IMG/VR virus record: IMGVR_UViG_3300021962_000073
Coordinates: 13,978-77,977 of that record
DNA: 64,000 bases
Direction: 5' to 3' (one strand)
Source: a virus
Numbering within the stretch: the stretch's first letter is position 1; each line of letters opens with the position of its first letter. The notes under the pieces were generated by a model. That model had not been told where the DNA came from and did no database searches. It saw only the letters and a list, made by a program, of their open reading frames with translations. Position numbers and translations under genes: made by a program. Below, piece after piece: positions 1 to 64,000 of the stretch.

Positions 1-95
1 GCAATACATTGAAACTCATATTGAAGAATATGAAGGCACTCGGTGTCTTCGCGATTATTTTGAATTTGTTAAATTTGCAAAATCAGGAGTTTGAT

Positions 96-305
96 ATGAA
101 CGTCGAAAATCAAATGAATGTCCGTCGTGAAGTTCAAAGTGTTGTTGATTTGTTCAACAAAGTTCATGACAAAAAATACAACGGATATGCCTACGGTGCT
201 GGATATCTTGGCTCAATGTTGAGTGAAGTTATTTCGAATCTTCCTAAGCGTAAGCGAGAGGTCTATGTCAAGCAATTGATGCGTACAATTCAGGAAAATG
301 TATGA
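96..305 (+). CDS. hypothetical protein
   Basis: ORF track 9..305; better start at ATG 96 after SD CAGGAG. Confidence 0.65.
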   Translation: MNVENQMNVRREVQSVVDLFNKVHDKKYNGYAYGAGYLGSMLSEVISNLPKRKREVYVKQLMRTIQENV

Positions 306-314
306 TGGCTTTTC

Positions 315-515
315 TTAGCGCACTTTTTTCTGTGATTTTGTGGAAGATGGCTCAAAAAGATTTTGAGAATGGAAGAAATGGCTCCGGATGGGCGGCTTTG
401 TTTCTAAGCGCAGCCAACGGAGCCTGTGCTGCTCACCTAATTCTAAATTAGAGTCTAATTCCTCTTTGACGCAATCTTTCTTCGTAAGTCTTTGCTCTAC
501 CTTCGGCGATACCAT
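315..515 (-). CDS. small hypothetical protein
   Basis: 66-aa ORF filling the gap downstream of 549..704; no recognisable motif. Confidence 0.35.
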   Translation of the reverse strand: MVSPKVEQRLTKKDCVKEELDSNLELGEQHRLRWLRLETKPPIRSHFFHSQNLFEPSSTKSQKKVR

Positions 516-548
516 TAAATACTATCTTGATAATGTCTAGAATTTTTT

Positions 549-704
549 TCATCGGGAAAATCCTTTTCTGTTGTGGTCAAGTTGACGAAGGATTCTCTCT
601 ACATCCACAATATCCTGAGCATATTTGAAATGACATTCATTGAAAGTTTTTTCGTCATATTGTCTTATTTTTAGAGAGATATAATCTAAAATTTTCTTAA
701 TCAT
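549..704 (-). CDS. small DUF3563-like protein
   Basis: 51 aa from ATG 704, motif YAQDIVDVERILRQLD; late-type TATAAATA on the minus strand at about 755-762. Confidence 0.5.
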   Translation of the reverse strand: MIKKILDYISLKIRQYDEKTFNECHFKYAQDIVDVERILRQLDHNRKGFSR

Positions 705-787
705 TTTTGACCTTTTGGGTTTATTTTGTAATTGATGAGGTTTTGCCTCATTTGTATTTATATTGCACTGCAACAAAGGAATAAATA

Positions 788-931
788 ATGCACATTCAAG
801 ATGACGCATTGAAAGCCTTGTGGCAGGCTCTAAAGCTGTTAGAAAAAGCTGAAGCTAGCCACTATCTTTTATTAAGAATGCGTGAACTAATTTCTCTAGC
901 TGAAGAAGAAATGGATGAATCTGATGATTGA
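788..931 (+). CDS. small hypothetical protein (47 aa)
   Basis: Hand translation MHIQDDALKALWQALKLLEK...MDESDD; SD AAGGA upstream; below the ORF-track cutoff. Confidence 0.5.
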   Translation: MHIQDDALKALWQALKLLEKAEASHYLLLRMRELISLAEEEMDESDD

Positions 932-1021
932 TAAAATCAAGCGAAAGATCGCAAATTTGTACTACGATTACAATTTCAATTTTACATTCATCGAATGGAT
1001 TTTTATTTTAGGAATTTTAAC

Positions 1022-1159
1022 ATGGTTACTAAGCGTCGCAATTCGGTAGCGAAGGATCTTCGTACACCTAAGTATAGTATGCGTGTGGTGCCGCTCGTAA
1101 AAATATACAATCGTAAAAAAGAGGAACGAAAGATGATTCGTGAACAGAGATATGAGTGA
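1022..1159 (+). CDS. ArfA-like small basic protein (45 aa)
   Basis: MVTKRRNSVAKDLRTPKYSMRVVPLVKIYNRKKEERKMIREQRYE; SD AGGA; pattern N..L..P.(F/Y)..RV...Y.RK resembles ribosome-rescue factor ArfA. Confidence 0.55.
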   Translation: MVTKRRNSVAKDLRTPKYSMRVVPLVKIYNRKKEERKMIREQRYE

Positions 1160-1499
1160 AAGAGAATATCTGGAAAAATGTGATGGATTAGCTTTTATTC
1201 CGGGTGAAGAGGGTGAGACTGAGATTAGGTTCATGACATTTCATGAACCCATGAAAGGAAAAATTCAAGTATCAAGTTCTGGTGGTGTATACTATCATGT
1301 TTGTTTTTTGAAGTATGATGAATCGGACAATTTAGTTTTCGATGATTCGTTTGATGCGATTTTTATGGACCCACTAGAATATATTAAAGGTCTGGTTGGT
1401 ACGAATATTTACGGAACTATGATCAAAAAGCGGGAAAATTCTGATGCTTGGTTTCAAAAATACTTGACAGAGATAAAAGAAAAAGTTAAACTATCTTAA
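1152..1499 (+). CDS. hypothetical protein
   Basis: ORF track 1140..1499; ATG 1152 overlaps the end of the preceding ORF. Confidence 0.7.
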   Translation: MSEREYLEKCDGLAFIPGEEGETEIRFMTFHEPMKGKIQVSSSGGVYYHVCFLKYDESDNLVFDDSFDAIFMDPLEYIKGLVGTNIYGTMIKKRENSDAWFQKYLTEIKEKVKLS

Positions 1500-1514
1500 A
1501 TTCGATATGGAGTC

Positions 1515-1820
1515 GTGATGAAAATGATTGATAATGTTAATGCAAACACTTTCGCTGATCAAAAAGCTAGGGATTGGTTGGTTGGCGTTCTTCGTGAACA
1601 GGCTGTCACTGTTACTTTCACAAAACAAGATGGCACTGAACGTGTAATGAATTGTACCTTGTATGAAGGTGATATTCCTGTCGAACAAGCACCAAAAGGA
1701 TCGAGTCGTTCTAAACCAACCGAAGCTCTTGCTGTTTTTGACATTGAAGCAAAAGGTTGGCGTTCATTTCGTTGGGATGCAATTAAAGAAGTTAAATTTA
1801 CACTGGGTCAAGCAAAATGA
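1515..1820 (+). CDS. SH3-fold / WYL_2-like (DUF2693-type) phage protein
   Basis: VTVTFTKQDGTERVMNCTL...FDIEAKGWRSFRWD motif typical of this T4-like family. Confidence 0.75.
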   Translation: MMKMIDNVNANTFADQKARDWLVGVLREQAVTVTFTKQDGTERVMNCTLYEGDIPVEQAPKGSSRSKPTEALAVFDIEAKGWRSFRWDAIKEVKFTLGQAK

Positions 1821-2116
1821 AAAAGTACATTGTTGAAACTATTTCCACTTTTCGTAATGTTCATGTAATTGAAGCTGAGAATGAGGATCATCTTTTGCAA
1901 ATTGCAGAAGAGTGTGATCCAAATTGGGATGATTGGCTAGGTTCAATTAAGCATGATGTAACTGAATACTCTGAAGAAGCAATCTCAAAGTATAAGACAC
2001 GAAAATATTTTTGGAATGGTTCCGTTTTTGTTGATGAAGAAGGATATGTTTGCTATCGAGATGTTGACGGAACAGTTCGAAAATCTAGCTCACATAAAAT
2101 TGATTTAAACCCTTGA
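1817..2116 (+). CDS. hypothetical protein
   Basis: 99-aa ORF coupled to the previous gene (ATGA overlap). Confidence 0.7.
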   Translation: MKKYIVETISTFRNVHVIEAENEDHLLQIAEECDPNWDDWLGSIKHDVTEYSEEAISKYKTRKYFWNGSVFVDEEGYVCYRDVDGTVRKSSSHKIDLNP

Positions 2117-2141
2117 CAAAGAGAAAAAAAGCATATATAGT
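2113..2141 (+). promoter_or_regulatory. sigma70 promoter of the tRNA-array leader
   Basis: TTGACA 2113-2118, 17-nt spacer, TATAGT 2136-2141; predicted +1 near 2148. Confidence 0.8.
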
Positions 2142-2147
2142 ATTACT

Positions 2148-2264
2148 ATGATTAAAACCAAACATTATTTTAGACCCATAACACGATCAACATCGTGGCA
2201 GCCATCCTTTTATCTGGAGATTGGTAATGCCTGCGATAATAAGATTTTAGGGGTTTGTGTATAG
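2148..2264 (+). CDS. putative attenuator leader peptide (38 aa, all 20 amino acids)
   Basis: MIKTKHYFRPITRSTSWQPSFYLEIGNACDNKILGVCV*; ATG at the predicted +1 with no SD; last codons overlap the antiterminator strand. Confidence 0.65.
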   Translation: MIKTKHYFRPITRSTSWQPSFYLEIGNACDNKILGVCV

Positions 2265-2295
2265 TTGTAGCATAGTAGAAATTCACACAAACCCC
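2250..2295 (+). promoter_or_regulatory. antiterminator hairpin
   Basis: GGGGTTTGTGT 2250-2260 is perfectly complementary to ACACAAACCCC 2285-2295, which overlaps the 5' arm of the terminator. Confidence 0.75.
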
Positions 2296-2326
2296 AGACA
2301 CCAAAAGGTCTCTGGGGTTTTTTATT
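2289..2326 (+). terminator. intrinsic terminator (attenuator) upstream of the first tRNA
   Basis: AAACCCCAGA 2289-2298 / TCTGGGGTTT 2311-2320 stem, inner ACC/GGT pairs, T6 tract 2318-2323. Confidence 0.85.
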
Positions 2327-2332
2327 AGTTGT

Positions 2333-2344
2333 TGTTCTTTAAAA
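2333..2344 (+). promoter_or_regulatory. boxA-like antitermination element
   Basis: TGTTCTTTAAAA versus rrn boxA TGCTCTTTAACA, just before tRNA-Gln. Confidence 0.65.
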
Positions 2345-2358
2345 ATTTAGTTTTCTAT

Positions 2359-2432
2359 TGGGGTATGGTGAAATGGCATCACACTCGATTTTGATTCAAG
2401 TATTCTTGGTTCGATTCCAAGTACCCCTGCCA
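2359..2432 (+). tRNA. tRNA-Gln(TTG)
   Basis: Cloverleaf, anticodon loop TT-TTG-AT, T-loop TTCGATT, encoded CCA. Confidence 0.9.
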
Positions 2433-2439
2433 AAATTTA

Positions 2440-2532
2440 GGAAGTGTGGCAGAGCCCGGTTTAATGCAATGCTCTTGAAAAGCATCGGACGTTAAAAGCG
2501 TTCCGTGAGTTCGAATCTCACCGCTTCCACCA
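2440..2532 (+). tRNA. tRNA-Ser(TGA)
   Basis: Loop CT-TGA-AA, long variable arm, CCA. Confidence 0.92.
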
Positions 2533-2540
2533 AATTTAAT

Positions 2541-2632
2541 GGAAAGATGGATGAGTGGTTTAAATCGGCACCCTGCTAAGGTGTTGGTTTGCGAAAGCAG
2601 GCCCGTGGGTTCGAATCCCACTCTTTCCACCA
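2541..2632 (+). tRNA. tRNA-Ser(GCT)
   Basis: Loop CT-GCT-AA, long variable arm, CCA. Confidence 0.92.
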
Positions 2633-2638
2633 AACAAT

Positions 2639-2733
2639 GGTAGGTAGCACTGGTGTGCGGCTGAGTCTTATAAGCTCGGGAGATCGGTCAGATGGGCTGA
2701 AACGGAAGAGTTCGAATCTCTTACCTACTACCA
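2639..2733 (+). tRNA. non-canonical tRNA with TAT anticodon (tRNA-Sec/allo-tRNA-like fold)
   Basis: GGTAGGT/ACCTACT acceptor, D-arm GCAC-TGGT-GTGC, 6-bp anticodon stem with loop CT-TAT-AA, long V-arm, TTCGAAT, ACCA. Confidence 0.7.
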
Positions 2734-2740
2734 AATTCAT

Positions 2741-2818
2741 GCACAGGTGGCAGAGTGGCCCAATGCAAGAGTCTGCAAAACTCTAAAACCGTCGGTTCGA
2801 ATCCGACCCTGTGCTCCA
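2741..2818 (+). tRNA. tRNA-Cys(GCA)
   Basis: Loop CT-GCA-AA, U73 discriminator, CCA. Confidence 0.92.
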
Positions 2819-2875
2819 GTTGTAAAAAAACAACAACAAAAAAGTTGTTGACATAGTTTGTGGAATCTGTATAAT
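2819..2875 (+). promoter_or_regulatory. internal sigma70-type promoter with upstream GTTG-N8-CAAC box
   Basis: GTTG-TAAAAAAA-CAAC 2819-2834; TTGACA 2848-2853, 16-nt spacer, TATAAT 2870-2875. Confidence 0.8.
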
Positions 2876-2896
2876 AGATTCTGTTGATGATGTAAA

Positions 2897-2908
2897 TGCT
2901 CTTTAAAA
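2897..2908 (+). promoter_or_regulatory. boxA-like antitermination element
   Basis: TGCTCTTTAAAA between the promoter and tRNA-Glu. Confidence 0.7.
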
Positions 2909-2921
2909 ACTGTTGTTCGAT

Positions 2922-2996
2922 GCACCGTTCGTCTATCGGTTAGGACGCTAGCCTTTCACGCTGGAAAGACGAGTTCGATTCTCGTACGGTGTACCA
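2922..2996 (+). tRNA. tRNA-Glu(TTC)
   Basis: Loop CT-TTC-AC, CCA. Confidence 0.92.
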
Positions 2997-3128
2997 TATT
3001 GAAACACACTTACACTGTGGCGCTTTGTCCGTCCCTGGTTTAAAACGGGATATCGCATAAACAGTTCAAGCCCCGGTCGCTCCGGTCTGCTGTGTAAAAG
3101 AGAGACGGTCGAGTGTGTTTCAATATGG
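2994..3128 (+). ncRNA. stem-enclosed ncRNA cassette 1 (unknown)
   Basis: Perfect 17-bp closing stem CCATATTGAAACACACT/AGTGTGTTTCAATATGG around about 100 nt with internal hairpins. Confidence 0.6.
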
Positions 3129-3202
3129 GCCTATAGCTCAGAGGTCAGAGCAGTGAACTCATAATTCATTGGTCGTAGGTTCGAAACCTACTGGGCCCAC
3201 CA
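3127..3202 (+). tRNA. tRNA-CAT (Ile2 or Met)
   Basis: Loop CT-CAT-AA; GGGCCTA acceptor is Ile2-like. Confidence 0.88.
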
Positions 3203-3208
3203 AAATTC

Positions 3209-3282
3209 GCGGGTATAACTTAGTGGTAAAGTAACTGGCTTTTAACCAGTAAATCCGAGTTCGATTCTCGGTGCCCGTACCA
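3209..3282 (+). tRNA. tRNA-Lys(TTT)
   Basis: Loop CT-TTT-AA, CCA. Confidence 0.92.
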
Positions 3283-3287
3283 AATAT

Positions 3288-3374
3288 GGATGCGTAGCCA
3301 AATGGTTGACGGCAGCGGGCTGTAAACCCGTGACATAAGAAACGCTGGTGGTTCGAATCCATCCGCATCCACCA
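3288..3374 (+). tRNA. tRNA-Tyr(GTA)
   Basis: Loop CT-GTA-AA, extended variable region, CCA. Confidence 0.92.
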
Positions 3375-3383
3375 AGTTTAGAT

Positions 3384-3459
3384 GGGGGTCTAGCGAGTAA
3401 CATCGCTCAGTCTTAAACGACAGCAAAAGAATGTCGAGAGGACATCCAATTGCGCCCCT
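3384..3459 (+). ncRNA. possible small multi-stem RNA
   Basis: GGGGT/GCCCC closing stem with hairpins AGCGA/TCGCT, GTC/GAC and ATGTC/GACAT; no T-loop or CCA. Confidence 0.35.
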
Positions 3460-3464
3460 TAATC

Positions 3465-3539
3465 GGTTCCATAGTATATCGGCGAGTATAGCGCCCTGTC
3501 ACGGCGCAGGAACGGGTTCGAGTCCCGTTGGGACCGCCA
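3465..3539 (+). tRNA. tRNA-Asp(GTC)
   Basis: Loop CT-GTC-AC, G73, CCA. Confidence 0.92.
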
Positions 3540-3545
3540 GAATGA

Positions 3546-3621
3546 TCCGGAGTAGCACAGCGGTAGTTGCAGCGCACTGTTAATGCGCCTGTCGTTGGTT
3601 CGATCCCAACCTCCGGAGCCA
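3546..3621 (+). tRNA. tRNA-Asn(GTT)
   Basis: Loop CT-GTT-AA, CCA. Confidence 0.92.
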
Positions 3622-3623
3622 AA

Positions 3624-3700
3624 GCCCTCTTACTCCAATTGGTAGAGAGGACGGTCTTAGAAGCCGTAAAGTCTCAGTTCGAATCTGAGAGAGGGCACCA
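3624..3700 (+). tRNA. tRNA-Leu(TAG), short variable arm
   Basis: Loop CT-TAG-AA, only about 5 nt of variable region, CCA. Confidence 0.85.
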
Positions 3701-3822
3701 TATTGAAATATTCTGAGTAGCTACAGCGGAACAACTGATTGCTTGCCAATTCTAGACAAAGCAAGGATCAGCCGTGAAGAGGGGCTATCGCGGATTCAAG
3801 TGCCACAGAATGTTTCAATATG
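3699..3822 (+). ncRNA. stem-enclosed ncRNA cassette 2 (homologous to the tmRNA intervening segment)
   Basis: 17-bp closing stem 3699-3715/3806-3822; cargo shares sequence and covarying stems with 21658-21753. Confidence 0.75.
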
Positions 3823-3823
3823 A

Positions 3824-3945
3824 CCATATTGAAGCGCATAATCGATAGTATACTCAGAACAGGAGTGACTGCCTGGTGCGTATACTTGTAGAGAGATGTA
3901 AAAAGGCCCCGCTGGTCACGGTTATCTCAGTGCGTTTCAATATGG
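3824..3945 (+). ncRNA. stem-enclosed ncRNA cassette 3 (unknown)
   Basis: 15-bp closing stem CCATATTGAAGCGCA/TGCGTTTCAATATGG; internal AGTATAC/GTATACT and GAGAT/ATCTC stems. Confidence 0.6.
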
Positions 3946-3959
3946 TTCTGCAAAATTGA

Positions 3960-4080
3960 TGATGGCAAATCCGCCCAACCATCAGGGCGACTACTTAACC
4001 CTATTGAACGTCTTGCCAACGAGGAGTGGAGAATAGGGGAGTCCAAGAGGACTCTTAAACGGGTGATGGTAACCATACCT
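3960..4080 (+). ncRNA. possible structured RNA with pseudoknot potential
   Basis: CGCCC/GGGCG, CCCTATT/AATAGGG and GAGTCC/GGACTC stems; loop ACCATCA is complementary to TGATGGT 4064-4070. Confidence 0.45.
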
Positions 4081-4084
4081 TTTC

Positions 4085-4162
4085 GGGCCTCTAGCTCATG
4101 TTGGTTAGAGCAGCGAACTCATAATTCGTTGGTGCGCGGTTCGACTCCGCGGGGGCCCACCA
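4085..4162 (+). tRNA. tRNA-CAT (Ile2 or Met)
   Basis: Loop CT-CAT-AA, CCA. Confidence 0.88.
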
Positions 4163-4175
4163 TATATAATGTATT

Positions 4176-4250
4176 GGGCTGCTAGTGATAATGGGAGCAC
4201 GCCGCCTTTGCACGGCGGAGGTTGGAGTTCGATCCTCCAGCGGTCCACCA
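4176..4250 (+). tRNA. tRNA-Ala(TGC)
   Basis: Loop TT-TGC-AC, G3:U70 pair, CCA. Confidence 0.92.
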
Positions 4251-4258
4251 AGTTTTTC

Positions 4259-4333
4259 GCCCCTATAGTTAAATGGCTATAACAGTTGCCTTGTAAGCAT
4301 CAATTCCTAGTTCGATTCCAGGTGGGGGCACCA
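4259..4333 (+). tRNA. tRNA-Thr(TGT)
   Basis: Loop CT-TGT-AA, CCA. Confidence 0.9.
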
Positions 4334-4340
4334 AGTTTTA

Positions 4341-4418
4341 CCGAGTGTAGGATAGTCCGGTTATTCCGCCTGCTTTGGGAGCAGGAAATCGTGTGTTCGA
4401 ATCACACCACTCGGACCA
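4341..4418 (+). tRNA. tRNA-Pro(TGG)
   Basis: Loop TT-TGG-GA, C1:G72, CCA. Confidence 0.92.
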
Positions 4419-4426
4419 GTTTCTAT

Positions 4427-4505
4427 TCCGCAGAACCCGAGCAAGGTGCATGGGCTTGACTGTTAATCAATGGTTAGCAGGGTTCGATTCCCTGATGCGG
4501 AGCCA
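4427..4505 (+). tRNA. second, atypical tRNA-Asn(GTT)
   Basis: Loop CT-GTT-AA; unusual D-arm and 7:66 mismatch; CCA. Confidence 0.75.
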
Positions 4506-4513
4506 ATTTCAGA

Positions 4514-4587
4514 TGCGGGTTGGAGAAAAGGTATCTCGGGAGTCTCATAAGCTCCAGTTGGTGGTTCGATTCCATCATCCGCTACCA
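4514..4587 (+). tRNA. tRNA-CAT, initiator (fMet)-like
   Basis: 1:72 mismatch (T:T), loop CT-CAT-AA; anticodon stem GGAGT/GCTCC. Confidence 0.8.
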
Positions 4588-4593
4588 AGTTAC

Positions 4594-4668
4594 GGTTCAA
4601 TGACGTAGAAAGATGCGTACCGGTTTCATAAGCCGAGGAGAGTGGAGCGTTACCACTTTGAACCACCA
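4594..4668 (+). tRNA. tRNA-CAT with atypical T-loop
   Basis: GGTTCAA/TTGAACC acceptor, loop TT-CAT-AA, T-loop AGCGTTA, CCA. Confidence 0.75.
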
Positions 4669-4677
4669 GGAGATATT

Positions 4678-5418
4678 ATGAATATTGACGAAATTGTTAA
4701 AGTACCATATACAACACAACCAAGAATGATACGAAATACTGGTGAAGTTTTTAATAAAACTCCCGATAAAAAATATTTTGAAGAGAAGAAAATTCAATTA
4801 GATAAATTTGGTTATGATTTGTATGGTATGAATATACCTTGCATTACAGAAAAAGTTATTGAAAAATGTGAATCTTTTTTAGGTAAACCTGTAACTGGTG
4901 ATATCGTAGATTTCGCAATGAACTTTGAAGAAGATATTGCGATTATGCACCATGGTGTTTTGTCTGCAATTTGTTTTTGTTTTCCCAGTTCTTGGATTCC
5001 TTTTTACGGTCTAGACAAAACACTGGAAGAAATACACCGACCTGTGGCTGATGGTGATCATCTTCGGCGTGTAAGTTCGAAACTTACAAAGACAATGGCA
5101 GATCCTATTCTAGGAAGTTTTCTTAGATATGTATGGACTATTACAAAAGTTCCAGATTTAAGTAATCATCCTGAAGTAAAACAAAATTATGATGATGCAG
5201 AATTAACATTCGATAATCTCTATTTTAGATTGGAGAAACAAACAACATTACCATTGAATGATGGTAAGACTAGTTTGTTTTTTGTGAAAGTTGAAGTTGT
5301 TCCATTAAAAAATGTTTGGTCACCACTAATTAAAGAGAGTATTGATTCTATGAGTGATGCGATTATTCAATATAAAAATTTAAAAGAAATTAAAACGGTC
5401 CTTAGTTCAATGGATTAG
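4678..5418 (+). CDS. DUF3445 / heme-dependent oxidative N-demethylase alpha-subunit-like protein
   Basis: CFPSSW...IHRPV...LYFRLEKQT...LFFVKV motifs; ATG 4678 after SD AGGAG; stop lies inside tRNA-Arg. Confidence 0.75.
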   Translation: MNIDEIVKVPYTTQPRMIRNTGEVFNKTPDKKYFEEKKIQLDKFGYDLYGMNIPCITEKVIEKCESFLGKPVTGDIVDFAMNFEEDIAIMHHGVLSAICFCFPSSWIPFYGLDKTLEEIHRPVADGDHLRRVSSKLTKTMADPILGSFLRYVWTITKVPDLSNHPEVKQNYDDAELTFDNLYFRLEKQTTLPLNDGKTSLFFVKVEVVPLKNVWSPLIKESIDSMSDAIIQYKNLKEIKTVLSSMD

Positions 5419-5471
5419 AATCCCTTGCTACGAACGAGGAGACGGGAGTTCGATTCTCTCAGGACCGGCCA
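5396..5471 (+). tRNA. tRNA-Arg(ACG)
   Basis: Loop CT-ACG-AA, CCA; overlaps the 3' end of the upstream CDS. Confidence 0.88.
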
Positions 5472-5476
5472 ATTAT

Positions 5477-5551
5477 GCCCCGTTAGCTGAGATGGATTAG
5501 CAACGTCTTGATAAGGCGTAGAGAATGGATCGATACCATTACGGGGTACCA
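5477..5551 (+). tRNA. tRNA-Ile(GAT)
   Basis: Loop TT-GAT-AA, variant T-loop ATCGATA, CCA. Confidence 0.85.
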
Positions 5552-5556
5552 TCAAT

Positions 5557-5631
5557 CTCGGTGTAGTGTTAATGGCAGCACGAGAGTCTCCAAAACTCCA
5601 AGATGCGGTTCGAGTCCGTACACCGAGGCCA
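5557..5631 (+). tRNA. tRNA-Trp(CCA)
   Basis: Loop CT-CCA-AA, G73, CCA. Confidence 0.9.
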
Positions 5632-5648
5632 TTTTATAGGAGTGAGAT

Positions 5649-6119
5649 ATGTACAACAAAAAAATTAATTTAAATGAAGTGAAAGCATTCATCGATAGTT
5701 GTGGTCCTAATACCAAAGTTTATCTTGGATGCGATTCTGAGAAAGTTAAAATTAATGGTGTATGGCATGCGGATTATATTATAGCCATTGTTGTACATAT
5801 GAACAGCAAGCATGGTTGTAAAATTTTCGGTCAAATTACTCGTGAACGTGATTATGACCAAGCACGAAATAAACCAAGAATGCGATTGATGAATGAAGTA
5901 TATAAAGTTGCCGAGATGTATCTTGAATTAGCGGCAATGATTGATGTTGAAATTGAAGTTCATCTTGACATCAATCCAAATGAAGAGTATAATTCAAATA
6001 TTGTAATCAATGAGGCGATTGGCTACATAAAAGGAATGTGTAATGTTGTTCCTCTTGTAAAACCAAATGCTTTTGCGGCTTCATATGCAGCCGATAGATT
6101 GAAAAGTTTAGTAGCTTAA
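5649..6119 (+). CDS. RNase H-like YkuK family (DUF458) protein
   Basis: VYLGCDS...EVHLDIN...KPNAFAASYAAD motifs. Confidence 0.85.
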   Translation: MYNKKINLNEVKAFIDSCGPNTKVYLGCDSEKVKINGVWHADYIIAIVVHMNSKHGCKIFGQITRERDYDQARNKPRMRLMNEVYKVAEMYLELAAMIDVEIEVHLDINPNEEYNSNIVINEAIGYIKGMCNVVPLVKPNAFAASYAADRLKSLVA

Positions 6120-6121
6120 TT

Positions 6122-6198
6122 GCGGGTATGGTGTTTAATGGCTAGCACGACAGCCTTCCAAGCTGACAGTATCGGTTCGAATCCGATTACCCGCTCCA
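6122..6198 (+). tRNA. tRNA-Gly(TCC)
   Basis: Loop CT-TCC-AA, U73, CCA. Confidence 0.92.
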
Positions 6199-6215
6199 TA
6201 TTTTTATATAAATGA

Positions 6216-6752
6216 ATGGAACTTAAATCTTTTGTCAAACATTATGAAAATGTATTGAGCCCCCAAACTTGCGAACGAATAATCCAAGAATTTGAGAACA
6301 ATCGTTCACATATCACTCAATACGATAATGAGCATTACAAGTTTGATCAGTTAGATTTAAATACATCTGGCAATCAACTTTTAGCGAAAGCATTTATACA
6401 ACAGGTCGTACCATATCTGAAAAATTATATTAGTTTGTTGAGTGTTGAACCTTATGTTAAGATTCGAGGTTTTGAAAATGTACGCATCAAAAAATATCTG
6501 AAAGGATCAGATTATAAATTCAAAACTCATGTTGATGTTGATGATAAAGATTCGGCAGTTCGATATTTGATTTTTATTTTGTATTTAAATGATAACAATG
6601 GATGTACAACTTTTCCTAATCTAGGATTGTCTTTCAAACCAAAACAAGGAAGTATGATTATGTTTCCTCCGTTTTGGATGTTTCCTCATTCAGGTGAAAC
6701 ACCGACAGACAATGATAAGTATATTATGATGAGTTGTCTTCACTATAGTTAA
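6216..6752 (+). CDS. 2OG-Fe(II) oxygenase (prolyl 4-hydroxylase-like)
   Basis: HVD...LYLND...FPPFWMFPH...KY facial-triad pattern. Confidence 0.85.
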   Translation: MELKSFVKHYENVLSPQTCERIIQEFENNRSHITQYDNEHYKFDQLDLNTSGNQLLAKAFIQQVVPYLKNYISLLSVEPYVKIRGFENVRIKKYLKGSDYKFKTHVDVDDKDSAVRYLIFILYLNDNNGCTTFPNLGLSFKPKQGSMIMFPPFWMFPHSGETPTDNDKYIMMSCLHYS

Positions 6753-6753
6753 A

Positions 6754-6843
6754 GCAGGAGTGGAGAAATCGGTAAACTCAGTGGACTTAAAATCCACCGG
6801 CACTAAAAACGCCTTGCGGGTTCAAGTCCCGCCTCCTGCACCA
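6754..6843 (+). tRNA. tRNA-Leu(TAA)
   Basis: Loop CT-TAA-AA, long variable region, CCA. Confidence 0.92.
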
Positions 6844-6847
6844 CAAC

Positions 6848-6922
6848 CTGACCGTAGTTAAATGGATATAACATGGGTCTTCTAAACCCAGATTCCAGGT
6901 TCGATTCCTGGCGGTCGGGCCA
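6848..6922 (+). tRNA. tRNA-Arg(TCT)
   Basis: Loop CT-TCT-AA, CCA. Confidence 0.92.
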
Positions 6923-6923
6923 C

Positions 6924-7184
6924 CTATACTACAAACTTAACGTATAGTGTGCAATCACCATCAGTTTCTCCCAGAATGGTGATTCTTCCATTTTCAATTT
7001 CTACATTTTCTTCTGCGATTTCTTCAACTTTCTCAGCACTTACGAATAGGCTCTGTACCATCGTTAACTTATAAACGCCTGTCCCTCCGTTTACAACAGA
7101 GTTCATAATATCAACTTCATTTTCATTAAAGAAACCATCTGTTGCTGTAATATCGTCAAATAAAAAATCGTCTACGCTTGTCAT
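6924..7184 (-). CDS. acidic hypothetical protein
   Basis: 86 aa, SD AAGGA upstream, last gene of the minus-strand block. Confidence 0.65.
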   Translation of the reverse strand: MTSVDDFLFDDITATDGFFNENEVDIMNSVVNGGTGVYKLTMVQSLFVSAEKVEEIAEENVEIENGRITILGETDGDCTLYVKFVV

Positions 7185-7194
7185 TTTTATGTCC

Positions 7195-7512
7195 TTAGGT
7201 TGGTGTGTCTTCTACGATGTTGAAATTCTTTCCTGATGAAACCACGCAATAAAGATCCTCGGAGATTTTTTCGACAACGGTCCACGTTTTAGTTCTTTTA
7301 TTTAGAAAAAATATTACTACCGATTCGACTATAGTTCTATTATTTGTCGATCTAACTGTTTCTCCGGCAGCAAAAGGTTTTTCATTAAATTCTACCATCA
7401 CTGCCGTTAAATCTTTCAAATTACCACATTCTACTGGTAATAACCTAGTTTGAGCATTTGCGGTTAAAGAGGTTAGAAGAGCCATTAATACTATTAGATA
7501 TTTCATGATCAA
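7195..7512 (-). CDS. secreted hypothetical protein
   Basis: N-terminal signal peptide (…TANA/Q), two Cys. Confidence 0.7.
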   Translation of the reverse strand: MIMKYLIVLMALLTSLTANAQTRLLPVECGNLKDLTAVMVEFNEKPFAAGETVRSTNNRTIVESVVIFFLNKRTKTWTVVEKISEDLYCVVSSGKNFNIVEDTPT

Positions 7513-7545
7513 GCCCTTATGAAAAGTATTTGATTAGTTATGTAG

Positions 7546-8064
7546 TTACCATTTTCCAGCACTTCTTCCATACTCATAAAACCAAACGAAAAATTTAATT
7601 GCAACAGTAATGCTTATGATAAGTAAAGTTCCCCAAAAGGCATTTTCTATAAATTTCTTTCTTCTTTGGGCTTGATCTCTAATTGCTTTCTCTCTTTCTT
7701 CTCTAACTTTTTTTCGGATAGCTATGAATTCTCGATATCCTTCTTGACTTAGATGCTGTAAAGCACCATAATAAAACATGTGTTGAATTTCCGCTTCCAT
7801 CTCTCTAAGTTTTTGTTGAGCGGCATAAATGTCCATCGCTTCAGCCGTATCACTTTTAGCGAATCCAATTTTTTGAAAGATGCCAGGTTTTTTCTGATGA
7901 TTAGGATCTCTCGACTTGTTTATGAAGTCTTGTAGTTGACCTGCTGAGTCTGCCCACTTGTTTAGTTGTCCGAAAATATCTTGTACCTCTCTTCCAACGG
8001 CAATCGCCTTCTTGATTCCATTGAAGGCGGCAGTTGTTGCTGCAAGAAGTGTTACGGGATCCAT
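7546..8064 (-). CDS. membrane protein, hypothetical
   Basis: Amphipathic N-terminus, coiled coil, C-terminal TM helix. Confidence 0.75.
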   Translation of the reverse strand: MDPVTLLAATTAAFNGIKKAIAVGREVQDIFGQLNKWADSAGQLQDFINKSRDPNHQKKPGIFQKIGFAKSDTAEAMDIYAAQQKLREMEAEIQHMFYYGALQHLSQEGYREFIAIRKKVREEREKAIRDQAQRRKKFIENAFWGTLLIISITVAIKFFVWFYEYGRSAGKW

Positions 8065-8732
8065 TAGTTCGCCAATGGATTATCTAATGCTTTTTTAATC
8101 TTATCATCAACTTCACGGCGAATTGTTCTTATTTCATTATTCGTTTCACGTTCAATTCGATTTACCCTTTCATTAACTCCTTGAACTGTCGCATCTACTT
8201 GCTTTTGCATTTCTCGCACAGATGAATCTGTTGATCTACGAATTTCTTTTATTTCCCCATCAACTTGCTTACGAATTTCTTTGAAGTCAACTTCAACTTG
8301 TCTGCGAACTTCAATAACCGCTCTCTCAACTTCTCTCTGTGCGACCTTACTGCTTCTTTCTACGCCTTCCAATACACCTTCTGTTCTACGAATATCACCT
8401 TTAAGGTTCTGATTGATATCACGAGTATAACCAACCACCTTTTCGCTATTTTCTTCTAGTTTAATAATTCTTGCTTCATATTCGCTGAAATCTGGTGCGA
8501 CATAATTCGCTATTTTCTTTTTCATTCCCATATAATCATTGTATGCTTCAAAACATCCATATAGTCCACCTATAACTGATGAAACAATACCAAATGCAAT
8601 CATGAGTTTTGCAGGTGTAAACTCATATCCACCAATGCTGATAACGGTATCTTTACTCGCATACTTTTTCATAGCCGCTTCTGCGGCTTCTACCTTTTTG
8701 TTTAAATCTACTTTATCTTCTGTACTGCTCAT
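8064..8732 (-). CDS. membrane-anchored coiled-coil protein
   Basis: One TM segment then 11-residue amphipathic repeats, ends ALDNPLAN. Confidence 0.75.
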   Translation of the reverse strand: MSSTEDKVDLNKKVEAAEAAMKKYASKDTVISIGGYEFTPAKLMIAFGIVSSVIGGLYGCFEAYNDYMGMKKKIANYVAPDFSEYEARIIKLEENSEKVVGYTRDINQNLKGDIRRTEGVLEGVERSSKVAQREVERAVIEVRRQVEVDFKEIRKQVDGEIKEIRRSTDSSVREMQKQVDATVQGVNERVNRIERETNNEIRTIRREVDDKIKKALDNPLAN

Positions 8733-10392
8733 CTACCATCTCCCTATGAATTCTATCTGAACGTTGATTGAGTTGTCTTAATGCTCTAGCATTGTCTTGT
8801 ATCGTCACACGTTTATAAATATCTTCAGATTTGTAGAACGGCACATCAGGTATTTTTACTTCTAAGTATTGACTAAATCCAGGAACCTCCGCCATTGAAG
8901 CTAAAGCAACGTCTTGTGGATCTCTCTGACTGCTTCTTTGAGCGGCAACAGCGGCTGCTCTCGCAGTCTCCCTTGCACTATTTCTTGATTGCTGTTGCTG
9001 TGTTGTGTTTCTTGACGGTGATTGCGATCCACCTGTTGATGATGGTGATACCGATAATCCTTGTCCAAGTGGTTGAGGCGTTTGTATCTTTTCTTCAGGT
9101 TTGGAGATAATCTGATTTACAATTGGATCACTCGTAGCTTGTGGCGTAGTTAATAACTTCGCTACATCCTCGTTCCCAACAGACGGCACATTTAGTGGAG
9201 AAGAAACGACAGAGGTTACTGCTGTCGTAATTGGTTGTGTTACTGTCTCAATCACCTGCTTCTTTCTAAAAGCGTCTGCATATCCTGGGCAACCAGAATT
9301 GTATAGAGGGTTTGCCATACATTGCTGATTGAAAAACGCTTGTTGATAAAGAGGACACGATGTTGAAAAAAGGGGATTAGCGGTACACTGTTGATTCAAG
9401 TAAGCTGATTCATACAGTGGACACGATGTATTGGACAATGGGTTCTCATTACAGTTCTTATCGAATAATGCTTTAGCATATCCTGGACAGGTTGAATTGT
9501 ATAACGGATTTGCTGTACATTGTTGTTGCAAAAATGCTTGTTGATACTCTGGACAAGTAGGAGAAAATAGTGAGTTTAAACTACATTGCTGTGCTTGATA
9601 AGCAACTGCGTATCCTGGGCAATTGGTTGCAAATAGAGGATTTGATGAGCATTGCTGATTAAACCATGCTTGTTGCCAACCTGGACAAGACTGACTGAAT
9701 AGTTGGTTAATCGCACATTGTTGCTGCAAGTACGCTTGCTGATAACCTTCGCACGTTGGTGAAGCGAGAGGATTCGCACCGCATGGATCCAGTGAATATC
9801 TCAATCGAATATCTATATCTCTTATCTCAGGGCCGTAATATCCTTTCCAATTTCCCTCATCTCTGCTCGATATCGATATGTAAACATTACCTAAAGATGC
9901 TAGACTATACTTGTTAGCAAAGTCTTCAGTTCCAGTAAAGCGAGTCCAATCGTTTATTCGTCTACTGTAATCATAAGTTTTACTTTCTATGATGTTCGCA
10001 TTTGTGGAATCATAAAGAGACACGCGAATACCTAATGGATCGAAAGATTGAGTTTGATAAGCTCCTGCGTTAGCGTTTTTTATAGTCCATCCGTATTGAT
10101 ATCCTCTGACGATAATGCCAGTACCATTCAACGCCTGATTGACTGCTATGCTCTGATATAATACTGAACCGCCGTAGCTAAAAAGTATAGCTCCGTCAGC
10201 CGATCTTTGGACTGGACATGGTCCTCCTGTCGTTCCACCCCATATCATTCCATTGTGCTGAGTCAAACATCCCTGCCAACCTGATTGATTGACAATATTA
10301 CTGGATGTTTGAATATCTTGGGCGTTAGAGTAGAAGGAGAAGAACAGCCAAGACGCCAAGCCCAGCAGAAATTTTTTGCCAGAAACTTGCAT
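8713..10392 (-). CDS. secreted Cys-rich repeat protein
   Basis: Signal peptide, N-terminal beta-rich domain, eight 22-aa CxxNPLxxxxCPxYxxAxxxQQ repeats, S/T/Q-rich linker. Confidence 0.8.
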   Translation of the reverse strand: MQVSGKKFLLGLASWLFFSFYSNAQDIQTSSNIVNQSGWQGCLTQHNGMIWGGTTGGPCPVQRSADGAILFSYGGSVLYQSIAVNQALNGTGIIVRGYQYGWTIKNANAGAYQTQSFDPLGIRVSLYDSTNANIIESKTYDYSRRINDWTRFTGTEDFANKYSLASLGNVYISISSRDEGNWKGYYGPEIRDIDIRLRYSLDPCGANPLASPTCEGYQQAYLQQQCAINQLFSQSCPGWQQAWFNQQCSSNPLFATNCPGYAVAYQAQQCSLNSLFSPTCPEYQQAFLQQQCTANPLYNSTCPGYAKALFDKNCNENPLSNTSCPLYESAYLNQQCTANPLFSTSCPLYQQAFFNQQCMANPLYNSGCPGYADAFRKKQVIETVTQPITTAVTSVVSSPLNVPSVGNEDVAKLLTTPQATSDPIVNQIISKPEEKIQTPQPLGQGLSVSPSSTGGSQSPSRNTTQQQQSRNSARETARAAAVAAQRSSQRDPQDVALASMAEVPGFSQYLEVKIPDVPFYKSEDIYKRVTIQDNARALRQLNQRSDRIHREMVDEQYRR

Positions 10393-10873
10393 TCGAACTC
10401 TCGCTTAGAGGTTGAGGTTTACGATCTGGATTTGCATCCCAAACTTTCTTAGCCTCTTCACCAATTTTACCATCTATTGGACAAGGTGTTCCTGCATTCA
10501 TCATCGCTTGGAAAACTCTATCATCTTGACAGAGAGTAGATACGGCAGCAACTTTCATACCCATATCATAAAGATTTTTGGCTAGTTTCAATCTTTCGCA
10601 GTTCATATCTCTAACCATTGTTCCGCCAGAGATACCGAGAATTTGAGTCTGAACAGCGCCACCAACGCCGACAGTACAAAGGTCGTTGTTCAGTACATTA
10701 AAAGAAGGAGAAACTGCCGTCGCTGGAGGAGACCTTACTGTAGTTTCGTTTACGCTATTACTATTTGTGGTAACGGTGCTCGAACTTTTAGAATCTGTTA
10801 CTATCACATCAGATTGAGCAAAACTTAACGAAGAAATAACAAAAAGCACCAAAAAGGTTAACTTTTTGTACAT
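10325..10873 (-). CDS. conserved secreted/membrane phage protein
   Basis: Signal peptide, DLC...CERLKLAKNLYDMGMKVAAVSTLCQD...AGTPCP core, C-terminal TM; CATAAATA on the minus strand at 10926-10933. Confidence 0.8.
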   Translation of the reverse strand: MYKKLTFLVLFVISSLSFAQSDVIVTDSKSSSTVTTNSNSVNETTVRSPPATAVSPSFNVLNNDLCTVGVGGAVQTQILGISGGTMVRDMNCERLKLAKNLYDMGMKVAAVSTLCQDDRVFQAMMNAGTPCPIDGKIGEEAKKVWDANPDRKPQPLSESSNASFWQKISAGLGVLAVLLLLL

Positions 10874-10984
10874 TTTTGACTTCCTATAGATGTTGTCCTA
10901 GAACAACATGATTGACAACTGAAACTATTTATGTTATTATTTACACATAATGAAAATGTCTCATAAAAACAACAGTTTGGAAGT

Positions 10985-11028
10985 GTTGCAAAAATACAAC
11001 TTGACGTTTTCCTGGATGTCTGTATAAT
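10985..11028 (+). promoter_or_regulatory. early-type promoter with GTTG-N8-CAAC box
   Basis: GTTG-CAAAAATA-CAAC 10985-11000, TTGACG 11001-11006, 16 nt, TATAAT 11023-11028. Confidence 0.8.
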
Positions 11029-11061
11029 TGATTCTGTTGATTGATTAATAAGGAGTTTTCT

Positions 11062-11490
11062 GTGGCTTATGTCTCTCAAGAAACCAAAGCAAAAATCGTT
11101 GCTGCTGTTAAGCCTGTTCTGAAAAAATATGGTTTGAGCGGTACTTTTGCGGTTCGAAATCATTCTACGATTTCTCTGACCTTAAAATCTGGCAAAATCG
11201 ATTTTATTGAGAATTATATAAAAGTTGATGCGGAAAAACCCTACGCTCGTCATTTGAGTTCGGATCAAGTTTCAACGATTCGTAATCAGAGCCATCTGGA
11301 TATTAATCCTTACTGGTTTCATGAGCACTTTTCTGGCAAAGCAAAAGCGGCTCTAACTGAGATTTTCGCGGCTATCAAAAAAGGTGGTAGCTGGTATGAT
11401 GAGTCCGATATTCAGACTGATTATTTTAATACTGCGTTCTATATCGACGTTAATGTCGGTAAGTGGAACAAACCTTATGAGGTTAAGTGA
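11062..11490 (+). CDS. conserved hypothetical early protein
   Basis: GTG start after SD AAGGAG; ends DYFNTAFYIDVNVGKWNKPY. Confidence 0.8.
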   Translation: MAYVSQETKAKIVAAVKPVLKKYGLSGTFAVRNHSTISLTLKSGKIDFIENYIKVDAEKPYARHLSSDQVSTIRNQSHLDINPYWFHEHFSGKAKAALTEIFAAIKKGGSWYDESDIQTDYFNTAFYIDVNVGKWNKPYEVK

Positions 11491-11611
11491 TGTTTGAGAA
11501 CGATACCCTTGATTCTGTTATGTTTGACTCTCCAGAATTGCCCTTTCCGACTGAAAACGAGATCGATGAAATGGCTAAATGGTATGGAGAGGATGAACCT
11601 GATGTAGGAAG

Positions 11612-11908
11612 TTGACAATGCAAGGAATTTATATTATAATATTGCGGGATGGCTGCCGAGTGGCTGCCCTCCGCGATTATGAAGAACTTTTTGAAGGCTA
11701 CTCACCCAGTATGATTCGATACCTCAACAAAGAAAAATTTGTTGAGGCTTTTGGCTTTTGTGTTCCAATGACCGAAGTTGAAGCCCGAGAATGTGCCCGA
11801 GTAATAGCAAAATCTTACCGCGAATTGCCTGATGGCATTCGCACACTAACTGATTATCGTAATTTTTCCTTTGAGGAACTCCGTGATGGTGCGTATTCCA
11901 AAGATTGA
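11612..11908 (+). CDS. hypothetical protein
   Basis: ORF track; co-oriented in the operon. Confidence 0.6.
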   Translation: MTMQGIYIIILRDGCRVAALRDYEELFEGYSPSMIRYLNKEKFVEAFGFCVPMTEVEARECARVIAKSYRELPDGIRTLTDYRNFSFEELRDGAYSKD

Positions 11909-12923
11909 AGAACCTAAATTTCAAGGCACTCTTTCCAAAATTCAACTGATTGAGTGTTTGAATTGGTATCATTCAAATAAAGAAAATAAAGATGCCGTAA
12001 AATACATTCAAGATTATTGTAAGAAGAATAGAATTGATGGTCGCATATCGAGTACCGAAAGTTTTCTGACCATTGCATGGTTATGTCGGGCTGAGATGAA
12101 TGGTAATGATCTTGGCTCATACGGAAAAAAATATCTCATCAATAAATTGAAGAGTATGGTTCGTATCGAAAAGACGGTTGTCCAAGATGCGACACCAGTT
12201 GTAAGTATTCAAGAACGATTGAAAGAAAAAGTTTCAGAAATTGCCGGCGATCTTGAAGGCGCAATCGATGATTATATTCTCAGCGGATTTAAAGATTCGA
12301 AATCTCCTTTTGCTTTGATGCAGGATCGAACAAAAGGTTTACATGCTACTCGTTTGATCGAAATTTTTAAACGTCGTCGAGCGGAGTTTGATGAGGTATT
12401 GAATTCGAAAGATACCCAAGTGAAAGAAGGTTATTCTAATTTCACTAAACCTCAAATCAAGAAAATTATTGCTTATTGCGATTCGATCATCACTGATGCA
12501 CTTAAAATTTCAGGTGAAGCTAAGGCTACTCGTAAACCTCGAAAGCGTAAAGCCAAGACTGCCGATCAGTTGCTAGGTAAATTGAATTATCTAGAAGAGT
12601 CTAAAGAATTTAAACTCAAATCGGTGATGCCAAAGCAAATTCTTGGTGCTACTCAATTATGGGTTTTTAATGTTAAAACCAAGGCTCTCGGTGTTTATCA
12701 TGCCGAAGATGCCTCGGGATTTTCCGTGAAAGGTTCTACCTTACAAAACTTTTCAGAAATGAAATCTGTAACTAAGCGCCTTCGTAAACCTGAGAAAGTA
12801 TTATCTGAGGTATTGAACGGAGGTAAAGTTACTCTTCGAAACATTTTGGGTAAAGTTGCCACTAAAGAAAGCTTCTTGACAGGACGTTTAAATAAAGATA
12901 CAATACTACTTCGAATTATTTAA
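11886..12923 (+). CDS. conserved hypothetical protein
   Basis: 346-codon basic ORF directly upstream of RNase H. Confidence 0.8.
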   Translation: MVRIPKIEEPKFQGTLSKIQLIECLNWYHSNKENKDAVKYIQDYCKKNRIDGRISSTESFLTIAWLCRAEMNGNDLGSYGKKYLINKLKSMVRIEKTVVQDATPVVSIQERLKEKVSEIAGDLEGAIDDYILSGFKDSKSPFALMQDRTKGLHATRLIEIFKRRRAEFDEVLNSKDTQVKEGYSNFTKPQIKKIIAYCDSIITDALKISGEAKATRKPRKRKAKTADQLLGKLNYLEESKEFKLKSVMPKQILGATQLWVFNVKTKALGVYHAEDASGFSVKGSTLQNFSEMKSVTKRLRKPEKVLSEVLNGGKVTLRNILGKVATKESFLTGRLNKDTILLRII

Positions 12924-12933
12924 AAGAGATAAC

Positions 12934-13773
12934 ATGTTAATTTTTGATTTCAACCAGGTAGTTCTAGCCAATTTGATGGAACAGATTGGCTATTCTAAAC
13001 AGCCTGTAGATGAAGGTCTTGTTCGACATATGGTATTGAATACCATTCGAGCGCATATCCGAAAATTTCGAGAGTATGGTGAAGTAATTATTGCTTGCGA
13101 TAATAAGCGTTACTGGCGCCGCGAAGTTTTTCCTCCTTATAAAGCTCATCGCAAAAAGAATCGTGAGGCTTCTGGTCATGATTGGACAACCATTTTCGAA
13201 TGTATGTCCAAGATTCGCCAAGAACTTAAAGATCATTCACCGTATAAAGTGATTGATGTTGATGGTGCCGAGGCTGATGATGTAATTGGTGCTCTGGTAC
13301 ACAAGTATGCAGATAAAGAACCAATTATGATTCTTTCATCCGATAAAGACTTTGTACAGTTACAAACTTATAAAAACGTAAAACAATATTCACCAACTTT
13401 AAAGAAATATATTAAAGCGGATGATCCGATTAAACAACTGAAAGAATTGATTGTCACTGGTGATACAGGTGATGGCATTCCAAATATTCTTTCTCCAGAC
13501 AATTCTATAATTGATGGCATTCGCCAAAAACCAGTTACGAAAAAATTTCTTTCAGAGTTCGCAGAAAATGGAACATCCAAATTTAATGACACTCTTAATC
13601 GTAATTGGTCGCGTAATGAGATATTGATTGACTTGTCTATGATTCCAGAAACCATCTCAGAAAGTATTATAAGTACATATAACGAAACGAAGCCGGCTAG
13701 TCGTCAACAGTTTATGAATTATATGATTGCAAATCGGTTGAAAAATTTACTTGAGGTTATCGATGAGTTCTAA
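12934..13773 (+). CDS. rnh: T4-type RNase H (5'-3' exonuclease)
   Basis: D..YWRR..FP.YKAHRKK, EADDVI, SSDKDFVQL, GDTGDGIPN; promoter TTGACA 12876-N17-TACAAT. Confidence 0.93.
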   Translation: MLIFDFNQVVLANLMEQIGYSKQPVDEGLVRHMVLNTIRAHIRKFREYGEVIIACDNKRYWRREVFPPYKAHRKKNREASGHDWTTIFECMSKIRQELKDHSPYKVIDVDGAEADDVIGALVHKYADKEPIMILSSDKDFVQLQTYKNVKQYSPTLKKYIKADDPIKQLKELIVTGDTGDGIPNILSPDNSIIDGIRQKPVTKKFLSEFAENGTSKFNDTLNRNWSRNEILIDLSMIPETISESIISTYNETKPASRQQFMNYMIANRLKNLLEVIDEF

Positions 13774-14197
13774 TCTGATGTATCATGAAATAATTGAACT
13801 TTTTCAAAAAACGGAAAAACGTTCGGAAAAAATTGAAGTATTACGAAAACATGCTGATGTTAATTTCGTTAATTTTCTGAAGATGGCTTTTGATCCACGA
13901 ATAGTTTTTGATGTTGAAATTCCTTCGTACAATCCATCAATTATTCCTGCCGGTCTAAATGATTTGTATCTTCATAGTGAAATCCAGAGAATGTATAGAT
14001 TCATCAAAGATCATCCTCGTAGACCTCATGGACTAACCGCAGCAAAACAGAAAAGTTTGCTCATTTCCGTTTTGGAATCTCTTCATAAAGATGAAGCGGA
14101 TTTAATGATTCGTTGTATCAATAAAGATTTAAAAGTTCCCTTTCTAACTCCAAAACTTATTAAAGAAGCTTTTCCTGATTTGGATCTGGGTGTATGA
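13763..14197 (+). CDS. conserved T4-like hypothetical protein
   Basis: LESLHKDEA...KLIKEAFP pattern; follows rnh. Confidence 0.75.
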   Translation: MSSNLMYHEIIELFQKTEKRSEKIEVLRKHADVNFVNFLKMAFDPRIVFDVEIPSYNPSIIPAGLNDLYLHSEIQRMYRFIKDHPRRPHGLTAAKQKSLLISVLESLHKDEADLMIRCINKDLKVPFLTPKLIKEAFPDLDLGV

Positions 14198-14952
14198 AAG
14201 TTGCAGTTGTAACTCCCACTATTGGCACACGATATCTTTCTGATTGTGTCCAAAGTATAGATGAACAAACATATGATAATCTTACTCATTATATTTTCTT
14301 AGATGGTGAGAAACAATATGGAAATAAAATTTGGCGCCAGTTAGAGGGAGCATCCAGGATTAAAACCATCCGACTCGAAGAGAACATTGGAAAAGGATGG
14401 TATGGTCACCGAGTCTATGCTGCATGTTCTTTTTTAGTGAATGCTGATATTATTTTTTATCTTGATGAAGACAATTGGTTCGAAAAAGATCATGTAGAAA
14501 GTCTTGTCAAAATTATTACTGAAGAAAATTTAGATTGGGCCTATAGTTTTAGAAAAATTTATGATAAAGAAGGCAATTATCTGTGTGAAGATAATTGCGA
14601 ATCTCTGGGAAAATGGCCCATTTATTTTTCTGAAGATCAATATCATATTGATACTTCCAGTTTCGCCGTAAAGCAGAATGTTGCTACTCGAATTGGTCAT
14701 TCTTGGTATGGACAATGGGGTGCAGATAGAAAATTCTTTTTCAATCTTAGCAAATATTTTCCGAAATATGATTGTTCAATGAATCATTCTTTATGTTATA
14801 GGCTTGATGGAAATCCTAACTCAGTCAGTAAAGAGTTTTTTGAAAAAGGCAACGAAGCAAATCTAGAACGTTATAATGGAATTTTACCATGGAAGAAAAC
14901 ATCAGAACCGCACTCGTTACGGGTGGGGCCGGGTATCTCGGTTCTTTTCTAA
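14194..14952 (+). CDS. glycosyltransferase family 2
   Basis: VVTPTIG...SIDEQTY...YLDEDNW GT-A motifs. Confidence 0.88.
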   Translation: MKVAVVTPTIGTRYLSDCVQSIDEQTYDNLTHYIFLDGEKQYGNKIWRQLEGASRIKTIRLEENIGKGWYGHRVYAACSFLVNADIIFYLDEDNWFEKDHVESLVKIITEENLDWAYSFRKIYDKEGNYLCEDNCESLGKWPIYFSEDQYHIDTSSFAVKQNVATRIGHSWYGQWGADRKFFFNLSKYFPKYDCSMNHSLCYRLDGNPNSVSKEFFEKGNEANLERYNGILPWKKTSEPHSLRVGPGISVLF

Positions 14953-15833
14953 GCAAAAAACTTAAAAAAGAAGGCTGGAGGGTCGTCGTATATGACAAAA
15001 AACCTCCAACACATACTTACTTCGATTCTCTTATTATAGATGATATACTGAATCGAGAAATGGTAAATACCGTTTTTTCTGAGGAAAATATCAATGTCGT
15101 TTTTCATCTAGCTGGTAGAATTGAAGTTGGTGAATCTGAAAAGAATCCTACTGAGTTTTGGGAAGTGAACGTCGGTGGAACTTTGATTGTATTGAATGCC
15201 ATGAAAAAGCATGGCGTCAACAAAATTATTTTTTCTTCTACTGCCGGTGTTTATTTTTCTAGCGGAATTATGATTCCTGAAGATGAAGCGACCACAAACA
15301 ATTCCGTATATTCAAATACAAAATTATCCTGCGAATATGCTATTGAAGATTCTGGTCTGGATTTTGTGATCTTCAGATACTTCAATTTGGCCGGAGCAGA
15401 TGATAATTTAGGTGAAAATCATGAGCCAGAAACTCACCTGATTCCTAGAATTCTTCAAAATCTAAATAGTTTTCAAATATATGGTAATGATTATGATACT
15501 CCCGATGGAACGTGCATAAGAGATTATGTACATGTTTCAGATGTAGTGAATGCTCATATTGAAGCAGTAAAATATCTTGATGATAATAAAGAGAATGTAA
15601 TTGTAAATTTAGGATCTGGACAAGGTTACTCTGTTTTAGAAATTATAGATATTATCGAGAAGGAAATCGGACTAAAATTAAATTATCAGATTGCTCCCAG
15701 GAGAGAAGGCGATCCAAGTCGTCTTGTTGCTGATATAACTCTTGCTAAAGAATTGTTAAATTATGAACCACAACACAAAATCGATTCAATCATTAAATCT
15801 GCCTATGAGTGGGAGAAGAAAAGATCCCGATGA
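14889..15833 (+). CDS. galE: UDP-glucose 4-epimerase
   Basis: TGGAGYLG, FSSTA, YxxxK, FRYFN, DGTCIRDYVHV. Confidence 0.93.
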   Translation: MEENIRTALVTGGAGYLGSFLSKKLKKEGWRVVVYDKKPPTHTYFDSLIIDDILNREMVNTVFSEENINVVFHLAGRIEVGESEKNPTEFWEVNVGGTLIVLNAMKKHGVNKIIFSSTAGVYFSSGIMIPEDEATTNNSVYSNTKLSCEYAIEDSGLDFVIFRYFNLAGADDNLGENHEPETHLIPRILQNLNSFQIYGNDYDTPDGTCIRDYVHVSDVVNAHIEAVKYLDDNKENVIVNLGSGQGYSVLEIIDIIEKEIGLKLNYQIAPRREGDPSRLVADITLAKELLNYEPQHKIDSIIKSAYEWEKKRSR

Positions 15834-16392
15834 AAAGGATATTTCTTTTACCGTACAAGATAAACTAGACAATTGTTTTTTAAATAATAATGTACACTTT
15901 TTGTATGGTGAGATCGATGAGATAAACATCAACAAAACGATTCAGTGGATTATTTACGAAAACACCCAAGAGAATACTAATAATAAAGTATTAAAATTAT
16001 ATGTTAATTCTATTGGAGGAGATTTGTATCAAGCTTTAGGTTTGATAGATGTCATGAGACTTAGTAACAATCCAATACACACTATTGGTATTGGTGCTGT
16101 TATGTCAGCGGCATTTCTCATCTTTGCTTCTGGTGAAAGAGGTCATCGTTATATCACAAGAAATTGTGGAATAATGTGCCATCAGTATACGGATGTTTAT
16201 GAAGGTAAACATCATGACCTCAAATCATTTGCCAAAGAGGCAGAATTAACAAATAAAAGAATGATGAAAATTCTTCAGGATGCCACTGGCATGACCGAAA
16301 GTCGGGTTAAAACAAAGCTACTTACACCGAGCGATGTTTGGATGTCTGCTGAAGAATTGGTGCAACTAGGTGTAGCCGATCAAATACTTTAA
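15805..16392 (+). CDS. clpP: ClpP-like protease
   Basis: NSIGG, AVMSAA (catalytic Ser), IMCHQ (His), DVWMSAEE. Confidence 0.85.
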   Translation: MSGRRKDPDEKDISFTVQDKLDNCFLNNNVHFLYGEIDEININKTIQWIIYENTQENTNNKVLKLYVNSIGGDLYQALGLIDVMRLSNNPIHTIGIGAVMSAAFLIFASGERGHRYITRNCGIMCHQYTDVYEGKHHDLKSFAKEAELTNKRMMKILQDATGMTESRVKTKLLTPSDVWMSAEELVQLGVADQIL

Positions 16393-16707
16393 AGGAGGAA
16401 AGACCGAAAATGATTGGTGGTATTAGAGTAGAGAGGGTCCAAAAAACTAAATTTCGTAAAGAAAGAGACCAAGAGAGTTATAGCAGTAAAAAGAAAAAAC
16501 ACCACGATAAAACAACATACCGTATGGTGAGAGAGGAAGACCATGAACTCGAATTATATCAAAAAGAAAATCGAAGAACTTGAAGAACAGATTGCCAGTC
16601 AACACGGCGATTTGAAGGAACTCAAGAAACAATTACATAATCTTCGAATGCAAGAATTTGAGGAAGATTTGCGTGAGAGTGACAATAGACAATTACTAAA
16701 AGGTTAA

Positions 16708-16757
16708 GTTGTAAAAAAACAACAGTAACTTGACAGATTGTTTGGTTATGATATACT
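16708..16757 (+). promoter_or_regulatory. early-type promoter with GTTG-N8-CAAC box
   Basis: GTTG-TAAAAAAA-CAAC 16708-16723, TTGACA 16730-16735, 16 nt, TG-A-TATACT ending 16757. Confidence 0.75.
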
Positions 16758-16763
16758 TTGTGA

Positions 16764-17144
16764 ATGATGAATATTCCTTCAGTTGGTTCTAAAATTTCTG
16801 TGACTGTCCGACACAAGTCGGTTTATCTCTATGCAAATCAGCCCTGGGATGAGCGAACTTATGTTGGTATGGTCGTGAAAAGTGCGAAGTGGGTTGATGC
16901 GGAGAGTTTTACTCTTCAGACTGAAGACTCGCAATTTCCAATCAAGATTATACATTCTGGTAAAGTGCATAATCTAAAATTTTTGTCTGGAGGTGACTCT
17001 CTTAATATTCGCAAGTTTCAAGTTCAAGGAAAAGGTGGTTCTTATACCGTGACAAAAACAGGCAAACAATATTCCTGTACTTGTATCGGTTTTAAGTATC
17101 ATTCAAAATGCAAACACATTACCGCAGTTATAGATAAGGAATGA
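16764..17144 (+). CDS. SWIM zinc-finger protein
   Basis: YSCTCIGFKYHSKCKH; ATG sits at the predicted +1. Confidence 0.8.
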   Translation: MMNIPSVGSKISVTVRHKSVYLYANQPWDERTYVGMVVKSAKWVDAESFTLQTEDSQFPIKIIHSGKVHNLKFLSGGDSLNIRKFQVQGKGGSYTVTKTGKQYSCTCIGFKYHSKCKHITAVIDKE

Positions 17145-17395
17145 TATGGATCAGTTTACGATGCTTGTTAATTATTTTGTTCAAAGTGATCAAGAAAAAC
17201 TTCAAGCTAGTCGTGGCTTGGAAACAACAGACTCTATGGAATTTGTTGAACAGGTCTTGCTAGAAGGTTATAATATCGAGGGAAATTTTCAATGAATGAA
17301 TTTGCTTTTTTTCTAGAAGCTTGGCTTTTTTGTTATAAAAACAATATCGATATCAAAAAAATTTATCGTAAAGATTGGAAAACCTGGGCACTACG

Positions 17396-17740
17396 ATGAT
17401 GATTTATGTACGCGACCGTTCTAAGATGAAGTCGCCAACTAAAAAACAACAGGCTGAGTATCAAGCTTGGCTCGATAGTTTGAGCCAACAAAGAACTGGA
17501 TTTTCTAAGACTCCCGTTCGAAAAGTTGCGAAGCCAGTTTATTTGCCAAAAGTTCCTCCTGGACGCGAAACGCCAAAATATCCAAGCGTAGACACTGGCG
17601 GTGGTTCGACCACTAAGCCCATTCACGGTAAGGTATATACTGGTAGTCTAATGAAAGGTATCGGAACGTTACATAAGAGTAACGCGGTTCCAATCTTCAC
17701 TGACCAGGAAGCTTTGGATCAAGCGAATATGCGCCGTTGA
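17396..17740 (+). CDS. conserved hypothetical protein
   Basis: VYTG...GIGTLHKSNAVPIF...MRR motif. Confidence 0.75.
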   Translation: MMIYVRDRSKMKSPTKKQQAEYQAWLDSLSQQRTGFSKTPVRKVAKPVYLPKVPPGRETPKYPSVDTGGGSTTKPIHGKVYTGSLMKGIGTLHKSNAVPIFTDQEALDQANMRR

Positions 17741-17867
17741 TATGGACCTTCATACCATCACAATTTTTGTCTCCGGTGCGTTCCTAGGTGCTGTCCTAGG
17801 TAGAATGTTGACTTTCTTTGTGTTGGCTGGAGCCTTGATTGTCATTTTATTGTTTCGTTTGTAAAAC

Positions 17868-17926
17868 GTTGTTTTTATGCAACATATGAAAAAATCTCTT
17901 GACTTTTGCATCCTCTGTGCTAAAAT
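17868..17926 (+). promoter_or_regulatory. early-type promoter with GTTG-N8-CAAC box
   Basis: GTTG-TTTTTATG-CAAC 17868-17883, TTGACT 17899-17904, 16 nt, TG-C-TAAAAT ending 17926. Confidence 0.7.
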
Positions 17927-17957
17927 ATTGTTTCCTTAATTTAAATCGGAGTTTATT

Positions 17958-18320
17958 ATGGCTAAACCTGCAAAGACCCTCAAACTTAAACCTGCTGAGA
18001 AACTTCTCAATCTTTTGATTACTGGTGATATTTTCACCAAAGACCAAATCAATGATCGACTTGGTACAGAAATTGAGATGTATCGAATTTCGACTTATAT
18101 GTGGTATATCAAGACTGAAGTTGGTGGTGTCATTCGCGTAACTAAAGACGGCCGGCGTGTCGTTGGATACCAACTTGTTAATGTGAAAGATATTGAAAAG
18201 TATCTTAAAGATCGCGGTATTCTTTTGAGTGTAAAACCTCCCGTTGAGAAACTTTCTGACCTTAAAGCGGAAAAAGTTTCTGATACAGAAGTTCTCGAAG
18301 TTACAGAAATTGCTCAGTAA
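17958..18320 (+). CDS. hypothetical protein (possible winged-helix DNA binder)
   Basis: 120 aa, SD GGAG, own promoter and terminator. Confidence 0.7.
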   Translation: MAKPAKTLKLKPAEKLLNLLITGDIFTKDQINDRLGTEIEMYRISTYMWYIKTEVGGVIRVTKDGRRVVGYQLVNVKDIEKYLKDRGILLSVKPPVEKLSDLKAEKVSDTEVLEVTEIAQ

Positions 18321-18346
18321 TTTTTATTCTCCTTGTTGTAACTTTC

Positions 18347-18371
18347 AGCCTGGTAAACTCCAGGCTTTTTT
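18347..18371 (+). terminator. intrinsic terminator
   Basis: AGCCTGG/CCAGGCT stem followed by a T tract. Confidence 0.8.
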
Positions 18372-18374
18372 ACT

Positions 18375-18917
18375 ATGAACATATTCTATCTACATAATGA
18401 ACCTAAAATTTGTGCGGAAATGCATAACGATAAGCATACCGTGAAAATGATTATCGAATATGCCCAACTTATGTCCACTGCACACCGATTGCTCGATGGC
18501 GTTCCTTATCTCGATAAGACTGCTAATGGTCGTTCAATCAAACGTTGGCGCCTTGAAGGTGAAAACGAAACCGTCATGATGAAGGCTTCTCATATCAATC
18601 ATCCTTCAGCCGTATGGACTCGTTCAAATCGCCAAAATTACAATTGGTTGTATTGTATGTGGTATTATCTTTGCAAAGAATATACCTATCGATATGATAA
18701 AATCCATGCGGTAGAAAAAAGAATGTCTAACGCATTGTATCTTCCTCCAATTAATATCGTGAGTAGTGAATTCTTTCCACCAACACCCGCAATGCCAGAT
18801 AATGTAAAAGTTCCAGGTAATTCTCTAGCGTCTTATCGTAACTATTACAATCGCAACAAAACTCATCTTGCATCTTGGAAAAATCGACCAACTCCCGAAT
18901 GGTATCAGGCTATATAA
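18375..18917 (+). CDS. pyrimidine-dimer DNA glycosylase (DenV-like family)
   Basis: MNIFYL...HNDKHTVKMIIEYAQLMSTAH...HPSAVW. Confidence 0.8.
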   Translation: MNIFYLHNEPKICAEMHNDKHTVKMIIEYAQLMSTAHRLLDGVPYLDKTANGRSIKRWRLEGENETVMMKASHINHPSAVWTRSNRQNYNWLYCMWYYLCKEYTYRYDKIHAVEKRMSNALYLPPINIVSSEFFPPTPAMPDNVKVPGNSLASYRNYYNRNKTHLASWKNRPTPEWYQAI

Positions 18918-18921
18918 AGAT

Positions 18922-19239
18922 ATGCCAACTTATACTTTTTTTAATTGTGAAACGGGTGAAGCGTTCGAAATGATGATGAAAATTTCCGAGCGTGATACCT
19001 TTCTGGTTGAAAATCCACACATTCAACCAGTTCTTACCGCACCAGCAATTCTATCTGGTGTTTCCACTTCAAATCAAAATCGGGTTCCCGATGGGTTCAA
19101 GGAGGTGCTTTCTAAAATTTCTGAAGCTCATCCCAGCAGCGGTGTGGCTGAAAAACATGGTAAAAAATCTATCAAACAGATTAAAACGGACCAAGTTGTA
19201 AAGAAACACGTTGAAAGGGTGACGGGAGTGAAAACATAA
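18922..19239 (+). CDS. FmdB-like regulatory protein
   Basis: MPTYTF...TGE.FE....SE...FL..NPH; typical position before phoH. Confidence 0.7.
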   Translation: MPTYTFFNCETGEAFEMMMKISERDTFLVENPHIQPVLTAPAILSGVSTSNQNRVPDGFKEVLSKISEAHPSSGVAEKHGKKSIKQIKTDQVVKKHVERVTGVKT

Positions 19240-19257
19240 TTTTTTAAAAGGTCATCA

Positions 19258-20001
19258 ATGTCTAGAAAAGCCAATACAAAAATAAAATTAGTAGAAGAAG
19301 AAACAAAAAACGGACATACATTAAGAATTAAGATAGACGATCTAAAAACATTTGATCCTCTAACTCAAAATCAAAAAAAGTTTTTTGATGCATACAAAAG
19401 AGGTGATTATTTTGTAGCACTTCATGGTGTAGCAGGCACAGGAAAAACATTTTGTGCGATGTATAAAGCCCTTGAAGAAGTTCTAGACAAATCAAATCCT
19501 TTTAATAAGATAATTCTCGTTCGTTCGGCAGTTCAATCTAGAGAAATCGGACATTTGCCAGGCGATGTAACTGAGAAGATGGAAATCTATCAGCAACCTT
19601 ATAGACAAATTTGTGAAACTCTATTTGGTCGTAAAGATGCATATCAAAGACTTGAAGAACAAGGATATGTTGAATTTATTTCGACATCATTTATTCGAGG
19701 TATGAGTTTTGATGATGCAATTATTATTGTTGATGAAATGCAGAATCTTACCTTCGAAGAGATTGATACTGTAATGACTCGTGTTGGATATCGTTCAAAG
19801 ATTATTTGGTGTGGCGATTATAGACAAACGGATTTGAATAAAAAGAAAAATGACATGAGCGGCATTTTGAAATTTTTTGATATCGCAATGCATATGGATG
19901 CATTTACTAAGATCGAGTTTACACCTGATGATATTGTTCGTTCTTCATTGGTGAAAGATTATATCTTGGCTAAACTTAGATACGAAGACCATGTTGTTTG
20001 A
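19258..20001 (+). CDS. phoH: PhoH-family ATPase
   Basis: GVAGTGKT, IGHLPG, FIRGMSF, DEMQN, GDYRQTD. Confidence 0.93.
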   Translation: MSRKANTKIKLVEEETKNGHTLRIKIDDLKTFDPLTQNQKKFFDAYKRGDYFVALHGVAGTGKTFCAMYKALEEVLDKSNPFNKIILVRSAVQSREIGHLPGDVTEKMEIYQQPYRQICETLFGRKDAYQRLEEQGYVEFISTSFIRGMSFDDAIIIVDEMQNLTFEEIDTVMTRVGYRSKIIWCGDYRQTDLNKKKNDMSGILKFFDIAMHMDAFTKIEFTPDDIVRSSLVKDYILAKLRYEDHVV

Positions 20002-20680
20002 ACATGTAAAAATACCAGAATTGCAATTTGATTTAGAAGCACAAACTAGTGATTCTGGTAGATTGTATCTGACTCCAAGTGGCAAGAAATATCCCTCCGT
20101 TACTACTGTTCTGTCACACTATAACTCTAAAGCTATCGCAGAGTGGCGTGAGAGAGTCGGTAATGAAGAAGCGAATAAAATATCAGGTAGGGCTTCTCGT
20201 CGAGGTACAAAACTTCATAGTGTATGTGAAAAGTATCTTTTGAATGAGATGACTGAATTGAAAATGCGCTCGATGATGCCTAATATTAAAGAATTATTTC
20301 TTAAAGTTAAACCTTATATTGACAAAAACATTTCGAAAGTATATACTCTAGAACAAGCGTTGTACTCGGATCATCTACGAATTGCTGGTCGAGTAGATTG
20401 TATTGCAGAGTGGAATGGAGTGTTATCTGTAATTGATTTTAAGTCTTCAACTAAAGCAAAGAAAAAAGAATCAATTGGTAATTATTTTATGCAATGCACC
20501 GCATATGCCGAGATGTTTTATGAATTGACTGGAACACCCATACATCAATCAGTTGTATTGATTGGTGTTGAAGAAGATAATGGACAAGTATTTGTTGAAA
20601 AAACTGCTGATCATTATTTACCTCTAAAAGAATATATTGACCGTTATTATGATAAATCAAACCGTACTGAATTTGTCTGA
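19991..20680 (+). CDS. PD-(D/E)xK exonuclease (Cas4-like, T4-like phage type)
   Basis: YPSVTTVL, RGTKLH, AGRVDCI...IDFK, QCTAYA. Confidence 0.88.
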   Translation: MLFEHVKIPELQFDLEAQTSDSGRLYLTPSGKKYPSVTTVLSHYNSKAIAEWRERVGNEEANKISGRASRRGTKLHSVCEKYLLNEMTELKMRSMMPNIKELFLKVKPYIDKNISKVYTLEQALYSDHLRIAGRVDCIAEWNGVLSVIDFKSSTKAKKKESIGNYFMQCTAYAEMFYELTGTPIHQSVVLIGVEEDNGQVFVEKTADHYLPLKEYIDRYYDKSNRTEFV

Positions 20681-21380
20681 CTCTTTAAAAGTCAACTATG
20701 ATTCTGCATACCCTTTTCCTTATGTTGTCATAGATAATTTTTTAAATGAGTTTGTTGCAAAAAGGATCGTTGAAGAATTAAAACAGTATCAGCATTGGTC
20801 TTGTGATACAACTGATGAAGTAAAAGATTATCAAATAAACAAATATTATACACCAGATGTCTTTGATCTTTCTACTCTAAATGCTCTGAACAGAGATTGC
20901 CCAATCACAAAATTTACTTTAGACTATTTGAATAGTTCGGATACATTAAATTTTTTAGAAAAACTTACAGGCATAAAAACACTGATTGGCGATGATACGT
21001 TTTTGGGTGGTGGCGTTCATCGTGTTTTGACTGGGGGTAAATTAGGTATACATGCAGATTTCAATATTCAGTTTAAAAATAATCTTCATCGTAGATTGAA
21101 TATGCTGATTTATTTGAATGAGAATTGGCAAGATCAATGGGGTGGCAATCTCGAACTTTGGGAAAAAGACATGAGCAAATGTTGCGTTCAAGTCAAACCA
21201 ATATTCAATCGTGCTATAATTTTTAGAATCACTGATGATGCTTTTCATGGTCATCCTCACCCACTAAATACCCCTCAAGGTGTTGACAGGTATTCTTTGG
21301 CATTGTATTATTACACAGAGGATAGACCAGAACATGAGAAAGCACCATTTCATCCAGTTGTTTGGAAAACTCCAAGATAA
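20649..21380 (+). CDS. 2OG-Fe(II) oxygenase
   Basis: PFPYVVIDNF, GGG.H, LGIHADFN, IYLN, FHGHP, R.SLALYYY. Confidence 0.88.
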   Translation: MINQTVLNLSDSLKVNYDSAYPFPYVVIDNFLNEFVAKRIVEELKQYQHWSCDTTDEVKDYQINKYYTPDVFDLSTLNALNRDCPITKFTLDYLNSSDTLNFLEKLTGIKTLIGDDTFLGGGVHRVLTGGKLGIHADFNIQFKNNLHRRLNMLIYLNENWQDQWGGNLELWEKDMSKCCVQVKPIFNRAIIFRITDDAFHGHPHPLNTPQGVDRYSLALYYYTEDRPEHEKAPFHPVVWKTPR

Positions 21381-21383
21381 GTA

Positions 21384-21572
21384 ATGTGGGTTTGGATATT
21401 ATCCATCACATTATTAGGTACCAATCCTGAACATTCAAGAATCGCTAAATTTGAGACTAAAGAAGATTGTCAGAAAGCACTGATTGCTAAAAGAAAAGAA
21501 TATGAACTAAAAGGTAGAGAAATGGTTGGTCATTGTTTTTATGGAAGAACAGATTCTAAAGGTTGGTGGTAA
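21384..21572 (+). CDS. small hypothetical protein
   Basis: 62 aa, hydrophobic N-terminus, F.TKEDC motif. Confidence 0.6.
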   Translation: MWVWILSITLLGTNPEHSRIAKFETKEDCQKALIAKRKEYELKGREMVGHCFYGRTDSKGWW

Positions 21573-21584
21573 TAAATAAAGCTA

Positions 21585-21931
21585 TGATCGTATGAAGTAG
21601 ATCGAAAGGTGTTCTGGACGGCGGTTCGATTCCGCCCAGGTCCACCAGTAAACTCTTTGAGTGACTACACTGGAACAACTGCAACACTTGCCAAAGTCGA
21701 CTAAAGCAAGAACCAGCCAGGAAGTAGGGTCACCGTGATTTCGAGTATCGCAGAGAGTTTACTAATGGGCCTGACCTGGTTTCGACAGGGCAATAAGTAG
21801 AGACATGGACGATCCGACACAGAGAGTCGTAAAAAGTAAATTCAATAAACGCAAATGAAGAAATCTTTGCATTAGCCGCCTAAACACGGCTTAGGGTTTC
21901 GGTGGGTTTCCTCGTAACAGAATAACCCACC
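21585..21931 (+). ncRNA. ssrA: circularly permuted (two-piece) tmRNA
   Basis: Acceptor piece with T-arm and CAGGTCC-ACCA ending 21647; coding piece starts GGGCCTG 21767 (G3:U70); tag ANEEIFALAA* 21851-21883; AATAAATA upstream. Confidence 0.9.
21648..21766 (+). ncRNA. structured RNA cargo in the tmRNA intervening segment
   Basis: 13-bp closing stem AGTAAACTCTTTG/CAGAGAGTTTACT; cargo homologous to 3714-3808. Confidence 0.7.
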
Positions 21932-21952
21932 ATCACTACTAGGAGGTATCAA

Positions 21953-22489
21953 ATGAAAAGTTTAACTTTTCTTAGTGTGATTTTTTTTATGCTTATAGTG
22001 AAAAACGTTTACGCTATACCAAATACGATTCTCTTCAGGGATCTTACCGCAGAAGCGCAGAAGCAGGTCGTATGTTTAGCAGATAACATCTATTTTGAAG
22101 CAGCCAGCGAATCTCATAACGGCAAAATGGCTGTTGGATTTGTCACACTAAATCGCGTTTCAACAGGAAACTATCCAAATACAGTTTGCGGAGTTGTACA
22201 TCAAAAGATAAGAGGAATTTGTCAATTTTCTTGGTATTGTGATCCAACCACTGCTAAGAAAAGGTTGACAATAAGATCCACTTCATTGTATAATGATATC
22301 TTGGATTTGGCAGTGTTTCTTGCGGTTTATTATCATTTTATAGAAGATGTTTCCAAAGGAGCCACACATTTTCATTCCGTCAGAGTTAATCCGAGATGGA
22401 AATTACAAAAAACTAGTCAAATAGGACAACACATATTTTATAGAAATAGATACGAAAGAATTAATAAAGAAAAATTTATTTTGGCATAA
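21953..22489 (+). CDS. cell wall hydrolase (SleB/Hydrolase_2)
   Basis: CLADNIYFEA, V.LNRV, YPNTVCGVV.Q, CQFSW, GATHFH, IGQHIFY. Confidence 0.9.
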   Translation: MKSLTFLSVIFFMLIVKNVYAIPNTILFRDLTAEAQKQVVCLADNIYFEAASESHNGKMAVGFVTLNRVSTGNYPNTVCGVVHQKIRGICQFSWYCDPTTAKKRLTIRSTSLYNDILDLAVFLAVYYHFIEDVSKGATHFHSVRVNPRWKLQKTSQIGQHIFYRNRYERINKEKFILA

Positions 22490-22492
22490 ATT

Positions 22493-23632
22493 ATGGACGA
22501 TTATGAATTGGAAAATTTTTTGGCGAGAATTAGAGTTGATGTTGCTACGCTGCGACGAAGACCTAAACGAAGATCGAATAAAAGAGTTTTAAAAAAATAT
22601 TGCTGGGAATCATATCAACTACCGATGAATATTATGGAAAAAAACAAAGATAGAATTTTTATTGGCGCATCCGATTATTCAGATTTCGTATTTTGTAATC
22701 TGGTGAATAATTTTGAAGATAAAAAATTATCTCTTTTTAATCGTGAAATTAAATTGCATGGCAATCGTCGCCGCTGGTATAACTTTATTGAATCTAATTA
22801 TGAGAATCAAAAGATTCTAGAAATCAACGACAATTCAGGCTATATTATTACTGAAGATGGATTTTTTAGATATAGCGTTAGTTCGAATTCGATTACTGTC
22901 GAAATTTATGGTTCGTTGAAATTTATCGATCAATCGGAAGAGTTTGTATTGAACAATTTTGAAATCGTCACATCTTATATCGAATGGGTATATAGTGCGA
23001 ATGGTGACACCGTAACAATTCCGTTAAATATGGACAAATTGCCCATCGATGAAATGTATCCATTTCTTAAAGATGAAACTCTGCAAGAATATTATGATAG
23101 GTTTTTAAATTCGACAGCAAACATTCTTTTGTTGATCGGTCCGCCTGGTACGGGCAAGACCACATTTATTCGAGGGCTTATTGCTCATAGCAATTCATCT
23201 GCCCTCGTCACATATGATGCGGCGATTTTGGAAAAAGACTATGTTTTTGCCAGATTTATTGAAGACAATAATGACATCATGGTCTTAGAAGATTCTGATA
23301 ATTTCCTAAATGCTCGTCAAGATGGTAACACTATGATGCATCGTTTTTTAAATGTGGGCGATGGTCTTGTGACAACAAAAGGTAAGAAGCTAATTTTCTC
23401 AACAAATCTTCCTTCTGTTCTTGATATTGATCCTGCACTAGTTCGTCCTGGTCGGTGTTTCGATATTCTTACATTTGATAATTTGCAAAAAGAAGATGCG
23501 GTGAAACTTGCGACTAAGGTCGGAGTAAACTTGACAGATGATAAGGATAGTTTTACAATTGCAGAAGTTTTTAATAAGCAAACATTAACTGACCAAAACA
23601 AAAAAATTGGTCGCAAACTTGGTTTTATTTAA
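22493..23632 (+). CDS. AAA+ ATPase
   Basis: GPPGTGKT, VLEDSD, STN, DPALVRPGRCF. Confidence 0.9.
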   Translation: MDDYELENFLARIRVDVATLRRRPKRRSNKRVLKKYCWESYQLPMNIMEKNKDRIFIGASDYSDFVFCNLVNNFEDKKLSLFNREIKLHGNRRRWYNFIESNYENQKILEINDNSGYIITEDGFFRYSVSSNSITVEIYGSLKFIDQSEEFVLNNFEIVTSYIEWVYSANGDTVTIPLNMDKLPIDEMYPFLKDETLQEYYDRFLNSTANILLLIGPPGTGKTTFIRGLIAHSNSSALVTYDAAILEKDYVFARFIEDNNDIMVLEDSDNFLNARQDGNTMMHRFLNVGDGLVTTKGKKLIFSTNLPSVLDIDPALVRPGRCFDILTFDNLQKEDAVKLATKVGVNLTDDKDSFTIAEVFNKQTLTDQNKKIGRKLGFI

Positions 23633-23642
23633 GGAGTTTATT

Positions 23643-23915
23643 ATGGCCGTACAACAATTTAGTATTAATCAGATTTCAAATGAGGCAGACAGGAAAAAAC
23701 TTCTGAGTGCCATTCGTGAATGTTCAGATTCTATGACTCGCATTTCTGCTGAAAAAGATTTGATTAAAGAAACCGTGAAGGCAGTTTGTGAAGAACTCAA
23801 ATTGCCTAAACGACTCGTGAATCGCCTAGTGAAAGTCTATCACAAACAGAATTATGATGAAGAAGTGGCTACACATGAACAATTCGAACAACTCTATGAG
23901 ACTATCGTAAAGTAA
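23643..23915 (+). CDS. dsbA: double-stranded DNA binding protein (T4 DsbA-like)
   Basis: Size, sequence pattern and T4 synteny dsbA-33-59-32. Confidence 0.8.
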   Translation: MAVQQFSINQISNEADRKKLLSAIRECSDSMTRISAEKDLIKETVKAVCEELKLPKRLVNRLVKVYHKQNYDEEVATHEQFEQLYETIVK

Positions 23916-23916
23916 T

Positions 23917-24138
23917 ATGCCTACTAAAGAAGAAATGTTTAAATTTCAAGAAGAAATTGAGAAATTAATTTCTGGAACTGATTACAATTATATGGAAGCA
24001 ATTGTTGAGTATTGTAATCGAACTGGTATGGAAATCGAAGTAGCATCATCTTTGGTAAATAAAGATTTAAAAGCCAAAATCGAAATTGATGCTCAAGAAC
24101 TCAATTTGCTTCCCAAAACACACAGACTTCCAATATGA
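23917..24138 (+). CDS. 33: late transcription co-activator gp33
   Basis: YMEAIVEYC...IE...LK.KIE.DAQELNLL; synteny. Confidence 0.85.
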   Translation: MPTKEEMFKFQEEIEKLISGTDYNYMEAIVEYCNRTGMEIEVASSLVNKDLKAKIEIDAQELNLLPKTHRLPI

Positions 24139-24716
24139 CAGGTTATGAAGCATTCAGTACATTTCATGTTTTAAAGTTGCACTTTACCACTAATTATGAT
24201 TATTTTAAGTATAATGGTAAATGTAATATTTCAATAGAAACTTTTGAGAAGCGAAAAGACAAGTATCATTTTTATAAGTTGTCTAGAAAATATGATGTTG
24301 ATGACTATAAACAATTCATAATCTCTAACTTACTTAAAGATCCTAATATCTGGGCAGGCAATTTGCTAGAAGAAACAGCAAATGATATTCATATGTCTAG
24401 AATGTCTAGAATACAGTCTTTGTCTTATAAATTTAAAAATGATTGTTTATTCATAAGAGAAAAAACAGATTTGAATGAAGCTTTAAAAACAAATGGTGAT
24501 TACCCTCTTTTGCTTACAATGACAACACAGGGGGATATTTCGGATGAAACCGTTTGTATACTTAATTGCCTTGTTAATTTTTTGCCCGTTTGGAGTAGGA
24601 AAATAAGGGATACAATTCGCTGGCCTCTTTTATATAAGAAATGGATGTGTTATACTCCATTCATAGAGTTTGATAGGTCTAAATTTAAAAAACTTGCCTT
24701 AGAAGGTTTGAAATGA
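24135..24716 (+). CDS. 59: helicase loader gp59
   Basis: LKLHFT..YDYFKYNGK...FEKRKDKY.F.KL. Confidence 0.88.
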   Translation: MTGYEAFSTFHVLKLHFTTNYDYFKYNGKCNISIETFEKRKDKYHFYKLSRKYDVDDYKQFIISNLLKDPNIWAGNLLEETANDIHMSRMSRIQSLSYKFKNDCLFIREKTDLNEALKTNGDYPLLLTMTTQGDISDETVCILNCLVNFLPVWSRKIRDTIRWPLLYKKWMCYTPFIEFDRSKFKKLALEGLK

Positions 24717-25204
24717 TTGAAAAAATTTATTTGGATATGGATGGTGTTCTGTGTGATTTTGAATCACGCTATGAGAAATTGTTCGGTGAATTGCCGGCGT
24801 ATTCCCGAGAGATGAAAGAGTGGTCCGCGAATTGGAATGTTTTCGTTGAGACTGAACAGTTCAAAACTCTTGATTGGAATCCTGGCGGAAAAACTTTACT
24901 TAAAGTGATCACTGATGCTGATATTGATTATGAAATTTTATCTTCATCAGGAGGCAAAAAACATCACGAAAAAGTAGAAGCTCAAAAGAAACATTGGCTT
25001 CAAACAAATGGTATTCTCGTCAAAGCTAATATTGTTCCTGGAAGAACAAACAAAGCAAAGTTTGCCAATTCTAGGGCAGTTTTGATTGATGATACACCAG
25101 ATGTGATTGATGCCTTTAATGCAGCAGGTGGTTATGGTATTCTCCACAAAAATACCCCTGATACGGTAAAGAAGTTGGAGCGTATCTTGAATGTTGCTAA
25201 ATAA
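24713..25204 (+). CDS. HAD-family 5'(3')-deoxyribonucleotidase-like
   Basis: IYLDMDGVLCDF, ILSS, LIDD. Confidence 0.85.
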   Translation: MIEKIYLDMDGVLCDFESRYEKLFGELPAYSREMKEWSANWNVFVETEQFKTLDWNPGGKTLLKVITDADIDYEILSSSGGKKHHEKVEAQKKHWLQTNGILVKANIVPGRTNKAKFANSRAVLIDDTPDVIDAFNAAGGYGILHKNTPDTVKKLERILNVAK

Positions 25205-25274
25205 CAGTATATAATGCATACTGTGGACAATAAAAAATATTCCGTTTATACTACGACATACGAAAGGAAATAAT

Positions 25275-26174
25275 ATGAGTTTCGCAAATCTAAAACGTAA
25301 TCGCAATAGTCTCGAAAAACTTACGAAAGCAATTGAGACTACCGCCCAAGCCGCAGAAGCCGGCTCCAAAGACGATACCCGACTCTGGCAACCAAGTGTA
25401 GATAAATCGGGTAATGGCATGGCCGTTATCCGATTTCTTCCCGCACCTTCTGTAGATGGTGAAGATGGTCTTCCTTGGATTCGTACATTTAGTCATGGTT
25501 TTCAAGGACCTGGCGGATGGTTCATCGATAACTGTTTGACCACTCTGAATGAAAAATGTCCAGTTTGTGAGCATAACAATTCTCTATGGAATTCTGGTAT
25601 CGAAGCCAATAAAGAAATCGTTCGTAAACAAAAACGTAAACTTAGTTATATTGCTAATGTTTATGTTGTCTCAGATCCTTCAAATCCTGAAAATGAAGGT
25701 ACTGTTCGTCTGTTCAAATTTGGTAAGAAAATCTTTGATAAACTTACTGAAGCAATGAATCCTGAGTTTGCTGATGAAGAACCTGTAAATCCCTTCGATA
25801 TGTGGGAAGGTGCTAACTTCAAACTAAAGATTCGTAATGTTGAAGGTTATCGCAACTACGATAAATCTGAGTTTGCTGATAAATCTGCTTTGCTTGATGG
25901 TGATGATGCTAAACTTGAAAAGATTTATTCGCAAGAACATTCATTGAAAGAGTTTCTTGAGAAAAAGAATTTCAAGCCATATGATACTCTGAAAGCTCGT
26001 CTTGATAAGGTTCTTGGTTTTGATGGTGAACCTGTTATTGCACAAACTCGTGCAGAAGATGTGGCAATTCAGTCTGTCAAACCAAAAGGTACTATCAGTA
26101 ATGTTAAACCTGTAACCGTTGCTGATGATGACGAAGATTTGAATTTCTTCAAATCACTAGCCGAAGAACAGTAA
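25275..26174 (+). CDS. 32: single-stranded DNA binding protein gp32
   Basis: DKSGNGMAVIRFLP, CPVC, FKFGKKIFDK, NYDKSEF, acidic tail; promoter TTGAAT-N17-TATAAT 25187-25215. Confidence 0.95.
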   Translation: MSFANLKRNRNSLEKLTKAIETTAQAAEAGSKDDTRLWQPSVDKSGNGMAVIRFLPAPSVDGEDGLPWIRTFSHGFQGPGGWFIDNCLTTLNEKCPVCEHNNSLWNSGIEANKEIVRKQKRKLSYIANVYVVSDPSNPENEGTVRLFKFGKKIFDKLTEAMNPEFADEEPVNPFDMWEGANFKLKIRNVEGYRNYDKSEFADKSALLDGDDAKLEKIYSQEHSLKEFLEKKNFKPYDTLKARLDKVLGFDGEPVIAQTRAEDVAIQSVKPKGTISNVKPVTVADDDEDLNFFKSLAEEQ

Positions 26175-26175
26175 T

Positions 26176-26202
26176 AAAAACAGCCCCCGAAAGGGGGCTT
26201 TT
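26176..26202. terminator. intrinsic terminator between convergent genes, probably bidirectional
   Basis: AGCCCCC-GAAA-GGGGGCT flanked by A and T tracts. Confidence 0.85.
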
Positions 26203-28198
26203 AGAATGATTTGTGAACTAAATCTCCAGATGCTTTAGCAACAAGAAAATCTACAAGCATATCACTATTAAACGCAGAAGGAATTCCTCCAGTATCTCTG
26301 ATACTTTTGCCTTGACTTGGTGATGCTGTCGGCGGTGTTATCATGTTTACGGTTGGAACAATATTTGAGGCTACAGTTTGTAGGTCTGCTCTTTGTTCAG
26401 TTGCGGCAACTAATGTTTGACCTAGTGTTGGTTGCGATTTAACGCTCGATAACAATCTCTGAAAATCATTTGAAGACATTAGTGCTTTGTTTCCAGCGGC
26501 ATCGCCTTGATAGAATGATCTATCATCAGTTGTAGGCATAGCAGCCCATCTTCTCGCTACTTTATTTTGAAAATCCTCTAGGCTTATTCTACCTGTTTTG
26601 AAATCTTGGTAACCTAGTTCATCTAATAGTTTTGAAGCAATTTGATCTTGTACGATTGGTGTAAATTTATCTGATCCAGAAAATCCTGCTTTTGCTGCGA
26701 ACTCTTTTAATGTATCGCGTGTAAATTGATATTTTCCTACAGCGGTACTTGCATGTCCACTACCAACCATTCCTTTTTGATATTCCAAAACTTCATCTAT
26801 AGTCATATTCACAAGGGCTGCTCTCTTTGGGGTATTTTTACCATAAACAAGAGCATTATAATCTCCTTTTGATTCTTTTGCTCCTATTTCATTGAGCAAT
26901 TTCTTTTTTCCAGGATCCATCATTCCTTCTGGAATTCTTTCAGGTGTTGGTCTAACTGGACCACCGATATCTTGAGGCTTACGTTCGAAACGTTCAACAG
27001 AAGAGTTTACTGAACCGCTATAATTATCTGCTGCTCTAATCATTTCTCTTCTTTCTCTTACCTGACTCATTATATCTTCGAGAGAAGCACCAGTTTGTTC
27101 TGCTCTATATCTGGCTGCGGCTTCAGCATCAAGTTCGCTACCGTAGTCTTCAAGATATCTTAAATACTTTTCTTGTCCAGAAACATCTCCTAAGGATATT
27201 CTTTCACCTCCTGTCTCTGAGGCTGCCGTTACTTTTCTTGCCTTTATTTTTGCTTCGATTTGTCGCATTCTTGCGATTGCCGCTCCTTCATCTGTTGGAA
27301 CACCAGTTACGTCATTTCTGGGTAAAGGTTCACCAGATATCTTTGGCATTCCTTCTTGTTCTTCTTCAATAAATTTATTGACCAACCAAGCTATACCTGC
27401 TGCACCTAATACTGCAATACCGGCAGGCGATAAAAGAAGAGGTAATGCACCTCTCAATAAACCCCATAGTGCCTTACCAGTTATCCTTGCGGCCGCTCCT
27501 ACTGCACCACCGGCCGCGTCAGCTAAACCAAAAATATTTTTTAGTGTTATAACATCTTTTATTTTATTTGGTAAATCAACTAGAATAGTTTTTAATCCAG
27601 AAAGAGCACCTATTAATGCTAATGACCCAAGACCTTTCGCTTTATCTAATACAGACTCTTCTTTTTTACCTGTAGAATCAACAGGTTTAATTTGTTCCAC
27701 TTTACTTTCGGCTCTGAATTTTCCTTCATATGCGGCTTCTTCTTCTGCGGTCTTTCTAAAAAACATATCTGCTTTATTTGTTGCAGTTCCTCCACCCATC
27801 TTGACTAGTTTAATAATATTTTGTCTCATCACATTCATGTCTCTTGCCATGGCTCGAAGAGGCATTGTATTTTTTCCAATAATTGCTAGTCTGGTATCTT
27901 GTCGTCTTAATAAATCATTCTGTGCTTTAGAAGATTCGAGAAGTTGTGAGAGAGCCTCAGACTTTAGAGATTCGCCATCCGATATTTTTTTGCCGGAAGA
28001 TAATGCTTGGAAACCTTTACCGAATATTTTTTGACCAGTAGATGAAATTATACCAGTGCCGCCAAATAATATGTTTCGAGGATCAAATCTTTCTTTTGTT
28101 CTTTTTAGAATCGTAGATCCTAGAGAACTAAGAACTCCTTGGCTTTTGAGTTCTTGCTTATAGATTTGCGCGAATCTGGATGAGTTAGATGTTGCCAT
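26201..28198 (-). CDS. tape-measure/baseplate-hub-like protein with muramidase domain
   Basis: Helical Gly/Ala-rich region with hydrophobic segments; C-terminal I...ES.GDYN...AVGKYQF...WAAMP lysozyme-like domain; downstream of gp26/gp51. Confidence 0.7.
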   Translation of the reverse strand: MATSNSSRFAQIYKQELKSQGVLSSLGSTILKRTKERFDPRNILFGGTGIISSTGQKIFGKGFQALSSGKKISDGESLKSEALSQLLESSKAQNDLLRRQDTRLAIIGKNTMPLRAMARDMNVMRQNIIKLVKMGGGTATNKADMFFRKTAEEEAAYEGKFRAESKVEQIKPVDSTGKKEESVLDKAKGLGSLALIGALSGLKTILVDLPNKIKDVITLKNIFGLADAAGGAVGAAARITGKALWGLLRGALPLLLSPAGIAVLGAAGIAWLVNKFIEEEQEGMPKISGEPLPRNDVTGVPTDEGAAIARMRQIEAKIKARKVTAASETGGERISLGDVSGQEKYLRYLEDYGSELDAEAAARYRAEQTGASLEDIMSQVRERREMIRAADNYSGSVNSSVERFERKPQDIGGPVRPTPERIPEGMMDPGKKKLLNEIGAKESKGDYNALVYGKNTPKRAALVNMTIDEVLEYQKGMVGSGHASTAVGKYQFTRDTLKEFAAKAGFSGSDKFTPIVQDQIASKLLDELGYQDFKTGRISLEDFQNKVARRWAAMPTTDDRSFYQGDAAGNKALMSSNDFQRLLSSVKSQPTLGQTLVAATEQRADLQTVASNIVPTVNMITPPTASPSQGKSIRDTGGIPSAFNSDMLVDFLVAKASGDLVHKSF

Positions 28199-28339
28199 TT
28201 ATTTTTTTCTCGATTGTATTTGTTGTTTCAACTTCTCATTCTCTTCTTCTATATGCTGAATAAGCATGGTAATATAAATGTTTCTTTCCCAGGACATCAT
28301 ATTTTCTAAATCACTTAAACTGTACTTGTGATGCTGCAT
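28199..28339 (-). CDS. 51: gp51-like baseplate hub assembly peptide
   Basis: MQHHKYSLSDLENMMSWERNIYITMLIQHIEEEN; frame stays open upstream to the gp26 slippery site. Confidence 0.75.
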   Translation of the reverse strand: MQHHKYSLSDLENMMSWERNIYITMLIQHIEEENEKLKQQIQSRKK

Positions 28340-28389
28340 TAAAGCAAAGTTTGTTTGATAATGATTGCTCAAACTATCATGACGAAATG

Positions 28390-29121
28390 TTATACGAAAA
28401 AACTTTGGATTCCTTCTAATAAAAGTTCTTCTTCATACTTACATTTGCTACACTTAAATAATAATTTTTTACTGATCTTAGGAATATCTTCGAAGAAAGC
28501 TTGTATTTTCGAAAATTGTTCCCGATTTAAACTATCAATAAAATCTTCTAACTCTTTTTCACTTACATCTTTGGCATAGTATATCGATTCTGAGTCATAC
28601 ACATAATCAATACAACTTGTAATCAATTTCGCTGTTGCTTCTGCTTCCGATAAACCTTCAGTCTTTTTAATAGTATTGAAATTTGGATACTTCATTACTA
28701 CACCAAGCTTTTTCGTCAACTCTATTTTCTTATTTTTCTCTGTTCGTTTTTCGATTTCTACTTCAAGCAAATTAAATTGAAGTTTAATCATACTATTACA
28801 TTTTGTAAGTTCTTCGTTTTCACCTTTTACATCATTGTTACAACGATACTGCAAATCTACTATTTCACCAATCGATCTTGCTCTTAGCTGGAGAAAAATA
28901 TACTCCAAATCTAAGACAGGCAATTCATCAACATCTAAATTATCCACGCAACAATTATTAACGATTTGCTTTATTGCTAAAAGAACCGCTTCTTCATCCT
29001 GGGATTCAATTGCCATCAACAAAATCTTTTCTTCTTTTACTAGAAAAGGTCTTATCTTTATTTTTTTACCTGACAATGGTAAAGTAATATTGTATAGTGG
29101 CACATCAATTTTAGGTAACAT
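28390..29121 (-). CDS. 26: baseplate hub assembly protein gp26-like
   Basis: MLPKI..P.Y...LP.SGK.IK.RPFLVKEEKILL, DLEYIFLQLRARSIGE, ends GIQSFFV. Confidence 0.88.
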   Translation of the reverse strand: MLPKIDVPLYNITLPLSGKKIKIRPFLVKEEKILLMAIESQDEEAVLLAIKQIVNNCCVDNLDVDELPVLDLEYIFLQLRARSIGEIVDLQYRCNNDVKGENEELTKCNSMIKLQFNLLEVEIEKRTEKNKKIELTKKLGVVMKYPNFNTIKKTEGLSEAEATAKLITSCIDYVYDSESIYYAKDVSEKELEDFIDSLNREQFSKIQAFFEDIPKISKKLLFKCSKCKYEEELLLEGIQSFFV

Positions 29122-29133
29122 ACATTCTCCAAA

Positions 29134-29901
29134 TTAAAATAAACTGAATATTTGTGCAGTTGTTCCTTTTAGTTGGTTTTTGATTGCTGTAGCAGTTGGC
29201 GATCCTGCTATTCCTGCTCCTAATAGAGCAGAAGAAAATGCCGCAAAATCATAACCACCTTCATATATTGTTCGATATTTGTGGTAGGTAAATGAAACGG
29301 TCAATCTATGAAAACCATCATCAGACCAACTTAGTCCTTGGGATCCTATGGCCTTAGGAAAAGCATCTAAAAGTTCTACTGCATATATTTGTTTTATAGT
29401 GTCATCATATTGAATTATTTTTATATTCGTTAGATAATTTGTTCCTTGACCTTTGGGGAACCGAATGTTATGAGTATCATTCGGAATCATTGCTTCCATC
29501 CATTTGTCAAACAATTTTCTCTCATAAAATTCATTGGTGCAAAGAAAGGTAAAATTGGTATCGGCATATGCTGTCAAGTATGGAACTTCGAAACTTGGAC
29601 CGTAAATACTGACTGTTTGTGTTTGTATTGATTTTCCAGGTAATTCAGCACTTTCACACTGTAGAGCCAAATATCTGGACATTGTCGGATTATAACTAGC
29701 ATTTCCCGTTTCACCCTTCACTCTTGTGGTGATATCAGAAAAAATTGTATTAGGCAAATTTAATAGTCTTTCAATTAAACTTGATTCAACAAAGTTGCTA
29801 ATATATTGAGGAATAGGCAATATAACCTGAAAACGGTTTGGTCTAGCCAAACCTTCTTTGGCTTTTATATTAGATAAAAATAGTTGAGGTAAGAATGCCA
29901 T
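29134..29901 (-). CDS. tail tube initiator gp54 / gp19-like
   Basis: GLARPNRF.V, CESAELPG, F..WM, DAFP, LTVSFTY tube-fold motifs. Confidence 0.75.
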   Translation of the reverse strand: MAFLPQLFLSNIKAKEGLARPNRFQVILPIPQYISNFVESSLIERLLNLPNTIFSDITTRVKGETGNASYNPTMSRYLALQCESAELPGKSIQTQTVSIYGPSFEVPYLTAYADTNFTFLCTNEFYERKLFDKWMEAMIPNDTHNIRFPKGQGTNYLTNIKIIQYDDTIKQIYAVELLDAFPKAIGSQGLSWSDDGFHRLTVSFTYHKYRTIYEGGYDFAAFSSALLGAGIAGSPTATAIKNQLKGTTAQIFSLF

Positions 29902-30479
29902 TAGAATTTTTTCCTTGATTGAGACCATACTTTACTTGTACTAGCCTTTTCAAATTGTTCGACGGGAAGTAAAGCGGCTATGTCCCATTCATTAGCATGA
30001 ATTTCTAAAAATTTAGATTGAACGTGGCTCGACAAATATCTTTTAATGCAAGGCGTTGCTTCATATGCCATAGAAAAAGCTTGTAGTACCTGATAATTCA
30101 TCCTAAGCTTTGTGCTTTGGTCATAGGCCTTATTTGATGCAAAATGACTCAATTTATCCAAAAGAATGATACGATGCTTTGGGTGAATGTAATGTAAATT
30201 CAGCCCTAGAAAACCGTCTGGGTATAGTTGAATTGGTATAACCAATGGGAACCTATCGTAGTATGGCAAAGTATCTTTCGTTTTCGGATCATAGTAAAAG
30301 AAATACATGTGGCCTATTAAATTTGTATCCGTTTTTCTAGTATTATCATTCATCAACTTTCTGGATGTAGGATTCAGATCAGGTAATTTTGAACGAAGCC
30401 AGTCTCTAGCTTGCTTTGAGCGAGCTTGATACCCAGTTTTAGATAACTGTTGATTGATTCTGTCCATTAAGTAAGCCAT
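29901..30479 (-). CDS. 2: DNA end protector gp2
   Basis: YDPKTKDTLPYYDRFPLV, GFLGLNLHY, CIKRYL. Confidence 0.92.
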   Translation of the reverse strand: MAYLMDRINQQLSKTGYQARSKQARDWLRSKLPDLNPTSRKLMNDNTRKTDTNLIGHMYFFYYDPKTKDTLPYYDRFPLVIPIQLYPDGFLGLNLHYIHPKHRIILLDKLSHFASNKAYDQSTKLRMNYQVLQAFSMAYEATPCIKRYLSSHVQSKFLEIHANEWDIAALLPVEQFEKASTSKVWSQSRKKF

Positions 30480-30549
30480 GGTGCTATTTATTTGCCTTAT
30501 GATTACCTGGGTTTCCTGTCATTTTGTATATAAGTATTGGTGTCCTGGA

Positions 30550-30999
30550 TCAAATTAATCCTAGATCCTTCTCCGTTAGAATCTTGAATTGCCATCCATG
30601 TTCATGGCAGAATTCATCTGCTGCTTTCCACTTCATTTGATTTATAGCATATGTTGCTGCTTCTTGTAGAAACCTTTTAGTCTTTTTCTTTTGTGTAGGT
30701 TTCTTTGTCTGTGCTTCTGGTTTAACCTCAATAACAAAGGTCATAACGGTATTATCTTTTCTTTTGACCTTTATGATGAAGTCTGGAAAGTATCTATGTC
30801 TTTTACCATCAACAGGTGAGATATAAGGAATAGCTAATTCCTCTGAAGACCACCAGATTATATCTGGATGATCATCAAAGTATTTCATACAACGAAGTTC
30901 CCAGGAAGATCGATAAATGATATTTTCTGGGTTTCCGTTGTATTTTTGAGGGTTTTGTGGTCGGAACCAACCCTTGTAAGTATTATTTCCGTATGCCAT
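30550..30999 (-). CDS. 4: head completion nuclease gp4
   Basis: NPQKY.G....IIYRSSWE, WSSEE, RYFPDF, EVKP..QT. Confidence 0.92.
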   Translation of the reverse strand: MAYGNNTYKGWFRPQNPQKYNGNPENIIYRSSWELRCMKYFDDHPDIIWWSSEELAIPYISPVDGKRHRYFPDFIIKVKRKDNTVMTFVIEVKPEAQTKKPTQKKKTKRFLQEAATYAINQMKWKAADEFCHEHGWQFKILTEKDLGLI

Positions 31000-31006
31000 A
31001 TAAATA
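30999..31006 (+). promoter_or_regulatory. T4-type late promoter
   Basis: TATAAATA upstream of gp48; related NATAAATA boxes at 36944, 42466, 50232, 56808 and 59520. Confidence 0.75.
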
Positions 31007-31030
31007 TGTAGTCAACATCTAAGGATAGCC

Positions 31031-32290
31031 ATGGCACTTTTTACTCTAGGCGATATAAATTTCAATAAGCCTATCGAAAATCGAGATACATTAGACTTTT
31101 TAAGTAATAGGTCGAAACTCTCCGCTCCGAATGTTTACAGATATCCCATAGATATAGGTAATGTTGATAGAGCACATTACATGATGATTAACATTCACAA
31201 GCAAGAAAAGAGTGCTTATTCTTTTGATATGGCCAATGATCCTTATTCTAATGTACAAAGAAATCGTATTGGTTTAGCGGGGCAGACAGGTGCTTTAAAT
31301 GCTGGCGGAGTAATGCAAAATTTAGGTTCAACAGTAGGCACTTTAGCTAATGCAGGTACTCAACAAGCAAAAGAACGTTTCGGTCTAGACGAAAAATATG
31401 CAAGTTATTTAGCAGATTCTATTTCTAATGTTAAAGGTGCTATCGAAGGTACTCCTGTTGGAGATAAAATTTTAGAAGTAACGAAGGAAGTAGGAAATGA
31501 AGCAGAACAAATGTTAGGTCGATTAAATAATGCCAAATTTTTGAGAACGACAGACAAGATAACTGATTGTATTGCTCTTTACATGCCAGAGACTCTCAAC
31601 TTTGATGAAAGACAGCAATTTAATCCTTTAGGTACAGGAGGAGAGACTCTAAATTATCTAGGATCTCTCGCATCAATTTTAAGCGATTCTGTTAATGGCA
31701 AAATCAACGCTTCCGAGGTTGCTAGAAACTTTACACCATTTATAGCACAAACTATATCAAATAGAATAGGAAGATTCGCTTCTAGTCCAAATACGATGGC
31801 TGGTGTATTTGCTTCTGCTATCGGAGGTGTGCAAAATTCTAGACTTGAATTAATATACAATTCTCCAGATTTTAGAAGTTTCCAGTTTCAATTTATGTTT
31901 TATCCTAGAAGTGAAAAGGAAGCCACTGAAGTTCAAAATATTATTAATGTACTGAGATTTCACCAAGCTCCAGAAATTATGACTGGTACCGCAGGATATT
32001 TTCTTGTTCCTCCTTCTGAGTTCGATATTACATTTTTCTATAATGGCTATGAAAATCCTAATATTCCTACAATTTCAACTTGTGTATTGACAAGCCTTCA
32101 GACAGATTATGCTCCATCAGGATTTCATTCATTCGAAGTTCCAGGAGAAAATTATCCGTCAATTGGTAGAACGGGTATGCCTTTTGCTATTAGATTAACA
32201 TTAGGTTTCCAAGAAACTGAAATTATGACAAAATTCAATCATCAATTGAGAGCAGGATTTGCCTCTCCAGAAATAAAATTTACCAGATAA
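31031..32290 (+). CDS. 48: baseplate tail tube cap gp48
   Basis: YRYP.D, IALYMP, FRSFQFQFMFYPRSEKEA, CVLT....DY, L.FQETE. Confidence 0.85.
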   Translation: MALFTLGDINFNKPIENRDTLDFLSNRSKLSAPNVYRYPIDIGNVDRAHYMMINIHKQEKSAYSFDMANDPYSNVQRNRIGLAGQTGALNAGGVMQNLGSTVGTLANAGTQQAKERFGLDEKYASYLADSISNVKGAIEGTPVGDKILEVTKEVGNEAEQMLGRLNNAKFLRTTDKITDCIALYMPETLNFDERQQFNPLGTGGETLNYLGSLASILSDSVNGKINASEVARNFTPFIAQTISNRIGRFASSPNTMAGVFASAIGGVQNSRLELIYNSPDFRSFQFQFMFYPRSEKEATEVQNIINVLRFHQAPEIMTGTAGYFLVPPSEFDITFFYNGYENPNIPTISTCVLTSLQTDYAPSGFHSFEVPGENYPSIGRTGMPFAIRLTLGFQETEIMTKFNHQLRAGFASPEIKFTR

Positions 32291-32294
32291 AATA

Positions 32295-32930
32295 ATGTCA
32301 AAATATTTTACAAATTTTCCAAAGACATTTTATATTGCTTCTAATAATTCGACTTCATTAGAAACAATAACTAATTTGACGGTTGGGTTTTCACTAGATA
32401 AAACCTTTTCCAATAACTCGATACTTTATCAAGAGTATACAGTAAAAGATGGTGATACACCAGAAAACCTATCGCATAAAATTTATGGATCATCCGAGTA
32501 TCATTGGATTATTATGAAAATGAATGATATCGTGGATATCAAAAACGATTGGCCTTTAGATCAGGAAACTTTAATTAAATGTATAGAAGACAAGTATGCA
32601 AACAATGCATCTCCAGGAGATACTGGTCTAGATTGGGCAAAAGAAACCACACATTCGTATTACAAAATAGAAACTCAATCCTTTCCTAATTCTACGGAAA
32701 GTAAAGTCATCAAGACAAGAATAGACTCCAATACATATGCAAATTTAACTTCTAGTACGAATCAATATACCCTAGCCGACAATTCCGTACTTAAAATAGA
32801 TGTTGCAAAATCTTTTATAACATACTATGACTATGAAGTTCAAGAAAATGAGGCGAAAAGACAATTAAAAATAATGAAGTCAGAATATATTAATCCCGTC
32901 TATGCTGAGTTTCAAAGAGTTATGAAATGA
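32295..32930 (+). CDS. 53: baseplate wedge gp53
   Basis: YF..FP, DGDTPE.LS.KIYG....HWII...N, YE..ENEAKR. Confidence 0.88.
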   Translation: MSKYFTNFPKTFYIASNNSTSLETITNLTVGFSLDKTFSNNSILYQEYTVKDGDTPENLSHKIYGSSEYHWIIMKMNDIVDIKNDWPLDQETLIKCIEDKYANNASPGDTGLDWAKETTHSYYKIETQSFPNSTESKVIKTRIDSNTYANLTSSTNQYTLADNSVLKIDVAKSFITYYDYEVQENEAKRQLKIMKSEYINPVYAEFQRVMK

Positions 32931-34252
32931 CAGATAGTTTAGTCACTAAAACCACACAATATAAAATAAAAGATTTATCTATCGTATCGAAAATCGGTAA
33001 AATAGACATCACTGGATTATTTGAAGAGTTGGATATATTTGATTGTATTTTCTTTCCGTCTATAACGGGAAAAATAGTTATAAATGATACATTAGGATTA
33101 ACAAGTAGACTTGCATTAGATGGCTCAGAAGTTTTAGTTATTCATATGGGTAAGACCGATGAGGATGCCGTTTTCAGAAAATCTTTTAGAATTTATAAAC
33201 AGAGCGATAGACAATCCTTAAACAATAATTCAGAGAGATATATTTTACATTTTATTTCCGATGAATATTTGTTATCACAACAAAACAGAATATCGCAATC
33301 ATTTGTTGGCACATATACGCAGATGGTAATGAATATTTTGGAGAATTATCTTGGAATAAAATCTAAGTCTCTGAGTGTAATTGAAGATTCTGTGGGTGTC
33401 AGAAAGATGGTTGTTCCAATGAAGACTCCTTTTGATGCTATAGATTTGTGTGCTCGAAGAGCCATAAACATTAATGGTTCACCTACATTTTTGTTTTTCG
33501 AAAATAAAGTAGGATATAATTTTGTCACTACATCATCTTTGATTAAACAGAATGCCATTCATACCATAAATTTTGAACCTAAGAATATAGTCCAGAATGA
33601 CACTGAAATGATGGGTGCAATGAAGTATGAAGTCGTTTCTCAGTTTGATGTAAACAAAAGTATAACTGATGGTGTATATTCAGGAACTTTTATTGGGTTT
33701 GATCCTACAACAAGAACTATTGTTAAACAGTACATCAACTATAATGAATTGTATGCATCGAATGGTTTGGCAAATAAAGTTCCGAATATAGGCGTGACCG
33801 AGAATCGAGCAGGAATAAAAAGCACAGATATGTACAATTCTAAAATTACAGTTTTTCCTTGCTCTGTATTTTCTTCGAAAAGTAGTTATATAAAACAAAA
33901 TTTTCCTGAGATGATTAATTATGATGATGATACATATAATTATGTTTTTCAAAGAGAAGCATCACTCAGGTCTCTTTTAACTCAAAGATTAAAATTAGCG
34001 ATGCCAGGTAATTTCGATTTAACATCAGGCACCACGGCAAATATAATAATACCTAATAGATCAGAACAATCTCCTACTGAAGATGCAATAGATTATTCAT
34101 TAAGCGGTAAATATTTGATTATTGCATCCAGACAGATAATTTCGTATAATAAACATATTACAGTTGTAGAAGTTGCAACAGATTCCACGAATAGAGATAA
34201 TTACTACTATAGTACGAACATGCAAGATGGAGCTATAGCAGATTATGCATAA
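32927..34252 (+). CDS. baseplate hub protein (gp27-like)
   Basis: Position between gp53 and gp5; FLFFEN, SGKYLI. Confidence 0.65.
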   Translation: MTDSLVTKTTQYKIKDLSIVSKIGKIDITGLFEELDIFDCIFFPSITGKIVINDTLGLTSRLALDGSEVLVIHMGKTDEDAVFRKSFRIYKQSDRQSLNNNSERYILHFISDEYLLSQQNRISQSFVGTYTQMVMNILENYLGIKSKSLSVIEDSVGVRKMVVPMKTPFDAIDLCARRAININGSPTFLFFENKVGYNFVTTSSLIKQNAIHTINFEPKNIVQNDTEMMGAMKYEVVSQFDVNKSITDGVYSGTFIGFDPTTRTIVKQYINYNELYASNGLANKVPNIGVTENRAGIKSTDMYNSKITVFPCSVFSSKSSYIKQNFPEMINYDDDTYNYVFQREASLRSLLTQRLKLAMPGNFDLTSGTTANIIIPNRSEQSPTEDAIDYSLSGKYLIIASRQIISYNKHITVVEVATDSTNRDNYYYSTNMQDGAIADYA

Positions 34253-35240
34253 TATGAACTTTATATGGTGGATAGGTGTCGTAGAAAATATCGACGATCC
34301 TTTAAAGATAGGAAGATTGAGAGTAAGGATCATTAATTATCATACAGAAAATCTGAATCTTCTTCCATCTACTGATTTACCTTGGGCTGAAGTTTTATTT
34401 GCATCCAATGGATCGACTTATTTAAATGTAAAAGAAGAGGATTGGGTGATAGGGTTTTTCTCTGATGGACCTAATGCTCAAAGACCTGTTGTTATGGGAG
34501 TTTTGCCTGCTATAAAAGAGATACAGCCTAGTATCGAAACTGGATTTTCTAGACAGGTAACTCCTGTACAAATATTGAAGGCACCAGAGCCCGCAAAAGA
34601 AATTGTCGTTGGTAAAGTGGGTGAGCCTACTATTCCCAGATCGACAAGAGGAGTTGTTACTGGTACGCCAATTGAAATCGCAAACAATAAAAGAGAACAC
34701 GTTTGCGACATCTCAAATGAAATGACGCGAGCAGCCTCATGGGTTAGACTTAAATTTAGCGAATTTATGGACCTAATCAGAAAAGGAATTAGAGCATTAC
34801 TTAAAGCATTAGGAACATCACCAGATGGTGTTTCATCCAGATTTCAGGAATTAGCTAAAGCAGTGTCGAATGAACTTAAAAAAGTTCAGAAAGTATTAAA
34901 AGATGTGCAAGATGCGATTGCTGTTTTTAATAATTTTATAAAAAAAGTAAATGATTTGATCAAATATATTTTATCTCTTCCTGCCAAACTTTTAGCTATG
35001 CTCCAAGAATGCCTAAGTAACTTATACTCTTCCCTATCTAAAGGATTTACAGAATTATTTAAAGATGTTGGTGGTAGTTCTGATTTCTCTTCGATAGCGG
35101 AAGTTGCAAAAGAAGTACAGAAAACTGTAGGAGTTGCTGTAGAAACCGCAGGAAAAGCAGCAGAGTCGGCTGCATTAACTGCATCAACTATCGCAACCGT
35201 TGGTGCCGCAACACAAACTGCGAAAGCATTCAAAATATGA
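34245..35240 (+). CDS. 5: gp5 N-terminal (OB-fold) protein
   Basis: WWIGVVE..DDP.K.GR.RVR, DLPWA, WV.GFF.DG..AQ.P.VMG, followed by a helical region. Confidence 0.8.
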   Translation: MHNMNFIWWIGVVENIDDPLKIGRLRVRIINYHTENLNLLPSTDLPWAEVLFASNGSTYLNVKEEDWVIGFFSDGPNAQRPVVMGVLPAIKEIQPSIETGFSRQVTPVQILKAPEPAKEIVVGKVGEPTIPRSTRGVVTGTPIEIANNKREHVCDISNEMTRAASWVRLKFSEFMDLIRKGIRALLKALGTSPDGVSSRFQELAKAVSNELKKVQKVLKDVQDAIAVFNNFIKKVNDLIKYILSLPAKLLAMLQECLSNLYSSLSKGFTELFKDVGGSSDFSSIAEVAKEVQKTVGVAVETAGKAAESAALTASTIATVGAATQTAKAFKI

Positions 35241-36073
35241 GCGAACTAGAAAAACCATCATGGGACTATGGTTGGACAGAACCCGAATCTGAAGCCTCAA
35301 TAGAAAACCCACCGACTTATCCTTATAATAAGGCCACTGTTACTGATTCTGGTCATTCATTTGAAATGGATGATACGAAAGGTAGAGAGAGAGTTCGCCT
35401 TCAACACGGTGGTGCAAAAACTAACGGTGAGGGTACATTTTTCGAAATGCAATCGAATGGTGATATGGTCACTAAAGTAATTAAAGACAATTATGAAATT
35501 ATTGCGGGAAGAAATAATGTCTTAATAAAAGGTGTCTGTAATATAACAATAGAAGGCGATTCTGTCCTTCATGTTAAAGGTAATAAGTATGAAAGAATCG
35601 ATGGAGATTATATACAGGAAGTAAGAGGTAGATTTACACAAACAGTTGTGGGTGACAGTACAACAAGTAGTTTAGGAACTTTATCATTAAATGCCGGCAA
35701 CCCAGAATCTTTAATACCTGATGGTATTATGATTTTTAGAGCAGGCGATTTCGTTTCTGTTGATAGTGACTTGAATGTTGAAGGTTCTGTCGCTGCCGAT
35801 ATGATAACATCTGTAACTAAAGTAAATGCTGGAACACAAGTTAATGCGGGACCTTTGGGATTTGTAACTGAAAGTGGTGGATTGGCTGTTGGAGTACCTG
35901 TTGCAACCCCGCTTCAGGTAAATGCGGCTCTTTCAGTTAACTCACCATTAATTAATGGTACTGTTGTCCGAGATTCTATGGGAACAATGATGACCATGAG
36001 ATTTCAGCACAATATACACAATCATATGGCCTTTAAAGGTCCAACTTCTACTCCATTAAAGAAAATGATTTGA
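35237..36073 (+). CDS. gp5 C-terminal spike (beta-helix) protein
   Basis: YPYN....T.SGH.FEMDDT.G.ER.R..H, 8-residue beta repeats, C-terminal HNIHNH. Confidence 0.8.
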   Translation: MSELEKPSWDYGWTEPESEASIENPPTYPYNKATVTDSGHSFEMDDTKGRERVRLQHGGAKTNGEGTFFEMQSNGDMVTKVIKDNYEIIAGRNNVLIKGVCNITIEGDSVLHVKGNKYERIDGDYIQEVRGRFTQTVVGDSTTSSLGTLSLNAGNPESLIPDGIMIFRAGDFVSVDSDLNVEGSVAADMITSVTKVNAGTQVNAGPLGFVTESGGLAVGVPVATPLQVNAALSVNSPLINGTVVRDSMGTMMTMRFQHNIHNHMAFKGPTSTPLKKMI

Positions 36074-36081
36074 GGTGATGA

Positions 36082-36945
36082 ATGTCTGGAGCGAATGTTT
36101 TTAATCGTTTAAGTTTTAGTTTCGATACGAGTAAATTTGGTGAGGCGGCCAATTTAAGTCAAGGAACAAAAGACTTTTTAAATACTAGTCCTGTAGTTTT
36201 GACGGATTGGCAAAAATCCGATTTAGCCAATGGCACGATTGTTGTGACGGATTACTACAAAAATCCTTTAGTAAATGTTTTGAGTCAACTGAGATCAAAT
36301 GTTTATAATTTATACAACACTTTTATTTCTGTAGAATTTTTTGATTTTCCGAATGTACAGACTGCTAATATAGTTTCCGAAACTAGCAATTTGATCGTTC
36401 AAATTGATATGATGAAAAAACATTCAGATAATATTTCTGGAGTAACCAGTTCTTTCGGAGATACAATAGAAAATTCTACTGTGGTTATTGAATATCCCGA
36501 CTATGAAAAAGCAATATCGATAGGAAGAGATTTGGTAATGTTACTTAATTCCACAGACGGAATTCAAAATGCTACTCCAGTTTTGGGAAGTATGACAAGC
36601 CTTTTTATAAAAAATGATATTCAAAATAATAACCCTATAATTGTTACTGCAAATACAACAATTAACAATAGTATTAGACTCGTTTCTGTTGGTGGAGGAT
36701 ATAATGTATATTCAAATATATCTGGAACGACATCAAATAGTATACTTTTACAAATTAAAACGGCAAATACTTTAATTGGTGGTAGAAGAGAACACGATTG
36801 GAACTATTATCGAGAGGGTTTGAAATTGATGGAAGACTACAATAAGGTTACCAAATTTGAAGATGTAGGACAAACCCAAGAATATCTGGTAAAAAATCTT
36901 ATTGGAACTGATTCATATATAAACAAGATTTCGGCAAACACATAA
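36082..36945 (+). CDS. hypothetical virion-associated protein
   Basis: 287-aa ORF between gp5 and gp25. Confidence 0.7.
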   Translation: MSGANVFNRLSFSFDTSKFGEAANLSQGTKDFLNTSPVVLTDWQKSDLANGTIVVTDYYKNPLVNVLSQLRSNVYNLYNTFISVEFFDFPNVQTANIVSETSNLIVQIDMMKKHSDNISGVTSSFGDTIENSTVVIEYPDYEKAISIGRDLVMLLNSTDGIQNATPVLGSMTSLFIKNDIQNNNPIIVTANTTINNSIRLVSVGGGYNVYSNISGTTSNSILLQIKTANTLIGGRREHDWNYYREGLKLMEDYNKVTKFEDVGQTQEYLVKNLIGTDSYINKISANT

Positions 36946-36955
36946 TAAATAAGAA

Positions 36956-37360
36956 ATGGCAAGCATAGTCGCACAAACCGCAAAAAGATATAAAGACCTG
37001 GATTTGTCTTTTACTAGACATCCAGTTAGAAATGATGTCAATAAACATACTGATGAGATGGCTGTTATAAATGCTCTCAAAAATTTGTTATCTTTGAGCT
37101 ATTATGAAAAGCCCTTTCATCCAGAAATAGGTTCTGGAGTTAGAGGTTTATTATTTGAAAATATGGATATCGTTACGGCCAGAGTTTTGGAAAGAGAAAT
37201 AAAACAAACAATACAGAATTTTGAACCTAGAGTAAATGTTCAAAAAGTAGAAGTTTCTCCAGATTTTGATAATAATGGATATTCTATAGGTATGACTTTT
37301 TATATTATAAACAGAACAGAACCAATAACAATAGATTTTTTCTTGCAAAGAGATAGATAA
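36956..37360 (+). CDS. 25: baseplate wedge gp25
   Basis: YKDLDLSF, EKPFHPEIGS, FEPRV. Confidence 0.92.
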   Translation: MASIVAQTAKRYKDLDLSFTRHPVRNDVNKHTDEMAVINALKNLLSLSYYEKPFHPEIGSGVRGLLFENMDIVTARVLEREIKQTIQNFEPRVNVQKVEVSPDFDNNGYSIGMTFYIINRTEPITIDFFLQRDR

Positions 37361-37362
37361 AA

Positions 37363-39435
37363 ATGGCAGATCGTCTAAATGTCACGGAATTGGATTTCGA
37401 TTCAATTAAAACTAATCTCAAAAACTTTTTGAAACAACAATCAGAATTTGAAGATTATGATTTTGAAGGTTCTGGTTTAAACATACTGTTGGATGTGTTG
37501 GCATACAATACACACTATAATGCTTTTTATTTGAATGCGATAGCAAATGAATCATTCCTAGATACCGCAGTTTTAAGAAACTCTGTAGTATCACATGCTA
37601 AAAAATTAGGTTATACACCTAGATCAAAATCTGCTGCAAAAGCAATTGTAAATATTACCGTACAAACAGACAATTCTAATCCAGGTACTTTGACTTTACC
37701 TAAAGGTTATGTTTTTCTTTCTTCTAAAATCGACGGCGCATCATATAAGTTTGTAACATTAGAAACTTATACCGTATCTAAAACTGGCAACAATTTTGTG
37801 TTTACTTCAATACCAATTTATGAAGGTCAGTTAGTATCATATAGTTACATAAACAGTTATGCTGAAAATCCTCGACAACTTTTTACTATACAAGATTCTG
37901 AAGTTGATACAAAAACCTTAAAGATTAGTGTTAGACAATCAACTTCTAATTCTCAAGTTACTGTATTTACTAAAGCAGAAAACATTTTAGAATTGACTGC
38001 GAATTCTGAAGTTTATTATTTACAAGAAGGTAGAAACAGTCAGTATGATGTTTATTTTGGAGATAATGTTCTGAGTAAAAGGATTCCTGATGGCGGAGTT
38101 GTTACATTAGAATACTTGATTACAAATGCTGATTTGGCAAATAAAGCAAATACATTTACTACTTCGGCACCTATAGGTGGTTTTTCCACAATAGTTGTCA
38201 ATCCTTTATCTGCTGCTTCAGGTGGTTCTCCTGCTGAAACAGTTGAACAGATCAAGTTTGCAGCACCATTATCCTTATTATCACAAAATCGTGCAGTCAC
38301 TAAAAACGATTATATAAGATTGATACAGCAAAAATATCCTGCATTCGAGGCAGTCAATGTGTGGGGTGGAGAGGAAAATGATCCTCCAATTTATGGCAAG
38401 GTTTTCATTTCGGCAAAACCAAAATTAGGTTTTGAAATTACACAAACCGAAAAAGAATTTGTTGTTGAGAATGTATTGAAACCCATTAGTATGTTGACCG
38501 TAACTCCAGAAATAATTGATGTAGATTATAATTACTTGAAGGTAACAACTACCGTATTTTATGATAGAAATAAAACAACTCAGTCCGATGAGGATTTAAA
38601 AAATTCAATAAAGACAGTTATCTCAAATTATTGTAATAATAATTTAAATAAATTTAATTCATATTTTAAATATTCTGGTTTAGAAACCGCAATAGATTCT
38701 TATAGTTCATCGATCTTTTCGAATGAGGTCGAATTATTTGTGGCTAAAAAATTTAGACCAGTTTTAGGACAATCAGATAGTTATGTTTTAGATTTTGGTT
38801 TCGAATTGTCAAGAGGCACTACTAGCGATAATTTTTATTCATCTCCCGACTTTACGATTGTTGATGAAGAAGGCATCTCTAGACAATGTTTTTTTGAAGA
38901 AATACCATCATCATTTACAGGACTAGAATCTGTTACAATTACGAATCCAGGATATGGTTATACTTCCACTCCAACAGTAACAGTTGTTGGAGATGGAGAA
39001 GGAGCAGTTGCCGTTGCAACAATAGTTAATGGAAAATTATCAAAGATAGAAGTGACCAATCCAGGCGTCGGCTATACTACTGCCGCAATTCAAATAATTG
39101 GTGGTGGAGGTTTTTTAGGTGCCGCTTCTGCGGTTTTAGAAGGTCGATATGGACAAATAAGAATATCTTATTACAAAACAGATGAAATCAGTAGTCAGAG
39201 TACGAAAGTTGTTATCAACAGAAATAGAAATAATGGTATTACAGGAACAATTGATTACTTCTTAGGAAAAATATACATAGATAATTTTTATCCTACGGCA
39301 GTAAATAATAGCTTTGGTGATATCATGATTCATATAAAGCCAAAAATAAACGTAATTCAATCCAAATTAAATCATATGCTTGTCATCGATACTGACGATT
39401 CCTCAAGCATAGTAGTTAAAACAGTTATCGTATAA
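37363..39435 (+). CDS. 6: baseplate wedge gp6
   Basis: ELDFDSIK.NL..FL, DYDFEGS, LAYNTHY, QNRAVT..DY, WGGE. Confidence 0.93.
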   Translation: MADRLNVTELDFDSIKTNLKNFLKQQSEFEDYDFEGSGLNILLDVLAYNTHYNAFYLNAIANESFLDTAVLRNSVVSHAKKLGYTPRSKSAAKAIVNITVQTDNSNPGTLTLPKGYVFLSSKIDGASYKFVTLETYTVSKTGNNFVFTSIPIYEGQLVSYSYINSYAENPRQLFTIQDSEVDTKTLKISVRQSTSNSQVTVFTKAENILELTANSEVYYLQEGRNSQYDVYFGDNVLSKRIPDGGVVTLEYLITNADLANKANTFTTSAPIGGFSTIVVNPLSAASGGSPAETVEQIKFAAPLSLLSQNRAVTKNDYIRLIQQKYPAFEAVNVWGGEENDPPIYGKVFISAKPKLGFEITQTEKEFVVENVLKPISMLTVTPEIIDVDYNYLKVTTTVFYDRNKTTQSDEDLKNSIKTVISNYCNNNLNKFNSYFKYSGLETAIDSYSSSIFSNEVELFVAKKFRPVLGQSDSYVLDFGFELSRGTTSDNFYSSPDFTIVDEEGISRQCFFEEIPSSFTGLESVTITNPGYGYTSTPTVTVVGDGEGAVAVATIVNGKLSKIEVTNPGVGYTTAAIQIIGGGGFLGAASAVLEGRYGQIRISYYKTDEISSQSTKVVINRNRNNGITGTIDYFLGKIYIDNFYPTAVNNSFGDIMIHIKPKINVIQSKLNHMLVIDTDDSSSIVVKTVIV

Positions 39436-42400
39436 TGCAAAATTTTAAAACATCATCTCTGGTAAAAAGACAATTACCGGATTTTGTAAGAAGTGATCAT
39501 CCTACATTCGTAACTTTTTTAGAAAAATATTATGAATGGTTAGAACAAACCGATAAAGTATACTATGAGATCGATGCACTAAAAGATTCGCATGATGTCG
39601 ATACTGCTGATTCTTTCTATATTGAAAAATTAAAACAAGATTTATTACCTTATTTTCCAGCTAATGTAATAGCAGATAAGAGATTATTTTTAAAACTCGT
39701 TTCTAATTTTTATAAGTCTAGCGGAACTCAAGAATCTCTTAAATTTTTATTCAAAGCATTATATAATGATGACATAGAAATTTATTATCCTAAAGAAGAT
39801 ATTCTAAAAGCTTCTGATGGTAAATGGGTTTTACCTTTAGCCCTTCGTATTGATACGAATGATAATAATATTTTTAATATTGAAAAATGTATTTTGCAAG
39901 GAGTTTCTTCTAAAGCAACGTCTATAGTTGAGAAAGTAATACGATCTGTAGATAGACAGTTAGGTGTCTCTTATATTGAAGTTTACATTTCAAATATTGA
40001 AAGACTTTATGAAACGGGTGAGACGGTCACAGCAACTTATAACGATTCAATAACTGAATTACCTGTAACAGTTACAGGACGTTTGATTGGTTCTCTATCA
40101 GAAATTAAAATAAATCCCAGCAATAGAGGTCTTCTCTATAGAGGTTATGAACCAGAAAATAATTATGATGGTGATCCTGTTAGTATTGTTGGAGGTTTAA
40201 ATCCTGAATCTGCTAATCCTATAGGTGCATTAGCTTATGTTGGTGATGTTACTAAAGGCTCAATTACTGATATTGTTGTTGAAAATGGTGGGTTTGGATT
40301 TAGAAGTCAGATAGATTTTCCAGGATCTTCTTTAATAGATTTCCAGGGCGGTTTTGAAAATACCGCATTTGGACAAGAAGCCAGAGCAAACATTTCTCTT
40401 ATTGATGAAGATATAGTTAGAACGATGAATCTCACTAGCACAATCGTTTCTAATATTATCACGGGATCAAATGTAACATTAACTGGTACTGCAAGCATTT
40501 CATCGACGGGAAATGTAGTTACAGGATCAGGGACTTCATTTACTACACAATTATCAGTTGGAGATGCGGTATATTTTGGTGGTTTCCTTCAAGAAGTTAC
40601 ACTCATAACAAACAATACAACATTAGAGGTAGCAAATAATTTTCCAACTACAACAAGTGGAGTCTCTCTCATCAAAGCAGGAGGAGTAATTGCTAATATT
40701 AGATCACAATTAATTAGTAATTTATCTTCTTTTAATAGTATAAATGTTTATCCAATATCATTTGTAACGATTGATGGATCTGGTGGTGGTTATAGAAGTA
40801 AGCCACAAGTTGAGACTTATAGTTTTTATTTGGAAGAGTATACAGATGATTTAATATTAGGTAGTGTATCTATTGTAAAAGGCACTTCGCTAGTATCGAA
40901 TAATGCAACATCAACAGGAAATTTACCTTCTCTTATCGAAACTGGAGACTATGTAAGAATAAGTTATATTTCTCAGGCAGGAACTCAAATCGGTGAAGAG
41001 ATTCGAGAAGTTGAATATGTCGATAGTAATACTTTATATTTTTCTGAGCCATTCGCTAATGATGTTTTGGCTAGAGTGTATAAAGTTAATAGAAGAGATT
41101 TATATAAACTTGGATCTCTAGGTAGAATTTCTATAAATTCTCCTGGTTTAAATTATGCCAACGGAGAAGTTTTAATTTTTACTGGAGGTAGTGGCTATGG
41201 TGCGAATGGATATGTAACAGTAAATGCTCTAGGATCAATAGTAGGAGTAACTTTAAATAATCATTCTTCAAACGCATATGTAATTGGAGGTGAGGGTTAT
41301 AGTAGAACATCTTTACCTACTCTAACCATACAGACATCTGGTGGTACAGGTGCCAATCTTACCGTTTCGGAAATAACTGGTGATGGTGAATCCTATTCAT
41401 TAACGACATCTAGAGTTGGAGCAATTTCCAGCATTAGAGTTATAAGTTACGGTTATGATTATATTTCTTCACCTAAAGTTTCATTGAGAAATGCAGACAT
41501 TCAAACAACTGGTATAACACCAGGAACTCTTTTTGTTGCAAATACCACAGTTTATCAAGGTACATCAAATTCAAACTTTTCATTTAAAGCCACAGTAGAT
41601 TCATTTAATCAGTCTAGCGGTTTGCTCAGAGTTTTTGATTATATCGGTACTATCAACACAGCAAGAAGATTGATATACGATAGCTCAATTTCTTTAAATG
41701 CAGTAAGTTCGAATGTAACGTCTTTTGTTGCTTATGGAGATGGAACTGCGAAAGCCACTGCTAAATTTGAAAATGGCTTGATAAGATATCCAGGTATTTA
41801 CCTCAACACTGATGGTCAAGTTAGTGCTGATAAGAAATTGCAAGATTCGGAAAAATATCACAACTTCTCTTATGTAATAAAATCCGAAACCGATTATGCA
41901 GATTTTAAGAAGCCTTTGAATGATCTTGTTCATCCTATCGGTACAAAAACTCTTGTCGTTCGAAATATTGATAATTTCGAAATTATTCCGACATCCAATT
42001 CTTCAGATTTTATTACAGTAACTTCTTTAGCAGATAGTTATAATATAGGAATAAATTCGAACACAATAACGACAACAAATGTTTCAGCAAATCTACAGCA
42101 ATTAGTAAATGTTGGTGATATAATTATACTTTCAAATGTTCACAAAACCCTGCAAAATACAGTAAATGTAACTAGTGGATCCAATGTACTAACTGGTATC
42201 GCAAACGATGTCAATTTTATTAATGACTTACAAGAAGGTGATACAATCTACCTATCAACAGGAAATACCGTTACGATACAGTCCATAACCAATTCTAATT
42301 TTGCATTACTAAGTACAACAATTAATGTCACTTCAACCTCAGCAACTATGAATTTAGTCTATTCTGAAGTAGCTAAAGCAAATTCAGTAAATGCAAATAC

Positions 42401-42470
42401 TATTATAACTACGACTAAATTTAAAGCAAGTGGAAGCAATCTTTCAGCAACCATTCAAAAAGTTAGATAA
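39435..42470 (+). CDS. 7: baseplate wedge gp7-like
   Basis: QLPDFVR.D.P.F..FLE.YYEW, FY.S.GT, ASDGKW, QDS..YH.FSY, HP.G. Confidence 0.8.
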   Translation: MQNFKTSSLVKRQLPDFVRSDHPTFVTFLEKYYEWLEQTDKVYYEIDALKDSHDVDTADSFYIEKLKQDLLPYFPANVIADKRLFLKLVSNFYKSSGTQESLKFLFKALYNDDIEIYYPKEDILKASDGKWVLPLALRIDTNDNNIFNIEKCILQGVSSKATSIVEKVIRSVDRQLGVSYIEVYISNIERLYETGETVTATYNDSITELPVTVTGRLIGSLSEIKINPSNRGLLYRGYEPENNYDGDPVSIVGGLNPESANPIGALAYVGDVTKGSITDIVVENGGFGFRSQIDFPGSSLIDFQGGFENTAFGQEARANISLIDEDIVRTMNLTSTIVSNIITGSNVTLTGTASISSTGNVVTGSGTSFTTQLSVGDAVYFGGFLQEVTLITNNTTLEVANNFPTTTSGVSLIKAGGVIANIRSQLISNLSSFNSINVYPISFVTIDGSGGGYRSKPQVETYSFYLEEYTDDLILGSVSIVKGTSLVSNNATSTGNLPSLIETGDYVRISYISQAGTQIGEEIREVEYVDSNTLYFSEPFANDVLARVYKVNRRDLYKLGSLGRISINSPGLNYANGEVLIFTGGSGYGANGYVTVNALGSIVGVTLNNHSSNAYVIGGEGYSRTSLPTLTIQTSGGTGANLTVSEITGDGESYSLTTSRVGAISSIRVISYGYDYISSPKVSLRNADIQTTGITPGTLFVANTTVYQGTSNSNFSFKATVDSFNQSSGLLRVFDYIGTINTARRLIYDSSISLNAVSSNVTSFVAYGDGTAKATAKFENGLIRYPGIYLNTDGQVSADKKLQDSEKYHNFSYVIKSETDYADFKKPLNDLVHPIGTKTLVVRNIDNFEIIPTSNSSDFITVTSLADSYNIGINSNTITTTNVSANLQQLVNVGDIIILSNVHKTLQNTVNVTSGSNVLTGIANDVNFINDLQEGDTIYLSTGNTVTIQSITNSNFALLSTTINVTSTSATMNLVYSEVAKANSVNANTIITTTKFKASGSNLSATIQKVR

Positions 42471-42478
42471 ATAAAAAC

Positions 42479-43804
42479 ATGCCATCTATTATTACTAATA
42501 ATTTCAAAATAACATTAGCCAAACAAGTATATAATTTACTTGAAATTGGTGCTAATTCCTATTTGCCGGCAGAAAAAAAATCTTATGTCTATGCTTTTAT
42601 AGGTAAACAATTACCTTGGAACACTGGCACCGAAGTTGCTCCAACTCCACAACAATCTATAGTAGCACAAAACGACTACTATAAAAGAGGAATTTACGCT
42701 AAACAATTGTCTATTGAGAATTCTTCTCTAGTTGTTCCTAGAATAAATTGGACATCGAATACTGTTTATAATACATACGAATCAAGTTCAAATTTTTATG
42801 TTTTAAATTCCAAAGATCAAGTATTTAAATGTTTATCAAATAATAGTTCTGTTGCTTCCACAGATGAGCCTCAACTAACTTTATCGACAACTTCTCTAGA
42901 AGAACCTTACGTTCAAACTTCCGATGGTTATAAGTGGAAGTATATGTTGACATTAACGTCTTTACAAAAACAGAAATTCTTAACGCAAGAATGGATGCCG
43001 GTTGTATATAATAAATTCGTTCGTGCCGCAGCCGAACCAGGATCAATAGATGTCGTTACAATAACAAATTCAGGTAACAATTATACTAACGGTGGAACAC
43101 AAGGCATAATAAGTATAGAAGGTGATGGTACTGGCGCTATACTTAAAGCTAATGTGGCTAACGGACAAGTTCAAAATATTATTATTCAGAATAGAGGAAC
43201 AAATTATACTTTCGCCAATTTAACTTTTCAAGATGTAACAGGCGGAGTAGGTTCAGATGCAAGTGCTGTCGTTTCTATTGCTCCAGTTGATGGTCACGGA
43301 TATGATCCAGTTTATGAATTAGGTGCTTCTTCGGTAATGTTCACGGTAGATTTTGATCAGAGTGAAACTTCTACTTTACCTGTCGATAATGATTTTCGAG
43401 AAGTAGTTTTAGTTCAAAATCCTCTGTTGTACGGATCAACAACTTTAGCATCTGCTTCTAAATATACACTATACACGAAAGTCAAAGTTTCTCCTGGTGT
43501 TGGAGATTTCAGTACCGATGAAATCGTTTATCAGGGTGACTCTTATGCAACATCTACCTTTAGTGCCGATGTAATTTCTTTTGATCCTGTTGAAAATTTC
43601 ATTTTTTTGAATAATATAAAAGGCACTTTAGAAACCAATAAAACAATTTGGGGATTAACTTCAGGTTCGATTAGGGTTGTAAATTCATTTTTAAATCCAA
43701 ATCTCAAACCTTATTCAGGAAAAATATTATACATATCTGATAAATTGCCCATAAGTAGGGATGCATCTCAAACAGAAAGAATTCGTTTCGTATTGAGCTT
43801 TTAA
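42479..43804 (+). CDS. 8: baseplate wedge gp8
   Basis: VPRINW, FYVLN...V.KCL.N, DGYKWKY, GHG.D...ELG. Confidence 0.85.
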   Translation: MPSIITNNFKITLAKQVYNLLEIGANSYLPAEKKSYVYAFIGKQLPWNTGTEVAPTPQQSIVAQNDYYKRGIYAKQLSIENSSLVVPRINWTSNTVYNTYESSSNFYVLNSKDQVFKCLSNNSSVASTDEPQLTLSTTSLEEPYVQTSDGYKWKYMLTLTSLQKQKFLTQEWMPVVYNKFVRAAAEPGSIDVVTITNSGNNYTNGGTQGIISIEGDGTGAILKANVANGQVQNIIIQNRGTNYTFANLTFQDVTGGVGSDASAVVSIAPVDGHGYDPVYELGASSVMFTVDFDQSETSTLPVDNDFREVVLVQNPLLYGSTTLASASKYTLYTKVKVSPGVGDFSTDEIVYQGDSYATSTFSADVISFDPVENFIFLNNIKGTLETNKTIWGLTSGSIRVVNSFLNPNLKPYSGKILYISDKLPISRDASQTERIRFVLSF

Positions 43805-43815
43805 ACGAGGAATAA

Positions 43816-46800
43816 ATGACAACTCTTTTCAATTACGACCCATACTATGATGACTTTGATGAAAATAAAAACTTTTTGAGAGTTTTATTTCGACCAGGTT
43901 ATTCTGTTCAGGCCAGAGAATTAACGCAGCTTCAATCAATTCTAGCTAATCAAATTGAAAAGTTTGGCAATCATATTTTCAAAAACGGAAGCCCGATTAT
44001 TGGTGGAAAAATTTCTTTAGATAGAAAAGCTAATTATATTGTTTTAGAAACTCAATACAACGGTGTTGATATAACACCAACCCAATTTTTGGATAAAACA
44101 ATTGTTTCTTTTGGTGGATCAAAATCTGTTGTTGCCAAAGTTATTGATATAGACACTTCAGGGGCAAATCCTGTTCTAATTTTAAAATATTTGAGTGGAG
44201 ATCGTTTTGCTGAAAGCGAATCTCTTCGCATTCGTGGTCAAGACATTTTTGCTACTTTAAAAAGCACCTCTGCTACTGGTGGATCCTTCGTTGCAAGTAT
44301 CCAAGAGGGAGTTTATTATTTTAAAGGGCAATTTGTAAAAGTTACTCCTCAATTTTTAGTTGTTGAAACTTATTATCGATTAGGTAATAGTTCTACGATT
44401 AATGCTAAACCGTCTTATAAAATTGGTGTTGAGTTTGAAGAAAATGTTGTTGATGAAATTGATGATGTTTCTCTTTTAGACCCAGCTCAAGGAGCATTTA
44501 ATTATCAGGCTCCAGGAGCCAATAGATTTCAGATCGTTACAAGACTTTCAAAAAGAACTATTGATTCTTCCGATATATCAACCTTTTTTGAGGTTATTCG
44601 TCTAGTTGATGATGTTAAAACGAAAGAAATAGAATACCCAGTTTATAGTGAAATAGAAAAAACATTGGCGAGAAGAACTTATGATGAATCAGGAAATTAT
44701 ACTGTTGATCCTTTTGTGATTTCTATTGAAGAAGGTGATGAAGCTAATGGAAAATTTAGTGTTGTTCTGGATCCAGGAAAAGCATATGTATCGGGGTATG
44801 AATTTCAGACAATAGCTCCAACAACATTAACGATGGACAGAGGTAGATCAGTAGCAAATGCTGCCAATTATGATCTACCTACCAACTATGAAAGTTCAGT
44901 CGTTTTAGATACTGTATTCGGTACTTTAGATATTACAACATACCCCTCTTTAGATATTCATTGTGTAACGCAAGACAAAATTAATAATACATCTCAAAAT
45001 GATTATAATGAAACTAAAATAGGAACTTTAAATGTATCAATGTTGCGTTATAATGATTCAACAGATAGAACATTAGGAAATACACACTCATTAACGGTAA
45101 ATGTTTTTAATGCAAATACTATTCCATTAATAGGCACACTACCTGCTTCAGGCTCTTCCGCAACTACTATAGCTTTACCAATAACGTTAACGCCAAATGT
45201 AGTTAATGCGTATGCTAACATGTATTTTCAAATTTCCGATGGTTTAGGAACAGTTGTATCGCCGATATTAATTACGAGTTCTAATGCATCAACAATTAAT
45301 CTTTCATCTGCATTACCTTTTATTCCTGCATCGAATACGGTTCAAATTAAAACTGACTTTAAATCTGCAAGATCGCTTGTAGCGAATAGCGGATCTGGTG
45401 TAACCTTTGCAGGCAATATAAACTCAGATTCTATAGTTCCGAGTACAGGATTTGCCTTCATTTCTGAGCCTCAAAGAACTAGCAGAATATTTGAAGTACC
45501 TTTTGCGGCAATCAAAGCAGGATCAATTTCTGATATGAGTTTTTTTGCGAGAAAGTCTTATTTGAATAAAACATCGGATGCTGGTGGAAAAATTGGTATT
45601 ACCGCCGAAGGAACAGATACCTTCACATTTTCTCCAGGAAGCGGAACAATTTCTGATAGTTTGATTACGGAAAACATTTTGTGTTTTATTAGAACTGATT
45701 CTGTTGCAAATACACAATATGGAATATACCCAGGAAAAATATTAGGTCTCGCAAACAATCTCTTCACTGTTACATCTGTTTCAACTACCAGTTTCGATAT
45801 TAATGTTGTTGTGCCTGGCGTTAAAGTGGACCTGTTTATTACCTCTAAAGTAAACAACGCTAATAATTCTACAACAGGTGCAATTAGAGGAAAACAATTA
45901 ATACCTCTTACGAGTGGCGCTAATCTTCATGCGAAAGTTCCTTTCGAAATGGGAGGGGCTAATACACTTGATGATGCAAATACAGTAACTAATACATCAT
46001 TTACTGGCGGTATAGTTTTCCAAGACATTGGAGCAACAAACTTTACCGATACTTCTATTCTTACGGATTTAAGAACACCAGGAAAAGTTGTAAGTTTGCA
46101 GGTTCCCGATATTATTGAAATTGTTAGAATTACTGATTCACAAAATGTCCAGGCCAATGTTACTACTTCGATGTTAACGAATGATTCTTATAATATAACA
46201 AATAATTATGAATTTGATACAGGGCAAAAAAAGACACATTATGACCATGCTACTATTAAATTAAAAAGAGGCGTATCTCCTCCAAGAGGTAGAGTTTTTG
46301 TTCAATACAAATATTTAAAACATCAGTCCGCACCAAGCCCCCAAAATGATGGTTTGTTTACTGTCGATTCTTATTTGAAAACAGGTTCAAATTTCACTTA
46401 TGATCAGATATTTTATTTTAATAATACTGAAGATGCGAAGATTGTTCCTTTAAGATCAGCCTTTGATTTCAGACCTACGAGAGCAATTGGTGGAACATCT
46501 TTGTCTGGTGCGGTAAATCCCGAGCCATTAGAAAATATTTCAATGGATTTTGATTATTTCCTTGGAAGAATCGATCAGATCGTAATTAAGCCATCTAGAG
46601 AATTTGCGGTTGCTCAAGGGAAGTCTGCCGTAAATCCAATACCTGCAACGGTCGGTATTGATGACATGATTCTTTATACTGTTTATATTCCTCCATATAC
46701 GGATACTGTGGAGTTAATTCGCGCAGACTTTAAGAATCATCGTAGATATACGATGAGAGATATCGACAGAATTGAAAACAGACTGAGACAACTGGAATAT

Positions 46801-49800
46801 TATGTTTCATTGAATGCTTTAGAAAAAGACACACTATCACTAAAAGTTTTGGATGCAAATGGTCTTGAGCGTTCAAAGTATGGTATTTTTGTCGATAATT
46901 TTACAACAAAAGATTTACAAGCAACGAGAGAAGAAGTTGGTTTTGATAATCGCAATTTAGTTGAAAACGGCGAATTAAAACCTGCCTCTTTAATGAGAAC
47001 AGTTAAACTTTTATCGAATACTTCTCTTACAACTGGATCAACAAAGTTTAATGGAGTTGGTGATAAGAAAGTTTTAACTTTAAATTATACTACAGCGGAA
47101 TTGGCAAGACAACAATTTGCAACTAAATCTGTTGTTGTTGCGAATGCCCTTTTTGCTAACTTTAAAGGAAAAGTTTCTTTATTTCCTGAGTTTGAAGGAA
47201 ATGTCGATACAAGTACAACTGCTAGAGTTACACTAAATTCAACACAGGGTATAAACCAAGCATTCAATGCAATTAATAGTTTGATTCAATATCAAGCATT
47301 AAATGATACTGACTGGCTAACAGATAGAAATAATCCTTTTGCTCAAATATCAAGTCAAGATTGGTTTCAGCAAAGAGTCGCAGTTTCGACAACAGAAACG
47401 CAAATAACTGATTTTAATAATGGTGTTGTGATTAATGGAAGAAGATCGGGTATATGGGAAAGTGCCACTACAACTTCAATTAATAATGTTATTGCTGCTG
47501 GAACACAAATATCTGGACAACAATTTTCAACATCAGCATCACAAGTAGATGTTGGATCGTTTGTTAGCGATTTGGCTATTCAGCCTTATATGAAGCAAAC
47601 TGGCATATTTTTCTCAGCACAACAGTTAAGACCAAATACGACATTTTATCATTTCTTTGATGATAAAAATGTCGAGGATAGCATTTATTTAGGTAATGAA
47701 GTTTTATTGACTACAACTACCGGTGGTCCAGCTTTCAATTTACCTAAATTTATACCTGGCGAAAAAATAATCATTTATGACAACGCCGGAACATTAAACC
47801 ATAAACTCGCTTCATATAGAGCTAATCCAGGAAATACAGGAATCGGCTGGGCAGCGGCTGGTTTTAGTGATTCTTCATCGAATACTGCAACAATATTTAC
47901 TCAGTATGATATGAATGGTCTTAGTTTATATGGCGTCGAATCTGGTCGCGCTTTCACAGTAACATCAGTTAATCACCGAGCTGGTTATGGTCTTGTAGTA
48001 GGAAATACAATTGTTCTTGGAGACTCCACTTCTGGAATATATGGAGGAACAACAAGAGATTCATCGAGTGTGAATAACTATTATAATGCAAATACAATTA
48101 ATATTTTGATGAGAGAGACTTCAGATCCGAATACTTGGGTCAATGAACAGTTTACTATTACTGCTTATAATGGATCCACTAGAACTGCAACTTTAAGTGG
48201 TACACCAAATAAAACAGGTAAGTTTCTGTATAGCATTGGAAAAAATAAAACGGATCGTTTCGGTCGTTTAAATGGTTATTTCTTTATGAGACCGGGAACA
48301 TTCCGTTCTGGACAGAGAAATTTTAGGGTTACAGAATCTTTCAACAATACTTATGATGCAGATTCGATATCATTTGCAGATACCATATATACATCTACAG
48401 GATTAACTGTAAGAAAAACTACTTTAGTTGATACTGTATTAAATGTCGGTATTGAAAATAGAATTCTTGGACAGTTAACGAGTGATAGAGTTCTTTCTAC
48501 AACGTCGAGAACAGAAGTCGGTGAATTTGCAGTAGATCCTTTAGCACAAACTTTCTTTGTTGATGAAGCCGTTTATCCTAATGGGTTATTTTTAGATAGC
48601 GTTGACCTCTTCTTCAGAGCCAAAGATGATGAAAATCTTCCTGTATCTGTTCAAATAAGGCCTACCGTAAACGGATCACCAAGTTCAGACTTTTGGTATC
48701 CCGAATCGGTATCTGTTTTATACCCATCAGACGTTAAAACTTCAGAGACACCTTCTCTAGGCGTTTCTTCGACTGCAACAAACTTTAAATTTTATTCGCC
48801 AGTTTATCTAAAACCTGGATTATATGCTCTAGTTATAATTACAGATTCTCCAGATTACTCTGTTTGGGTCGCTGAAAAAGGATCAACAACTAGAAATAAT
48901 GAATATGTTGCATCTCAGCCATATATGGGAACTCTGTATAAATCTCAAAATACAATGGAATACGTTCCATTTATTAATGAAGATTTGATGTTTAGAATTA
49001 ATAGATGTTCATTCTCAACATCATCTACAGCAACTTATGTTTTTGATACAGAAAAGCCAGGAACAAATATACCAAATCTTCTAACGGATCCTGGACTTTC
49101 ATTCAATGTTGATAGATTGCGTTTGTTGACCAATGAAATAACTAATTTTACCAATGATGTCGCACTTACAAACTATTCGATAATTACAACATTAGCCAAT
49201 GGATTAAAAGAAACCGAATATGAAGAAATTTCTCCGCATGAAGTTTATGAATACGGACAATCTCAAAAGTATTCTGTGGGTAATAGAAGAAGAAAACTTA
49301 CAAGTCATGGCGATTTCAAGGTAAAATTAATATTATCTACAACGACGGATCATGTTTCTCCTGTCGTTTCTTTACAACATTTATATTTGAATGTTTGGGA
49401 AAATTTTATTGACAATGCAAAAATAAGTTCTGAAGATTTTACCATAATTGATCAGGGTCGGGGATATACTAATGCTAATAGTGTAATTGTCGTTAGCTCA
49501 AGTGGAACCTCTGCTAATGTAGAGACCAAAGTTGATGTAAATGGAAATGTTCTTTCTATATACGTTGATTCTGGTGGTTCTGGTTATACAGATGATTTTA
49601 CAATATTATACCCAGTTGTCGGAAATTCAGACACAGTTTCATCAAATGCAAGTATTGTCATTAACAGCGAATTTGATGAATCTGGTGGACCTTGCGATGC
49701 TAGGTACATAACAAAACCAATTGTTTTAGCTGATGGTTTTGATGCTGGCGATCTGCGTGTTTATCTTTCTGCAAACAAACCACAAGGAACAGAAGTTCAC

Positions 49801-50091
49801 ATATATTATAAATTATTAAGTCAATTTGATTCTACAACATTTAAAGATAGACCATATCAAAAAATGACTTTAATTAATCCAAGTCCAGTTCCTTCAAAAT
49901 CGCCAACTGAGTTTACTGAATTTGAATATAGACCATCGATCACAGACAATTATGTGACTTACACATCCATTTCGGGTGTTACATATGATACGTTTAAGAC
50001 ATTTTCAATTAAAATTGTATTGACCTCTTCTGATCCTGCGGTAATACCTAGAGTGAAAGATTTGAGGGTGATTGCTCTTCCTGCGGATTAA
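43816..50091 (+). CDS. large virion structural protein (DUF4815/VrlC-like)
   Basis: PYYDDFD..K.F.RVLFRPG..VQARELTQLQS, ARRTYDESG.Y, DPLAQTF, P.VKDLRVIA. Confidence 0.85.
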   Translation: MTTLFNYDPYYDDFDENKNFLRVLFRPGYSVQARELTQLQSILANQIEKFGNHIFKNGSPIIGGKISLDRKANYIVLETQYNGVDITPTQFLDKTIVSFGGSKSVVAKVIDIDTSGANPVLILKYLSGDRFAESESLRIRGQDIFATLKSTSATGGSFVASIQEGVYYFKGQFVKVTPQFLVVETYYRLGNSSTINAKPSYKIGVEFEENVVDEIDDVSLLDPAQGAFNYQAPGANRFQIVTRLSKRTIDSSDISTFFEVIRLVDDVKTKEIEYPVYSEIEKTLARRTYDESGNYTVDPFVISIEEGDEANGKFSVVLDPGKAYVSGYEFQTIAPTTLTMDRGRSVANAANYDLPTNYESSVVLDTVFGTLDITTYPSLDIHCVTQDKINNTSQNDYNETKIGTLNVSMLRYNDSTDRTLGNTHSLTVNVFNANTIPLIGTLPASGSSATTIALPITLTPNVVNAYANMYFQISDGLGTVVSPILITSSNASTINLSSALPFIPASNTVQIKTDFKSARSLVANSGSGVTFAGNINSDSIVPSTGFAFISEPQRTSRIFEVPFAAIKAGSISDMSFFARKSYLNKTSDAGGKIGITAEGTDTFTFSPGSGTISDSLITENILCFIRTDSVANTQYGIYPGKILGLANNLFTVTSVSTTSFDINVVVPGVKVDLFITSKVNNANNSTTGAIRGKQLIPLTSGANLHAKVPFEMGGANTLDDANTVTNTSFTGGIVFQDIGATNFTDTSILTDLRTPGKVVSLQVPDIIEIVRITDSQNVQANVTTSMLTNDSYNITNNYEFDTGQKKTHYDHATIKLKRGVSPPRGRVFVQYKYLKHQSAPSPQNDGLFTVDSYLKTGSNFTYDQIFYFNNTEDAKIVPLRSAFDFRPTRAIGGTSLSGAVNPEPLENISMDFDYFLGRIDQIVIKPSREFAVAQGKSAVNPIPATVGIDDMILYTVYIPPYTDTVELIRADFKNHRRYTMRDIDRIENRLRQLEYYVSLNALEKDTLSLKVLDANGLERSKYGIFVDNFTTKDLQATREEVGFDNRNLVENGELKPASLMRTVKLLSNTSLTTGSTKFNGVGDKKVLTLNYTTAELARQQFATKSVVVANALFANFKGKVSLFPEFEGNVDTSTTARVTLNSTQGINQAFNAINSLIQYQALNDTDWLTDRNNPFAQISSQDWFQQRVAVSTTETQITDFNNGVVINGRRSGIWESATTTSINNVIAAGTQISGQQFSTSASQVDVGSFVSDLAIQPYMKQTGIFFSAQQLRPNTTFYHFFDDKNVEDSIYLGNEVLLTTTTGGPAFNLPKFIPGEKIIIYDNAGTLNHKLASYRANPGNTGIGWAAAGFSDSSSNTATIFTQYDMNGLSLYGVESGRAFTVTSVNHRAGYGLVVGNTIVLGDSTSGIYGGTTRDSSSVNNYYNANTINILMRETSDPNTWVNEQFTITAYNGSTRTATLSGTPNKTGKFLYSIGKNKTDRFGRLNGYFFMRPGTFRSGQRNFRVTESFNNTYDADSISFADTIYTSTGLTVRKTTLVDTVLNVGIENRILGQLTSDRVLSTTSRTEVGEFAVDPLAQTFFVDEAVYPNGLFLDSVDLFFRAKDDENLPVSVQIRPTVNGSPSSDFWYPESVSVLYPSDVKTSETPSLGVSSTATNFKFYSPVYLKPGLYALVIITDSPDYSVWVAEKGSTTRNNEYVASQPYMGTLYKSQNTMEYVPFINEDLMFRINRCSFSTSSTATYVFDTEKPGTNIPNLLTDPGLSFNVDRLRLLTNEITNFTNDVALTNYSIITTLANGLKETEYEEISPHEVYEYGQSQKYSVGNRRRKLTSHGDFKVKLILSTTTDHVSPVVSLQHLYLNVWENFIDNAKISSEDFTIIDQGRGYTNANSVIVVSSSGTSANVETKVDVNGNVLSIYVDSGGSGYTDDFTILYPVVGNSDTVSSNASIVINSEFDESGGPCDARYITKPIVLADGFDAGDLRVYLSANKPQGTEVHIYYKLLSQFDSTTFKDRPYQKMTLINPSPVPSKSPTEFTEFEYRPSITDNYVTYTSISGVTYDTFKTFSIKIVLTSSDPAVIPRVKDLRVIALPAD

Positions 50092-50094
50092 TTT

Positions 50095-50328
50095 ATGAAA
50101 GTAAAAGTTGAAGGTACAAATTTCGTAAAAGACATGAATACCGGCGCCCTTTTGATGACATCTAAGAGTGCTATTTTAGAAAATGAGGCTAGAAAAAAGA
50201 TGGCGGAAAAACTTAAGGGTAAGGATCAAGAGATAAATAACCTTAAAATGAAGGTTGACGATCTTTCTTCCGATATGAAAGAGATAAAAGACTTACTAAA
50301 CTCATTGCTGAAACAGAGTAAAGAATAA
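50095..50328 (+). CDS. small coiled-coil hypothetical protein
   Basis: KVEG...VKD..TGA...EI..LK..V...EIK.LL; follows the VrlC-like gene. Confidence 0.75.
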   Translation: MKVKVEGTNFVKDMNTGALLMTSKSAILENEARKKMAEKLKGKDQEINNLKMKVDDLSSDMKEIKDLLNSLLKQSKE

Positions 50329-53300
50329 TGCCTATACAAAATATTACTAGAGTAAACACAGTTGATGAATGGAGAATTCAGACCAATCAATCAGCTAATG
50401 CTGTTAATCAATTAGAAACCGGCAATTTTAATAAAATTTCTGGTACTTTAATAGTATCGAATACCGCCACCTTAGCGATAACCGCAGAAGGTACTCCATT
50501 AACGGTATCAAATACTGCTCTTTTCTCTTCTAATATCACAGTAGGTAGAAATATATCGCTAGGCTCGGAAGGATCGGCAACAGGTAACTTGACTGTTGGT
50601 GCTAATGTTTTCATTTATGGTCGTGGAACAGCACTATATGTTGCAAACAATGTGACCGTAAATAATGATTTACAAGTTACTCAAACGTTAACAACCAATA
50701 ATATTACAACAAATACAAATGTAACTGTTTCTGGCACTACACAATCAGGCAACTTAATTGTTGATAGTATCGCCGTCATAACAGGTAATACTACAGCAGG
50801 AAATTTAACTACAGCAAATGCAACTTCAACAGGTTCTTTAAGAGTTAATGACACGACAGAAACGACATCAAATATTTCTGGAGCCGCTTTTGTTGCTGGC
50901 GGTGTAGGTGTTTCTAAATCTGCATTCATTTCCGGTAATGTCACAGTAAAAGGTGATGCTCAAAGTACCGTAAATAGTAAAGTTTCTTTATTGCTTGGTG
51001 ATTTAGTTGCGAATTCCGCAGGTAACCTTTACATCTATGCCGCAAACACCGCAAACGGTGGTGCAAATGGTTCCTTGACTTTACAGGGTAATGGAACAAT
51101 AACTGGAAATCTAGCAGTAGGAAGTGGACTAGTTTCTACGAGTAAGACCACAGGTGCAATTGTTGTTACTGGCGGTCTTGGAGTTTCTGCCAATATTCAT
51201 GTCACAGACTTAAATGCTACAAATTCAGTTGTAGCCGATAATGCTAGAATCACTGCTAACACAACTGGTGCTCATTTTGTTGCATCTGGTTCTGTTGTAG
51301 CCGATAATGCTAGAATCACTGCTAACACAACCGGTGCTCATTTTGTTGCTTCAGAATCTATCGTATCGAATAGTTCCAGAGTTACAGCAAATTCTACAGC
51401 AGCACATTTTGTTGCTTCAACATCAGCGGTTGCTCCAAGTGGTAGATTTACATCAACAACAGAAACGACATCCAATACTGTCGGAGCAATCATAACTTCT
51501 GGCGGTTTGGGTGTTTCCAAGTCTGCTTTTATTTCTGGTAATGTCACAGTAAAAGGTGATGCTTCTGGTGCTGTAAACAATACAGTTTCTATTGTACTTG
51601 GAGATTCTTCTTTAACTACCAATAGCGCAGGCAATTTAGTTATTAATGCCGCAAATACTGCGAATGGTGGAGCCAATGGTTCATTGTCATTATATGGAAA
51701 TGGTACAATCACTGGAAATTTAACTGTCGGAAGTGGACTAGAATCCACTAGCAAAACATCTGTAGGCGCATTAAAAATTAATGGTGGTTTAGCCGTCAGT
51801 TCGAACATTCATGGTAATGCTTTATATGATAATGGAAATAGAGTTGCAAGAACCGCATCCGCAACTGCTCCGATTTCCACAACACTGAATGCTGCTACTG
51901 GTGCTTTGGCAATTTCTCACGATTCCTCTGGAGTCACCGCAGCCACACACGGAACTTCAATACAAATACCAGTAATTATAATAAATTCTACGGGACATAT
52001 TACAAGTGTTACGAATACAACAATACGTTCAGCATCAACTACTCAAACAGGCGTTACGCAATTAGAAGACACATTGGGAGGAACAAGTACAACTTTAGCT
52101 CCTACGGTTAATCATGTAACTACCGCAAACACTAACCTTAAAAACTACGTTGATACGGCCAATACCAATCTCAAGAATTACGTTGATACGGCCAACACAA
52201 ATCTTAAAAACTACGTTGATACGGCCAATACCAATCTCAAGAATTACGTTGATACGGCCAACACAAATCTTAAACTTTATACCGACAATCTAGTAACTAC
52301 GGCCAACACTAACCTTAAAAACTACGTTGATACGGCTAATACGAATCTTAAAAACTACGTTGATACGGCTAATACGGATCTTAAAAACTACGTTGATACG
52401 GCTAATACGAATCTTAAACTTTATACCGACAATCTAGTAACTACAGCCAATACTAATCTCAAGAATTATGTTGATACGGCCAATACGAATCTTAAGAATT
52501 ATACCGACAATCTAGTAACTACTGCCAATACCAATCTCAAGAATTATGTTGATACGGCTAACACAAATCTTAAGAATTATGTTGATACAGCAAATACCAA
52601 TCTTAAAAATTATGCCGATAATCTAGTAACTACCGCTAATACTAACCTTAAGAATTATACTGATACTCTAGTAACTACTGCTAATACTAACTTAAAAAAT
52701 TACTCAGATTCGACATTTGTAAAACTTAGCTCCGCTTCTTCTCAAACCATCGCAAGTCCAATTAGTATAACCGGCGCAACTACAATAGCTTCTGCCTCTA
52801 TCACTGGTGGTTTAACTGTTGGTGGAGATTTTACTGTTACTGGAGCATCACTGATCGATACAAATCGAATCAAATTGATGGCCGTAACTAAACAGGCAAT
52901 AGGCTCAGGTTATGATTACATAACAGTTAATAGAGCAAATACACCTGTTTCACTAGTAGCCTTGAATGGCACTACTGATATCATCACAATGAACGGGCAC
53001 GGTTTTACTAATGGTCAAAATGTTAGAATTACATCACTTAGCACTGGCATAACTGGTTTAGCGAATGGTACAACATATAGAATTACTACAGTTGATACTA
53101 ATTCATTTAAAGTTTCTACTGTTGCTGGTTATCCTACTCTAGTTAATTTCAGCGGAACAGGTAATGCCGCAGTTCAAGATTTAGATAATGTTGATGCAGA
53201 TATTCGTTGGGATGAAATCAATAAAAAATGGCAACTAAGAGATACTAATAACTTAAATGATACAACGGCTTATAGTAATATTTTAACAGCAAACTTAATA

Positions 53301-56204
53301 AGTGATAGTGTATCTCTTGACAGTTCTAATAATTTAGCTTCTTCTAAAGCAGTTAAAACGGCTCAAGATAATCTCACTACAGCCAACACTAACCTTAAGA
53401 ACTATGTAGATACCGCTAATACCAACCTTAAACTTTATACTGATAATCTAGTAACTACGGCCAATACCAATCTTAAGAATTATACGGATACCTTAGTAAG
53501 TACGGCCAATACCAACATGAAGAATTATGTTGATACGGCCAATACCAACCTTAAGAATTATACAGATAATACTTTCCTAAAACTTACGGCAGCATCACAA
53601 ACTATAACGGGAAGTTTAATAATTTCTCAAGATTTAACAGTATCGGGAACAACGACACTTATAAATTCAAATGAAGTTAATATTGCAGATAATGAAATTG
53701 TATTGAATAGTGATTGGCCGGTAAATTCTCTACCTACTCAAAACGCAGGTATTACGATTCATAGAGGTCAATTAGCGAATTCTCCAAATGTATTCATTCG
53801 TTATGATAATCAAAATAATTACTGGGTTGTTGCTGAAAATGCTACGCAGGGAATAATTTCTACGAGAAATTATGTTGATACGGCCAATACCAATCTTAAG
53901 AACTATACGGATACCCTAGTAAGTACGGCCAATACCAATCTTAAGAACTATACGGATACCCTAGTAAGTACGGCCAATACCAATCTTAAACTTTATACTG
54001 ATAATCTAGTAACTACGGCCAATACCAACATGAAGAATTATGTTGATACGGCCAATACCAACGTAACTAACTCGATAAGCACTAAAGTATCCAAAGCCGG
54101 CGATACAATGTCCGGTGTATTAGCAATAACAGATTCTACTGCTGCAACATCAACAACTACCGGTGCTCTAAAAGTTACAGGTGGTATAAGCACACAAGTA
54201 AGTCTTTGGTCTGCTAATGTAGTCTCTACAGGTCCAGTTTATGGTACAACTGGAGTTTTCGATACTGGCGTTAGAGTCGCAAGTAGCACACTAGGAAATG
54301 CACCAATATCAACTAATTTAGCAGCTAATGGTAGAGTAACAGTTTCACATGACACTTCCGGCGTTACTGCTACTACTTATGGATCGAATATTGCTGTTCC
54401 AGTTTTTGTAGTAAATGCAACAGGTCATGTTACAGCTGTTACAAATACAACAATTCGTCCAGCATCAACTACACAAACAGGTGTTACACAATTAGAGGAT
54501 GCTGTCAATAGCACGAGTACAACAACTGCTGCTGTACCAAACTCCGTTAAAAGTGCAAATGATAATGCCAATGGGAGAGTATCCAAAGCCGGCGATACAA
54601 TGTCCGGTGCATTGGCAATATCAGATTCTACTAATGCAACATCAACAACAACTGGTGCATTAAAGGTTACTGGCGGCATTAGCACCCAAGTAAGTCTTTG
54701 GTCTGCTAATGTAGTCTCTACAGGTCCAGTTTATGGTGCCACTGGTGTCTTTGATACTGGTGTAAGAGTTGCAAGTAGCACACTAGGAAATGCACCAATA
54801 TCAACTAATTTAGCGGCTAATGGTAGAGTAACAGTTTCTCATGATAATTCTGGTGTTACTGCAACTACTTATGGATCAAGTATCAATGTTCCTGTTTTTG
54901 TAGTAAATGCAACAGGTCACGTTACTGCTGTTACTAATACCGCAATACGTTCTGGAACAACATCTGCAACAGGTATAGTACAACTTGAGGATTCTGTAAC
55001 AAGTACAAGCACAACAACTGCTGCTACACCAAACTCGGTTAAGAGTGTTAAAGATTCTATATCTAACAATGTCATAAAAGTTATTGCTGGCACCGGTCTA
55101 AGCAACACTGATGGTACTTTTGGCTTAAATCAGGGTTCCGATAAAACAATAACCATTTCTCACTCGGATACTTCGGCATTAAGTGCGGGATTTTTAGGAT
55201 TAACAGGACCTTTTCCATCAGGGGTAACGAGTGCAATAACTGATATAGAAATCGATAATTTTGGTCATATTAATGCTGCATCAGCGTCTTATGTTTCTCT
55301 ATCGAACCATAATCACGATTCGACTTATGTAAACGTGACAGGTGATGAAAGTATGTCTGGTGCTTTATCGATAACAAATAGCACCGCCGCAACATCAACA
55401 ACAACTGGGGCATTGAAGGTTACCGGTGGTATAAGCACCCAGGCCAGTTTGTGGTCGGCTAATGTTGTTTCAACTGGACCAGTTTATGGTACAACTGGAG
55501 TTTTCGATACTGGCGTTAGAGTCGCAAGAAGTGCAAGCGGAACAGCACCAATAACCGCCACACTTACATCAGGTGCAATAGCAGTTTCACATGATAATTC
55601 CGGTGTATCGGCAGCAAATTATGGTGGTGCTGCCACAGTTCCTGTGTTTACCGTTAATGCAACTGGACACGTTTCATATGCAGGCAATGTAGCAATATCG
55701 ATTGCTTCGGGAGCAGTAAGCGGATTAGCCACATCCGCGACAACAGATACATCAAATGCAACAAATATTACAACGGGAACACTCGCTGCGGCTAGATTGG
55801 GTACAACTGGACAACCCCAATTTGATTCTCTTGGTGTTGGTACAGCAGCATCAGGAATAAGTGGAGAAATTAGAGCAACAGGCGATATCTCAGCCGGTTA
55901 TTCAGATGATAAGTTAAAAATTAAACTTTCGAATATATCAAATGCTCTCGATAAAGTTTCCGAACTAACAGGTTTCTACTATAGACCAAATGATCTTGCT
56001 CAGTCATTAGGTTACAATGATAAAGTTCAGGTTGGTTTATCGGCACAAGAAGTTCAGAAAGTATTACCAGAAGTTGTTGTTCCTGCTCCTGTCGATAGCA
56101 CATTCTTAACCGTTCAATATGAAAAAATTGTTCCTCTTTTAGTTGAAGCAATTAAAGAATTGAAGACTGAATTAGATGAAATTAAATCTAGATTAAAGGA
56201 TTAA
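50328..56204 (+). CDS. long tail fibre with C-terminal S74 chaperone domain
   Basis: Beta-rich repeats, NLKNYVDTANT coiled-coil repeats, YSDDKLK...GLSAQEVQKVLPE...LLVEAIKEL. Confidence 0.85.
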   Translation: MPIQNITRVNTVDEWRIQTNQSANAVNQLETGNFNKISGTLIVSNTATLAITAEGTPLTVSNTALFSSNITVGRNISLGSEGSATGNLTVGANVFIYGRGTALYVANNVTVNNDLQVTQTLTTNNITTNTNVTVSGTTQSGNLIVDSIAVITGNTTAGNLTTANATSTGSLRVNDTTETTSNISGAAFVAGGVGVSKSAFISGNVTVKGDAQSTVNSKVSLLLGDLVANSAGNLYIYAANTANGGANGSLTLQGNGTITGNLAVGSGLVSTSKTTGAIVVTGGLGVSANIHVTDLNATNSVVADNARITANTTGAHFVASGSVVADNARITANTTGAHFVASESIVSNSSRVTANSTAAHFVASTSAVAPSGRFTSTTETTSNTVGAIITSGGLGVSKSAFISGNVTVKGDASGAVNNTVSIVLGDSSLTTNSAGNLVINAANTANGGANGSLSLYGNGTITGNLTVGSGLESTSKTSVGALKINGGLAVSSNIHGNALYDNGNRVARTASATAPISTTLNAATGALAISHDSSGVTAATHGTSIQIPVIIINSTGHITSVTNTTIRSASTTQTGVTQLEDTLGGTSTTLAPTVNHVTTANTNLKNYVDTANTNLKNYVDTANTNLKNYVDTANTNLKNYVDTANTNLKLYTDNLVTTANTNLKNYVDTANTNLKNYVDTANTDLKNYVDTANTNLKLYTDNLVTTANTNLKNYVDTANTNLKNYTDNLVTTANTNLKNYVDTANTNLKNYVDTANTNLKNYADNLVTTANTNLKNYTDTLVTTANTNLKNYSDSTFVKLSSASSQTIASPISITGATTIASASITGGLTVGGDFTVTGASLIDTNRIKLMAVTKQAIGSGYDYITVNRANTPVSLVALNGTTDIITMNGHGFTNGQNVRITSLSTGITGLANGTTYRITTVDTNSFKVSTVAGYPTLVNFSGTGNAAVQDLDNVDADIRWDEINKKWQLRDTNNLNDTTAYSNILTANLISDSVSLDSSNNLASSKAVKTAQDNLTTANTNLKNYVDTANTNLKLYTDNLVTTANTNLKNYTDTLVSTANTNMKNYVDTANTNLKNYTDNTFLKLTAASQTITGSLIISQDLTVSGTTTLINSNEVNIADNEIVLNSDWPVNSLPTQNAGITIHRGQLANSPNVFIRYDNQNNYWVVAENATQGIISTRNYVDTANTNLKNYTDTLVSTANTNLKNYTDTLVSTANTNLKLYTDNLVTTANTNMKNYVDTANTNVTNSISTKVSKAGDTMSGVLAITDSTAATSTTTGALKVTGGISTQVSLWSANVVSTGPVYGTTGVFDTGVRVASSTLGNAPISTNLAANGRVTVSHDTSGVTATTYGSNIAVPVFVVNATGHVTAVTNTTIRPASTTQTGVTQLEDAVNSTSTTTAAVPNSVKSANDNANGRVSKAGDTMSGALAISDSTNATSTTTGALKVTGGISTQVSLWSANVVSTGPVYGATGVFDTGVRVASSTLGNAPISTNLAANGRVTVSHDNSGVTATTYGSSINVPVFVVNATGHVTAVTNTAIRSGTTSATGIVQLEDSVTSTSTTTAATPNSVKSVKDSISNNVIKVIAGTGLSNTDGTFGLNQGSDKTITISHSDTSALSAGFLGLTGPFPSGVTSAITDIEIDNFGHINAASASYVSLSNHNHDSTYVNVTGDESMSGALSITNSTAATSTTTGALKVTGGISTQASLWSANVVSTGPVYGTTGVFDTGVRVARSASGTAPITATLTSGAIAVSHDNSGVSAANYGGAATVPVFTVNATGHVSYAGNVAISIASGAVSGLATSATTDTSNATNITTGTLAAARLGTTGQPQFDSLGVGTAASGISGEIRATGDISAGYSDDKLKIKLSNISNALDKVSELTGFYYRPNDLAQSLGYNDKVQVGLSAQEVQKVLPEVVVPAPVDSTFLTVQYEKIVPLLVEAIKELKTELDEIKSRLKD
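52121..52709 (+). repeat. 33/45-bp coding tandem repeats (11- and 15-aa units)
   Basis: NLKNYVDTANT and NLKLYTDNLVTTANT units; further blocks near 53375-53570, 53870-54060 and 59975-60090. Confidence 0.85.
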
Positions 56205-56206
56205 TT

Positions 56207-56539
56207 TTGGCAGCCTTTTCAGAAATAGTAATCGAACAAGGTGCTACCTTTGGTAGCACTTTAAATGTTGAAGATACTTATGGTAATGCAATAAATTTAT
56301 ATGCATATACCGCAAATTCTCAAATGAGAAAATCTTATTACTCTTCTTCAGCGACAACAATTACTGCATCCGTAACGGGAACAGCAAATGGTGAAGTGAC
56401 CTTATCAATGACATCATCGAATACAGCAAACTTGACACCAGGAAGATATGTTTATGATGTAATCATAACTTCTCCAACATCGGTGGTTACAAGAGTTGTG
56501 GAAGGAATAGTAACAGTTTTACCATCAGTAACGAGGTAA
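56207..56539 (+). CDS. small virion protein (Ig-like adaptor)
   Basis: IEQGATF...Y.A.SQMRKSY...GRYVYDV...RVVEG.VTV.P.VT; TTG start. Confidence 0.75.
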   Translation: MAAFSEIVIEQGATFGSTLNVEDTYGNAINLYAYTANSQMRKSYYSSSATTITASVTGTANGEVTLSMTSSNTANLTPGRYVYDVIITSPTSVVTRVVEGIVTVLPSVTR

Positions 56540-56540
56540 T

Positions 56541-56795
56541 ATGGTTAAAGTTGCCATAAGAAATCAGGGAACTATAGGCAAGGTAAGTGTTTCTGCCAAT
56601 CCTAGAACCACTATTGCAGATCCTAAATTTAAGCCAAAACCTAATGTTGCTTTAGTTGAATTGGCAGATACAACAGTGGCTAATTTGGAAGATGGAGATG
56701 TGGTTACATATGATTCAGAACAAGAAAAATTTACGAATAAGAAATTAGGTGATGTAGTAGTTCAAATTTCTAGTATTCAGGGCGGCACTTTTTAA
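56541..56795 (+). CDS. small virion protein ending GGTF
   Basis: L.EL.D...DGDV..YD....KF; C-terminal GGTF. Confidence 0.7.
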   Translation: MVKVAIRNQGTIGKVSVSANPRTTIADPKFKPKPNVALVELADTTVANLEDGDVVTYDSEQEKFTNKKLGDVVVQISSIQGGTF

Positions 56796-56840
56796 GATAT
56801 TGGTTATCATAAATATAATATAAACCAAAAAGGAACGAAA

Positions 56841-58493
56841 ATGGGAAGCACAGTAATTCAGCTAAAATATTCTAGTTTAACTTCTCAACCACCTACGCTG
56901 AATGTCGCAGAACCAGCATACTCTAATGTATCTGGTGTTCTGTGGATTGATGACGGTACAGGTGTTGTTCCTATAGCTGGTAAATCTTATACGGATAGAG
57001 TTGATGCTGCAACATCCGCATTCACCGCAAATACGATAGTTAAGAGAGATACCTCTGGTAATTTCTCGGCAAATGTAATTACTGCTACTCTTTATGGAAA
57101 TGCTAATAGTGCTACTGTATTAGAAACAGGAAGAAATTTCAGTATAAACGGAGATGATGTCGATTCATCAACTGTTTCTTTCAACGGATCCGCTGATGTA
57201 GTTTTACAAGGCAATTTAAAAACTACAGGAGTTTCTGCCGGTACATATGGCGGTTCTTCTAATATTCCAGTTTTTAGTGTTGATTCGAAAGGTCGTTTAT
57301 CTTATGCAGCGAATGTTAGCATAGCGACATCTTTAAATATATCTGCCGATACTGGCTCTAATACAATTAATTTAGCCACAGAAACTTTAACTGTTTCTGG
57401 TGGTGCTGGTATTACCACAGTAATAGATCCAACAGATACTATAAGAATAGATGTTGATGATACTGTTGTCAGAGCAAATACTGCTTCTTTAAATCAAACT
57501 ATTGATGGCGATATAACAATTACTGGCAACCTTATTGTTACAGGCAACACAACAACTGTTGATGTAAATACTTTAAGTGTTGAAGACTCACTAATTAGTC
57601 TTGCAAAAAATAATACTACAGATGCGGTAGATATTGGTTTCTATGGACATTATAATGACGGAACTAGTAGACATGCAGGTGTTTTTAGACATGCCGGCGA
57701 CGGAGAGTTCTATATTTTCGATAATTATGATCAAGAGCCAACCGCTAATACGATTAATCCTGCACACGCAAGTTTCAGATTAGCAACTTTAAATGCAAAC
57801 TTAACTTCTATTAGTGCGAATGCAACAGTTGCAACAATCGGAACACTAACATTAACGAATGCTCTAACAGTTCCAAATGGCGGTACAGGAGCAACAAGTT
57901 TTACAACTGGAGCAATTTTAGTTGGTAATTCTACTGGTGCTTTACAAACACTGGCAAATACTGGTACAGCCGGAACTTATGGTGAAAATAGTAGAACATT
58001 AATTGTTACAACAGATAGCTATGGTCGCGTTAGCAGTATTACAAACAATGCCATAGGAATTGATAGCTCTCAGGTAATTTCTGGGTTGATGGCAATCAAT
58101 CGTGGTGGTACAAATAATGATACTTACACCACTGGAGCGGCAATATTCTATGATGGCACGAAGATTGCAACATTAGCTAATACTGGTTCTGCTGGAACAT
58201 ATGGCGAAGCGAGCAGAACATTAACTGTGACAACTGATGCATATGGTCGTGTCAGTTCAGTAACAAATAATGCCATTGCCATAGATACTTCACAGATAAT
58301 TTCAGGTACATTAGGAATTGCTAGAGGCGGCACAGGAAATTCAACCTTTGATATTAAAGGTGTAATTGTTTCTGATACAGCATCAACAACTGGAGCATTA
58401 AGAGCATTAACATCATCGACAGCAGGTCATATTCTTCAAATTGATTCTTCGGGTGTTCCTGTTTTTGCTCATCTAAGCGGTGGAACATTTTAA
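56841..58493 (+). CDS. tail fibre protein
   Basis: gp37-N-like start (IQLKYS...P..L..AE), repeated AGTYG...D.YGRV, ends GGTF. Confidence 0.8.
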   Translation: MGSTVIQLKYSSLTSQPPTLNVAEPAYSNVSGVLWIDDGTGVVPIAGKSYTDRVDAATSAFTANTIVKRDTSGNFSANVITATLYGNANSATVLETGRNFSINGDDVDSSTVSFNGSADVVLQGNLKTTGVSAGTYGGSSNIPVFSVDSKGRLSYAANVSIATSLNISADTGSNTINLATETLTVSGGAGITTVIDPTDTIRIDVDDTVVRANTASLNQTIDGDITITGNLIVTGNTTTVDVNTLSVEDSLISLAKNNTTDAVDIGFYGHYNDGTSRHAGVFRHAGDGEFYIFDNYDQEPTANTINPAHASFRLATLNANLTSISANATVATIGTLTLTNALTVPNGGTGATSFTTGAILVGNSTGALQTLANTGTAGTYGENSRTLIVTTDSYGRVSSITNNAIGIDSSQVISGLMAINRGGTNNDTYTTGAAIFYDGTKIATLANTGSAGTYGEASRTLTVTTDAYGRVSSVTNNAIAIDTSQIISGTLGIARGGTGNSTFDIKGVIVSDTASTTGALRALTSSTAGHILQIDSSGVPVFAHLSGGTF

Positions 58494-58514
58494 ATATTAT
58501 GAAAGGAATTCATT

Positions 58515-59081
58515 ATGGATGTAAAATTACAAAATGTTTATTCACAAGTTCTTCTTGATAACTTTGTTGCGGTAGTAAAACAAAATATTTTATTTCAAGC
58601 ACAACTAGAGGTAAACAAAACTGAAGTAGAAGATGTAAATGAATCTAAAAGAAGGGTTCAAGAACTATCTTCGAGAAATGAAGAATTGCAAAAAGCCCTC
58701 ATTGAAAAAGACAAGGCTATTAATGTTTTAATAACAGAGAGAAATGATTTAAAAAATAGTATTAATAATAAAGATTCTCAAATGAATAATATGAATTCTG
58801 TTATGCAGGAGAAAAATAGATTACAAAGTGCTGTGAATGATTACATGAGACAACTAGAAGAAGCAAGAAAAGAAATTCTAAAGACGAAAAGTGAATCACA
58901 GGAAGTATTAGTGAGCAATACCAAAACTATTGAAGAATTAAATAAGTATATCGTCAGATTAGAATCGGCGGTTCCGGCTGCGAAACTAAAAAAAGTTAGA
59001 CTCGGTGAAAATGTTCAACCAGAATCTCCAGAACCTACAAATGAAGAAAATGATTTGGTGAAATCGGGTGGAACATTTTGA
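58515..59081 (+). CDS. coiled-coil protein ending GGTF
   Basis: Long heptad region, C-terminal SGGTF. Confidence 0.75.
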   Translation: MDVKLQNVYSQVLLDNFVAVVKQNILFQAQLEVNKTEVEDVNESKRRVQELSSRNEELQKALIEKDKAINVLITERNDLKNSINNKDSQMNNMNSVMQEKNRLQSAVNDYMRQLEEARKEILKTKSESQEVLVSNTKTIEELNKYIVRLESAVPAAKLKKVRLGENVQPESPEPTNEENDLVKSGGTF

Positions 59082-59089
59082 ATCGGTAA

Positions 59090-59524
59090 ATGGCTAACAC
59101 AATAATTCAATTAAAAAATTCGGGCGTTCCAGGTAATGTACCTAGTACATTATACCCTGGCGAATTGGCTATTAACTATTATGATGGAAAATTATACTAT
59201 GGAAATAGTTCCAATTATGCCGTCGTACTTGATGTAATAACAGAACCATCTGGCTTAGATACTGAAATACAATTCAATACATTCGGTTCTTTTGGAGCTT
59301 CAGCGAATTTAAAGTTTGATTATACAAATAAGGTTTTATTAACCGATAATGTAACTTCTGAGAGTGTTGCCGTAAGAAATTACATACAATTCGCTGATGG
59401 TTCTAAACAATATACTGCAAATGCAGGCAGCGGCGCAGGAGGTGGCTTTCCTTTTATAGATTTGGGATTTATAACTGATGGTGTTCCAGCACCCTCTCTG
59501 TTTGACTGCGGAAATCTGTCATAA
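59090..59524 (+). CDS. short fibre/adaptor with T4 gp37-like N-terminus
   Basis: IQLKNS...P..L..GELAINY.DGKLY. Confidence 0.7.
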   Translation: MANTIIQLKNSGVPGNVPSTLYPGELAINYYDGKLYYGNSSNYAVVLDVITEPSGLDTEIQFNTFGSFGASANLKFDYTNKVLLTDNVTSESVAVRNYIQFADGSKQYTANAGSGAGGGFPFIDLGFITDGVPAPSLFDCGNLS

Positions 59525-59550
59525 ATAAAAATAAAATTTGGAAATAACTA

Positions 59551-62500
59551 ATGGCAACCCAGTTACAACTAAGAAGAGGTAATACAGCACAGACATCAGT
59601 ATTTACTGGTGTTATTGCTGAAGTTACTGTAGACACAGATAAGAAAACTATAGTTGTTCATGATGGCGTAACACCTGGAGGTTTCCCTCTAGCACTAGAA
59701 CAAGGTTCTTCTGCTGGTGCTGCCGCAGCTTTAGGTAAAGCTAATTCTGCCTTCGATCAAGCAAATTTAGCATTCAATAAAGCCAATTCAGCAAATATTT
59801 TAGCACAGCAGGCTTTTGATGCTGCCAATTCCGCCGTTACTTCAGGACAAGCTAACGTTGGTGCCGGTCTAATCAGTGTTACGGGTGCATATCAAGCTAA
59901 CGTTGGTGCTGGTTTAATTTCTGTTAGAAACGATTATGAAGCTAATGTCGGCGATTTAAGAATCGACACTGAAACTGCTAATACTAATCTAAAAAATTAC
60001 ACCGATAATTTAGTAACAACTGCCAACACAAACTTAAAGAACTATGTTGATGTAGCCAATACTAATCTAAAAAATTATACAGATAATACTTTCTTACCTA
60101 AAACGGGCGGAACAATTTCTGGTAATCTCGATATTACAGGAAATGTTCTTCCGACTACTGATAACGTTTACTTTCTCGGATCAGAAACAAATCGTTGGCA
60201 TTCAATTTATGTTGGTCCAGGTTCCATAAATCTTGGTGGTATAGTATTAGGAAATACATCAGGTACTATTTCTATTGCTGGAGCGACCGATCTAGTTTTA
60301 CCAAATTCAGATTCGCCTGGATTAAAAGGTATTTCCGATTTAGCAAATTCTTCTTTTGATCAAGCAAATCTAGCATATTCTTGGGCAAATTCAGCTTATA
60401 ATTTTGCTAACACAAGATTTAGTTCATCTGGTGGAACGGTAAGTGGTGATGTTACAATCACTGGCAATCTGTCGGTAACAGGAAATGTAACTTCAATTAA
60501 TACTACAGAATTAAATGTTTCTGATAATGAAATTATTTTAAATTCAAATTGGCAAGAAGGAGTTACTCCAACTCAAAATGCAGGAATAACTGTCAATAGA
60601 GGTGGTTCAAACGTATACATTCGCTATGATGAAACGAATGATTATTGGGTTTTAAAAGATAATACCGATCAATACATAATTGCGACAACTGCTAACGTAG
60701 GCGCCGGAGATATAGCAGTCACGAATGCATCTCAGGCTAATGTCGGCGCTGGACTAATATCAGTAAGAACCGATCTAACCAATAACGTTAATAATCTTTA
60801 TGCAAACATTGGTGCCGCTAGAATTACGGATGTTGCGGCTAGCCAAGCTAATGTTGGATCTGGTTTGATTGATGTTAGAACTGATCTAACCAATAACGTT
60901 AATAATCTTTATGCAAACATTGGTGCCGCTAGAATTACGGATGTTACATCAGGCCAAGCAAATACTGGTGCGGCATTAATTGATGCAAAAAATTATACCG
61001 ATACTGCAAATACTTGGCATCAAGGAAATACTGGAGCTGGTTTATTACTAATTTCAACTAATCTAACCAACAACATCAATGCTCTATATGCTAATGTTGG
61101 TGCCGCTAGAATTGCTGATGTTGCTTCTGGACAAGCCAATGTAGGCGCTGGACTAATATCAGTAAGAACCGATTTAACGAATAATGTCGATGCTCTCTAC
61201 GCTAATGTTGGTGCGGCCAGAATAACTGATACCGCAGCGGCGCAAGCCAACGTTGGTGCTGGATTGTTATCGGCAAAAGCAGTTTCGGAAGCCAACGTCG
61301 GTGCCGGTTTAATAAGTTTAAAGGTTGATATTGCAGAGTTATTTGGTGATGTAGATGCTCTCTACGCCAATGTCGGTGCTGCCAGGATCGCCGATACCGC
61401 GGCAAGTCAAGCCAATGTAGGCGCCGGACTTATAACAACCAAGGCCAATTATGAAGCTAACGTTGGTGCTGGTTTAATAAGTGTTAGAACCGATTTAACT
61501 AATAATGTTAATGATCTTTATGCTAATGTTGGTTCTGCTAGGATTACCGATGTTGCGGCAAGTCAAGCCAACGTCGGTGCTGGACTCATTACGGTTACTG
61601 GCGCATATCAAGCCAACGTCGGTGCTGGACTTATTACGGTTACTGGCGCATATCAAGCCAACGTCGGTGCTGGTTTAATAAGTGTTAGAACCGATCTAAC
61701 CAATAATATCAATAGTCTTTATGCAAATATTGGTGCCGCAAGAATAACTGATACCGCAGCAGGGCAAGCCAACGTTGGTGCCGGACTTATAACAACAAAA
61801 GCTAACTATGAGGCTAATGTTGGTGCAGGTTTAATTTCAAATAAATTAGATTCTGATGCCAATGTTGGCGCCGGACTTATAACAACAAAAGCTAACTATG
61901 AGGCTAATGTTGGTGCTGGATTATTAACAAAACTTGATAAGACTGGCGGAACTATTTCTGGAGACTTGTCTATAACTGGCAATCTTGTAATTACCGGCAA
62001 TACAACAACAATTAATGTTTCATCACTTAAAGTCACTGATACGATTATTCAACTTGGTGTTGAAAATCTAACCGATACTTTAGATATTGGTTTTGTTGGT
62101 CATTATGCAAATACACCAAATAATCATACTGGTTTAATTCGTAAATTTACAGATGGTAGATATTACCTATTTGACAGTTACAAACCAGGAACTGAACCTG
62201 GTAATACTATTGATATTGCTAATACAAGAGTTGCAACTTTAAGTGCTAATATTATAACGAATGTAATTACGCTGAGAGGATTAGATCCTCTTGATTATGC
62301 GAATACAATACAAACCACATCTCAAGCCAATGTCGGTGCTGGTCTTATAACGGTTACGAATGCATATCAAGCAAATGTTGGTGCTGCCAGAATCGCCGAT
62401 ACCGCGGCAAGTCAAGCCAATGTAGGCGCCGGACTTATAACAACCAAGGCCAATTATGAAGCTAACGTTGGTGCCGGCCTTATAACAACCAAGGCTAATT

Positions 62501-62997
62501 ATGAGGCTAATGTTGGTGCTGGTCTTATTATAGTCACTAATGGATATCAAGCTAATGTTGGTGCGGTAAATATTGCAAAAGTAGCAAAAGCTGGCGATAC
62601 AATGACTGGTGCTTTGACTACAAGTTCAACATTAACGGGTTCCTCACTTGTTGCAAATACCAATGTTACTGTTAATACATCATTAGATATTAAATCAACT
62701 CAGCAATCAGTTTCGAGTACATCACAATTTATTTTGGATTTTTTCAGCGCATCGACTTATCGTTCTGGAAAATACTTCATTCAAATTACAAATGGTACAG
62801 CATATCATGTAATTGAACTAAGTTTCGTTCATGATGATACTACAGTTTATCTGGCTCAATATGGCGAAATAAAAACTGGAACCTCTCTTGCAACATTTGA
62901 TGCTTCGATAGTTACTGGTCAATTCAGAATATTGGCTACACCAGTAAATGGAACAACAACTACATTTAAAGCAATGAGAAGTCTAATAACAGTTTAA
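59551..62997 (+). CDS. tail fibre with Mtd-N-like domain and ANVGAGL repeats
   Basis: LQLRRG...EVTVDTDK.T.VVHDG.T.GG; more than 20 ANVGA repeats. Confidence 0.8.
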   Translation: MATQLQLRRGNTAQTSVFTGVIAEVTVDTDKKTIVVHDGVTPGGFPLALEQGSSAGAAAALGKANSAFDQANLAFNKANSANILAQQAFDAANSAVTSGQANVGAGLISVTGAYQANVGAGLISVRNDYEANVGDLRIDTETANTNLKNYTDNLVTTANTNLKNYVDVANTNLKNYTDNTFLPKTGGTISGNLDITGNVLPTTDNVYFLGSETNRWHSIYVGPGSINLGGIVLGNTSGTISIAGATDLVLPNSDSPGLKGISDLANSSFDQANLAYSWANSAYNFANTRFSSSGGTVSGDVTITGNLSVTGNVTSINTTELNVSDNEIILNSNWQEGVTPTQNAGITVNRGGSNVYIRYDETNDYWVLKDNTDQYIIATTANVGAGDIAVTNASQANVGAGLISVRTDLTNNVNNLYANIGAARITDVAASQANVGSGLIDVRTDLTNNVNNLYANIGAARITDVTSGQANTGAALIDAKNYTDTANTWHQGNTGAGLLLISTNLTNNINALYANVGAARIADVASGQANVGAGLISVRTDLTNNVDALYANVGAARITDTAAAQANVGAGLLSAKAVSEANVGAGLISLKVDIAELFGDVDALYANVGAARIADTAASQANVGAGLITTKANYEANVGAGLISVRTDLTNNVNDLYANVGSARITDVAASQANVGAGLITVTGAYQANVGAGLITVTGAYQANVGAGLISVRTDLTNNINSLYANIGAARITDTAAGQANVGAGLITTKANYEANVGAGLISNKLDSDANVGAGLITTKANYEANVGAGLLTKLDKTGGTISGDLSITGNLVITGNTTTINVSSLKVTDTIIQLGVENLTDTLDIGFVGHYANTPNNHTGLIRKFTDGRYYLFDSYKPGTEPGNTIDIANTRVATLSANIITNVITLRGLDPLDYANTIQTTSQANVGAGLITVTNAYQANVGAARIADTAASQANVGAGLITTKANYEANVGAGLITTKANYEANVGAGLIIVTNGYQANVGAVNIAKVAKAGDTMTGALTTSSTLTGSSLVANTNVTVNTSLDIKSTQQSVSSTSQFILDFFSASTYRSGKYFIQITNGTAYHVIELSFVHDDTTVYLAQYGEIKTGTSLATFDASIVTGQFRILATPVNGTTTTFKAMRSLITV

Positions 62998-63029
62998 CAT
63001 ATTAAAATATGTTAAGGGGAAAATGAACC

Positions 63030-64000
63030 TTGGCTAACAATTCCAATTTTATAATAAAAACTGGTTTAGCAGTAAACGAAACCACAGTCATTGATACTGC
63101 TGGCGATTGGATTGGTCCAAGCAATAATATTGTCGGTTTCCCAGGATTTCAAGGAGTCACAGGTTCAACGGGAGTTCAAGGCGTACAAGGCCCGCAAGGA
63201 CCTCAAGGCGTTACTGGCGTTTCTGGTGCTCAAGGTCCTCAAGGTCCAACAGGACCTACAGGAGCTACCGGTGTTCCAGGTGTCTTTGGTTTTCAAGGCG
63301 TACCAGGACCAACAGGACCGACAGGTGTTCCTGGCGTTTCTGGATTTCAAGGAGTACCAGGACCTACAGGACCCACAGGCGTACCAGGCGCTCAAGGTCC
63401 TCAAGGTCCAACAGGACCTACAGGAGCTACCGGTGTTCCAGGAGTTTCTGGTTTACAAGGAGTACCAGGACCTACAGGACCCACAGGCGTACCAGGTGCT
63501 CAAGGTACCCAAGGCCCAACAGGACCTACAGGAGCTACCGGTGTTCCTGGCGTTTCTGGATTTCAAGGAGTACCAGGACCTACAGGAGCTACCGGTGTTC
63601 CTGGCATTTCTGGTTTTCAAGGTGTATCAGGACCTACAGGCTCAACAGGTGTATCAGGTGCTCAAGGTCCTCAAGGTCCAACAGGACCTACAGGAGCTAC
63701 CGGTGTTCCAGGAGTTTCTGGTTTCCAAGGAGTTCCAGGTTTTCCTGGACCAACAGGAGTTCCAGGAATTTCTGGTTTCCAAGGATTTGCAGGTCCTACA
63801 GGCTCAACAGGTGTTCCAGGTGCTCAAGGTCCTCAAGGTCCAACAGGAACCACAGGACCAACAGGCGTTCCAGGTGTCTCTGGTTTTCAAGGAGTTCCAG
63901 GTTTTCCTGGACCTACTGGTGTTCCAGGTGTCTCTGGATTTCAAGGCGTACCAGGACCTACAGGACCAACAGGTGTACCAGGTGCACAAGGCCCTCAGGG
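63030..64000 (+). CDS. collagen-like fibre protein (truncated by the window end)
   Basis: TTG start after AAGGGG; Gly-X-Y repeats from 63135 to the end; absent from the ORF track because there is no stop. Confidence 0.85.

Follow-up and report, generated by a model that had tools for sequence, protein, structure and literature searches.

A putative leader-peptide attenuator encoding nearly all amino acids upstream of a tRNA gene array in an uncultured T4-like phage

The tRNA gene array of an uncultured T4-like water phage, a 64,000-nucleotide stretch of whose DNA (the window) was analysed here, is preceded by a compact cassette that is probably a ribosome-mediated, trp-type leader-peptide attenuator, gating transcription of the array from its promoter P1 and reporting the decoding of nearly all amino acids. 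The anatomy of this cassette and its conservation in diverged relatives can be observed directly, whereas its function, by which more phage tRNA is probably made when ribosomes read slowly, is inferred. To our knowledge, the regulation of phages' own tRNA genes is largely unknown. If the proposal is correct, this would be the first switch of the trp type found to govern tRNA supply as opposed to amino acid synthesis, and a leader complete for all 20 amino acids would represent a new sensing logic, in which a single reader surveys the decoding pool. Recognition is also growing that bacterial immunity targets tRNAs (PMC12851939).

The original prediction had described an attenuator of this kind, and each of its elements was found in place between 2113 and 2345 on the forward strand, which also carries all the other features described below. 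P1 (2113-2141) is a near-consensus promoter of the sigma-70 type, matching the consensus at 11 of 12 positions: the -35 hexamer TTGACA (2113-2118) and the -10 hexamer TATAGT (2136-2141) are separated by a spacer of 17 nt. The ATG (2148) of a 38-codon leader ORF (2148-2264, stop codon TAG at 2262-2264) lies 6 nt past the -10 box, with no purine-rich Shine-Dalgarno sequence upstream, and the mRNA is probably leaderless. All 20 amino acid types are present in this ORF, encoded by 31 distinct codons. Its last codons double as the 5' arm of an antiterminator (segment 2, GGGGTTTGTGT, 2250-2260), which can form a perfect 11 bp helix (-18.4 kcal/mol) with the 3' arm at 2285-2295 (segment 3). This 3' arm in turn overlaps the 5' arm of an intrinsic terminator (2289-2323), 2289-2295 being the segment common to both hairpins. 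The terminator is situated between the leader and the tRNA genes, has a folding energy of -19.5 kcal/mol, and consists of a G+C-rich stem (2292-2302/2307-2317), extended by A/T pairs, and a run of six T residues (2318-2323), which would be U in the transcript.

Beyond the terminator, a boxA-like site (2333-2345, TGTTCTTTAAAAA) is followed by tRNA-Gln at 2359. This is the first gene of a block (2359-2818) encoding Gln(UUG), Ser(UGA), Ser(GCU), a tRNA with the anticodon UAU and Cys(GCA), which is strictly dependent on P1. The remaining array (2922-6922) begins with tRNA-Glu at 2922 and comprises 19 further tRNA genes with three ORFs between them. It is fed both by read-through from P1 and by a second promoter, P2, and possibly also by a third, P3 (5965-5993). 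The existence of P2 had been raised as a caveat to the attenuator model, and it is indeed a strong match, conforming to the consensus at 12 of 12 positions (TTGACA, a 16-nt spacer and TATAAT, starting at 2848). A second boxA-like copy (2897-2909, TGCTCTTTAAAAA) lies directly after it, with no leader ORF, the whole unit extending over 2848-2909. Hence P2 supplies most of the array independently of the attenuator.

On this arrangement, RNA polymerase would start at or beside the A of the ATG, an inferred transcription start that would make the transcript leaderless, such that a ribosome could load once the 5' end emerges. A ribosome keeping pace with the polymerase, translation of the ORF being likewise an inference, would be on the last codons or the stop codon (2250-2264) as segment 3 (2285-2295) emerges; with the arm thus buried, the terminator (2292-2323) would form and transcription would end at about 176 nt. 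Were the ribosome to lag or stall anywhere within the first 30 codons or so, or to fail to load altogether, segment 2 would pair with segment 3, blocking the terminator and allowing the polymerase to pass boxA into the tRNA genes. There, boxA presumably recruits host Nus factors that shield the untranslated RNA from Rho, although such binding is also inferred. Since almost every amino acid is represented by one to four codons, the leader would report the decoding speed of almost the whole charged-tRNA pool, and the output, more phage tRNA, would close a feedback loop. Both the direction of this switch and its trigger are inferred.

Diverged lineages of the cassette were sought in viral and metagenome contigs using a pattern composed of the terminator and boxA only, the leader ORF being left out. 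About 11 lineages were recovered, and every one of them precedes a tRNA array beginning with tRNA-Gln or tRNA-Glu. Because half of the pattern consisted of boxA, the conservation of this site across the family is by construction, except in L048, which was recovered by the hairpin alone. Every one of the 11 lineages retains the leader ORF, at a length of 31-45 codons and with differing peptides, and also retains the alternative pairing. It had been proposed that the model would be refuted by relatives that kept the terminator while losing the frame of the ORF or the pairing, and these lineages do neither. A -10-like hexamer precedes the leader ATG by 5-7 nt in nine of them, and in the remaining two the ORF lies behind a Shine-Dalgarno-like motif, AGGAAA or AAGGA; this implies that there are two separate ways in which a translation start has been maintained.

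The end of the leader is similarly constrained. In all lineages the stop codon falls 10-24 nt past the first base (G) of the antiterminator arm, and the codon position at which the arm is read, 1, 2 or 3, depends on the lineage. As all three frames are used, it follows that what is conserved in the arm is the RNA, and what is conserved in the end of the ORF is its position. Indels among close relatives are in frame, and the ORF has been kept through four such in-frame indels and a peptide divergence of 60-80%. P1 travels with the leader, whereas the upstream genes vary between lineages. When neighbouring proteins were used as anchors instead, one close relative was identified, and the remaining loci were without the cassette.

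The choice between 2:3 and 3:4 pairing, envisaged originally by comparison with the trp and his attenuators, is supported by this anatomy and conservation, with its function remaining an inference. Across 10 representatives the antiterminator (-11.7 to -21.9 kcal/mol) and the terminator (-13.7 to -19.5 kcal/mol) have the sequence AAACCCC in common, and the two hairpins are mutually exclusive and of comparable energy. The lower 7 bp of the antiterminator are invariant within the clade, and the terminator stem varies in sequence among lineages with its pairing retained. Strong complementarity of an upstream arm is specific to terminators situated before tRNAs, with a mean energy of -17.0 kcal/mol against a comparison value of -8.6 kcal/mol (Mann-Whitney p = 1.5e-8), and look-alike terminators ending protein genes have no complementary arm. 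Three distant cassettes (L063, L064 and L078) have quite different arm sequences, each of which is complementary to its own terminator. The number of covarying pairs counted on a covariance-model alignment did not exceed that in controls; the lower helix is invariant, and the upper helix was mis-registered by the model. Support for the helix comes from the distant cassettes and from register-shifted changes read by eye. In the window itself, the leader RNA folds better than 200 of 200 shuffled sequences (z = -3.5).

When stalled ribosomes were simulated at equilibrium in the presence of a finished terminator, the terminator won in several lineages irrespective of the position of the ribosome, which means that the model needs kinetic control. 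Owing to this ambiguity, the simulation was replaced by a co-transcriptional version, in which segment 4 has not yet been made. Here the 2:3 pairing forms except when the ribosome is in the last 7-10 codons; hence, as anticipated, a ribosome near the stop codon is predicted to mask the arm, and an earlier stall or the absence of a ribosome to free it. The original prediction had gone further in proposing read-through after stalling at any earlier codon. With the ribosome footprint assumed, this holds for the first 27-37 codons but not for the later ones, and Val, and often Gly too, is encoded only in the arm and thus lies outside the sensing span.

The composition of the leader is unusual at the level of amino acids. 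Reading the window in six frames gives 123 ORFs that start with ATG and have 30-50 codons, of which this one alone has all 20 types. A test of this diversity gives P = 6e-4 for 20 amino acid types against the composition of the phage proteome, and P = 1e-3 to 3e-3 if the start and the last six residues are held fixed. It had also been suggested that the choice of codons samples different isoacceptors, for which only weak support can be found: the 31 distinct codons are not unusual on their own (P = 0.18), and the matches between leader codons and phage anticodons are only slightly in excess (213 observed, 194 expected). Codons ending in G or C are raised in frequency, as had been claimed, but modestly so (0.34 observed, 0.25 expected).

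That selection maintains an almost full complement of amino acids in the leader is directly evident from the comparison between lineages. Six have 20 amino acid types in their leaders, four have 19 and one has 18. No runs of codons for a single amino acid are present in this clade, the 18-20 types each occurring in one to a few copies, and in the distant cassettes L090 and L147 the leader has runs rich in Gln, Phe and Val. Under three null models the diversity of individual lineages has P values of 4e-4 to 5e-2, although these are not independent as the lineages are related. The alignment columns in which His, Cys, Asp, Glu, Gln, Ala, Phe and Tyr are found differ between lineages, and for each deep pair the retention of all 20 types across the observed divergence has a probability of 0.02-0.08, even if replacement is taken to be uniform. 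Additional leader variants from a protein database are consistent with this pattern.

These observations may be combined into a broader interpretation, which is held only tentatively, its chances as a whole falling a little short of even. It supposes jointly that selection prevents nearly every amino acid from losing its last codon, that the leader acts as a universal meter of decoding speed, that the array is turned on when any host tRNA becomes limiting, and that cassettes range from few-amino-acid leaders with small arrays to 20-amino-acid leaders with complete arrays. A tRNA might become limiting through the breakdown of host DNA, starvation or tRNA-cleaving defence nucleases; the link between the switch and anticodon nucleases is speculation. 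The match between leaders and arrays further supports the attenuator reading itself: complete arrays (L070 and L082) carry 20-type leaders, and in four distant cassettes with small arrays the leaders are enriched in exactly the amino acids of the tRNAs concerned (P = 9e-5 to 8e-3). Of the lineages with known arrays, two have leaders without His, and tRNA-His is missing from both of their arrays.

The relationship between leader and array also bears on an alternative that seems unlikely, but that has to be taken seriously: the attenuator may be the same, yet sense the general coupling of transcription and translation, not the tRNA pool. Its input could then be ribosome availability, competence for leaderless initiation, or the overall elongation rate after host shut-off, and the even mix of amino acids would either average out codon-specific noise or reflect weak constraint. 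With no more than one or two codons for most amino acids, sensitivity to a mild shortage of a single amino acid should be low, and a leader of this kind makes a poor sensor for any one tRNA. The antiterminator being the default when no ribosome is present, the conserved leaderless start and the weak codon-level match to phage tRNAs all point in the same direction, as do leaders holding more amino acid types than their arrays. In the window, Phe, His and Val are present in the leader but have no tRNA in the array, and L062 has a leader with 19 types and an array covering 11 amino acids. However, noise averaging does not require that each of the rare residues (Trp, His and Cys) be retained as it shifts position, and two further observations speak against this alternative: distant leaders are enriched specifically in those amino acids for which their small arrays carry tRNAs, and His has been lost from the leader alongside tRNA-His in two separate lineages.

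An attenuator of either kind would be dispensed with if the terminated 176-nt transcript were itself the product, whether as a small RNA or as the message for a micro-protein of 38 residues, having a promoter of its own and ending at an ordinary terminator, with the tRNAs expressed from P2, P3 and leak-through. This is rather improbable. A promoter followed by about 176 nt and a strong terminator does have the shape of a small gene, and some constraint on the peptide is suggested both by the conserved Trp and S-x-R-P stretch and by the pN/pS of 0.1-0.4 in clade D. Yet in clade C pN/pS is approximately 1.3 while four of four variants hold 20 amino acid types, the positions of residues shift between lineages, and the C-terminal part is found in three frames with its nucleotides conserved. 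The peptide had no match among the PHROG protein families, and the cassette is always immediately 5' of boxA and a tRNA array, with the complementary arm absent from the look-alike terminators of protein genes. A chance open frame, with the hairpins simply terminating the upstream gene cluster, is already disfavoured and very improbable, because although a 38-codon frame is not very rare in DNA of 36% G+C (about 6%, by our own estimate), the ORF, its -10-adjacent start and its stop position are kept in 11 lineages despite the divergence of the peptides and the four in-frame indels, the amino acid diversity far exceeds every null model, and P1 stays with the leader where upstream genes differ.

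The proposed tRNA-sensing attenuator can be compared with several known systems. Enterobacterial leader-peptide attenuators include trpL, hisL, pheL, leuL, thrL and the multivalent ilvGMEDA leader, of which ilv and thr are not restricted to sensing a single amino acid. In common with these, the phage cassette has a short promoter-adjacent ORF, and the position of the ribosome would select between a 2:3 antiterminator and a 3:4 terminator, a ribosome at the stop codon masking segment 2 to give termination. By contrast, it controls tRNAs, not biosynthetic enzymes; lacks repeats of a single codon, almost all of the 20 amino acids being represented by about one to four codons each; probably has a leaderless leader mRNA; has its ORF stop inside or just past segment 2; possesses a boxA after the terminator; and is borne by a phage. 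The T-box riboswitches of Firmicutes lack an ORF and recognise a single uncharged tRNA by binding it themselves. They resemble the cassette in being antiterminator/terminator switches that answer to tRNA charging and control translation-supply genes, whereas in the phage the reader would be a ribosome and many amino acids would be sampled. In the pyrBI and pyrE attenuators of E. coli, a close ribosome prevents formation of the terminator, so that coupling gives read-through. The outcome in both cases would be set by how closely the leader-translating ribosome trails the polymerase, but the geometry of the phage cassette predicts that a close ribosome leads to termination. A cmscan search of positions 1500-8000, with E values up to 1, gave no match to the Rfam His, Trp, Thr, Leu and Phe leaders, to the T-box or to any other family that would account for the element, detecting only the tRNAs and a chance-level match of NsiR1 to the terminator (22 bits, compared with a gathering score of 39).

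The boxA-like sites at 2333-2345 and 2897-2909, each 12-13 nt 5' of a tRNA, match what we take to be the rrn-type consensus, TGCTCTTTAACAA, at 11 and 12 of 13 positions respectively, and L048 contains an exact copy of it. As in rrn boxA/Nus antitermination, the site is located just 5' of untranslated RNA genes; the difference is that the phage boxA is downstream of a regulated terminator in a tRNA operon, and that Nus binding is inferred.

BLAST searches of 50,697 cultured phage records, using near, distant and relaxed short queries, returned only tRNA-Ser genes or chance matches, hence no cultured carrier was found. By baseplate protein, the nearest cultured relatives are the Methylophilales phage Melnitz, which has four scattered tRNAs and no array, and Pelagibacter phages. 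Application of the terminator and boxA pattern to 185,579 bacterial and archaeal genomes gave one tRNA-linked match, which falls outside this clade; the short contig that carries it, from a metagenome-assembled genome, offers no clue to the host. A literature search found no account of leader-peptide control of phage tRNA genes. Among river metatranscriptome contigs of low depth, some overlap the leader and one spans the terminator into tRNA-Gln; as they reveal neither starts, ends nor strand, and may represent DNA carry-over, they are not evidence either way.

The attenuator reading predicts that expression of phage tRNAs is driven by demand. P1 and boxA look compatible with E. coli, and the cassette should consequently be portable to laboratory reporters. 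The succession of promoter, short ORF, arm, terminator, boxA and tRNA could also serve as an annotation signature for the tRNA operons of uncultured phages. The pairing of a P2 promoter with boxA in the absence of a leader ORF is not confined to the window, being arranged likewise in L062. A second match to the model in this lineage was rejected as a further cassette, being a plain terminator behind a protein gene, with a P2-like promoter beyond it.

Inspection of the sequence between 2098 and 2360 bore out every coordinate of the original prediction, which had placed a pan-tRNA-sensing attenuator ahead of the phage tRNA array. The promoter P1 (-35 TTGACA at 2113-2118, a 17-nt spacer and -10 TATAGT at 2136-2141), matching the consensus at 11 of 12 positions, is followed after six bases by the ATG (2148) of a 38-codon leader ORF, which has no purine-rich stretch upstream and ends with a TAG stop codon at 2262-2264. 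The antiterminator arm GGGGTTTGTGT (2250-2260) is fully complementary to 2285-2295, and the terminator (stem 2292-2302/2307-2317, T6 run 2318-2323) has on its 3' side a boxA-like site, TGTTCTTTAAAAA (2333-2345), and then tRNA-Gln (2359), with which the series of 24 tRNA genes begins. The two hairpins are of near-equal strength (-18.4 kcal/mol for the antiterminator and -19.5 kcal/mol for the terminator) and have 2289-2295 in common; the leader RNA folds more stably than 200 of 200 shuffled sequences (z = -3.5). A second, perfect promoter, P2 (2848), leads without a leader to a further boxA-like site (2897-2909) and tRNA-Glu, hence only the first five tRNAs strictly require P1, as had been cautioned at the outset. 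The boxA-like sites resemble the consensus of the rRNA antitermination signal. An A/T-rich inverted repeat (CAACAAC, 6 nt, GTTGTTG) at 2825-2850, with no equivalent at P1, overlaps the -35 box of P2 and may be an operator.

This arrangement is not a T-box. It follows the logic of the trp, his and ilv leader-peptide attenuators, meeting four of five sequence-level criteria; the fifth, runs of a single regulatory codon, is not met, and a near-complete set of amino acids is found instead. The element matched no Rfam family and the leader peptide no PHROG family. Searches of the literature turned up neither a description of phage tRNA genes controlled by a leader peptide nor one of a leader containing 20 amino acids. 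The original observation is confirmed, and its best-supported explanation is a translation-coupled attenuator with a near-pangram leader, i.e. one containing nearly all amino acid types. This reading is moderately favoured, with what is sensed, and when, unmeasured; that the element is some ribosome-mediated attenuator, of whatever sensing, can be held with considerably greater confidence.

In a model of stalling, in which a 30-nt ribosome footprint was placed at each codon and the RNA folded as made up to 2285-2295, the antiterminator is predicted to form with the A site at any of the first 27-37 codons or with the RNA free of ribosomes, and to be blocked by a ribosome at the stop codon or inside the last 7-10 codons. 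When equilibrium folding includes the finished terminator, the latter often wins whatever the position of the ribosome, which implies that the switch must be kinetic, like classical attenuators. Brisk, coupled translation would lead to termination at 2323, and a lagging, stalled or absent ribosome would permit read-through. With a footprint of this size, 17-19 amino acid types fall inside the sensing span; Val, and often Gly, are encoded only by the arm. The proposal that a stall at any codon would release the antiterminator holds in the model for early stalls, but is slightly overstated with respect to these arm-only residues.

Related loci were sought in viral contigs using the two antiterminator arms, and then in viral and metagenome contigs using only the terminator plus boxA; the leader ORF formed no part of the search patterns. 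A short ORF ends just upstream of every pattern match that precedes tRNA genes. Removal of near-duplicates left approximately 11 lineages of one clade (the window with L002 and L088; L060/L146; L056; L062; L069; L061/L070/L087/L101; L058/L066/L067/L073/L082/L127; L055; L048; L049; L126), between which the identity of the leader peptide is just 14-35% and its ORF ranges from 31 to 45 codons. The array begins with tRNA-Gln in all lineages with downstream sequence save L048, where tRNA-Glu is first; L049 stops at the contig edge, leaving its array out of view. A -10-like hexamer lies 5-7 nt 5' of the ATG in nine lineages, the two exceptions (L062 and L069) having a Shine-Dalgarno-like AGGAAA or AAGGA ahead of the ATG. 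Retention of the translation start by two different means argues that the ORF is likely to be translated. Upstream of the leader ATG in L056, L126, L049, L062 and L069, TAAATA or TATAAATA takes the place of the sigma-70 -10 box. These sequences presumably resemble the T4-type late promoter and, if they act as one, the timing class under which a single cassette is expressed may differ from phage to phage. L062 also contains, at 4480-4640 on the minus strand, an exact copy of the terminator sequence of the attenuator, which ends a protein gene inserted between tRNA-Cys and a P2-like promoter ahead of tRNA-Glu.

Across ten representatives, folding energies are -11.7 to -21.9 kcal/mol for the antiterminator and -13.7 to -19.5 kcal/mol for the terminator. 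A strong upstream arm pairing with the 5' half of the terminator is found at the 30 pattern matches that precede tRNA genes (mean -17.0 kcal/mol, z = -3.0 against shuffles). By contrast, the 40 matches that merely end protein genes lack one (mean -8.6 kcal/mol, z = -0.5; Mann-Whitney p = 1.5e-8 for arm energy, on related and non-independent sequences). The best covariation-like evidence is provided by distant cassettes (L063 and L068 from giant phages, L064 and L078), whose terminator stems are very different and whose upstream arms fit their own stems. Within the clade no claim of statistical covariation can be made, because in a covariance-model alignment the lower seven pairs are invariant and the upper helix is mis-registered by the model at changes from TTT/AAA to TTTT/AAAA.

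In all lineages the stop codon starts 10-24 nt past the arm's first G. The arm nucleotides (GGGGTTT...) are near-invariant, yet their codon position (1, 2 or 3) varies by lineage, the encoded residues being Gly-Val-Cys, Gly-Gly-Phe-Val or Gly-Phe-Val according to frame. The end of the ORF appears to be tied to the RNA switch rather than to the peptide. The lengths of leader indels among close relatives are divisible by three: the window differs from L002 by 3 nt, L058 from L055 by 18 nt, and additional L055-like variants show indels of 3 and 9 nt. Leader pN/pS is 0.1-0.4 within one clade and approximately 1.3 within another, implying that conservation of the peptide sequence as such is not strong.

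All 20 amino acid types occur within the 38 residues of the window leader, a property unique to it among the 123 ORFs of 30-50 codons present in the six frames of the window. Only 0.07% of 38-residue windows from the long ORFs of this phage reach 20 types, for which the probability under proteome composition is 6e-4. Six lineages have 20 types, four have 19 and one has 18. Since Gly, Val, Cys or Phe are imposed by the arm sequence, the start and last six residues were held fixed in calculating per-lineage probabilities, which range from 4e-4 to 3e-2 under proteome composition and from 3e-3 to 5e-2 under uniform codons. The rare residues are mobile, His and Cys each occurring in six alignment columns and Asp in five, and in clade C Pro codons have gone from one site and are found at another. 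When the observed number of residues in a 20-type peptide was replaced uniformly at random, all 20 types were kept in 2-8% of trials per deep pair; all 20 have been retained on five deep branches. Additional variants of the leader in protein databases have 19-20 types, fitting this pattern. It is concluded from these comparisons of sequence that selection acts on whether each amino acid is represented and not on where it lies. The further suggestion that isoacceptors are sampled is only weakly supported: across the family synonymous codon diversity is raised (304 against 283 ± 5.7, applying the window's codon usage to every lineage), but not significantly so in the window alone (P = 0.18).

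What looks like an independent 'pangram' leader is found in a second, G+C-richer family of metagenome contigs (L080, L096 and L141), approximately 50-54 nt 5' of an AAACCCC terminator. A TTGACA/TAAACT promoter and a 52-codon ORF, of which three variants each contain every one of the 20 amino acids, are followed by several alternative hairpins, the terminator, boxA and a tRNA array starting Tyr/Asn/Asp.

Where arrays are complete on the contig, all 20 amino acids are covered in L070 (27 tRNAs) and L082 (26), and 19 in L060, L067 and L073; each of these has a 20-type leader. The two lineages with His-less leaders and a known array (L048/L051 and L062) also lack tRNA-His, such that His is present in both leader and array in five lineages and absent from both in two, an association that is suggestive only. 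There are exceptions: agreement between leader codons and phage anticodons exceeds expectation only slightly (213 codons against 194 in seven leaders), the 19-type leader of L062 precedes an array covering 11 amino acids, and the window array lacks Phe, His and Val tRNAs, the latter two of which are present in its 98%-identical relative L002. In L002 (7955-8263), Gly(GCC), His and Val tRNAs come after Gly(UCC); the matching region of the window (6122-6922) has in their place a 178-residue ORF (6216-6752) resembling 2OG-Fe(II) oxygenases and endonucleases, hence the absence of tRNA-His and tRNA-Val. The same element grammar is found with small arrays in L078 and L075, and on giant-phage contigs (372 kb and 229 kb) in L063/L090 and L068/L147. 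The leaders of these four distant cassettes are enriched in exactly the amino acids of their arrays, the spans of which were picked by eye: Phe, Gln, Arg and Val in L090 (15/30 leader residues, P = 9e-5), Phe, Gln and Arg in L147 (10/30, P = 1e-3), Lys, Leu, Met and Trp in L078 (8/21, P = 8e-3), and Ala, Cys, Asp, Gly, Met and Tyr in L075 (19/39, P = 2e-3). For example, Gln/Phe/Val/Arg runs lie upstream of Gln, Phe, Arg and Val tRNAs.

The window makes up 64 kb of a viral contig that is 78 kb long and has an estimated completeness of one half. The baseplate genes of this phage are of T4 type, and its nearest cultured relatives share approximately 40% protein identity with it: Methylophilales phage Melnitz, which has no tRNA array, and Pelagibacter myophages. 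River, lake, estuary and marine samples have all yielded DNA runs containing the stretch, and the element is absent from the cultured phage records and bacterial genomes searched. That tRNAs are targets of bacterial immunity forms the current context (PMC12851939). A connection between the switch and tRNA-targeting defences is untested. The phage also encodes a tmRNA (21555-21974), permuted according to ARAGORN and with the tag peptide ANEEIFALAA, which, taken alongside the attenuator and its tRNA array, suggests heavy investment in sustaining translation. Finally, a tRNA with the anticodon UAU and a long variable arm (2639-2733), which is kept by clade A relatives, scores 30.6 bits on the tRNA-Sec model, under the gathering score.

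What the first reader, a model, noticed from the sequence alone, without database searches (positions are those of the whole stretch)
2994..3945. Three different RNA cargos packaged in the same CCATATTGAA...TTTCAATATG closing stem
Seen: 15-17-bp stems with nearly identical outer sequence enclose three dissimilar 90-100-nt structured inserts (2994-3128, 3699-3822, 3824-3945). Two begin at the CCA of the preceding tRNA; the third is preceded by ACCA although no tRNA lies upstream. In cassette 1 the stem brings the 3' end of tRNA-Glu next to the 5' end of the next tRNA, the same geometry as the tmRNA intervening segment. Established: T4 has stable RNAs of unknown function (RNA C and D) in its tRNA cluster. 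Inference: a modular carrier in which a shared stem (nuclease, ligase or protein-binding site) releases and protects interchangeable small RNAs through tRNA processing.
Basis: partly seen in the sequence, partly recalled or inferred. Interest (0 to 1): 0.7.

Follow-up and report, generated by a model that had tools for sequence, protein, structure and literature searches.

The report
Stem-clamped small RNA cassettes between phage tRNAs
The tRNA gene cluster of this uncultured T4-like water phage holds three different small folded RNAs, each closed by the same ~19-base-pair helix; that helix encloses about a hundred unrelated small RNAs in many uncultured phages, I found no description of it, and its function is unknown.

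Summary
Cassettes at 2994-3128, 3699-3822 and 3823-3946 are closed by the same 16-18 bp stem and hold three unrelated, well-folded inserts.

The stem is not a local oddity. A stringent pattern finds it in at least 119 IMG/VR phage contigs and in none of 185,579 prokaryote genomes. BLAST finds no copy in 50,697 deposited phage records, and Rfam has no match.

It is always inside a tRNA array and in one orientation relative to the tRNAs. It is rich in G-U pairs that work only on the tRNA-sense strand, and 22 variants carry compensated double changes, so it is an RNA helix. It usually starts at ACCA, which in 39% of cases is a real tRNA 3' end, and ends in UGGU.

I found about 97 cargo types. The window's cargos 1 and 3 show covariation. 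Cargo 2 also occurs with two other closing stems. Close relatives swap or lose whole cassettes exactly at the arms.

The best reading is that these are small RNAs co-transcribed with the tRNAs and clamped by the stem, with arms that double as recombination handles. The processing enzyme and the cargo functions remain unknown, and no phage-encoded partner protein was found. Expression was not shown. This scan had already noted the same family on other phage DNA.

The parts
2848..2875 (+). Consensus sigma-70-type promoter (TTGACA-16-TATAAT) upstream of tRNA-Glu. It is the likely start of the transcript that carries cassettes 1-3.
   Evidence: 12 of 12 matches. No + strand terminator-like site lies between it and 7200.
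2922..2996 (+). tRNA-Glu(UUC). Its 3' CCA (2994-2996) forms the first base pairs of the cassette 1 stem.
2994..3128 (+). Cassette 1: arms 2994-3011 / 3111-3128 and cargo 3012-3110, a multi-hairpin fold.
   Evidence: z = -4.1; alignment A1 of 11 sequences has 7 pairs with compensatory changes. The cargo family was seen in 19 contigs.
3127..3202 (+). tRNA-Met/Ile2(CAU). Its first two bases, G3127 and G3128, are the last bases of the cassette 1 3' arm.
3624..3700 (+). tRNA-Leu(UAG). Its CCA (3698-3700) overlaps the 5' arm of cassette 2.
3699..3822 (+). Cassette 2: arms 3699-3715 / 3806-3822 and cargo 3716-3805.
   Evidence: z = -4.07. The cargo core is conserved in L112, L181 and L184, and L181 and L184 close it with different stems. 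Cassette 2 is missing exactly in relatives L162 and L125.
3823..3946 (+). Cassette 3: arms 3823-3838 (starting ACCA) / 3931-3946 (ending UGGU) and cargo 3839-3930.
   Evidence: z = -4.46; alignment A2 of 12 sequences has 7 compensatory pairs. The cargo family was seen in 24 loci.
3946..4084 (+). Structured spacer 'D' downstream of cassette 3, without canonical arms. It is the conserved right flank at which relatives carry either cassette 2 or cassette 3.
   Evidence: z = -2.2; 85-92% identical in L112, L160 and L162.
3375..3464 (+). Another non-tRNA structured spacer, between tRNA-Tyr and tRNA-Asp, closed by its own short G-C stem. It is not a member of the canonical-arm family.
   Evidence: z = -3.0. 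It is absent from relative L125. An RNA-library contig with 2 mismatches covers it.
5649..6119 (+). PF04308 'RNaseH_like' gene inside the tRNA array. It is the commonest neighbour of the cassettes but is not universal.

Best explanation
The three cassettes belong to a large, apparently undescribed family of phage small RNAs that are encoded inside tRNA arrays and transcribed with the tRNAs.

Each unit is an independent structured RNA (the cargo, 30-110 nt) clamped by a conserved helix of about 19-20 bp. The helix consensus is ACCAUAUUGAA-RYRCAYU paired with its complement ending in UUCAAUAUGGU. It often begins with the discriminator and CCA of the upstream tRNA and ends at or just before the first base of the next RNA.

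Inferred mechanism, none of it shown here:
- The helix forms in the precursor transcript.
- The cuts that mature the flanking tRNAs, or a double-strand cut in the two-turn helix, free the cassette. Candidates are RNase P at the downstream tRNA 5' end, an endonuclease just 3' of CCA, and RNase III.
- The paired termini shield the released RNA from exonucleases.
- The cargo is the working part and acts in trans. About a hundred different cargos imply many different targets.

At the DNA level the conserved arms also serve as short homology handles. Through them, whole cassettes are gained, lost and exchanged between phages.
For: The helix works at the RNA level:
- After orienting loci by tRNA strand, all 448 cargo-to-cargo BLAST matches run in the same orientation and none in the opposite one.
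- Stem positions 10-15 carry about 170 G-U pairs on the tRNA-sense strand against 1 A-C.
- In the outer 9 bp, 22 of 171 distinct elements have compensated double changes and 12 have uncompensated mismatches. One variant has a triple compensated change, GAA:UUC to CUA:UAG.

The cargos are real folds:
- There are 7 compensatory pairs each in cargo 1 and cargo 3, with z-scores near -4.

The link to tRNAs:
- Every well-paired hit lies in a locus with tRNAs, and poorly paired chance hits lie in loci with none.
- 77 of 197 elements share the CCA of an upstream tRNA. The 5' flank is xC in 169 of 197 and the 3' flank is GU in 149 of 197.
- Copies sit in one region per genome.

Sequence conservation is not an ascertainment artefact:
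- In loci chosen through a protein, 58 of 1,252 tRNAs are followed by a CCA-anchored stem of at least 14 bp. Of these, 36 have the canonical arm, 9 have near variants and 13 have other arms.

Modularity and exchange:
- About 97 cargo clusters sit behind the same arms.
- Cargo 2 occurs behind three different stems.
- The window has tRNA-Leu-C2-C3-D, L162 has tRNA-Leu-C3-D, L160 has tRNA-Tyr-C3-D and L112 has tRNA-Tyr-C2-D, all joined at the arms.

Other points:
- Helix length peaks at 19-20 bp, about two turns.
- A consensus promoter lies upstream and no terminator lies in between.
Against: - No direct evidence of expression or of RNA ends. The four metatranscriptome runs are contigs that mostly cover tRNAs of relatives and leave 3708-3945 uncovered.
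- No processing enzyme was identified. There is no phage RNase III in 21 contigs, and PF04308 is absent from one complete genome that carries the element.
- A simple clamp does not explain why the outer half of the helix is so strongly conserved in sequence. That conservation suggests a sequence-specific partner that I did not find.
- G-T wobbles would also be tolerated in a single-stranded DNA hairpin.
- No target of any cargo was found. There is no antisense match above chance in the phage's own 78 kb.
Confidence: 0.55

Rival explanations
1. Protein-docking scaffold, like a Y RNA. In this reading the conserved outer helix is a sequence-specific binding site for one host or phage protein, such as a Ro60-like ring, a dsRNA-binding protein or a dedicated endonuclease. 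The cargos would be modules presented to, or regulated by, that protein, so the helix is the functional core rather than a passive clamp.
For: - The outer 11 bp are far more conserved than base pairing alone requires. 126 of 171 elements are canonical, and 36 of 58 structure-ascertained stems have the canonical arm.
- Helix length is narrowly distributed at 19-20 bp.
- A few cargos carry a true T-arm stacked on the helix, as in YrlA.
Against: - The TROVE/Ro60 family PF05731 is absent from the window's record and from 20 element-bearing contigs, two of them complete genomes.
- Rfam YrlA does not match the cassettes.
- No ORF family is present in more than about half of the canonical-bearing loci.
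- T-loop motifs are not enriched in cargos: 12 observed against 10.5 expected.
- Compensated changes in the outer helix are tolerated.
Confidence: 0.17
2. A control device for tRNA maturation. In this reading the helix exists to sequester the CCA end of the upstream tRNA and the leader of the downstream tRNA. That would time or order RNase P and 3'-end processing, or insulate tRNA folding. The inserts would be only loops of that device.
For: - 39% of elements start on a real tRNA CCA.
- In cassette 1 the helix pairs the tRNA-Glu CC with bases +1 and +2 of tRNA-Met.
- The ACCA:UGGU closing pairs are conserved.
Against: - 114 of 197 elements have no tRNA directly upstream and 143 of 197 have none directly downstream.
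- Only about 5% of tRNAs in these arrays are followed by such a stem.
- The cargos are conserved across contigs with compensatory changes, which loops of a timing device would not need.
Confidence: 0.1
3. A mobile DNA element. In this reading the arms are terminal inverted repeats, or a folded single-strand recombination site of the MITE or integron attC type, recognised by a transposase or recombinase. The RNA fold would be incidental.
For: - Cassettes behave as discrete insertion/deletion units bounded by the arms.
- The same arms flank many unrelated inserts.
- G-T wobbles could also form in single-stranded DNA.
Against: - Orientation relative to the tRNAs is fixed: 448 same against 0 opposite.
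- Copies are confined to the tRNA array and absent from 185,579 prokaryote genomes.
- There is no target-site duplication, because the flanks AC and GT are inverted and extend the helix.
- No cargo is of ORF size and there are almost no orphan arms.
- No transposase or integrase family recurs nearby.
- Interior helices covary as RNA helices do.
- Homologous recombination between 17-20 nt arms is enough to explain the indels.
Confidence: 0.05

Closest known systems
Phage T4 stable RNAs C and D (rnaC and rnaD, species 1 and 2), and the small stable RNAs of the T5 tRNA region
   Same: They are non-tRNA small RNAs of about 120-140 nt encoded in a T4-type phage tRNA cluster and co-oriented with the tRNAs. 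Their 5' and 3' ends are paired, and their function is still unknown (PMC3014915 and PMC9697503).
   Different: They share no sequence similarity and lack the CAUAUUGAA arms. T4 has two fixed RNAs. Here one conserved helix carries about 100 interchangeable cargos across many phages.
RNase III processing stalks of bacterial rRNA operons and of phage T7 early transcripts
   Same: Sequences flanking a mature RNA pair into a helix of about two turns that marks the unit for excision. The helix length here peaks at 19-20 bp.
   Different: Those stalks are specific to each operon and are not conserved in sequence between distant genomes. Cleavage here is untested, and the phages encode no RNase III.
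Y RNAs / YrlA bound by Ro60 (Rfam RF02553)
   Same: A conserved closing helix made of the 5' and 3' ends carries a variable, sometimes tRNA-like module.
   Different: Rfam YrlA has no match on the cassettes. No TROVE gene occurs in 21 contigs. Only 2 of 97 cargo types have a perfect T-arm.
Intervening segment of two-piece (circularly permuted) tmRNA genes
   Same: The geometry is the same: a segment that begins at a CCA end and is removed by tRNA-type processing.
   Different: ARAGORN and Rfam find no tmRNA parts. The flanking RNAs are two independent tRNAs, and the insert itself is the conserved, structured part.
PeSL cassettes (promoter-early stem-loops) that mediate modular shuffling in T4-type phages (PMC2839356 and PMC4122927)
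   Same: Short conserved repeats flank variable modules in T4-like genomes and allow swaps, insertions and deletions by recombination.
   Different: PeSLs flank protein genes and act as promoter and terminator. Here the repeats are inverted, form an RNA helix and flank small RNAs.
Spacer-derived small RNAs of bacterial tRNA operons, for example the 3'ETS of leuZ in E. coli (from my own knowledge; not checked here)
   Same: A functional small RNA is released as a by-product of tRNA precursor processing.
   Different: Those are single, unclamped spacers of host operons. They have no shared helix and no cassette family.

Membership tests
T4 RNA C/D-type phage stable RNAs | Encoded within a phage tRNA gene cluster on the tRNA strand | tested here: met
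T4 RNA C/D-type phage stable RNAs | Sequence or structure homology to T4 rnaC or rnaD | tested here: not met
   only chance-level or T-arm-like short matches.
T4 RNA C/D-type phage stable RNAs | Accumulates as a discrete stable RNA during infection | not testable with these tools
   The RNA-library contigs give no ends or levels.
Y RNA / YrlA-Ro60 system | Match to the YrlA covariance model | tested here: not met
   no hit on any cassette at E <= 10.
Y RNA / YrlA-Ro60 system | Ro60 (TROVE) protein encoded with it | tested here: not met
   0 of 21 records, including 2 complete genomes. A host-encoded Ro60 cannot be excluded.
Two-piece tmRNA intervening segment | Flanked by the tmRNA acceptor and coding pieces | tested here: not met
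   ordinary tRNAs flank the cassettes and no tmRNA was detected.
RNase III processing stalk | Continuous dsRNA of about two helical turns formed by sequences flanking the mature RNA | tested here: met
   the length mode is 19-20 bp and most elements fall within 17-22 bp.
RNase III processing stalk | Staggered cleavage by RNase III | not testable with these tools
   This needs rnc mutants or an in vitro cleavage assay.
MITE / transposon with terminal inverted repeats | Dispersed copies in both orientations with target-site duplications | tested here: not met
   448 same orientation against 0 opposite; one region per genome; the flanks are inverted, not direct.
Integron gene cassette (attC) | Cassettes carry ORFs and lie next to an integrase | tested here: not met
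   cargos are at most about 135 nt and none is ORF-sized; no recombinase among the recurrent neighbours. The integrase family itself was not searched genome-wide.
Any Rfam 15 family | Covariance-model match to the cargo or to the whole cassette | tested here: not met

The most novel reading that the evidence does not exclude
The conserved helix is a universal, sequence-specific 'socket' read by one conserved factor, either host or phage. In this reading, aquatic T4-like phages use it to express, stabilise and deliver a shared and freely exchangeable library of more than 100 RNA effectors, such as decoys, sponges or mimics aimed at host RNA-binding proteins and defence systems. That would be an RNA counterpart of the integron cassette system, maintained across phage lineages by recombination at the arms.
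Probability: 0.2. Interest if true: 0.85.

Novelty: new variant of a known kind. Interest (0 to 1): 0.72.

Why it matters
Phage T4's RNA C and D have had no known function for fifty years. This family shows that small RNAs embedded in tRNA operons are not a T4 curiosity. They form a large, diverse and actively exchanged gene class in environmental T4-like phages.

In loci chosen through a protein rather than through the stem, about half of the tRNA arrays with five or more tRNAs carry at least one canonical cassette (34 of 71). The shared helix gives a simple handle for three tasks: cataloguing the cargos computationally, fishing for the enzyme or protein that reads the helix, and expressing any cargo in a defined, stable form.

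If the cargos target host RNA machinery or defence systems, they would be a new layer of phage-host conflict. The clamp itself could also serve as a portable stabilising scaffold for synthetic RNAs.

Tried and rejected
- Rfam on the cassettes and on the largest cargo family gave nothing. The whole-locus scan listed only tRNAs in its visible rows.
- Ro60/TROVE is absent from all 21 records.
- Phage-encoded RNase III is absent from all 21.
- PF04308 RNaseH_like as the cognate nuclease: it is the commonest neighbour (23 of 75 loci) but is missing from complete genome G006 and from 9 of 21 contigs. Only 34 of 71 PF04308 loci with five or more tRNAs have a canonical cassette.
- A recurrent 214-aa ORF is present in only 2 of 21 contigs.
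- A Fisher scan of neighbouring ORFs against cassette presence found no family in more than half of the positive loci. The pattern looks like clade structure.
- Antisense targets of the cargos in the phage's own 78 kb: only chance-level matches of at most 13 nt.
- General tRNA mimicry: T-loop motifs are not enriched, ARAGORN calls none of the 97 cargo types a tRNA or tmRNA, and only 2 have a perfect T-arm.
- T4 rnaC and rnaD show no homology.
- Deposited phages: no BLAST match to cassettes 1-3 or to the largest cargo family beyond chance 20-mers in coding genes. The BUCT-ZZ01 cassette is unique among the 50,697 records.
- RNA libraries X19-X22 are contigs only. They cover tRNAs, the 3375-3464 spacer and fragments of cassette 1 from relatives. 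They leave 3708-3945 uncovered and give no ends, so they are no evidence either way.
- Literature searches for the motif, for structured RNAs in phage tRNA arrays and for processing stems found no description.
- An SRP-like GAAGCAGC word in the largest cargo family was not supported by Rfam.

Full report
**Observation.**
The window comes from a 78-kb IMG/VR virus record that is about 48% complete. It belongs to a T4-like phage. It has gp32, gp6, gp7, gp8 and RNase H homologues, and its gp32 is about 55% identical to those of T4-like cyanophages.

Positions 2359-6922 hold 24 tRNA genes on the + strand. Three non-tRNA inserts lie at 2994-3128, 3699-3822 and 3823-3946. Each is closed by a 16-18 bp stem with the same outer sequence, CCAUAUUGAA paired with UUCAAUAUGG.

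- Each insert folds much better than shuffled sequence, with z between -4.1 and -4.5.
- The 9-mer occurs 10 times in the window against 1.6 expected, and six of those are the arms.
- The interiors are unrelated to one another.
- Cassettes 1 and 2 start on the CCA of tRNA-Glu and tRNA-Leu.
- Cassette 3 starts with ACCA although no tRNA precedes it.
- In cassette 1 the first two bases of tRNA-Met pair with the CC of tRNA-Glu.

**It is a widespread, phage-restricted family.**
A first scan of IMG/VR for the two 9-mers 90-120 nt apart gave more than 118 loci. These split cleanly into two groups. Hits whose stem extends to at least 14 of 17 pairs all lie in loci with tRNA genes, usually many. Hits with poor stems lie in loci with no tRNAs and are chance matches.

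A stringent pattern with the extended arms has a chance expectation of about 0.03 in 596 Gb.

BLAST against 50,697 deposited phage records found no copy of cassettes 1-3 or of the largest cargo family. Rfam 15 has no match to any cassette. Literature searches found no description. Within a genome the copies sit in one region only.

**It is an RNA helix, not just a DNA palindrome.**
I oriented every locus by the strand of its tRNAs, which does not depend on the element.

- All 448 BLAST matches between cargos then run in the same orientation, and none in the opposite one.
- On that strand, stem positions 10-15 hold about 170 G-U wobbles against a single A-C. On the other strand these would be mismatches.
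- Among 171 distinct elements the outer nine base pairs are canonical in 126. They carry compensated double changes in 22, single changes that still pair in 10, and single mismatches in 12.
- One cargo-1 lineage has a triple compensated change, GAA:UUC to CUA:UAG.
- The helix usually extends two pairs outward. The 5' flank is AC in 118 and xC in 169 of 197 elements, and the 3' flank is GU in 149 of 197.
- Total helix length peaks at 19-20 bp.
- 77 of 197 elements share the CCA of a real upstream tRNA.

**The sequence conservation is not an artefact of how I searched.**
I collected 80 loci through a protein, the PF04308 gene of the tRNA array, and not through the arms. In them, 58 of 1,252 tRNAs are followed by a CCA-anchored stem of at least 14 bp that closes 50-200 nt. 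Of these stems, 36 have the canonical CAUAUUGAA arm, 9 have close variants and 13 have other sequences. Of the 71 loci with five or more tRNAs, 34 carry at least one canonical cassette.

**The cargos are many, structured and separable from the stem.**
- The 171 distinct elements fall into about 97 cargo clusters with interiors of 30-110 nt. None is ORF-sized, and there are almost no orphan arms.
- Cargo 1 of the window was found in 19 contigs and has 7 base pairs with compensatory changes in an 11-sequence alignment.
- Cargo 3 was found in 24 loci and has 7 such pairs in a 12-sequence alignment.
- The core of cargo 2 is nearly invariant in four contigs. It is closed by the canonical arms in two of them and by two quite different stems in L181 and L184.
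- tRNA mimicry is not general. T-loop motifs are not enriched, and only 2 of 97 cargo types have a perfect T-arm next to the 3' arm.

**Cassettes are exchanged at the arms.**
Close relatives of the window differ by whole cassettes, with junctions in the arms or at ACCA:

| Locus | Arrangement |
|---|---|
| window | tRNA-Leu-C2-C3-D |
| L162 | tRNA-Leu-C3-D; also lacks [C1 + tRNA-Met] |
| L160 | tRNA-Tyr-C3-D |
| L112 | tRNA-Tyr-C2-D |
| L125 | C1 plus an extra cassette; lacks C2 |

Recombination between arms 17-20 nt long explains these patterns without any dedicated enzyme. Such arms are direct repeats between cassettes. This parallels the PeSL-mediated module shuffling described for T4-type phages (PMC2839356 and PMC4122927).

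**Search for a partner.**
- There is no Ro60/TROVE and no RNase III in the window's record or in 20 other carrier contigs, two of which are complete genomes.
- The commonest neighbouring gene is a PF04308 'RNaseH_like' protein (window 5649-6119). It occurs in 23 of 75 loci and always on the tRNA strand.
- That gene is missing from a complete carrier genome, and half of the PF04308 loci lack canonical cassettes.
- No other ORF family tracks the cassettes beyond clade structure.

Any specific reader of the helix is therefore more likely a host factor, or it was not detectable here.

**Expression.**
A perfect consensus promoter lies at 2848-2875, and no + strand terminator follows it. The phage or near relatives occur in lake, river, estuary and marine DNA runs and in some metatranscriptomes. 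The RNA data are contigs that mainly cover tRNAs and give no RNA ends. Transcription and processing are therefore inferred and not shown.

**Most likely mechanism (confidence 0.55).**
The cassettes are co-transcribed with the tRNAs. The two-turn helix makes each one an autonomous folding unit.

Release could come from tRNA-maturation cuts or from an RNase III-type cut in the helix. One maturation cut is RNase P at a downstream tRNA. The other is an endonuclease just 3' of CCA. The sequence CCAU|AUU fits the RNase E preference RN|WUU as I recall it, but that site lies inside a helix.

The paired termini would stabilise the product, and the cargo would act in trans.

The arms additionally act as recombination handles. 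The unexplained point is the strong sequence conservation of the outer half-helix. It keeps a protein-docking reading of the Y-RNA type alive (0.17). A pure tRNA-maturation switch (0.10) and a mobile DNA element (0.05) fit the data less well.

**Relation to known systems.**
The setting matches T4 RNA C and D, whose roles are still unknown (PMC3014915 and PMC9697503), but there is no homology.

A cultured T4-like cyanophage, BUCT-ZZ01, lacks the canonical arms but has stem-closed cassettes with recognisably related arms. Examples are ACCAUAAUUAAACAUGCU and CCAUAAUUAUCUUAAAGCACAUU, with z between -3.5 and -6.3. This phage offers an experimental system.

**Earlier notes of this scan.**
Four earlier notes described the same or a closely related family on other phage DNA: e1-5995327, e1-5379341, e1-5669030 and e1-5959599. 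I re-derived the main claims independently. I could not confirm the Ro60 link by a Pfam search.

Noticed in passing
window 2639-2733: ARAGORN calls this 95-nt tRNA Ile(UAU). It has a long acceptor stem and a long variable arm, and it gives a sub-threshold Rfam tRNA-Sec match (30.6 bits). It may be a selenocysteine-shaped or 'allo' tRNA with an unusual anticodon.
   Followed up: no
window 4642-5418, 5649-6119, 6216-6752: Three protein genes sit inside the tRNA array on the tRNA strand: an HODM_asu-like protein, a PF04308 RNaseH_like protein and a 2OG-Fe(II) oxygenase. PF04308 relatives occur in 582 viral contigs. 71 of the best 80 loci carry at least 5 tRNAs, always co-oriented with the gene. 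These could be RNA-modifying or RNA-processing enzymes.
   Followed up: partly
window 3946-4084: A 139-nt structured spacer ('D') without canonical arms is conserved at 85-92% in three relatives. It contains a degenerate arm-like word, AACCCTATTGAA at 3997-4008, that is complementary to the 3' arm of cassette 3.
   Followed up: partly
window 3375-3464: A 90-nt spacer between tRNA-Tyr and tRNA-Asp folds with z = -3.0 and is closed by a G-C stem. It is missing from relative L125. An RNA-library contig with 2 mismatches covers it.
   Followed up: partly
L189 (Synechococcus phage BUCT-ZZ01, ON615601) 8543-8642 and 9125-9312: In this cultured cyanophage a 21-nt stem formed by flanking sequence encloses tRNA-His itself, and another encloses an odd tRNA-like gene. 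In this phage a tRNA can therefore be the cargo of a closing stem.
   Followed up: no
window 3812-3835: Where cassettes 2 and 3 abut, the 3' arm plus A plus the 5' arm form a palindrome. It drew a weak hit to a CRISPR-repeat model (14 bits, E = 4.7), which I judge to be chance. Arms of neighbouring cassettes could pair with each other as an alternative fold.
   Followed up: no
largest cargo family, e.g. L024 4700-4826: The most frequent cargo behind the canonical arms (17 distinct sequences, 18 loci) is absent from this window. It has highly conserved GAAGCAGC and GAUGAAAAG words, and Rfam has no match to it.
   Followed up: partly

Follow-up and report, generated by a model that had tools for sequence, protein, structure and literature searches.

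A predicted small RNA family of T4-like freshwater phages with a self-complementary apical loop, located in tRNA arrays and two-piece tmRNA genes

The window analysed here, 64,000 nt of one strand of the IMG/VR virus record IMGVR_UViG_3300021962_000073 (positions 13,978 to 77,977 of that record), contains two copies of a structured element which, on covariation evidence, we assign to a new family of noncoding RNAs of ~115–125 nt carried by T4-like freshwater phages. Copy A lies in a tRNA array and copy B inside a two-piece tmRNA gene (Table 1). Strong covariation in the apical loop points to a kissing homodimer formed through a loop palindrome, for which there is no physical evidence. About 95 nt can be aligned between the two copies (3714–3808 and 21658–21753), and a covariance model built from eight copies matches copy A at 3703–3820 with 121.1 bits and copy B at 21647–21765 with 120.6 bits (E of about 1e-27 for each); the resemblance is far beyond chance. 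The sequence-only reading had described two related stretches with a set of common blocks, and the alignment and the scores of ~121 bits agree with this: the AACAA bulge, the GAAG and the UUCRAGU motif are present in both copies, P2 covaries as proposed and both apical loops are 14 nt long with differing palindromes. P3 covaries too, but is 4 bp long rather than 3. The extent originally given holds for the core only, as the outer stem of 12–17 bp had been overlooked and the elements are larger, and neither the tRNA and tmRNA context nor the cassette nature of the element had been recognized. No ORF of at least 80 aa overlaps copy A or copy B.

Table 1. Positions of the two copies of the element, their parts and the neighbouring features in the window.
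Feature	Position	Strand	Details
Module D, stem-closed, unrelated core	2994..3128	+	Fold z −4.7; between tRNA-Glu and tRNA-Met; frame CCAUAUUGAAACACACUU (2994–3011) with GAGUGUGUUUCAAUAUGG (3111–3128)
tRNA-Leu (anticodon UAG)	3624..3700	+	ARAGORN, Rfam tRNA, sequence
Copy A, whole element	3699..3822	+	Fold, consensus fold, covariance model match, pair counts
Copy A P1 (closing stem)	3699–3715 with 3806–3822	+	17 bp
Copy A P2	3717–3722 with 3783–3788	+	GUAGCU/GGCUAU
Copy A P3	3726–3729 with 3772–3775	+	GCGG/CCGU, 4 bp
Copy A AACAA bulge	3730–3734	+	
Copy A P4	3735–3739 with 3767–3771	+	
Copy A P5	3742–3746 with 3761–3765	+	
Copy A apical loop	3747..3760	+	14 nt, CAAUUCUAGACAAA; palindrome UCUAGA 3751–3756, the proposed kissing site
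Copy A T-arm-like hairpin	3790..3806	+	Stem 3790–3794 with 3802–3806; 7-nt loop UUCAAGU 3795–3801; P1 3' strand comes directly after
Module C, stem-closed, unrelated core	3823..3946	+	Fold z −4.7; directly after copy A; frame ACCAUAUUGAAGCGCA (3823–3838) with UGCGUUUCAAUAUGGU (3931–3946), same helix as copy A
Permuted (two-piece) tmRNA gene	21555..21974	+	Tag ANEEIFALAA; ARAGORN; RF01850 132.8 bits, RF04321 126.3 bits
Copy B, whole element	21648..21762	+	Sequence, fold, consensus fold, covariance model match
Copy B P1 (closing stem)	21648–21659 with 21751–21762	+	12 bp
Copy B P2	21661–21666 with 21728–21733	+	GUGACU/GGUCAC
Copy B P3	21670–21673 with 21717–21720	+	CUGG/CCAG
Copy B bulge	21674–21678	+	
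Copy B P4	21679–21681 with 21714–21716	+	
Copy B P5	21687–21691 with 21706–21710	+	
Copy B apical loop	21692..21705	+	14 nt, CAAAGUCGACUAAA; palindrome (A)GUCGAC(U) = AGUCGACU 21695–21702; 6-nt core 21696–21701
Copy B T-arm	21735–21751	+	

At gathering threshold, Rfam 15 (4227 models, including hammerhead, twister, pistol, hatchet, HDV-like, YrlA, pRNA, manA, GOLLD and ROOL) finds only tRNAs and the tmRNA in the whole window and leaves the element without a family. Searching 3690–4090 and 21645–21768 at E ≤ 10 returned nothing beyond noise (14 bits for CRISPR-DR6, 2.8 bits for HOTTIP), and the original impression that no known family applies thus survives both thresholds. Pattern scans combined with the covariance model gave 69 further instances, 54 of them distinct, in virus and freshwater metagenome contigs; these are pattern-scan candidates, and no full covariance-model search of IMG/VR or the metagenomes was made. 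The matches are confined to phage or metagenome DNA, as had been predicted. When both loci were compared by BLASTN with 50,697 phage records, similarity was limited to the adjoining tRNA and tmRNA parts, so the element has no cultured relative there. The phage is present in 15 DNA studies. The genome contigs scanned gave a single match, on a contig of 2.6 kb that was binned as Bifidobacterium, shows the same layout as in phage (promoter, tRNA-Leu, element) and is probably misbinned; these contigs gave no evidence of the element in bacterial tmRNA genes. Each of the 14 other virus records searched whole has one copy, and the virus records carrying the element are fragments, 8–80% complete.

Across the 54 distinct sequences 94.5% of the paired cells are indeed paired, compared with 82% in shuffles and 31–49% when the partners are slid; 23 of the 32 pairs have compensatory changes and none of 500 shuffles reached any of five structure measures. 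The fold that this covariation establishes consists of the closing stem P1, a three-way junction, a long arm (P2–P3–P4–P5) and a T-arm. P1 is formed by the two ends of the element and itself covaries; it has 12–17 bp in the window copies and about 9 to about 20 bp elsewhere. The long arm carries an invariant unpaired ACA, the AACAA bulge and a GAAG-rich strand, and its P5 occurs in compensatory variants (CUUGC/GCAAG, CUUAC/GUAAG, CCGGU/GCCGG and CUUCC/GGAAG). About 45 unpaired or invariant core positions are conserved across the 54 sequences. Since there is an invariant U–G pair and G–U pairs switch to C–G, the structure fits the tRNA-sense strand only. A k-turn in the ACA/GAAGAG internal loop was considered and ruled out, as copy B has GAAGUAG; we likewise discarded the idea that CAAG in the T-loop pairs with the CUUG strand of P5, since P5 covaries while the T-loop remains unchanged.

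The second branch resembles the T-arm of tRNA and, as in tRNA, is directly joined to the 3' strand of P1. Its loop, UUC(A/G)AG(U/C), is nearly invariant, and its two central pairs are 98% paired and covary from G–C to A–U. Over the whole helix only 70% of the cells are paired and the loop-closing pair is mostly A–G or A–A, although the arm is fully canonical in contigs L052 (GUGAG-UUCAAGU-CUCAC), L090 and L092. Support for the hairpin described earlier as T-loop-like is therefore only moderate as far as the helix goes, and rests on its central pairs and its canonical members.

A T-arm with UUCRAGY leading into the closing stem, a long stem made from the 5' and 3' ends (also a feature of Y RNAs) and the location in tRNA islands would suit a degenerate pseudogene derived from tRNA or tmRNA, or a Y-RNA (YrlA)-type tRNA mimic working with Ro60/Rsr. 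The tRNA likeness is limited to the T-arm, however: the element has a three-way junction without a D-arm or an anticodon arm, P1 is longer (up to about 20 bp in relatives), ARAGORN and RF00005 call neither copy as a tRNA, and the tmRNA and YrlA models do not call it either. Strong purifying selection and covariation across the 54 variants speak against a pseudogene, and no TROVE/Ro60 domain was found in the five largest fragments (about 570 kb in total), an absence that carries little weight against a Y RNA because all five are incomplete. We consider both forms of this explanation very improbable. The same five incomplete fragments have no SmpB, and RtcB is present in only one of them (G005); among these three candidates no protein partner for the element was found.

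The apical loop has a perfect palindrome of at least 6 nt at loop positions 5–10, in a single register, in 47 of the 51 full-length sequences; for shuffled loops the share averages 14% and never exceeds 31%. Six hexamers are found (UCUAGA, GUCGAC, UCCGGA, GACGUC, UGCGCA and AACGUU), and all three symmetric position pairs vary, so that the expectation that homologues would keep the palindrome was met with a changing sequence. Two features of a symmetric kissing loop, a self-complementary stretch centred in a hairpin loop and covariation that preserves the self-complementarity, are both present. No other column pair of the alignment has as much mutual information as loop columns 52 and 57 (positions 1 and 6 of the palindrome), which form 98% Watson–Crick pairs of three types. 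These two positions are too close to pair within one chain, and their covariation thus points to pairing between molecules. The same argument from covariation applied to OLE L9.3 and GOLLD L21a, where cryo-EM confirmed it (Kretsch et al. 2025, PMC12286853). Three of the 51 sequences have only 4-nt or wobble palindromes (the remaining variants are GCGC and UCUAGG, the latter with wobble pairs, in contig L118), and in contig L084 the loop is replaced by a 30-nt insert without a palindrome; the pairing is thus not absolutely required.

The nearest-neighbour energies computed for the loop–loop duplexes are −6.6 kcal/mol for A–A, −12.7 kcal/mol for B–B and −3.4 kcal/mol for A–B. By these values the two loops of the phage in the window are orthogonal, as had been proposed for the paralogues; this is a peculiarity of that phage, as the other 14 records have a single copy. 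Taken as a free duplex, the UCUAGA kissing duplex is weak. For some UCUAGA variants only, a mini-hairpin within the loop (UCU-AGAC-AGA) is possible.

All of the hexamers are, as DNA, classical 6-bp palindromes (TCTAGA, GTCGAC, TCCGGA, GACGTC, TGCGCA and AACGTT), and the element does move between loci; the palindrome could therefore be a DNA-level signal, for instance the target of a dimeric protein, or a site of endonuclease cleavage or recombination used to move the cassette, with RNA pairing incidental. A protein site would be expected to keep its sequence, whereas here the symmetry is kept while the sequence changes in six ways. The palindrome is always central in the apical loop of an RNA hairpin whose stem P5 shows compensatory changes too, the palindrome flanks are asymmetric (CAAU... 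versus ...CARA) and the L118 variant UCUAGG is self-complementary as RNA only. We give hardly any credence to a DNA-level signal and retain intermolecular RNA pairing as the reading of the loop.

The element sits inside stable-RNA transcription units. Copy A directly abuts the encoded CCA (3698–3700) of tRNA-Leu, with C3699 and A3700 pairing with U3821 and G3822, and among the family the upstream CCA is usually paired with a downstream UGG. A same-strand tRNA lies within 13 nt in 36 of the 69 matches; in tRNA arrays the element begins right after the CCA of one tRNA and ends 1–13 nt before the next. Of the 69 matches, 14 are tmRNA intervening segments. In the window the acceptor piece of the tmRNA ends in CCA at 21645–21647 and the coding piece begins at G21767; copy B fills the intervening segment, which must be removed, and the Rfam tmRNA match has a 113-nt insert at this point. 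No promoter signal of the element's own was found. Transcripts of permuted tmRNA genes are cut by tRNA-processing enzymes, and one intervening segment is known to carry an intact tRNA-Ala and another a repeat element (PMC11915505).

Like the HDV-like ribozymes that have been reported behind the tRNAs of gut phages, the element might be a previously undescribed self-cleaving ribozyme, here removing the 3' trailer from the tRNA or tmRNA acceptor piece upstream of it; it lies immediately 3' of an encoded CCA, and its compact fold combines several helices with numerous invariant unpaired nucleotides. There is, however, no match to a ribozyme in Rfam even at E ≤ 10, and the covariation-supported fold is fully nested, without an HDV-type double pseudoknot. 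The CCA junction is at the far end of a stem that varies from about 9 to about 20 bp, which places it beyond a fixed active site; transesterification would also leave a 2',3'-cyclic phosphate on A76 and block aminoacylation, and the palindromic loop would be left unexplained. The varying length of the stem and the nesting of the helices led us to reject the ribozyme, and little likelihood remains for it.

The array in the window contains two further stem-closed modules, C and D, with unrelated cores, and a framing helix (CCAUAUUGAA.../...UUCAAUAUGG) is common to all three. Modules C and D are not divergent members of the family, as covariance model R1 matches neither. Module C is absent from the syntenic contig L048, and copies of module D that are 82% identical lie beside the element in L091, L114 and L128. 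In L126 and L062 the tmRNA gene lacks the element and a copy is found in the tRNA array instead. What would be expected of a stem-closed cassette is therefore present: one family occurs both in tmRNA spacers and in tRNA gaps, and its presence or absence differs between related phages. From the frame common to modules C and D and the related tmRNA spacers without the element, it looks like a swappable small-RNA cassette that is co-processed with tRNAs.

An alternative interpretation is that the module acts purely in cis, as a processing or insulator unit in which P1 presents the tRNA or tmRNA ends to RNase III, E or P, the excised piece is waste and the core only aids folding of the precursor or recruits a processing enzyme through the T-arm. 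The exact start at CCA and the stop 0–13 nt before the next tRNA 5' end, the one framing helix used by three unrelated modules and the position of copy B in a removable tmRNA segment (PMC11915505) are all in keeping with this, as is the T-arm stacked on P1, which resembles the upper half of tRNA recognized by RNase P. A spacer needs the stem alone, yet ~45 core positions and a self-complementary loop are conserved in 54 sequences; the element is missing from most tRNA junctions in these arrays and from the tmRNA genes of L126 and L062; and with P1 ranging from about 9 to about 20 bp the core is at no fixed distance from either cleavage site. We regard a role purely in cis as unlikely, although it cannot be dismissed.

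The explanation that we favour, and hold to be probable though well short of certain, is that the element is a stand-alone small noncoding RNA gene, released from tRNA and tmRNA precursors, which forms a kissing homodimer and may act in trans. Release is inferred: the element would be cut from the precursor as a by-product of tRNA or tmRNA maturation, with RNase P cutting at the downstream 5' end and, on the upstream side, an endonuclease cutting in or beside P1, followed by 3' trimming to CCA. Candidates for this endonuclease would be RNase III (the framing helices are roughly 17–22 bp) and RNase E (the ends are A/U-rich). The dimer is inferred from covariation: two molecules would be joined by the 6-nt palindrome centred in the 14-nt loop, giving a symmetric homodimer with a tRNA-elbow-like module at each end, and in the window the UCUAGA copy and the GUCGAC copy would each form homodimers only. 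The function is a guess: the dimer may work in trans, as scaffold or decoy, on a factor recognizing the upper half of tRNA; the element would then be a small-scale equivalent of GOLLD and ROOL, the self-assembling RNAs of the same phage tRNA islands.

A bolder version, which we put forward as a long shot, has an RNA-only homodimer (or a larger assembly if there is a second interface) holding two tRNA-elbow mimics at a fixed spacing and acting in trans during infection, when it would capture or block a host factor that recognizes tRNA by its upper half. This factor might be a defence nuclease directed at tRNAs or an enzyme of processing or modification, and the palindrome variants would be 'addresses' that stop co-resident or co-infecting versions from mixing. 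If true, the element would be a minimal, tractable relative in kind of GOLLD and ROOL and the first with an assignable function.

Evidence of expression is slight. Metatranscriptome contigs from four runs, compared with 3400–4300, cover the tRNAs, possibly those of other organisms, and leave 3741–4081 uncovered; such contigs show neither ends nor abundance. One contig from the RNA-seq library X17 continues into a relative's version of the element, which is the sole hint of expression and could be DNA carry-over.

Several known RNAs invite comparison. The apical loop of the HIV-1 DIS has a central 6-nt palindrome with unpaired purine flanks and natural variants with GCGCGC or GUGCAC. The element shares the central palindrome and its natural swaps, but the DIS loop is 9 nt long rather than 14 nt, and the DIS belongs to the genomic RNA of a retrovirus and has a role in genome packaging, whereas the element is a separate small RNA from a phage with a DNA genome, with no homology. 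Copy B is itself an intervening sequence of a permuted tmRNA gene (Keiler, Shapiro and Williams 2000; PMC11915505), with the encoded CCA on one side of it and the 5' end of the coding piece on the other. Typical members are short and unconserved, whereas copy B is conserved and covarying and its family also occurs outside tmRNA genes.

T4 rnaC and rnaD (species 1 and 2; NC_000866 70908–71171) are similarly small (119–139 nt), of unknown function and located in a T4-type tRNA cluster; rnaD begins one base after tRNA-Arg, the layout of copy A, and rnaC also has a T-arm-like hairpin. No long closing stem or palindromic loop was seen in either, however, and R1, run with filters off on NC_000866 68000–76000, matched neither, the best score (9.5 bits) lying elsewhere in the locus. 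They are analogous to the element and not homologous. The pRNA of the phi29 family also comes from phages and is about 120 nt long; its 5' and 3' ends form a helix, and it has a three-way junction and covarying intermolecular loop–loop pairing (PMC4201828). There two different loops pair, and the RNA forms rings on the packaging motor of small Bacillus podoviruses; the element has a single self-complementary loop, implying a dimer, its host phages are T4-like and it has no Rfam match.

A parallel in behaviour is with GOLLD, ROOL and OLE (RF02032 and others), which self-assemble without protein through kissing loops (PMC12286853). The first two come from phages or prophages and are 'often near tRNA islands' (Kretsch et al. 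2025, PMC12286853), and the symmetric loop L9.3 of OLE covaries between the palindromes GGCC, GAUC and AGCU (PMC12286853), the same swapping of palindromes as in the element. All three are much larger (500–800 nt or longer, against about 120 nt) and have no sequence or fold similarity to it; they assemble into 8- to 14-mer cages or large dimers held by many interfaces, against a single evident self-complementary one in the element. Phage tRNA islands may be viewed as nurseries for self-assembling RNAs, of which GOLLD and ROOL are large, hard to manipulate and still without known functions. With ~120 nt, a clean covariation-supported fold, a single predicted interface and at least six natural 'specificity' variants, the element should allow a link between RNA self-association and phage biology to be tested with short transcripts and loop swaps. 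The 'discarded' spacer of two-piece tmRNA genes and the gaps of phage tRNA arrays appear as interchangeable sites of small-RNA expression that current annotation ignores. In contigs L022, L116 and L111 GOLLD itself lies 70–580 nt from the element, on the same strand.

The two similar stretches reported in a sequence-only reading are present and align over the shared blocks that it quoted; the AACAA bulge, the GAAG-rich strand and UUCRAGU are common to both copies, and the apical loops are 14 nt each (CAA-N8-AAA). Helix P2 of the long arm is GUAGCU/GGCUAU in copy A versus GUGACU/GGUCAC in copy B. Helix P3 covaries, as had been proposed, but has four base pairs rather than three: GCGG/CCGU in copy A versus CUGG/CCAG in copy B. 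Folding showed a feature that had been overlooked: a long outer stem (P1) of unrelated sequence encloses each copy, and the true bounds of the element are therefore 3699-3822 and 21648-21762. No ORF of at least 80 amino acids overlaps either copy.

Positions of the element's features and of neighbouring RNA genes (window coordinates unless a related locus, L###, is named)
Feature	Coordinates	Details
Palindrome, copy A loop	3751-3756	UCUAGA; loop centre
Palindrome, copy B loop	21695-21702	AGUCGACU; loop centre
Outer stem, copy A	3701-3715 with 3806-3820	extendable: C3699, A3700 with U3821, G3822
Outer stem, copy B	21648-21659 with 21751-21762	
tRNA-Leu(UAG)	3624-3700	copy A starts at the base after CCA
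Permuted tmRNA gene	21555-21974	ARAGORN; Rfam RF01850 132.8 bits, RF04321 126.3 bits
Module D	2994-3128 (also placed at 2997-3126)	between tRNA-Glu and tRNA-Met; 130 nt, 18-bp stem, fold z -4.7
Module C	3823-3946	directly after copy A; 124 nt, 16-bp stem, fold z -4.7
Permuted tmRNA, different spacer	L126 4381-4765; L062 7282-7529	spacer about 85 nt or less
GOLLD RNA	L022 7832-8292(-); L116 1-439(-); L111 6809-7272(-)	RF02032, 194-213 bits

Rfam assigns the element to no known family, with no match even at E ≤ 10, leaving it as unidentified as first proposed, and BLASTN against 50,697 phage records matched only the tRNA and tmRNA flanks. IMG/VR, JGI/ENA metagenome contigs and GTDB genomes were scanned with degenerate patterns from the invariant blocks, and chance coding matches were removed by eye and then by R1, a covariance model built from eight copies. 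Such a model had been suggested as a check, and it recovers a family of 69 instances (54 distinct; 77-142 bits); two more truncated matches score lower. These public collections could be searched by exact patterns only, so more divergent members have probably escaped detection, and sampling is biased to the conserved blocks on which the patterns were based. The related virus records are all fragments; 14 other records searched whole carry one copy each. The sole 'bacterial' match lies on a contig of 2.6 kb that is arranged as in the phages: promoter, tRNA-Leu, element. The window's stretch was found in freshwater, lake, estuary and marine metagenomes (15 studies), and the only trace in an RNA library is one contig, from a relative.

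In the 54 distinct sequences, 94.5% of the cells are paired in the nested model, compared with 82% in shuffles and 31-49% with slid partners. The stem covariation inferred from two copies is upheld, with 23 of 32 pairs changed on both sides, and none of 500 shuffles reached any of five measures. That the element is a real structured RNA family is, in our judgement, virtually certain. All ten modelled pairs of P1 covary, and mutual information extends this stem outward; P2, P3 and P5 also covary (P5 variants include CUUGC/GCAAG, CUUAC/GUAAG, CCGGU/GCCGG and CUUCC/GGAAG), while P4 (CUG/CAG) does not vary. An invariant U-G pair and switches from G-U to C-G place the RNA on the tRNA strand. The T-arm-like hairpin is weaker (70% paired), although pairing reaches 98% at its two central pairs, which switch from G-C to A-U; it is a textbook T-arm in L052 (GUGAG-UUCAAGU-CUCAC) and in L090 and L092 (UGGG-UUCGAUY-CCCA). 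It is directly followed by the 3' strand of P1, just as in a tRNA the acceptor stem follows the T-arm. Despite this likeness, a tRNA pseudogene or a Y-RNA is contradicted by the covariation and by the lack of any model match; TROVE is also absent from about 570 kb of related, incomplete records. The unpaired invariant nucleotides (CUACA, GGAACAACUG, CAGCC..GA..AG, GGG and UUCAAG) suggest a tertiary fold, which is unresolved here.

The key prediction of the sequence-only reading was that the apical loop would stay palindromic among homologues. It does so in 47 of 51 full-length distinct sequences, each with a perfect palindrome of at least 6 nt in a constant loop register; composition-matched shuffled loops contain one in 14% of cases on average and 31% at most. 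No search pattern specified the palindrome bases, although the first and third included the loop CAA and the P5 hairpin strand(s) as anchors. The hexamers are UCUAGA (29 or 30), GUCGAC (13) and UCCGGA, GACGUC, UGCGCA and AACGUU (one each); GCGC occurs in two sequences, and UCUAGG, self-complementary when G-U pairs are allowed, in one. A DNA-level signal, another way to read a palindrome, is contradicted, as symmetry is conserved without conservation of sequence and the wobble variant is self-complementary only as RNA. All three symmetric position pairs of the hexamer vary, and no other column pair in the alignment is as informative as the outer palindrome pair (MI 1.10, 98% Watson-Crick). Positions 1-6, 2-5 and 3-4 cannot pair within one chain, and the constraint must therefore be intermolecular; a like argument for OLE L9.3 and GOLLD L21a was verified by cryo-EM (Kretsch et al., PMC12286853). 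Nearest-neighbour loop-loop energies are -6.6 (A-A), -12.7 (B-B) and -3.4 kcal/mol (A-B), so that, by computation only, the paralogues should not cross-pair, in keeping with the orthogonal loops envisaged for them. No dimer has been observed, but we consider it likely that the apical loop pairs with that of a second copy. One member alone (L084 3998-4132, in the 238-kb record G005) has the apical loop replaced by a palindrome-free 30-nt insert; among five records, an RtcB RNA ligase gene was found only in G005.

The neighbouring proteins (gp32, gp59, PhoH and 2OG-Fe(II) oxygenases) show that the window comes from a T4-like phage; its IMG/VR record is 78 kb and an estimated 48% complete. ARAGORN predicts 24 tRNA genes between 2359 and 6922, and Rfam agrees on these and on the permuted tmRNA. 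The insert of 113 nt that the tmRNA models skip corresponds exactly to copy B, which has ...UCCACCA on its 5' side and GGGCCUG, the 5' end of the coding piece, four bases past the closing stem. Among the 69 matches, 14 are tmRNA intervening segments and 36 have a tRNA on the same strand no more than 13 nt away; most of the others come from short contigs or from DNA rich in tRNA genes. The upstream tRNA may be Lys, Leu, Thr, Tyr or Arg and the downstream one Met, Gly, Cys, Asn or Arg; there is thus no fixed tRNA partner. Where the element follows a tRNA, the CCA usually pairs with a UGG just past the element (CCAUAUA...UAUAUGG), and the next tRNA often starts with this GG. A self-cleaving ribozyme behind the tRNA is contradicted: the fold is fully nested, no Rfam ribozyme family matches, the distance from core to CCA junction varies and cleavage would leave a cyclic-phosphate end.

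Copy A shares a framing helix (CCAUAUUGAA.../...UUCAAUAUGG; roughly 17-22 bp, A/U-rich) with two other stem-closed modules of the tRNA array, C and D, whose cores are unrelated and are not matched by R1. A pure processing spacer would account for the position and the common frame, but leaves unexplained the conserved core, the palindrome and the absence of the element from most junctions and some tmRNA genes. Module C begins with its own ACCA and is missing from the syntenic L048, where a homologue of window 3948-4084 (93% identical) comes immediately after the element. Module D recurs at 82% identity in L091, L114 and L128, each time about 105 nt downstream of the element, and is probably a second uncatalogued RNA family. 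In L126 and L062 the permuted tmRNA spacer lacks the element, which is in the tRNA array instead; spacer content has therefore been swapped between lineages. Given the shared frame, unrelated cores and presence or absence, the element is one cargo of a cassette system for which gaps in the tRNA array and the tmRNA spacer are interchangeable sites. Of 23 loci scanned, three have GOLLD RNA in the same tRNA island as the element, 70-580 nt away and on the same strand; the window has no GOLLD match.

The fold, the strand, the self-complementarity constraint on the loop, the flush placement at tRNA/tmRNA processing sites and the cassette mobility are established by these comparisons; the steps that follow are inferred. 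The enzymes that mature the tRNA or tmRNA neighbours would release the element RNA; tRNA-processing enzymes cleave permuted tmRNA transcripts, and a tRNA gene can even sit within a tmRNA spacer (PMC11915505). RNase P would set the 3' side of the element, and the CCA would be set by cleavage within the framing helix or next to it, by RNase III or RNase E, and then by exonucleolytic trimming. The part of the stem that stays closed would shield the product, and two products would pair tip to tip. There is no experimental evidence of transcription or ends, and we only lean towards release of a discrete stable RNA. More speculatively, the dimer might act in trans as a scaffold or decoy showing two tRNA-elbow-like modules, although any particular trans function is doubtful.

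By type, the closest counterparts of the element are GOLLD and ROOL, phage RNAs that self-assemble and belong to tRNA islands, and kissing hairpins of the DIS type; by position, they are T4 rnaC and rnaD and those tmRNA spacers that carry a cargo. Neither sequence nor fold makes the element a member of any of these groups. A limited literature search found no published description, and we rate the element as a new RNA family with a principle for which there is recent precedent: a covarying symmetric kissing loop in an RNA from a phage tRNA island.

Some further features of these arrays were noted. In one common type of array, seen in L008 (about 3530-3740), L088, L097, L110 and L125, a conserved stretch of ~210 nt after tRNA-Thr and before the element has no tRNA or Rfam call and may be another small RNA. 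The inter-tRNA gaps 3372-3467 and 2816-2924 of the window outfold shuffles (z about -2.3 each), without the framing helix or homologues among the fetched loci. Within the tRNA array, ORF 5649-6119 (+) matches PF04308 (RNaseH_like, E 1e-17) and may encode an RNA-processing enzyme; of the array ORFs beside it, 4642-5418 encodes an HODM_asu-like protein and 6216-6752 a 2OG-Fe(II) oxygenase.
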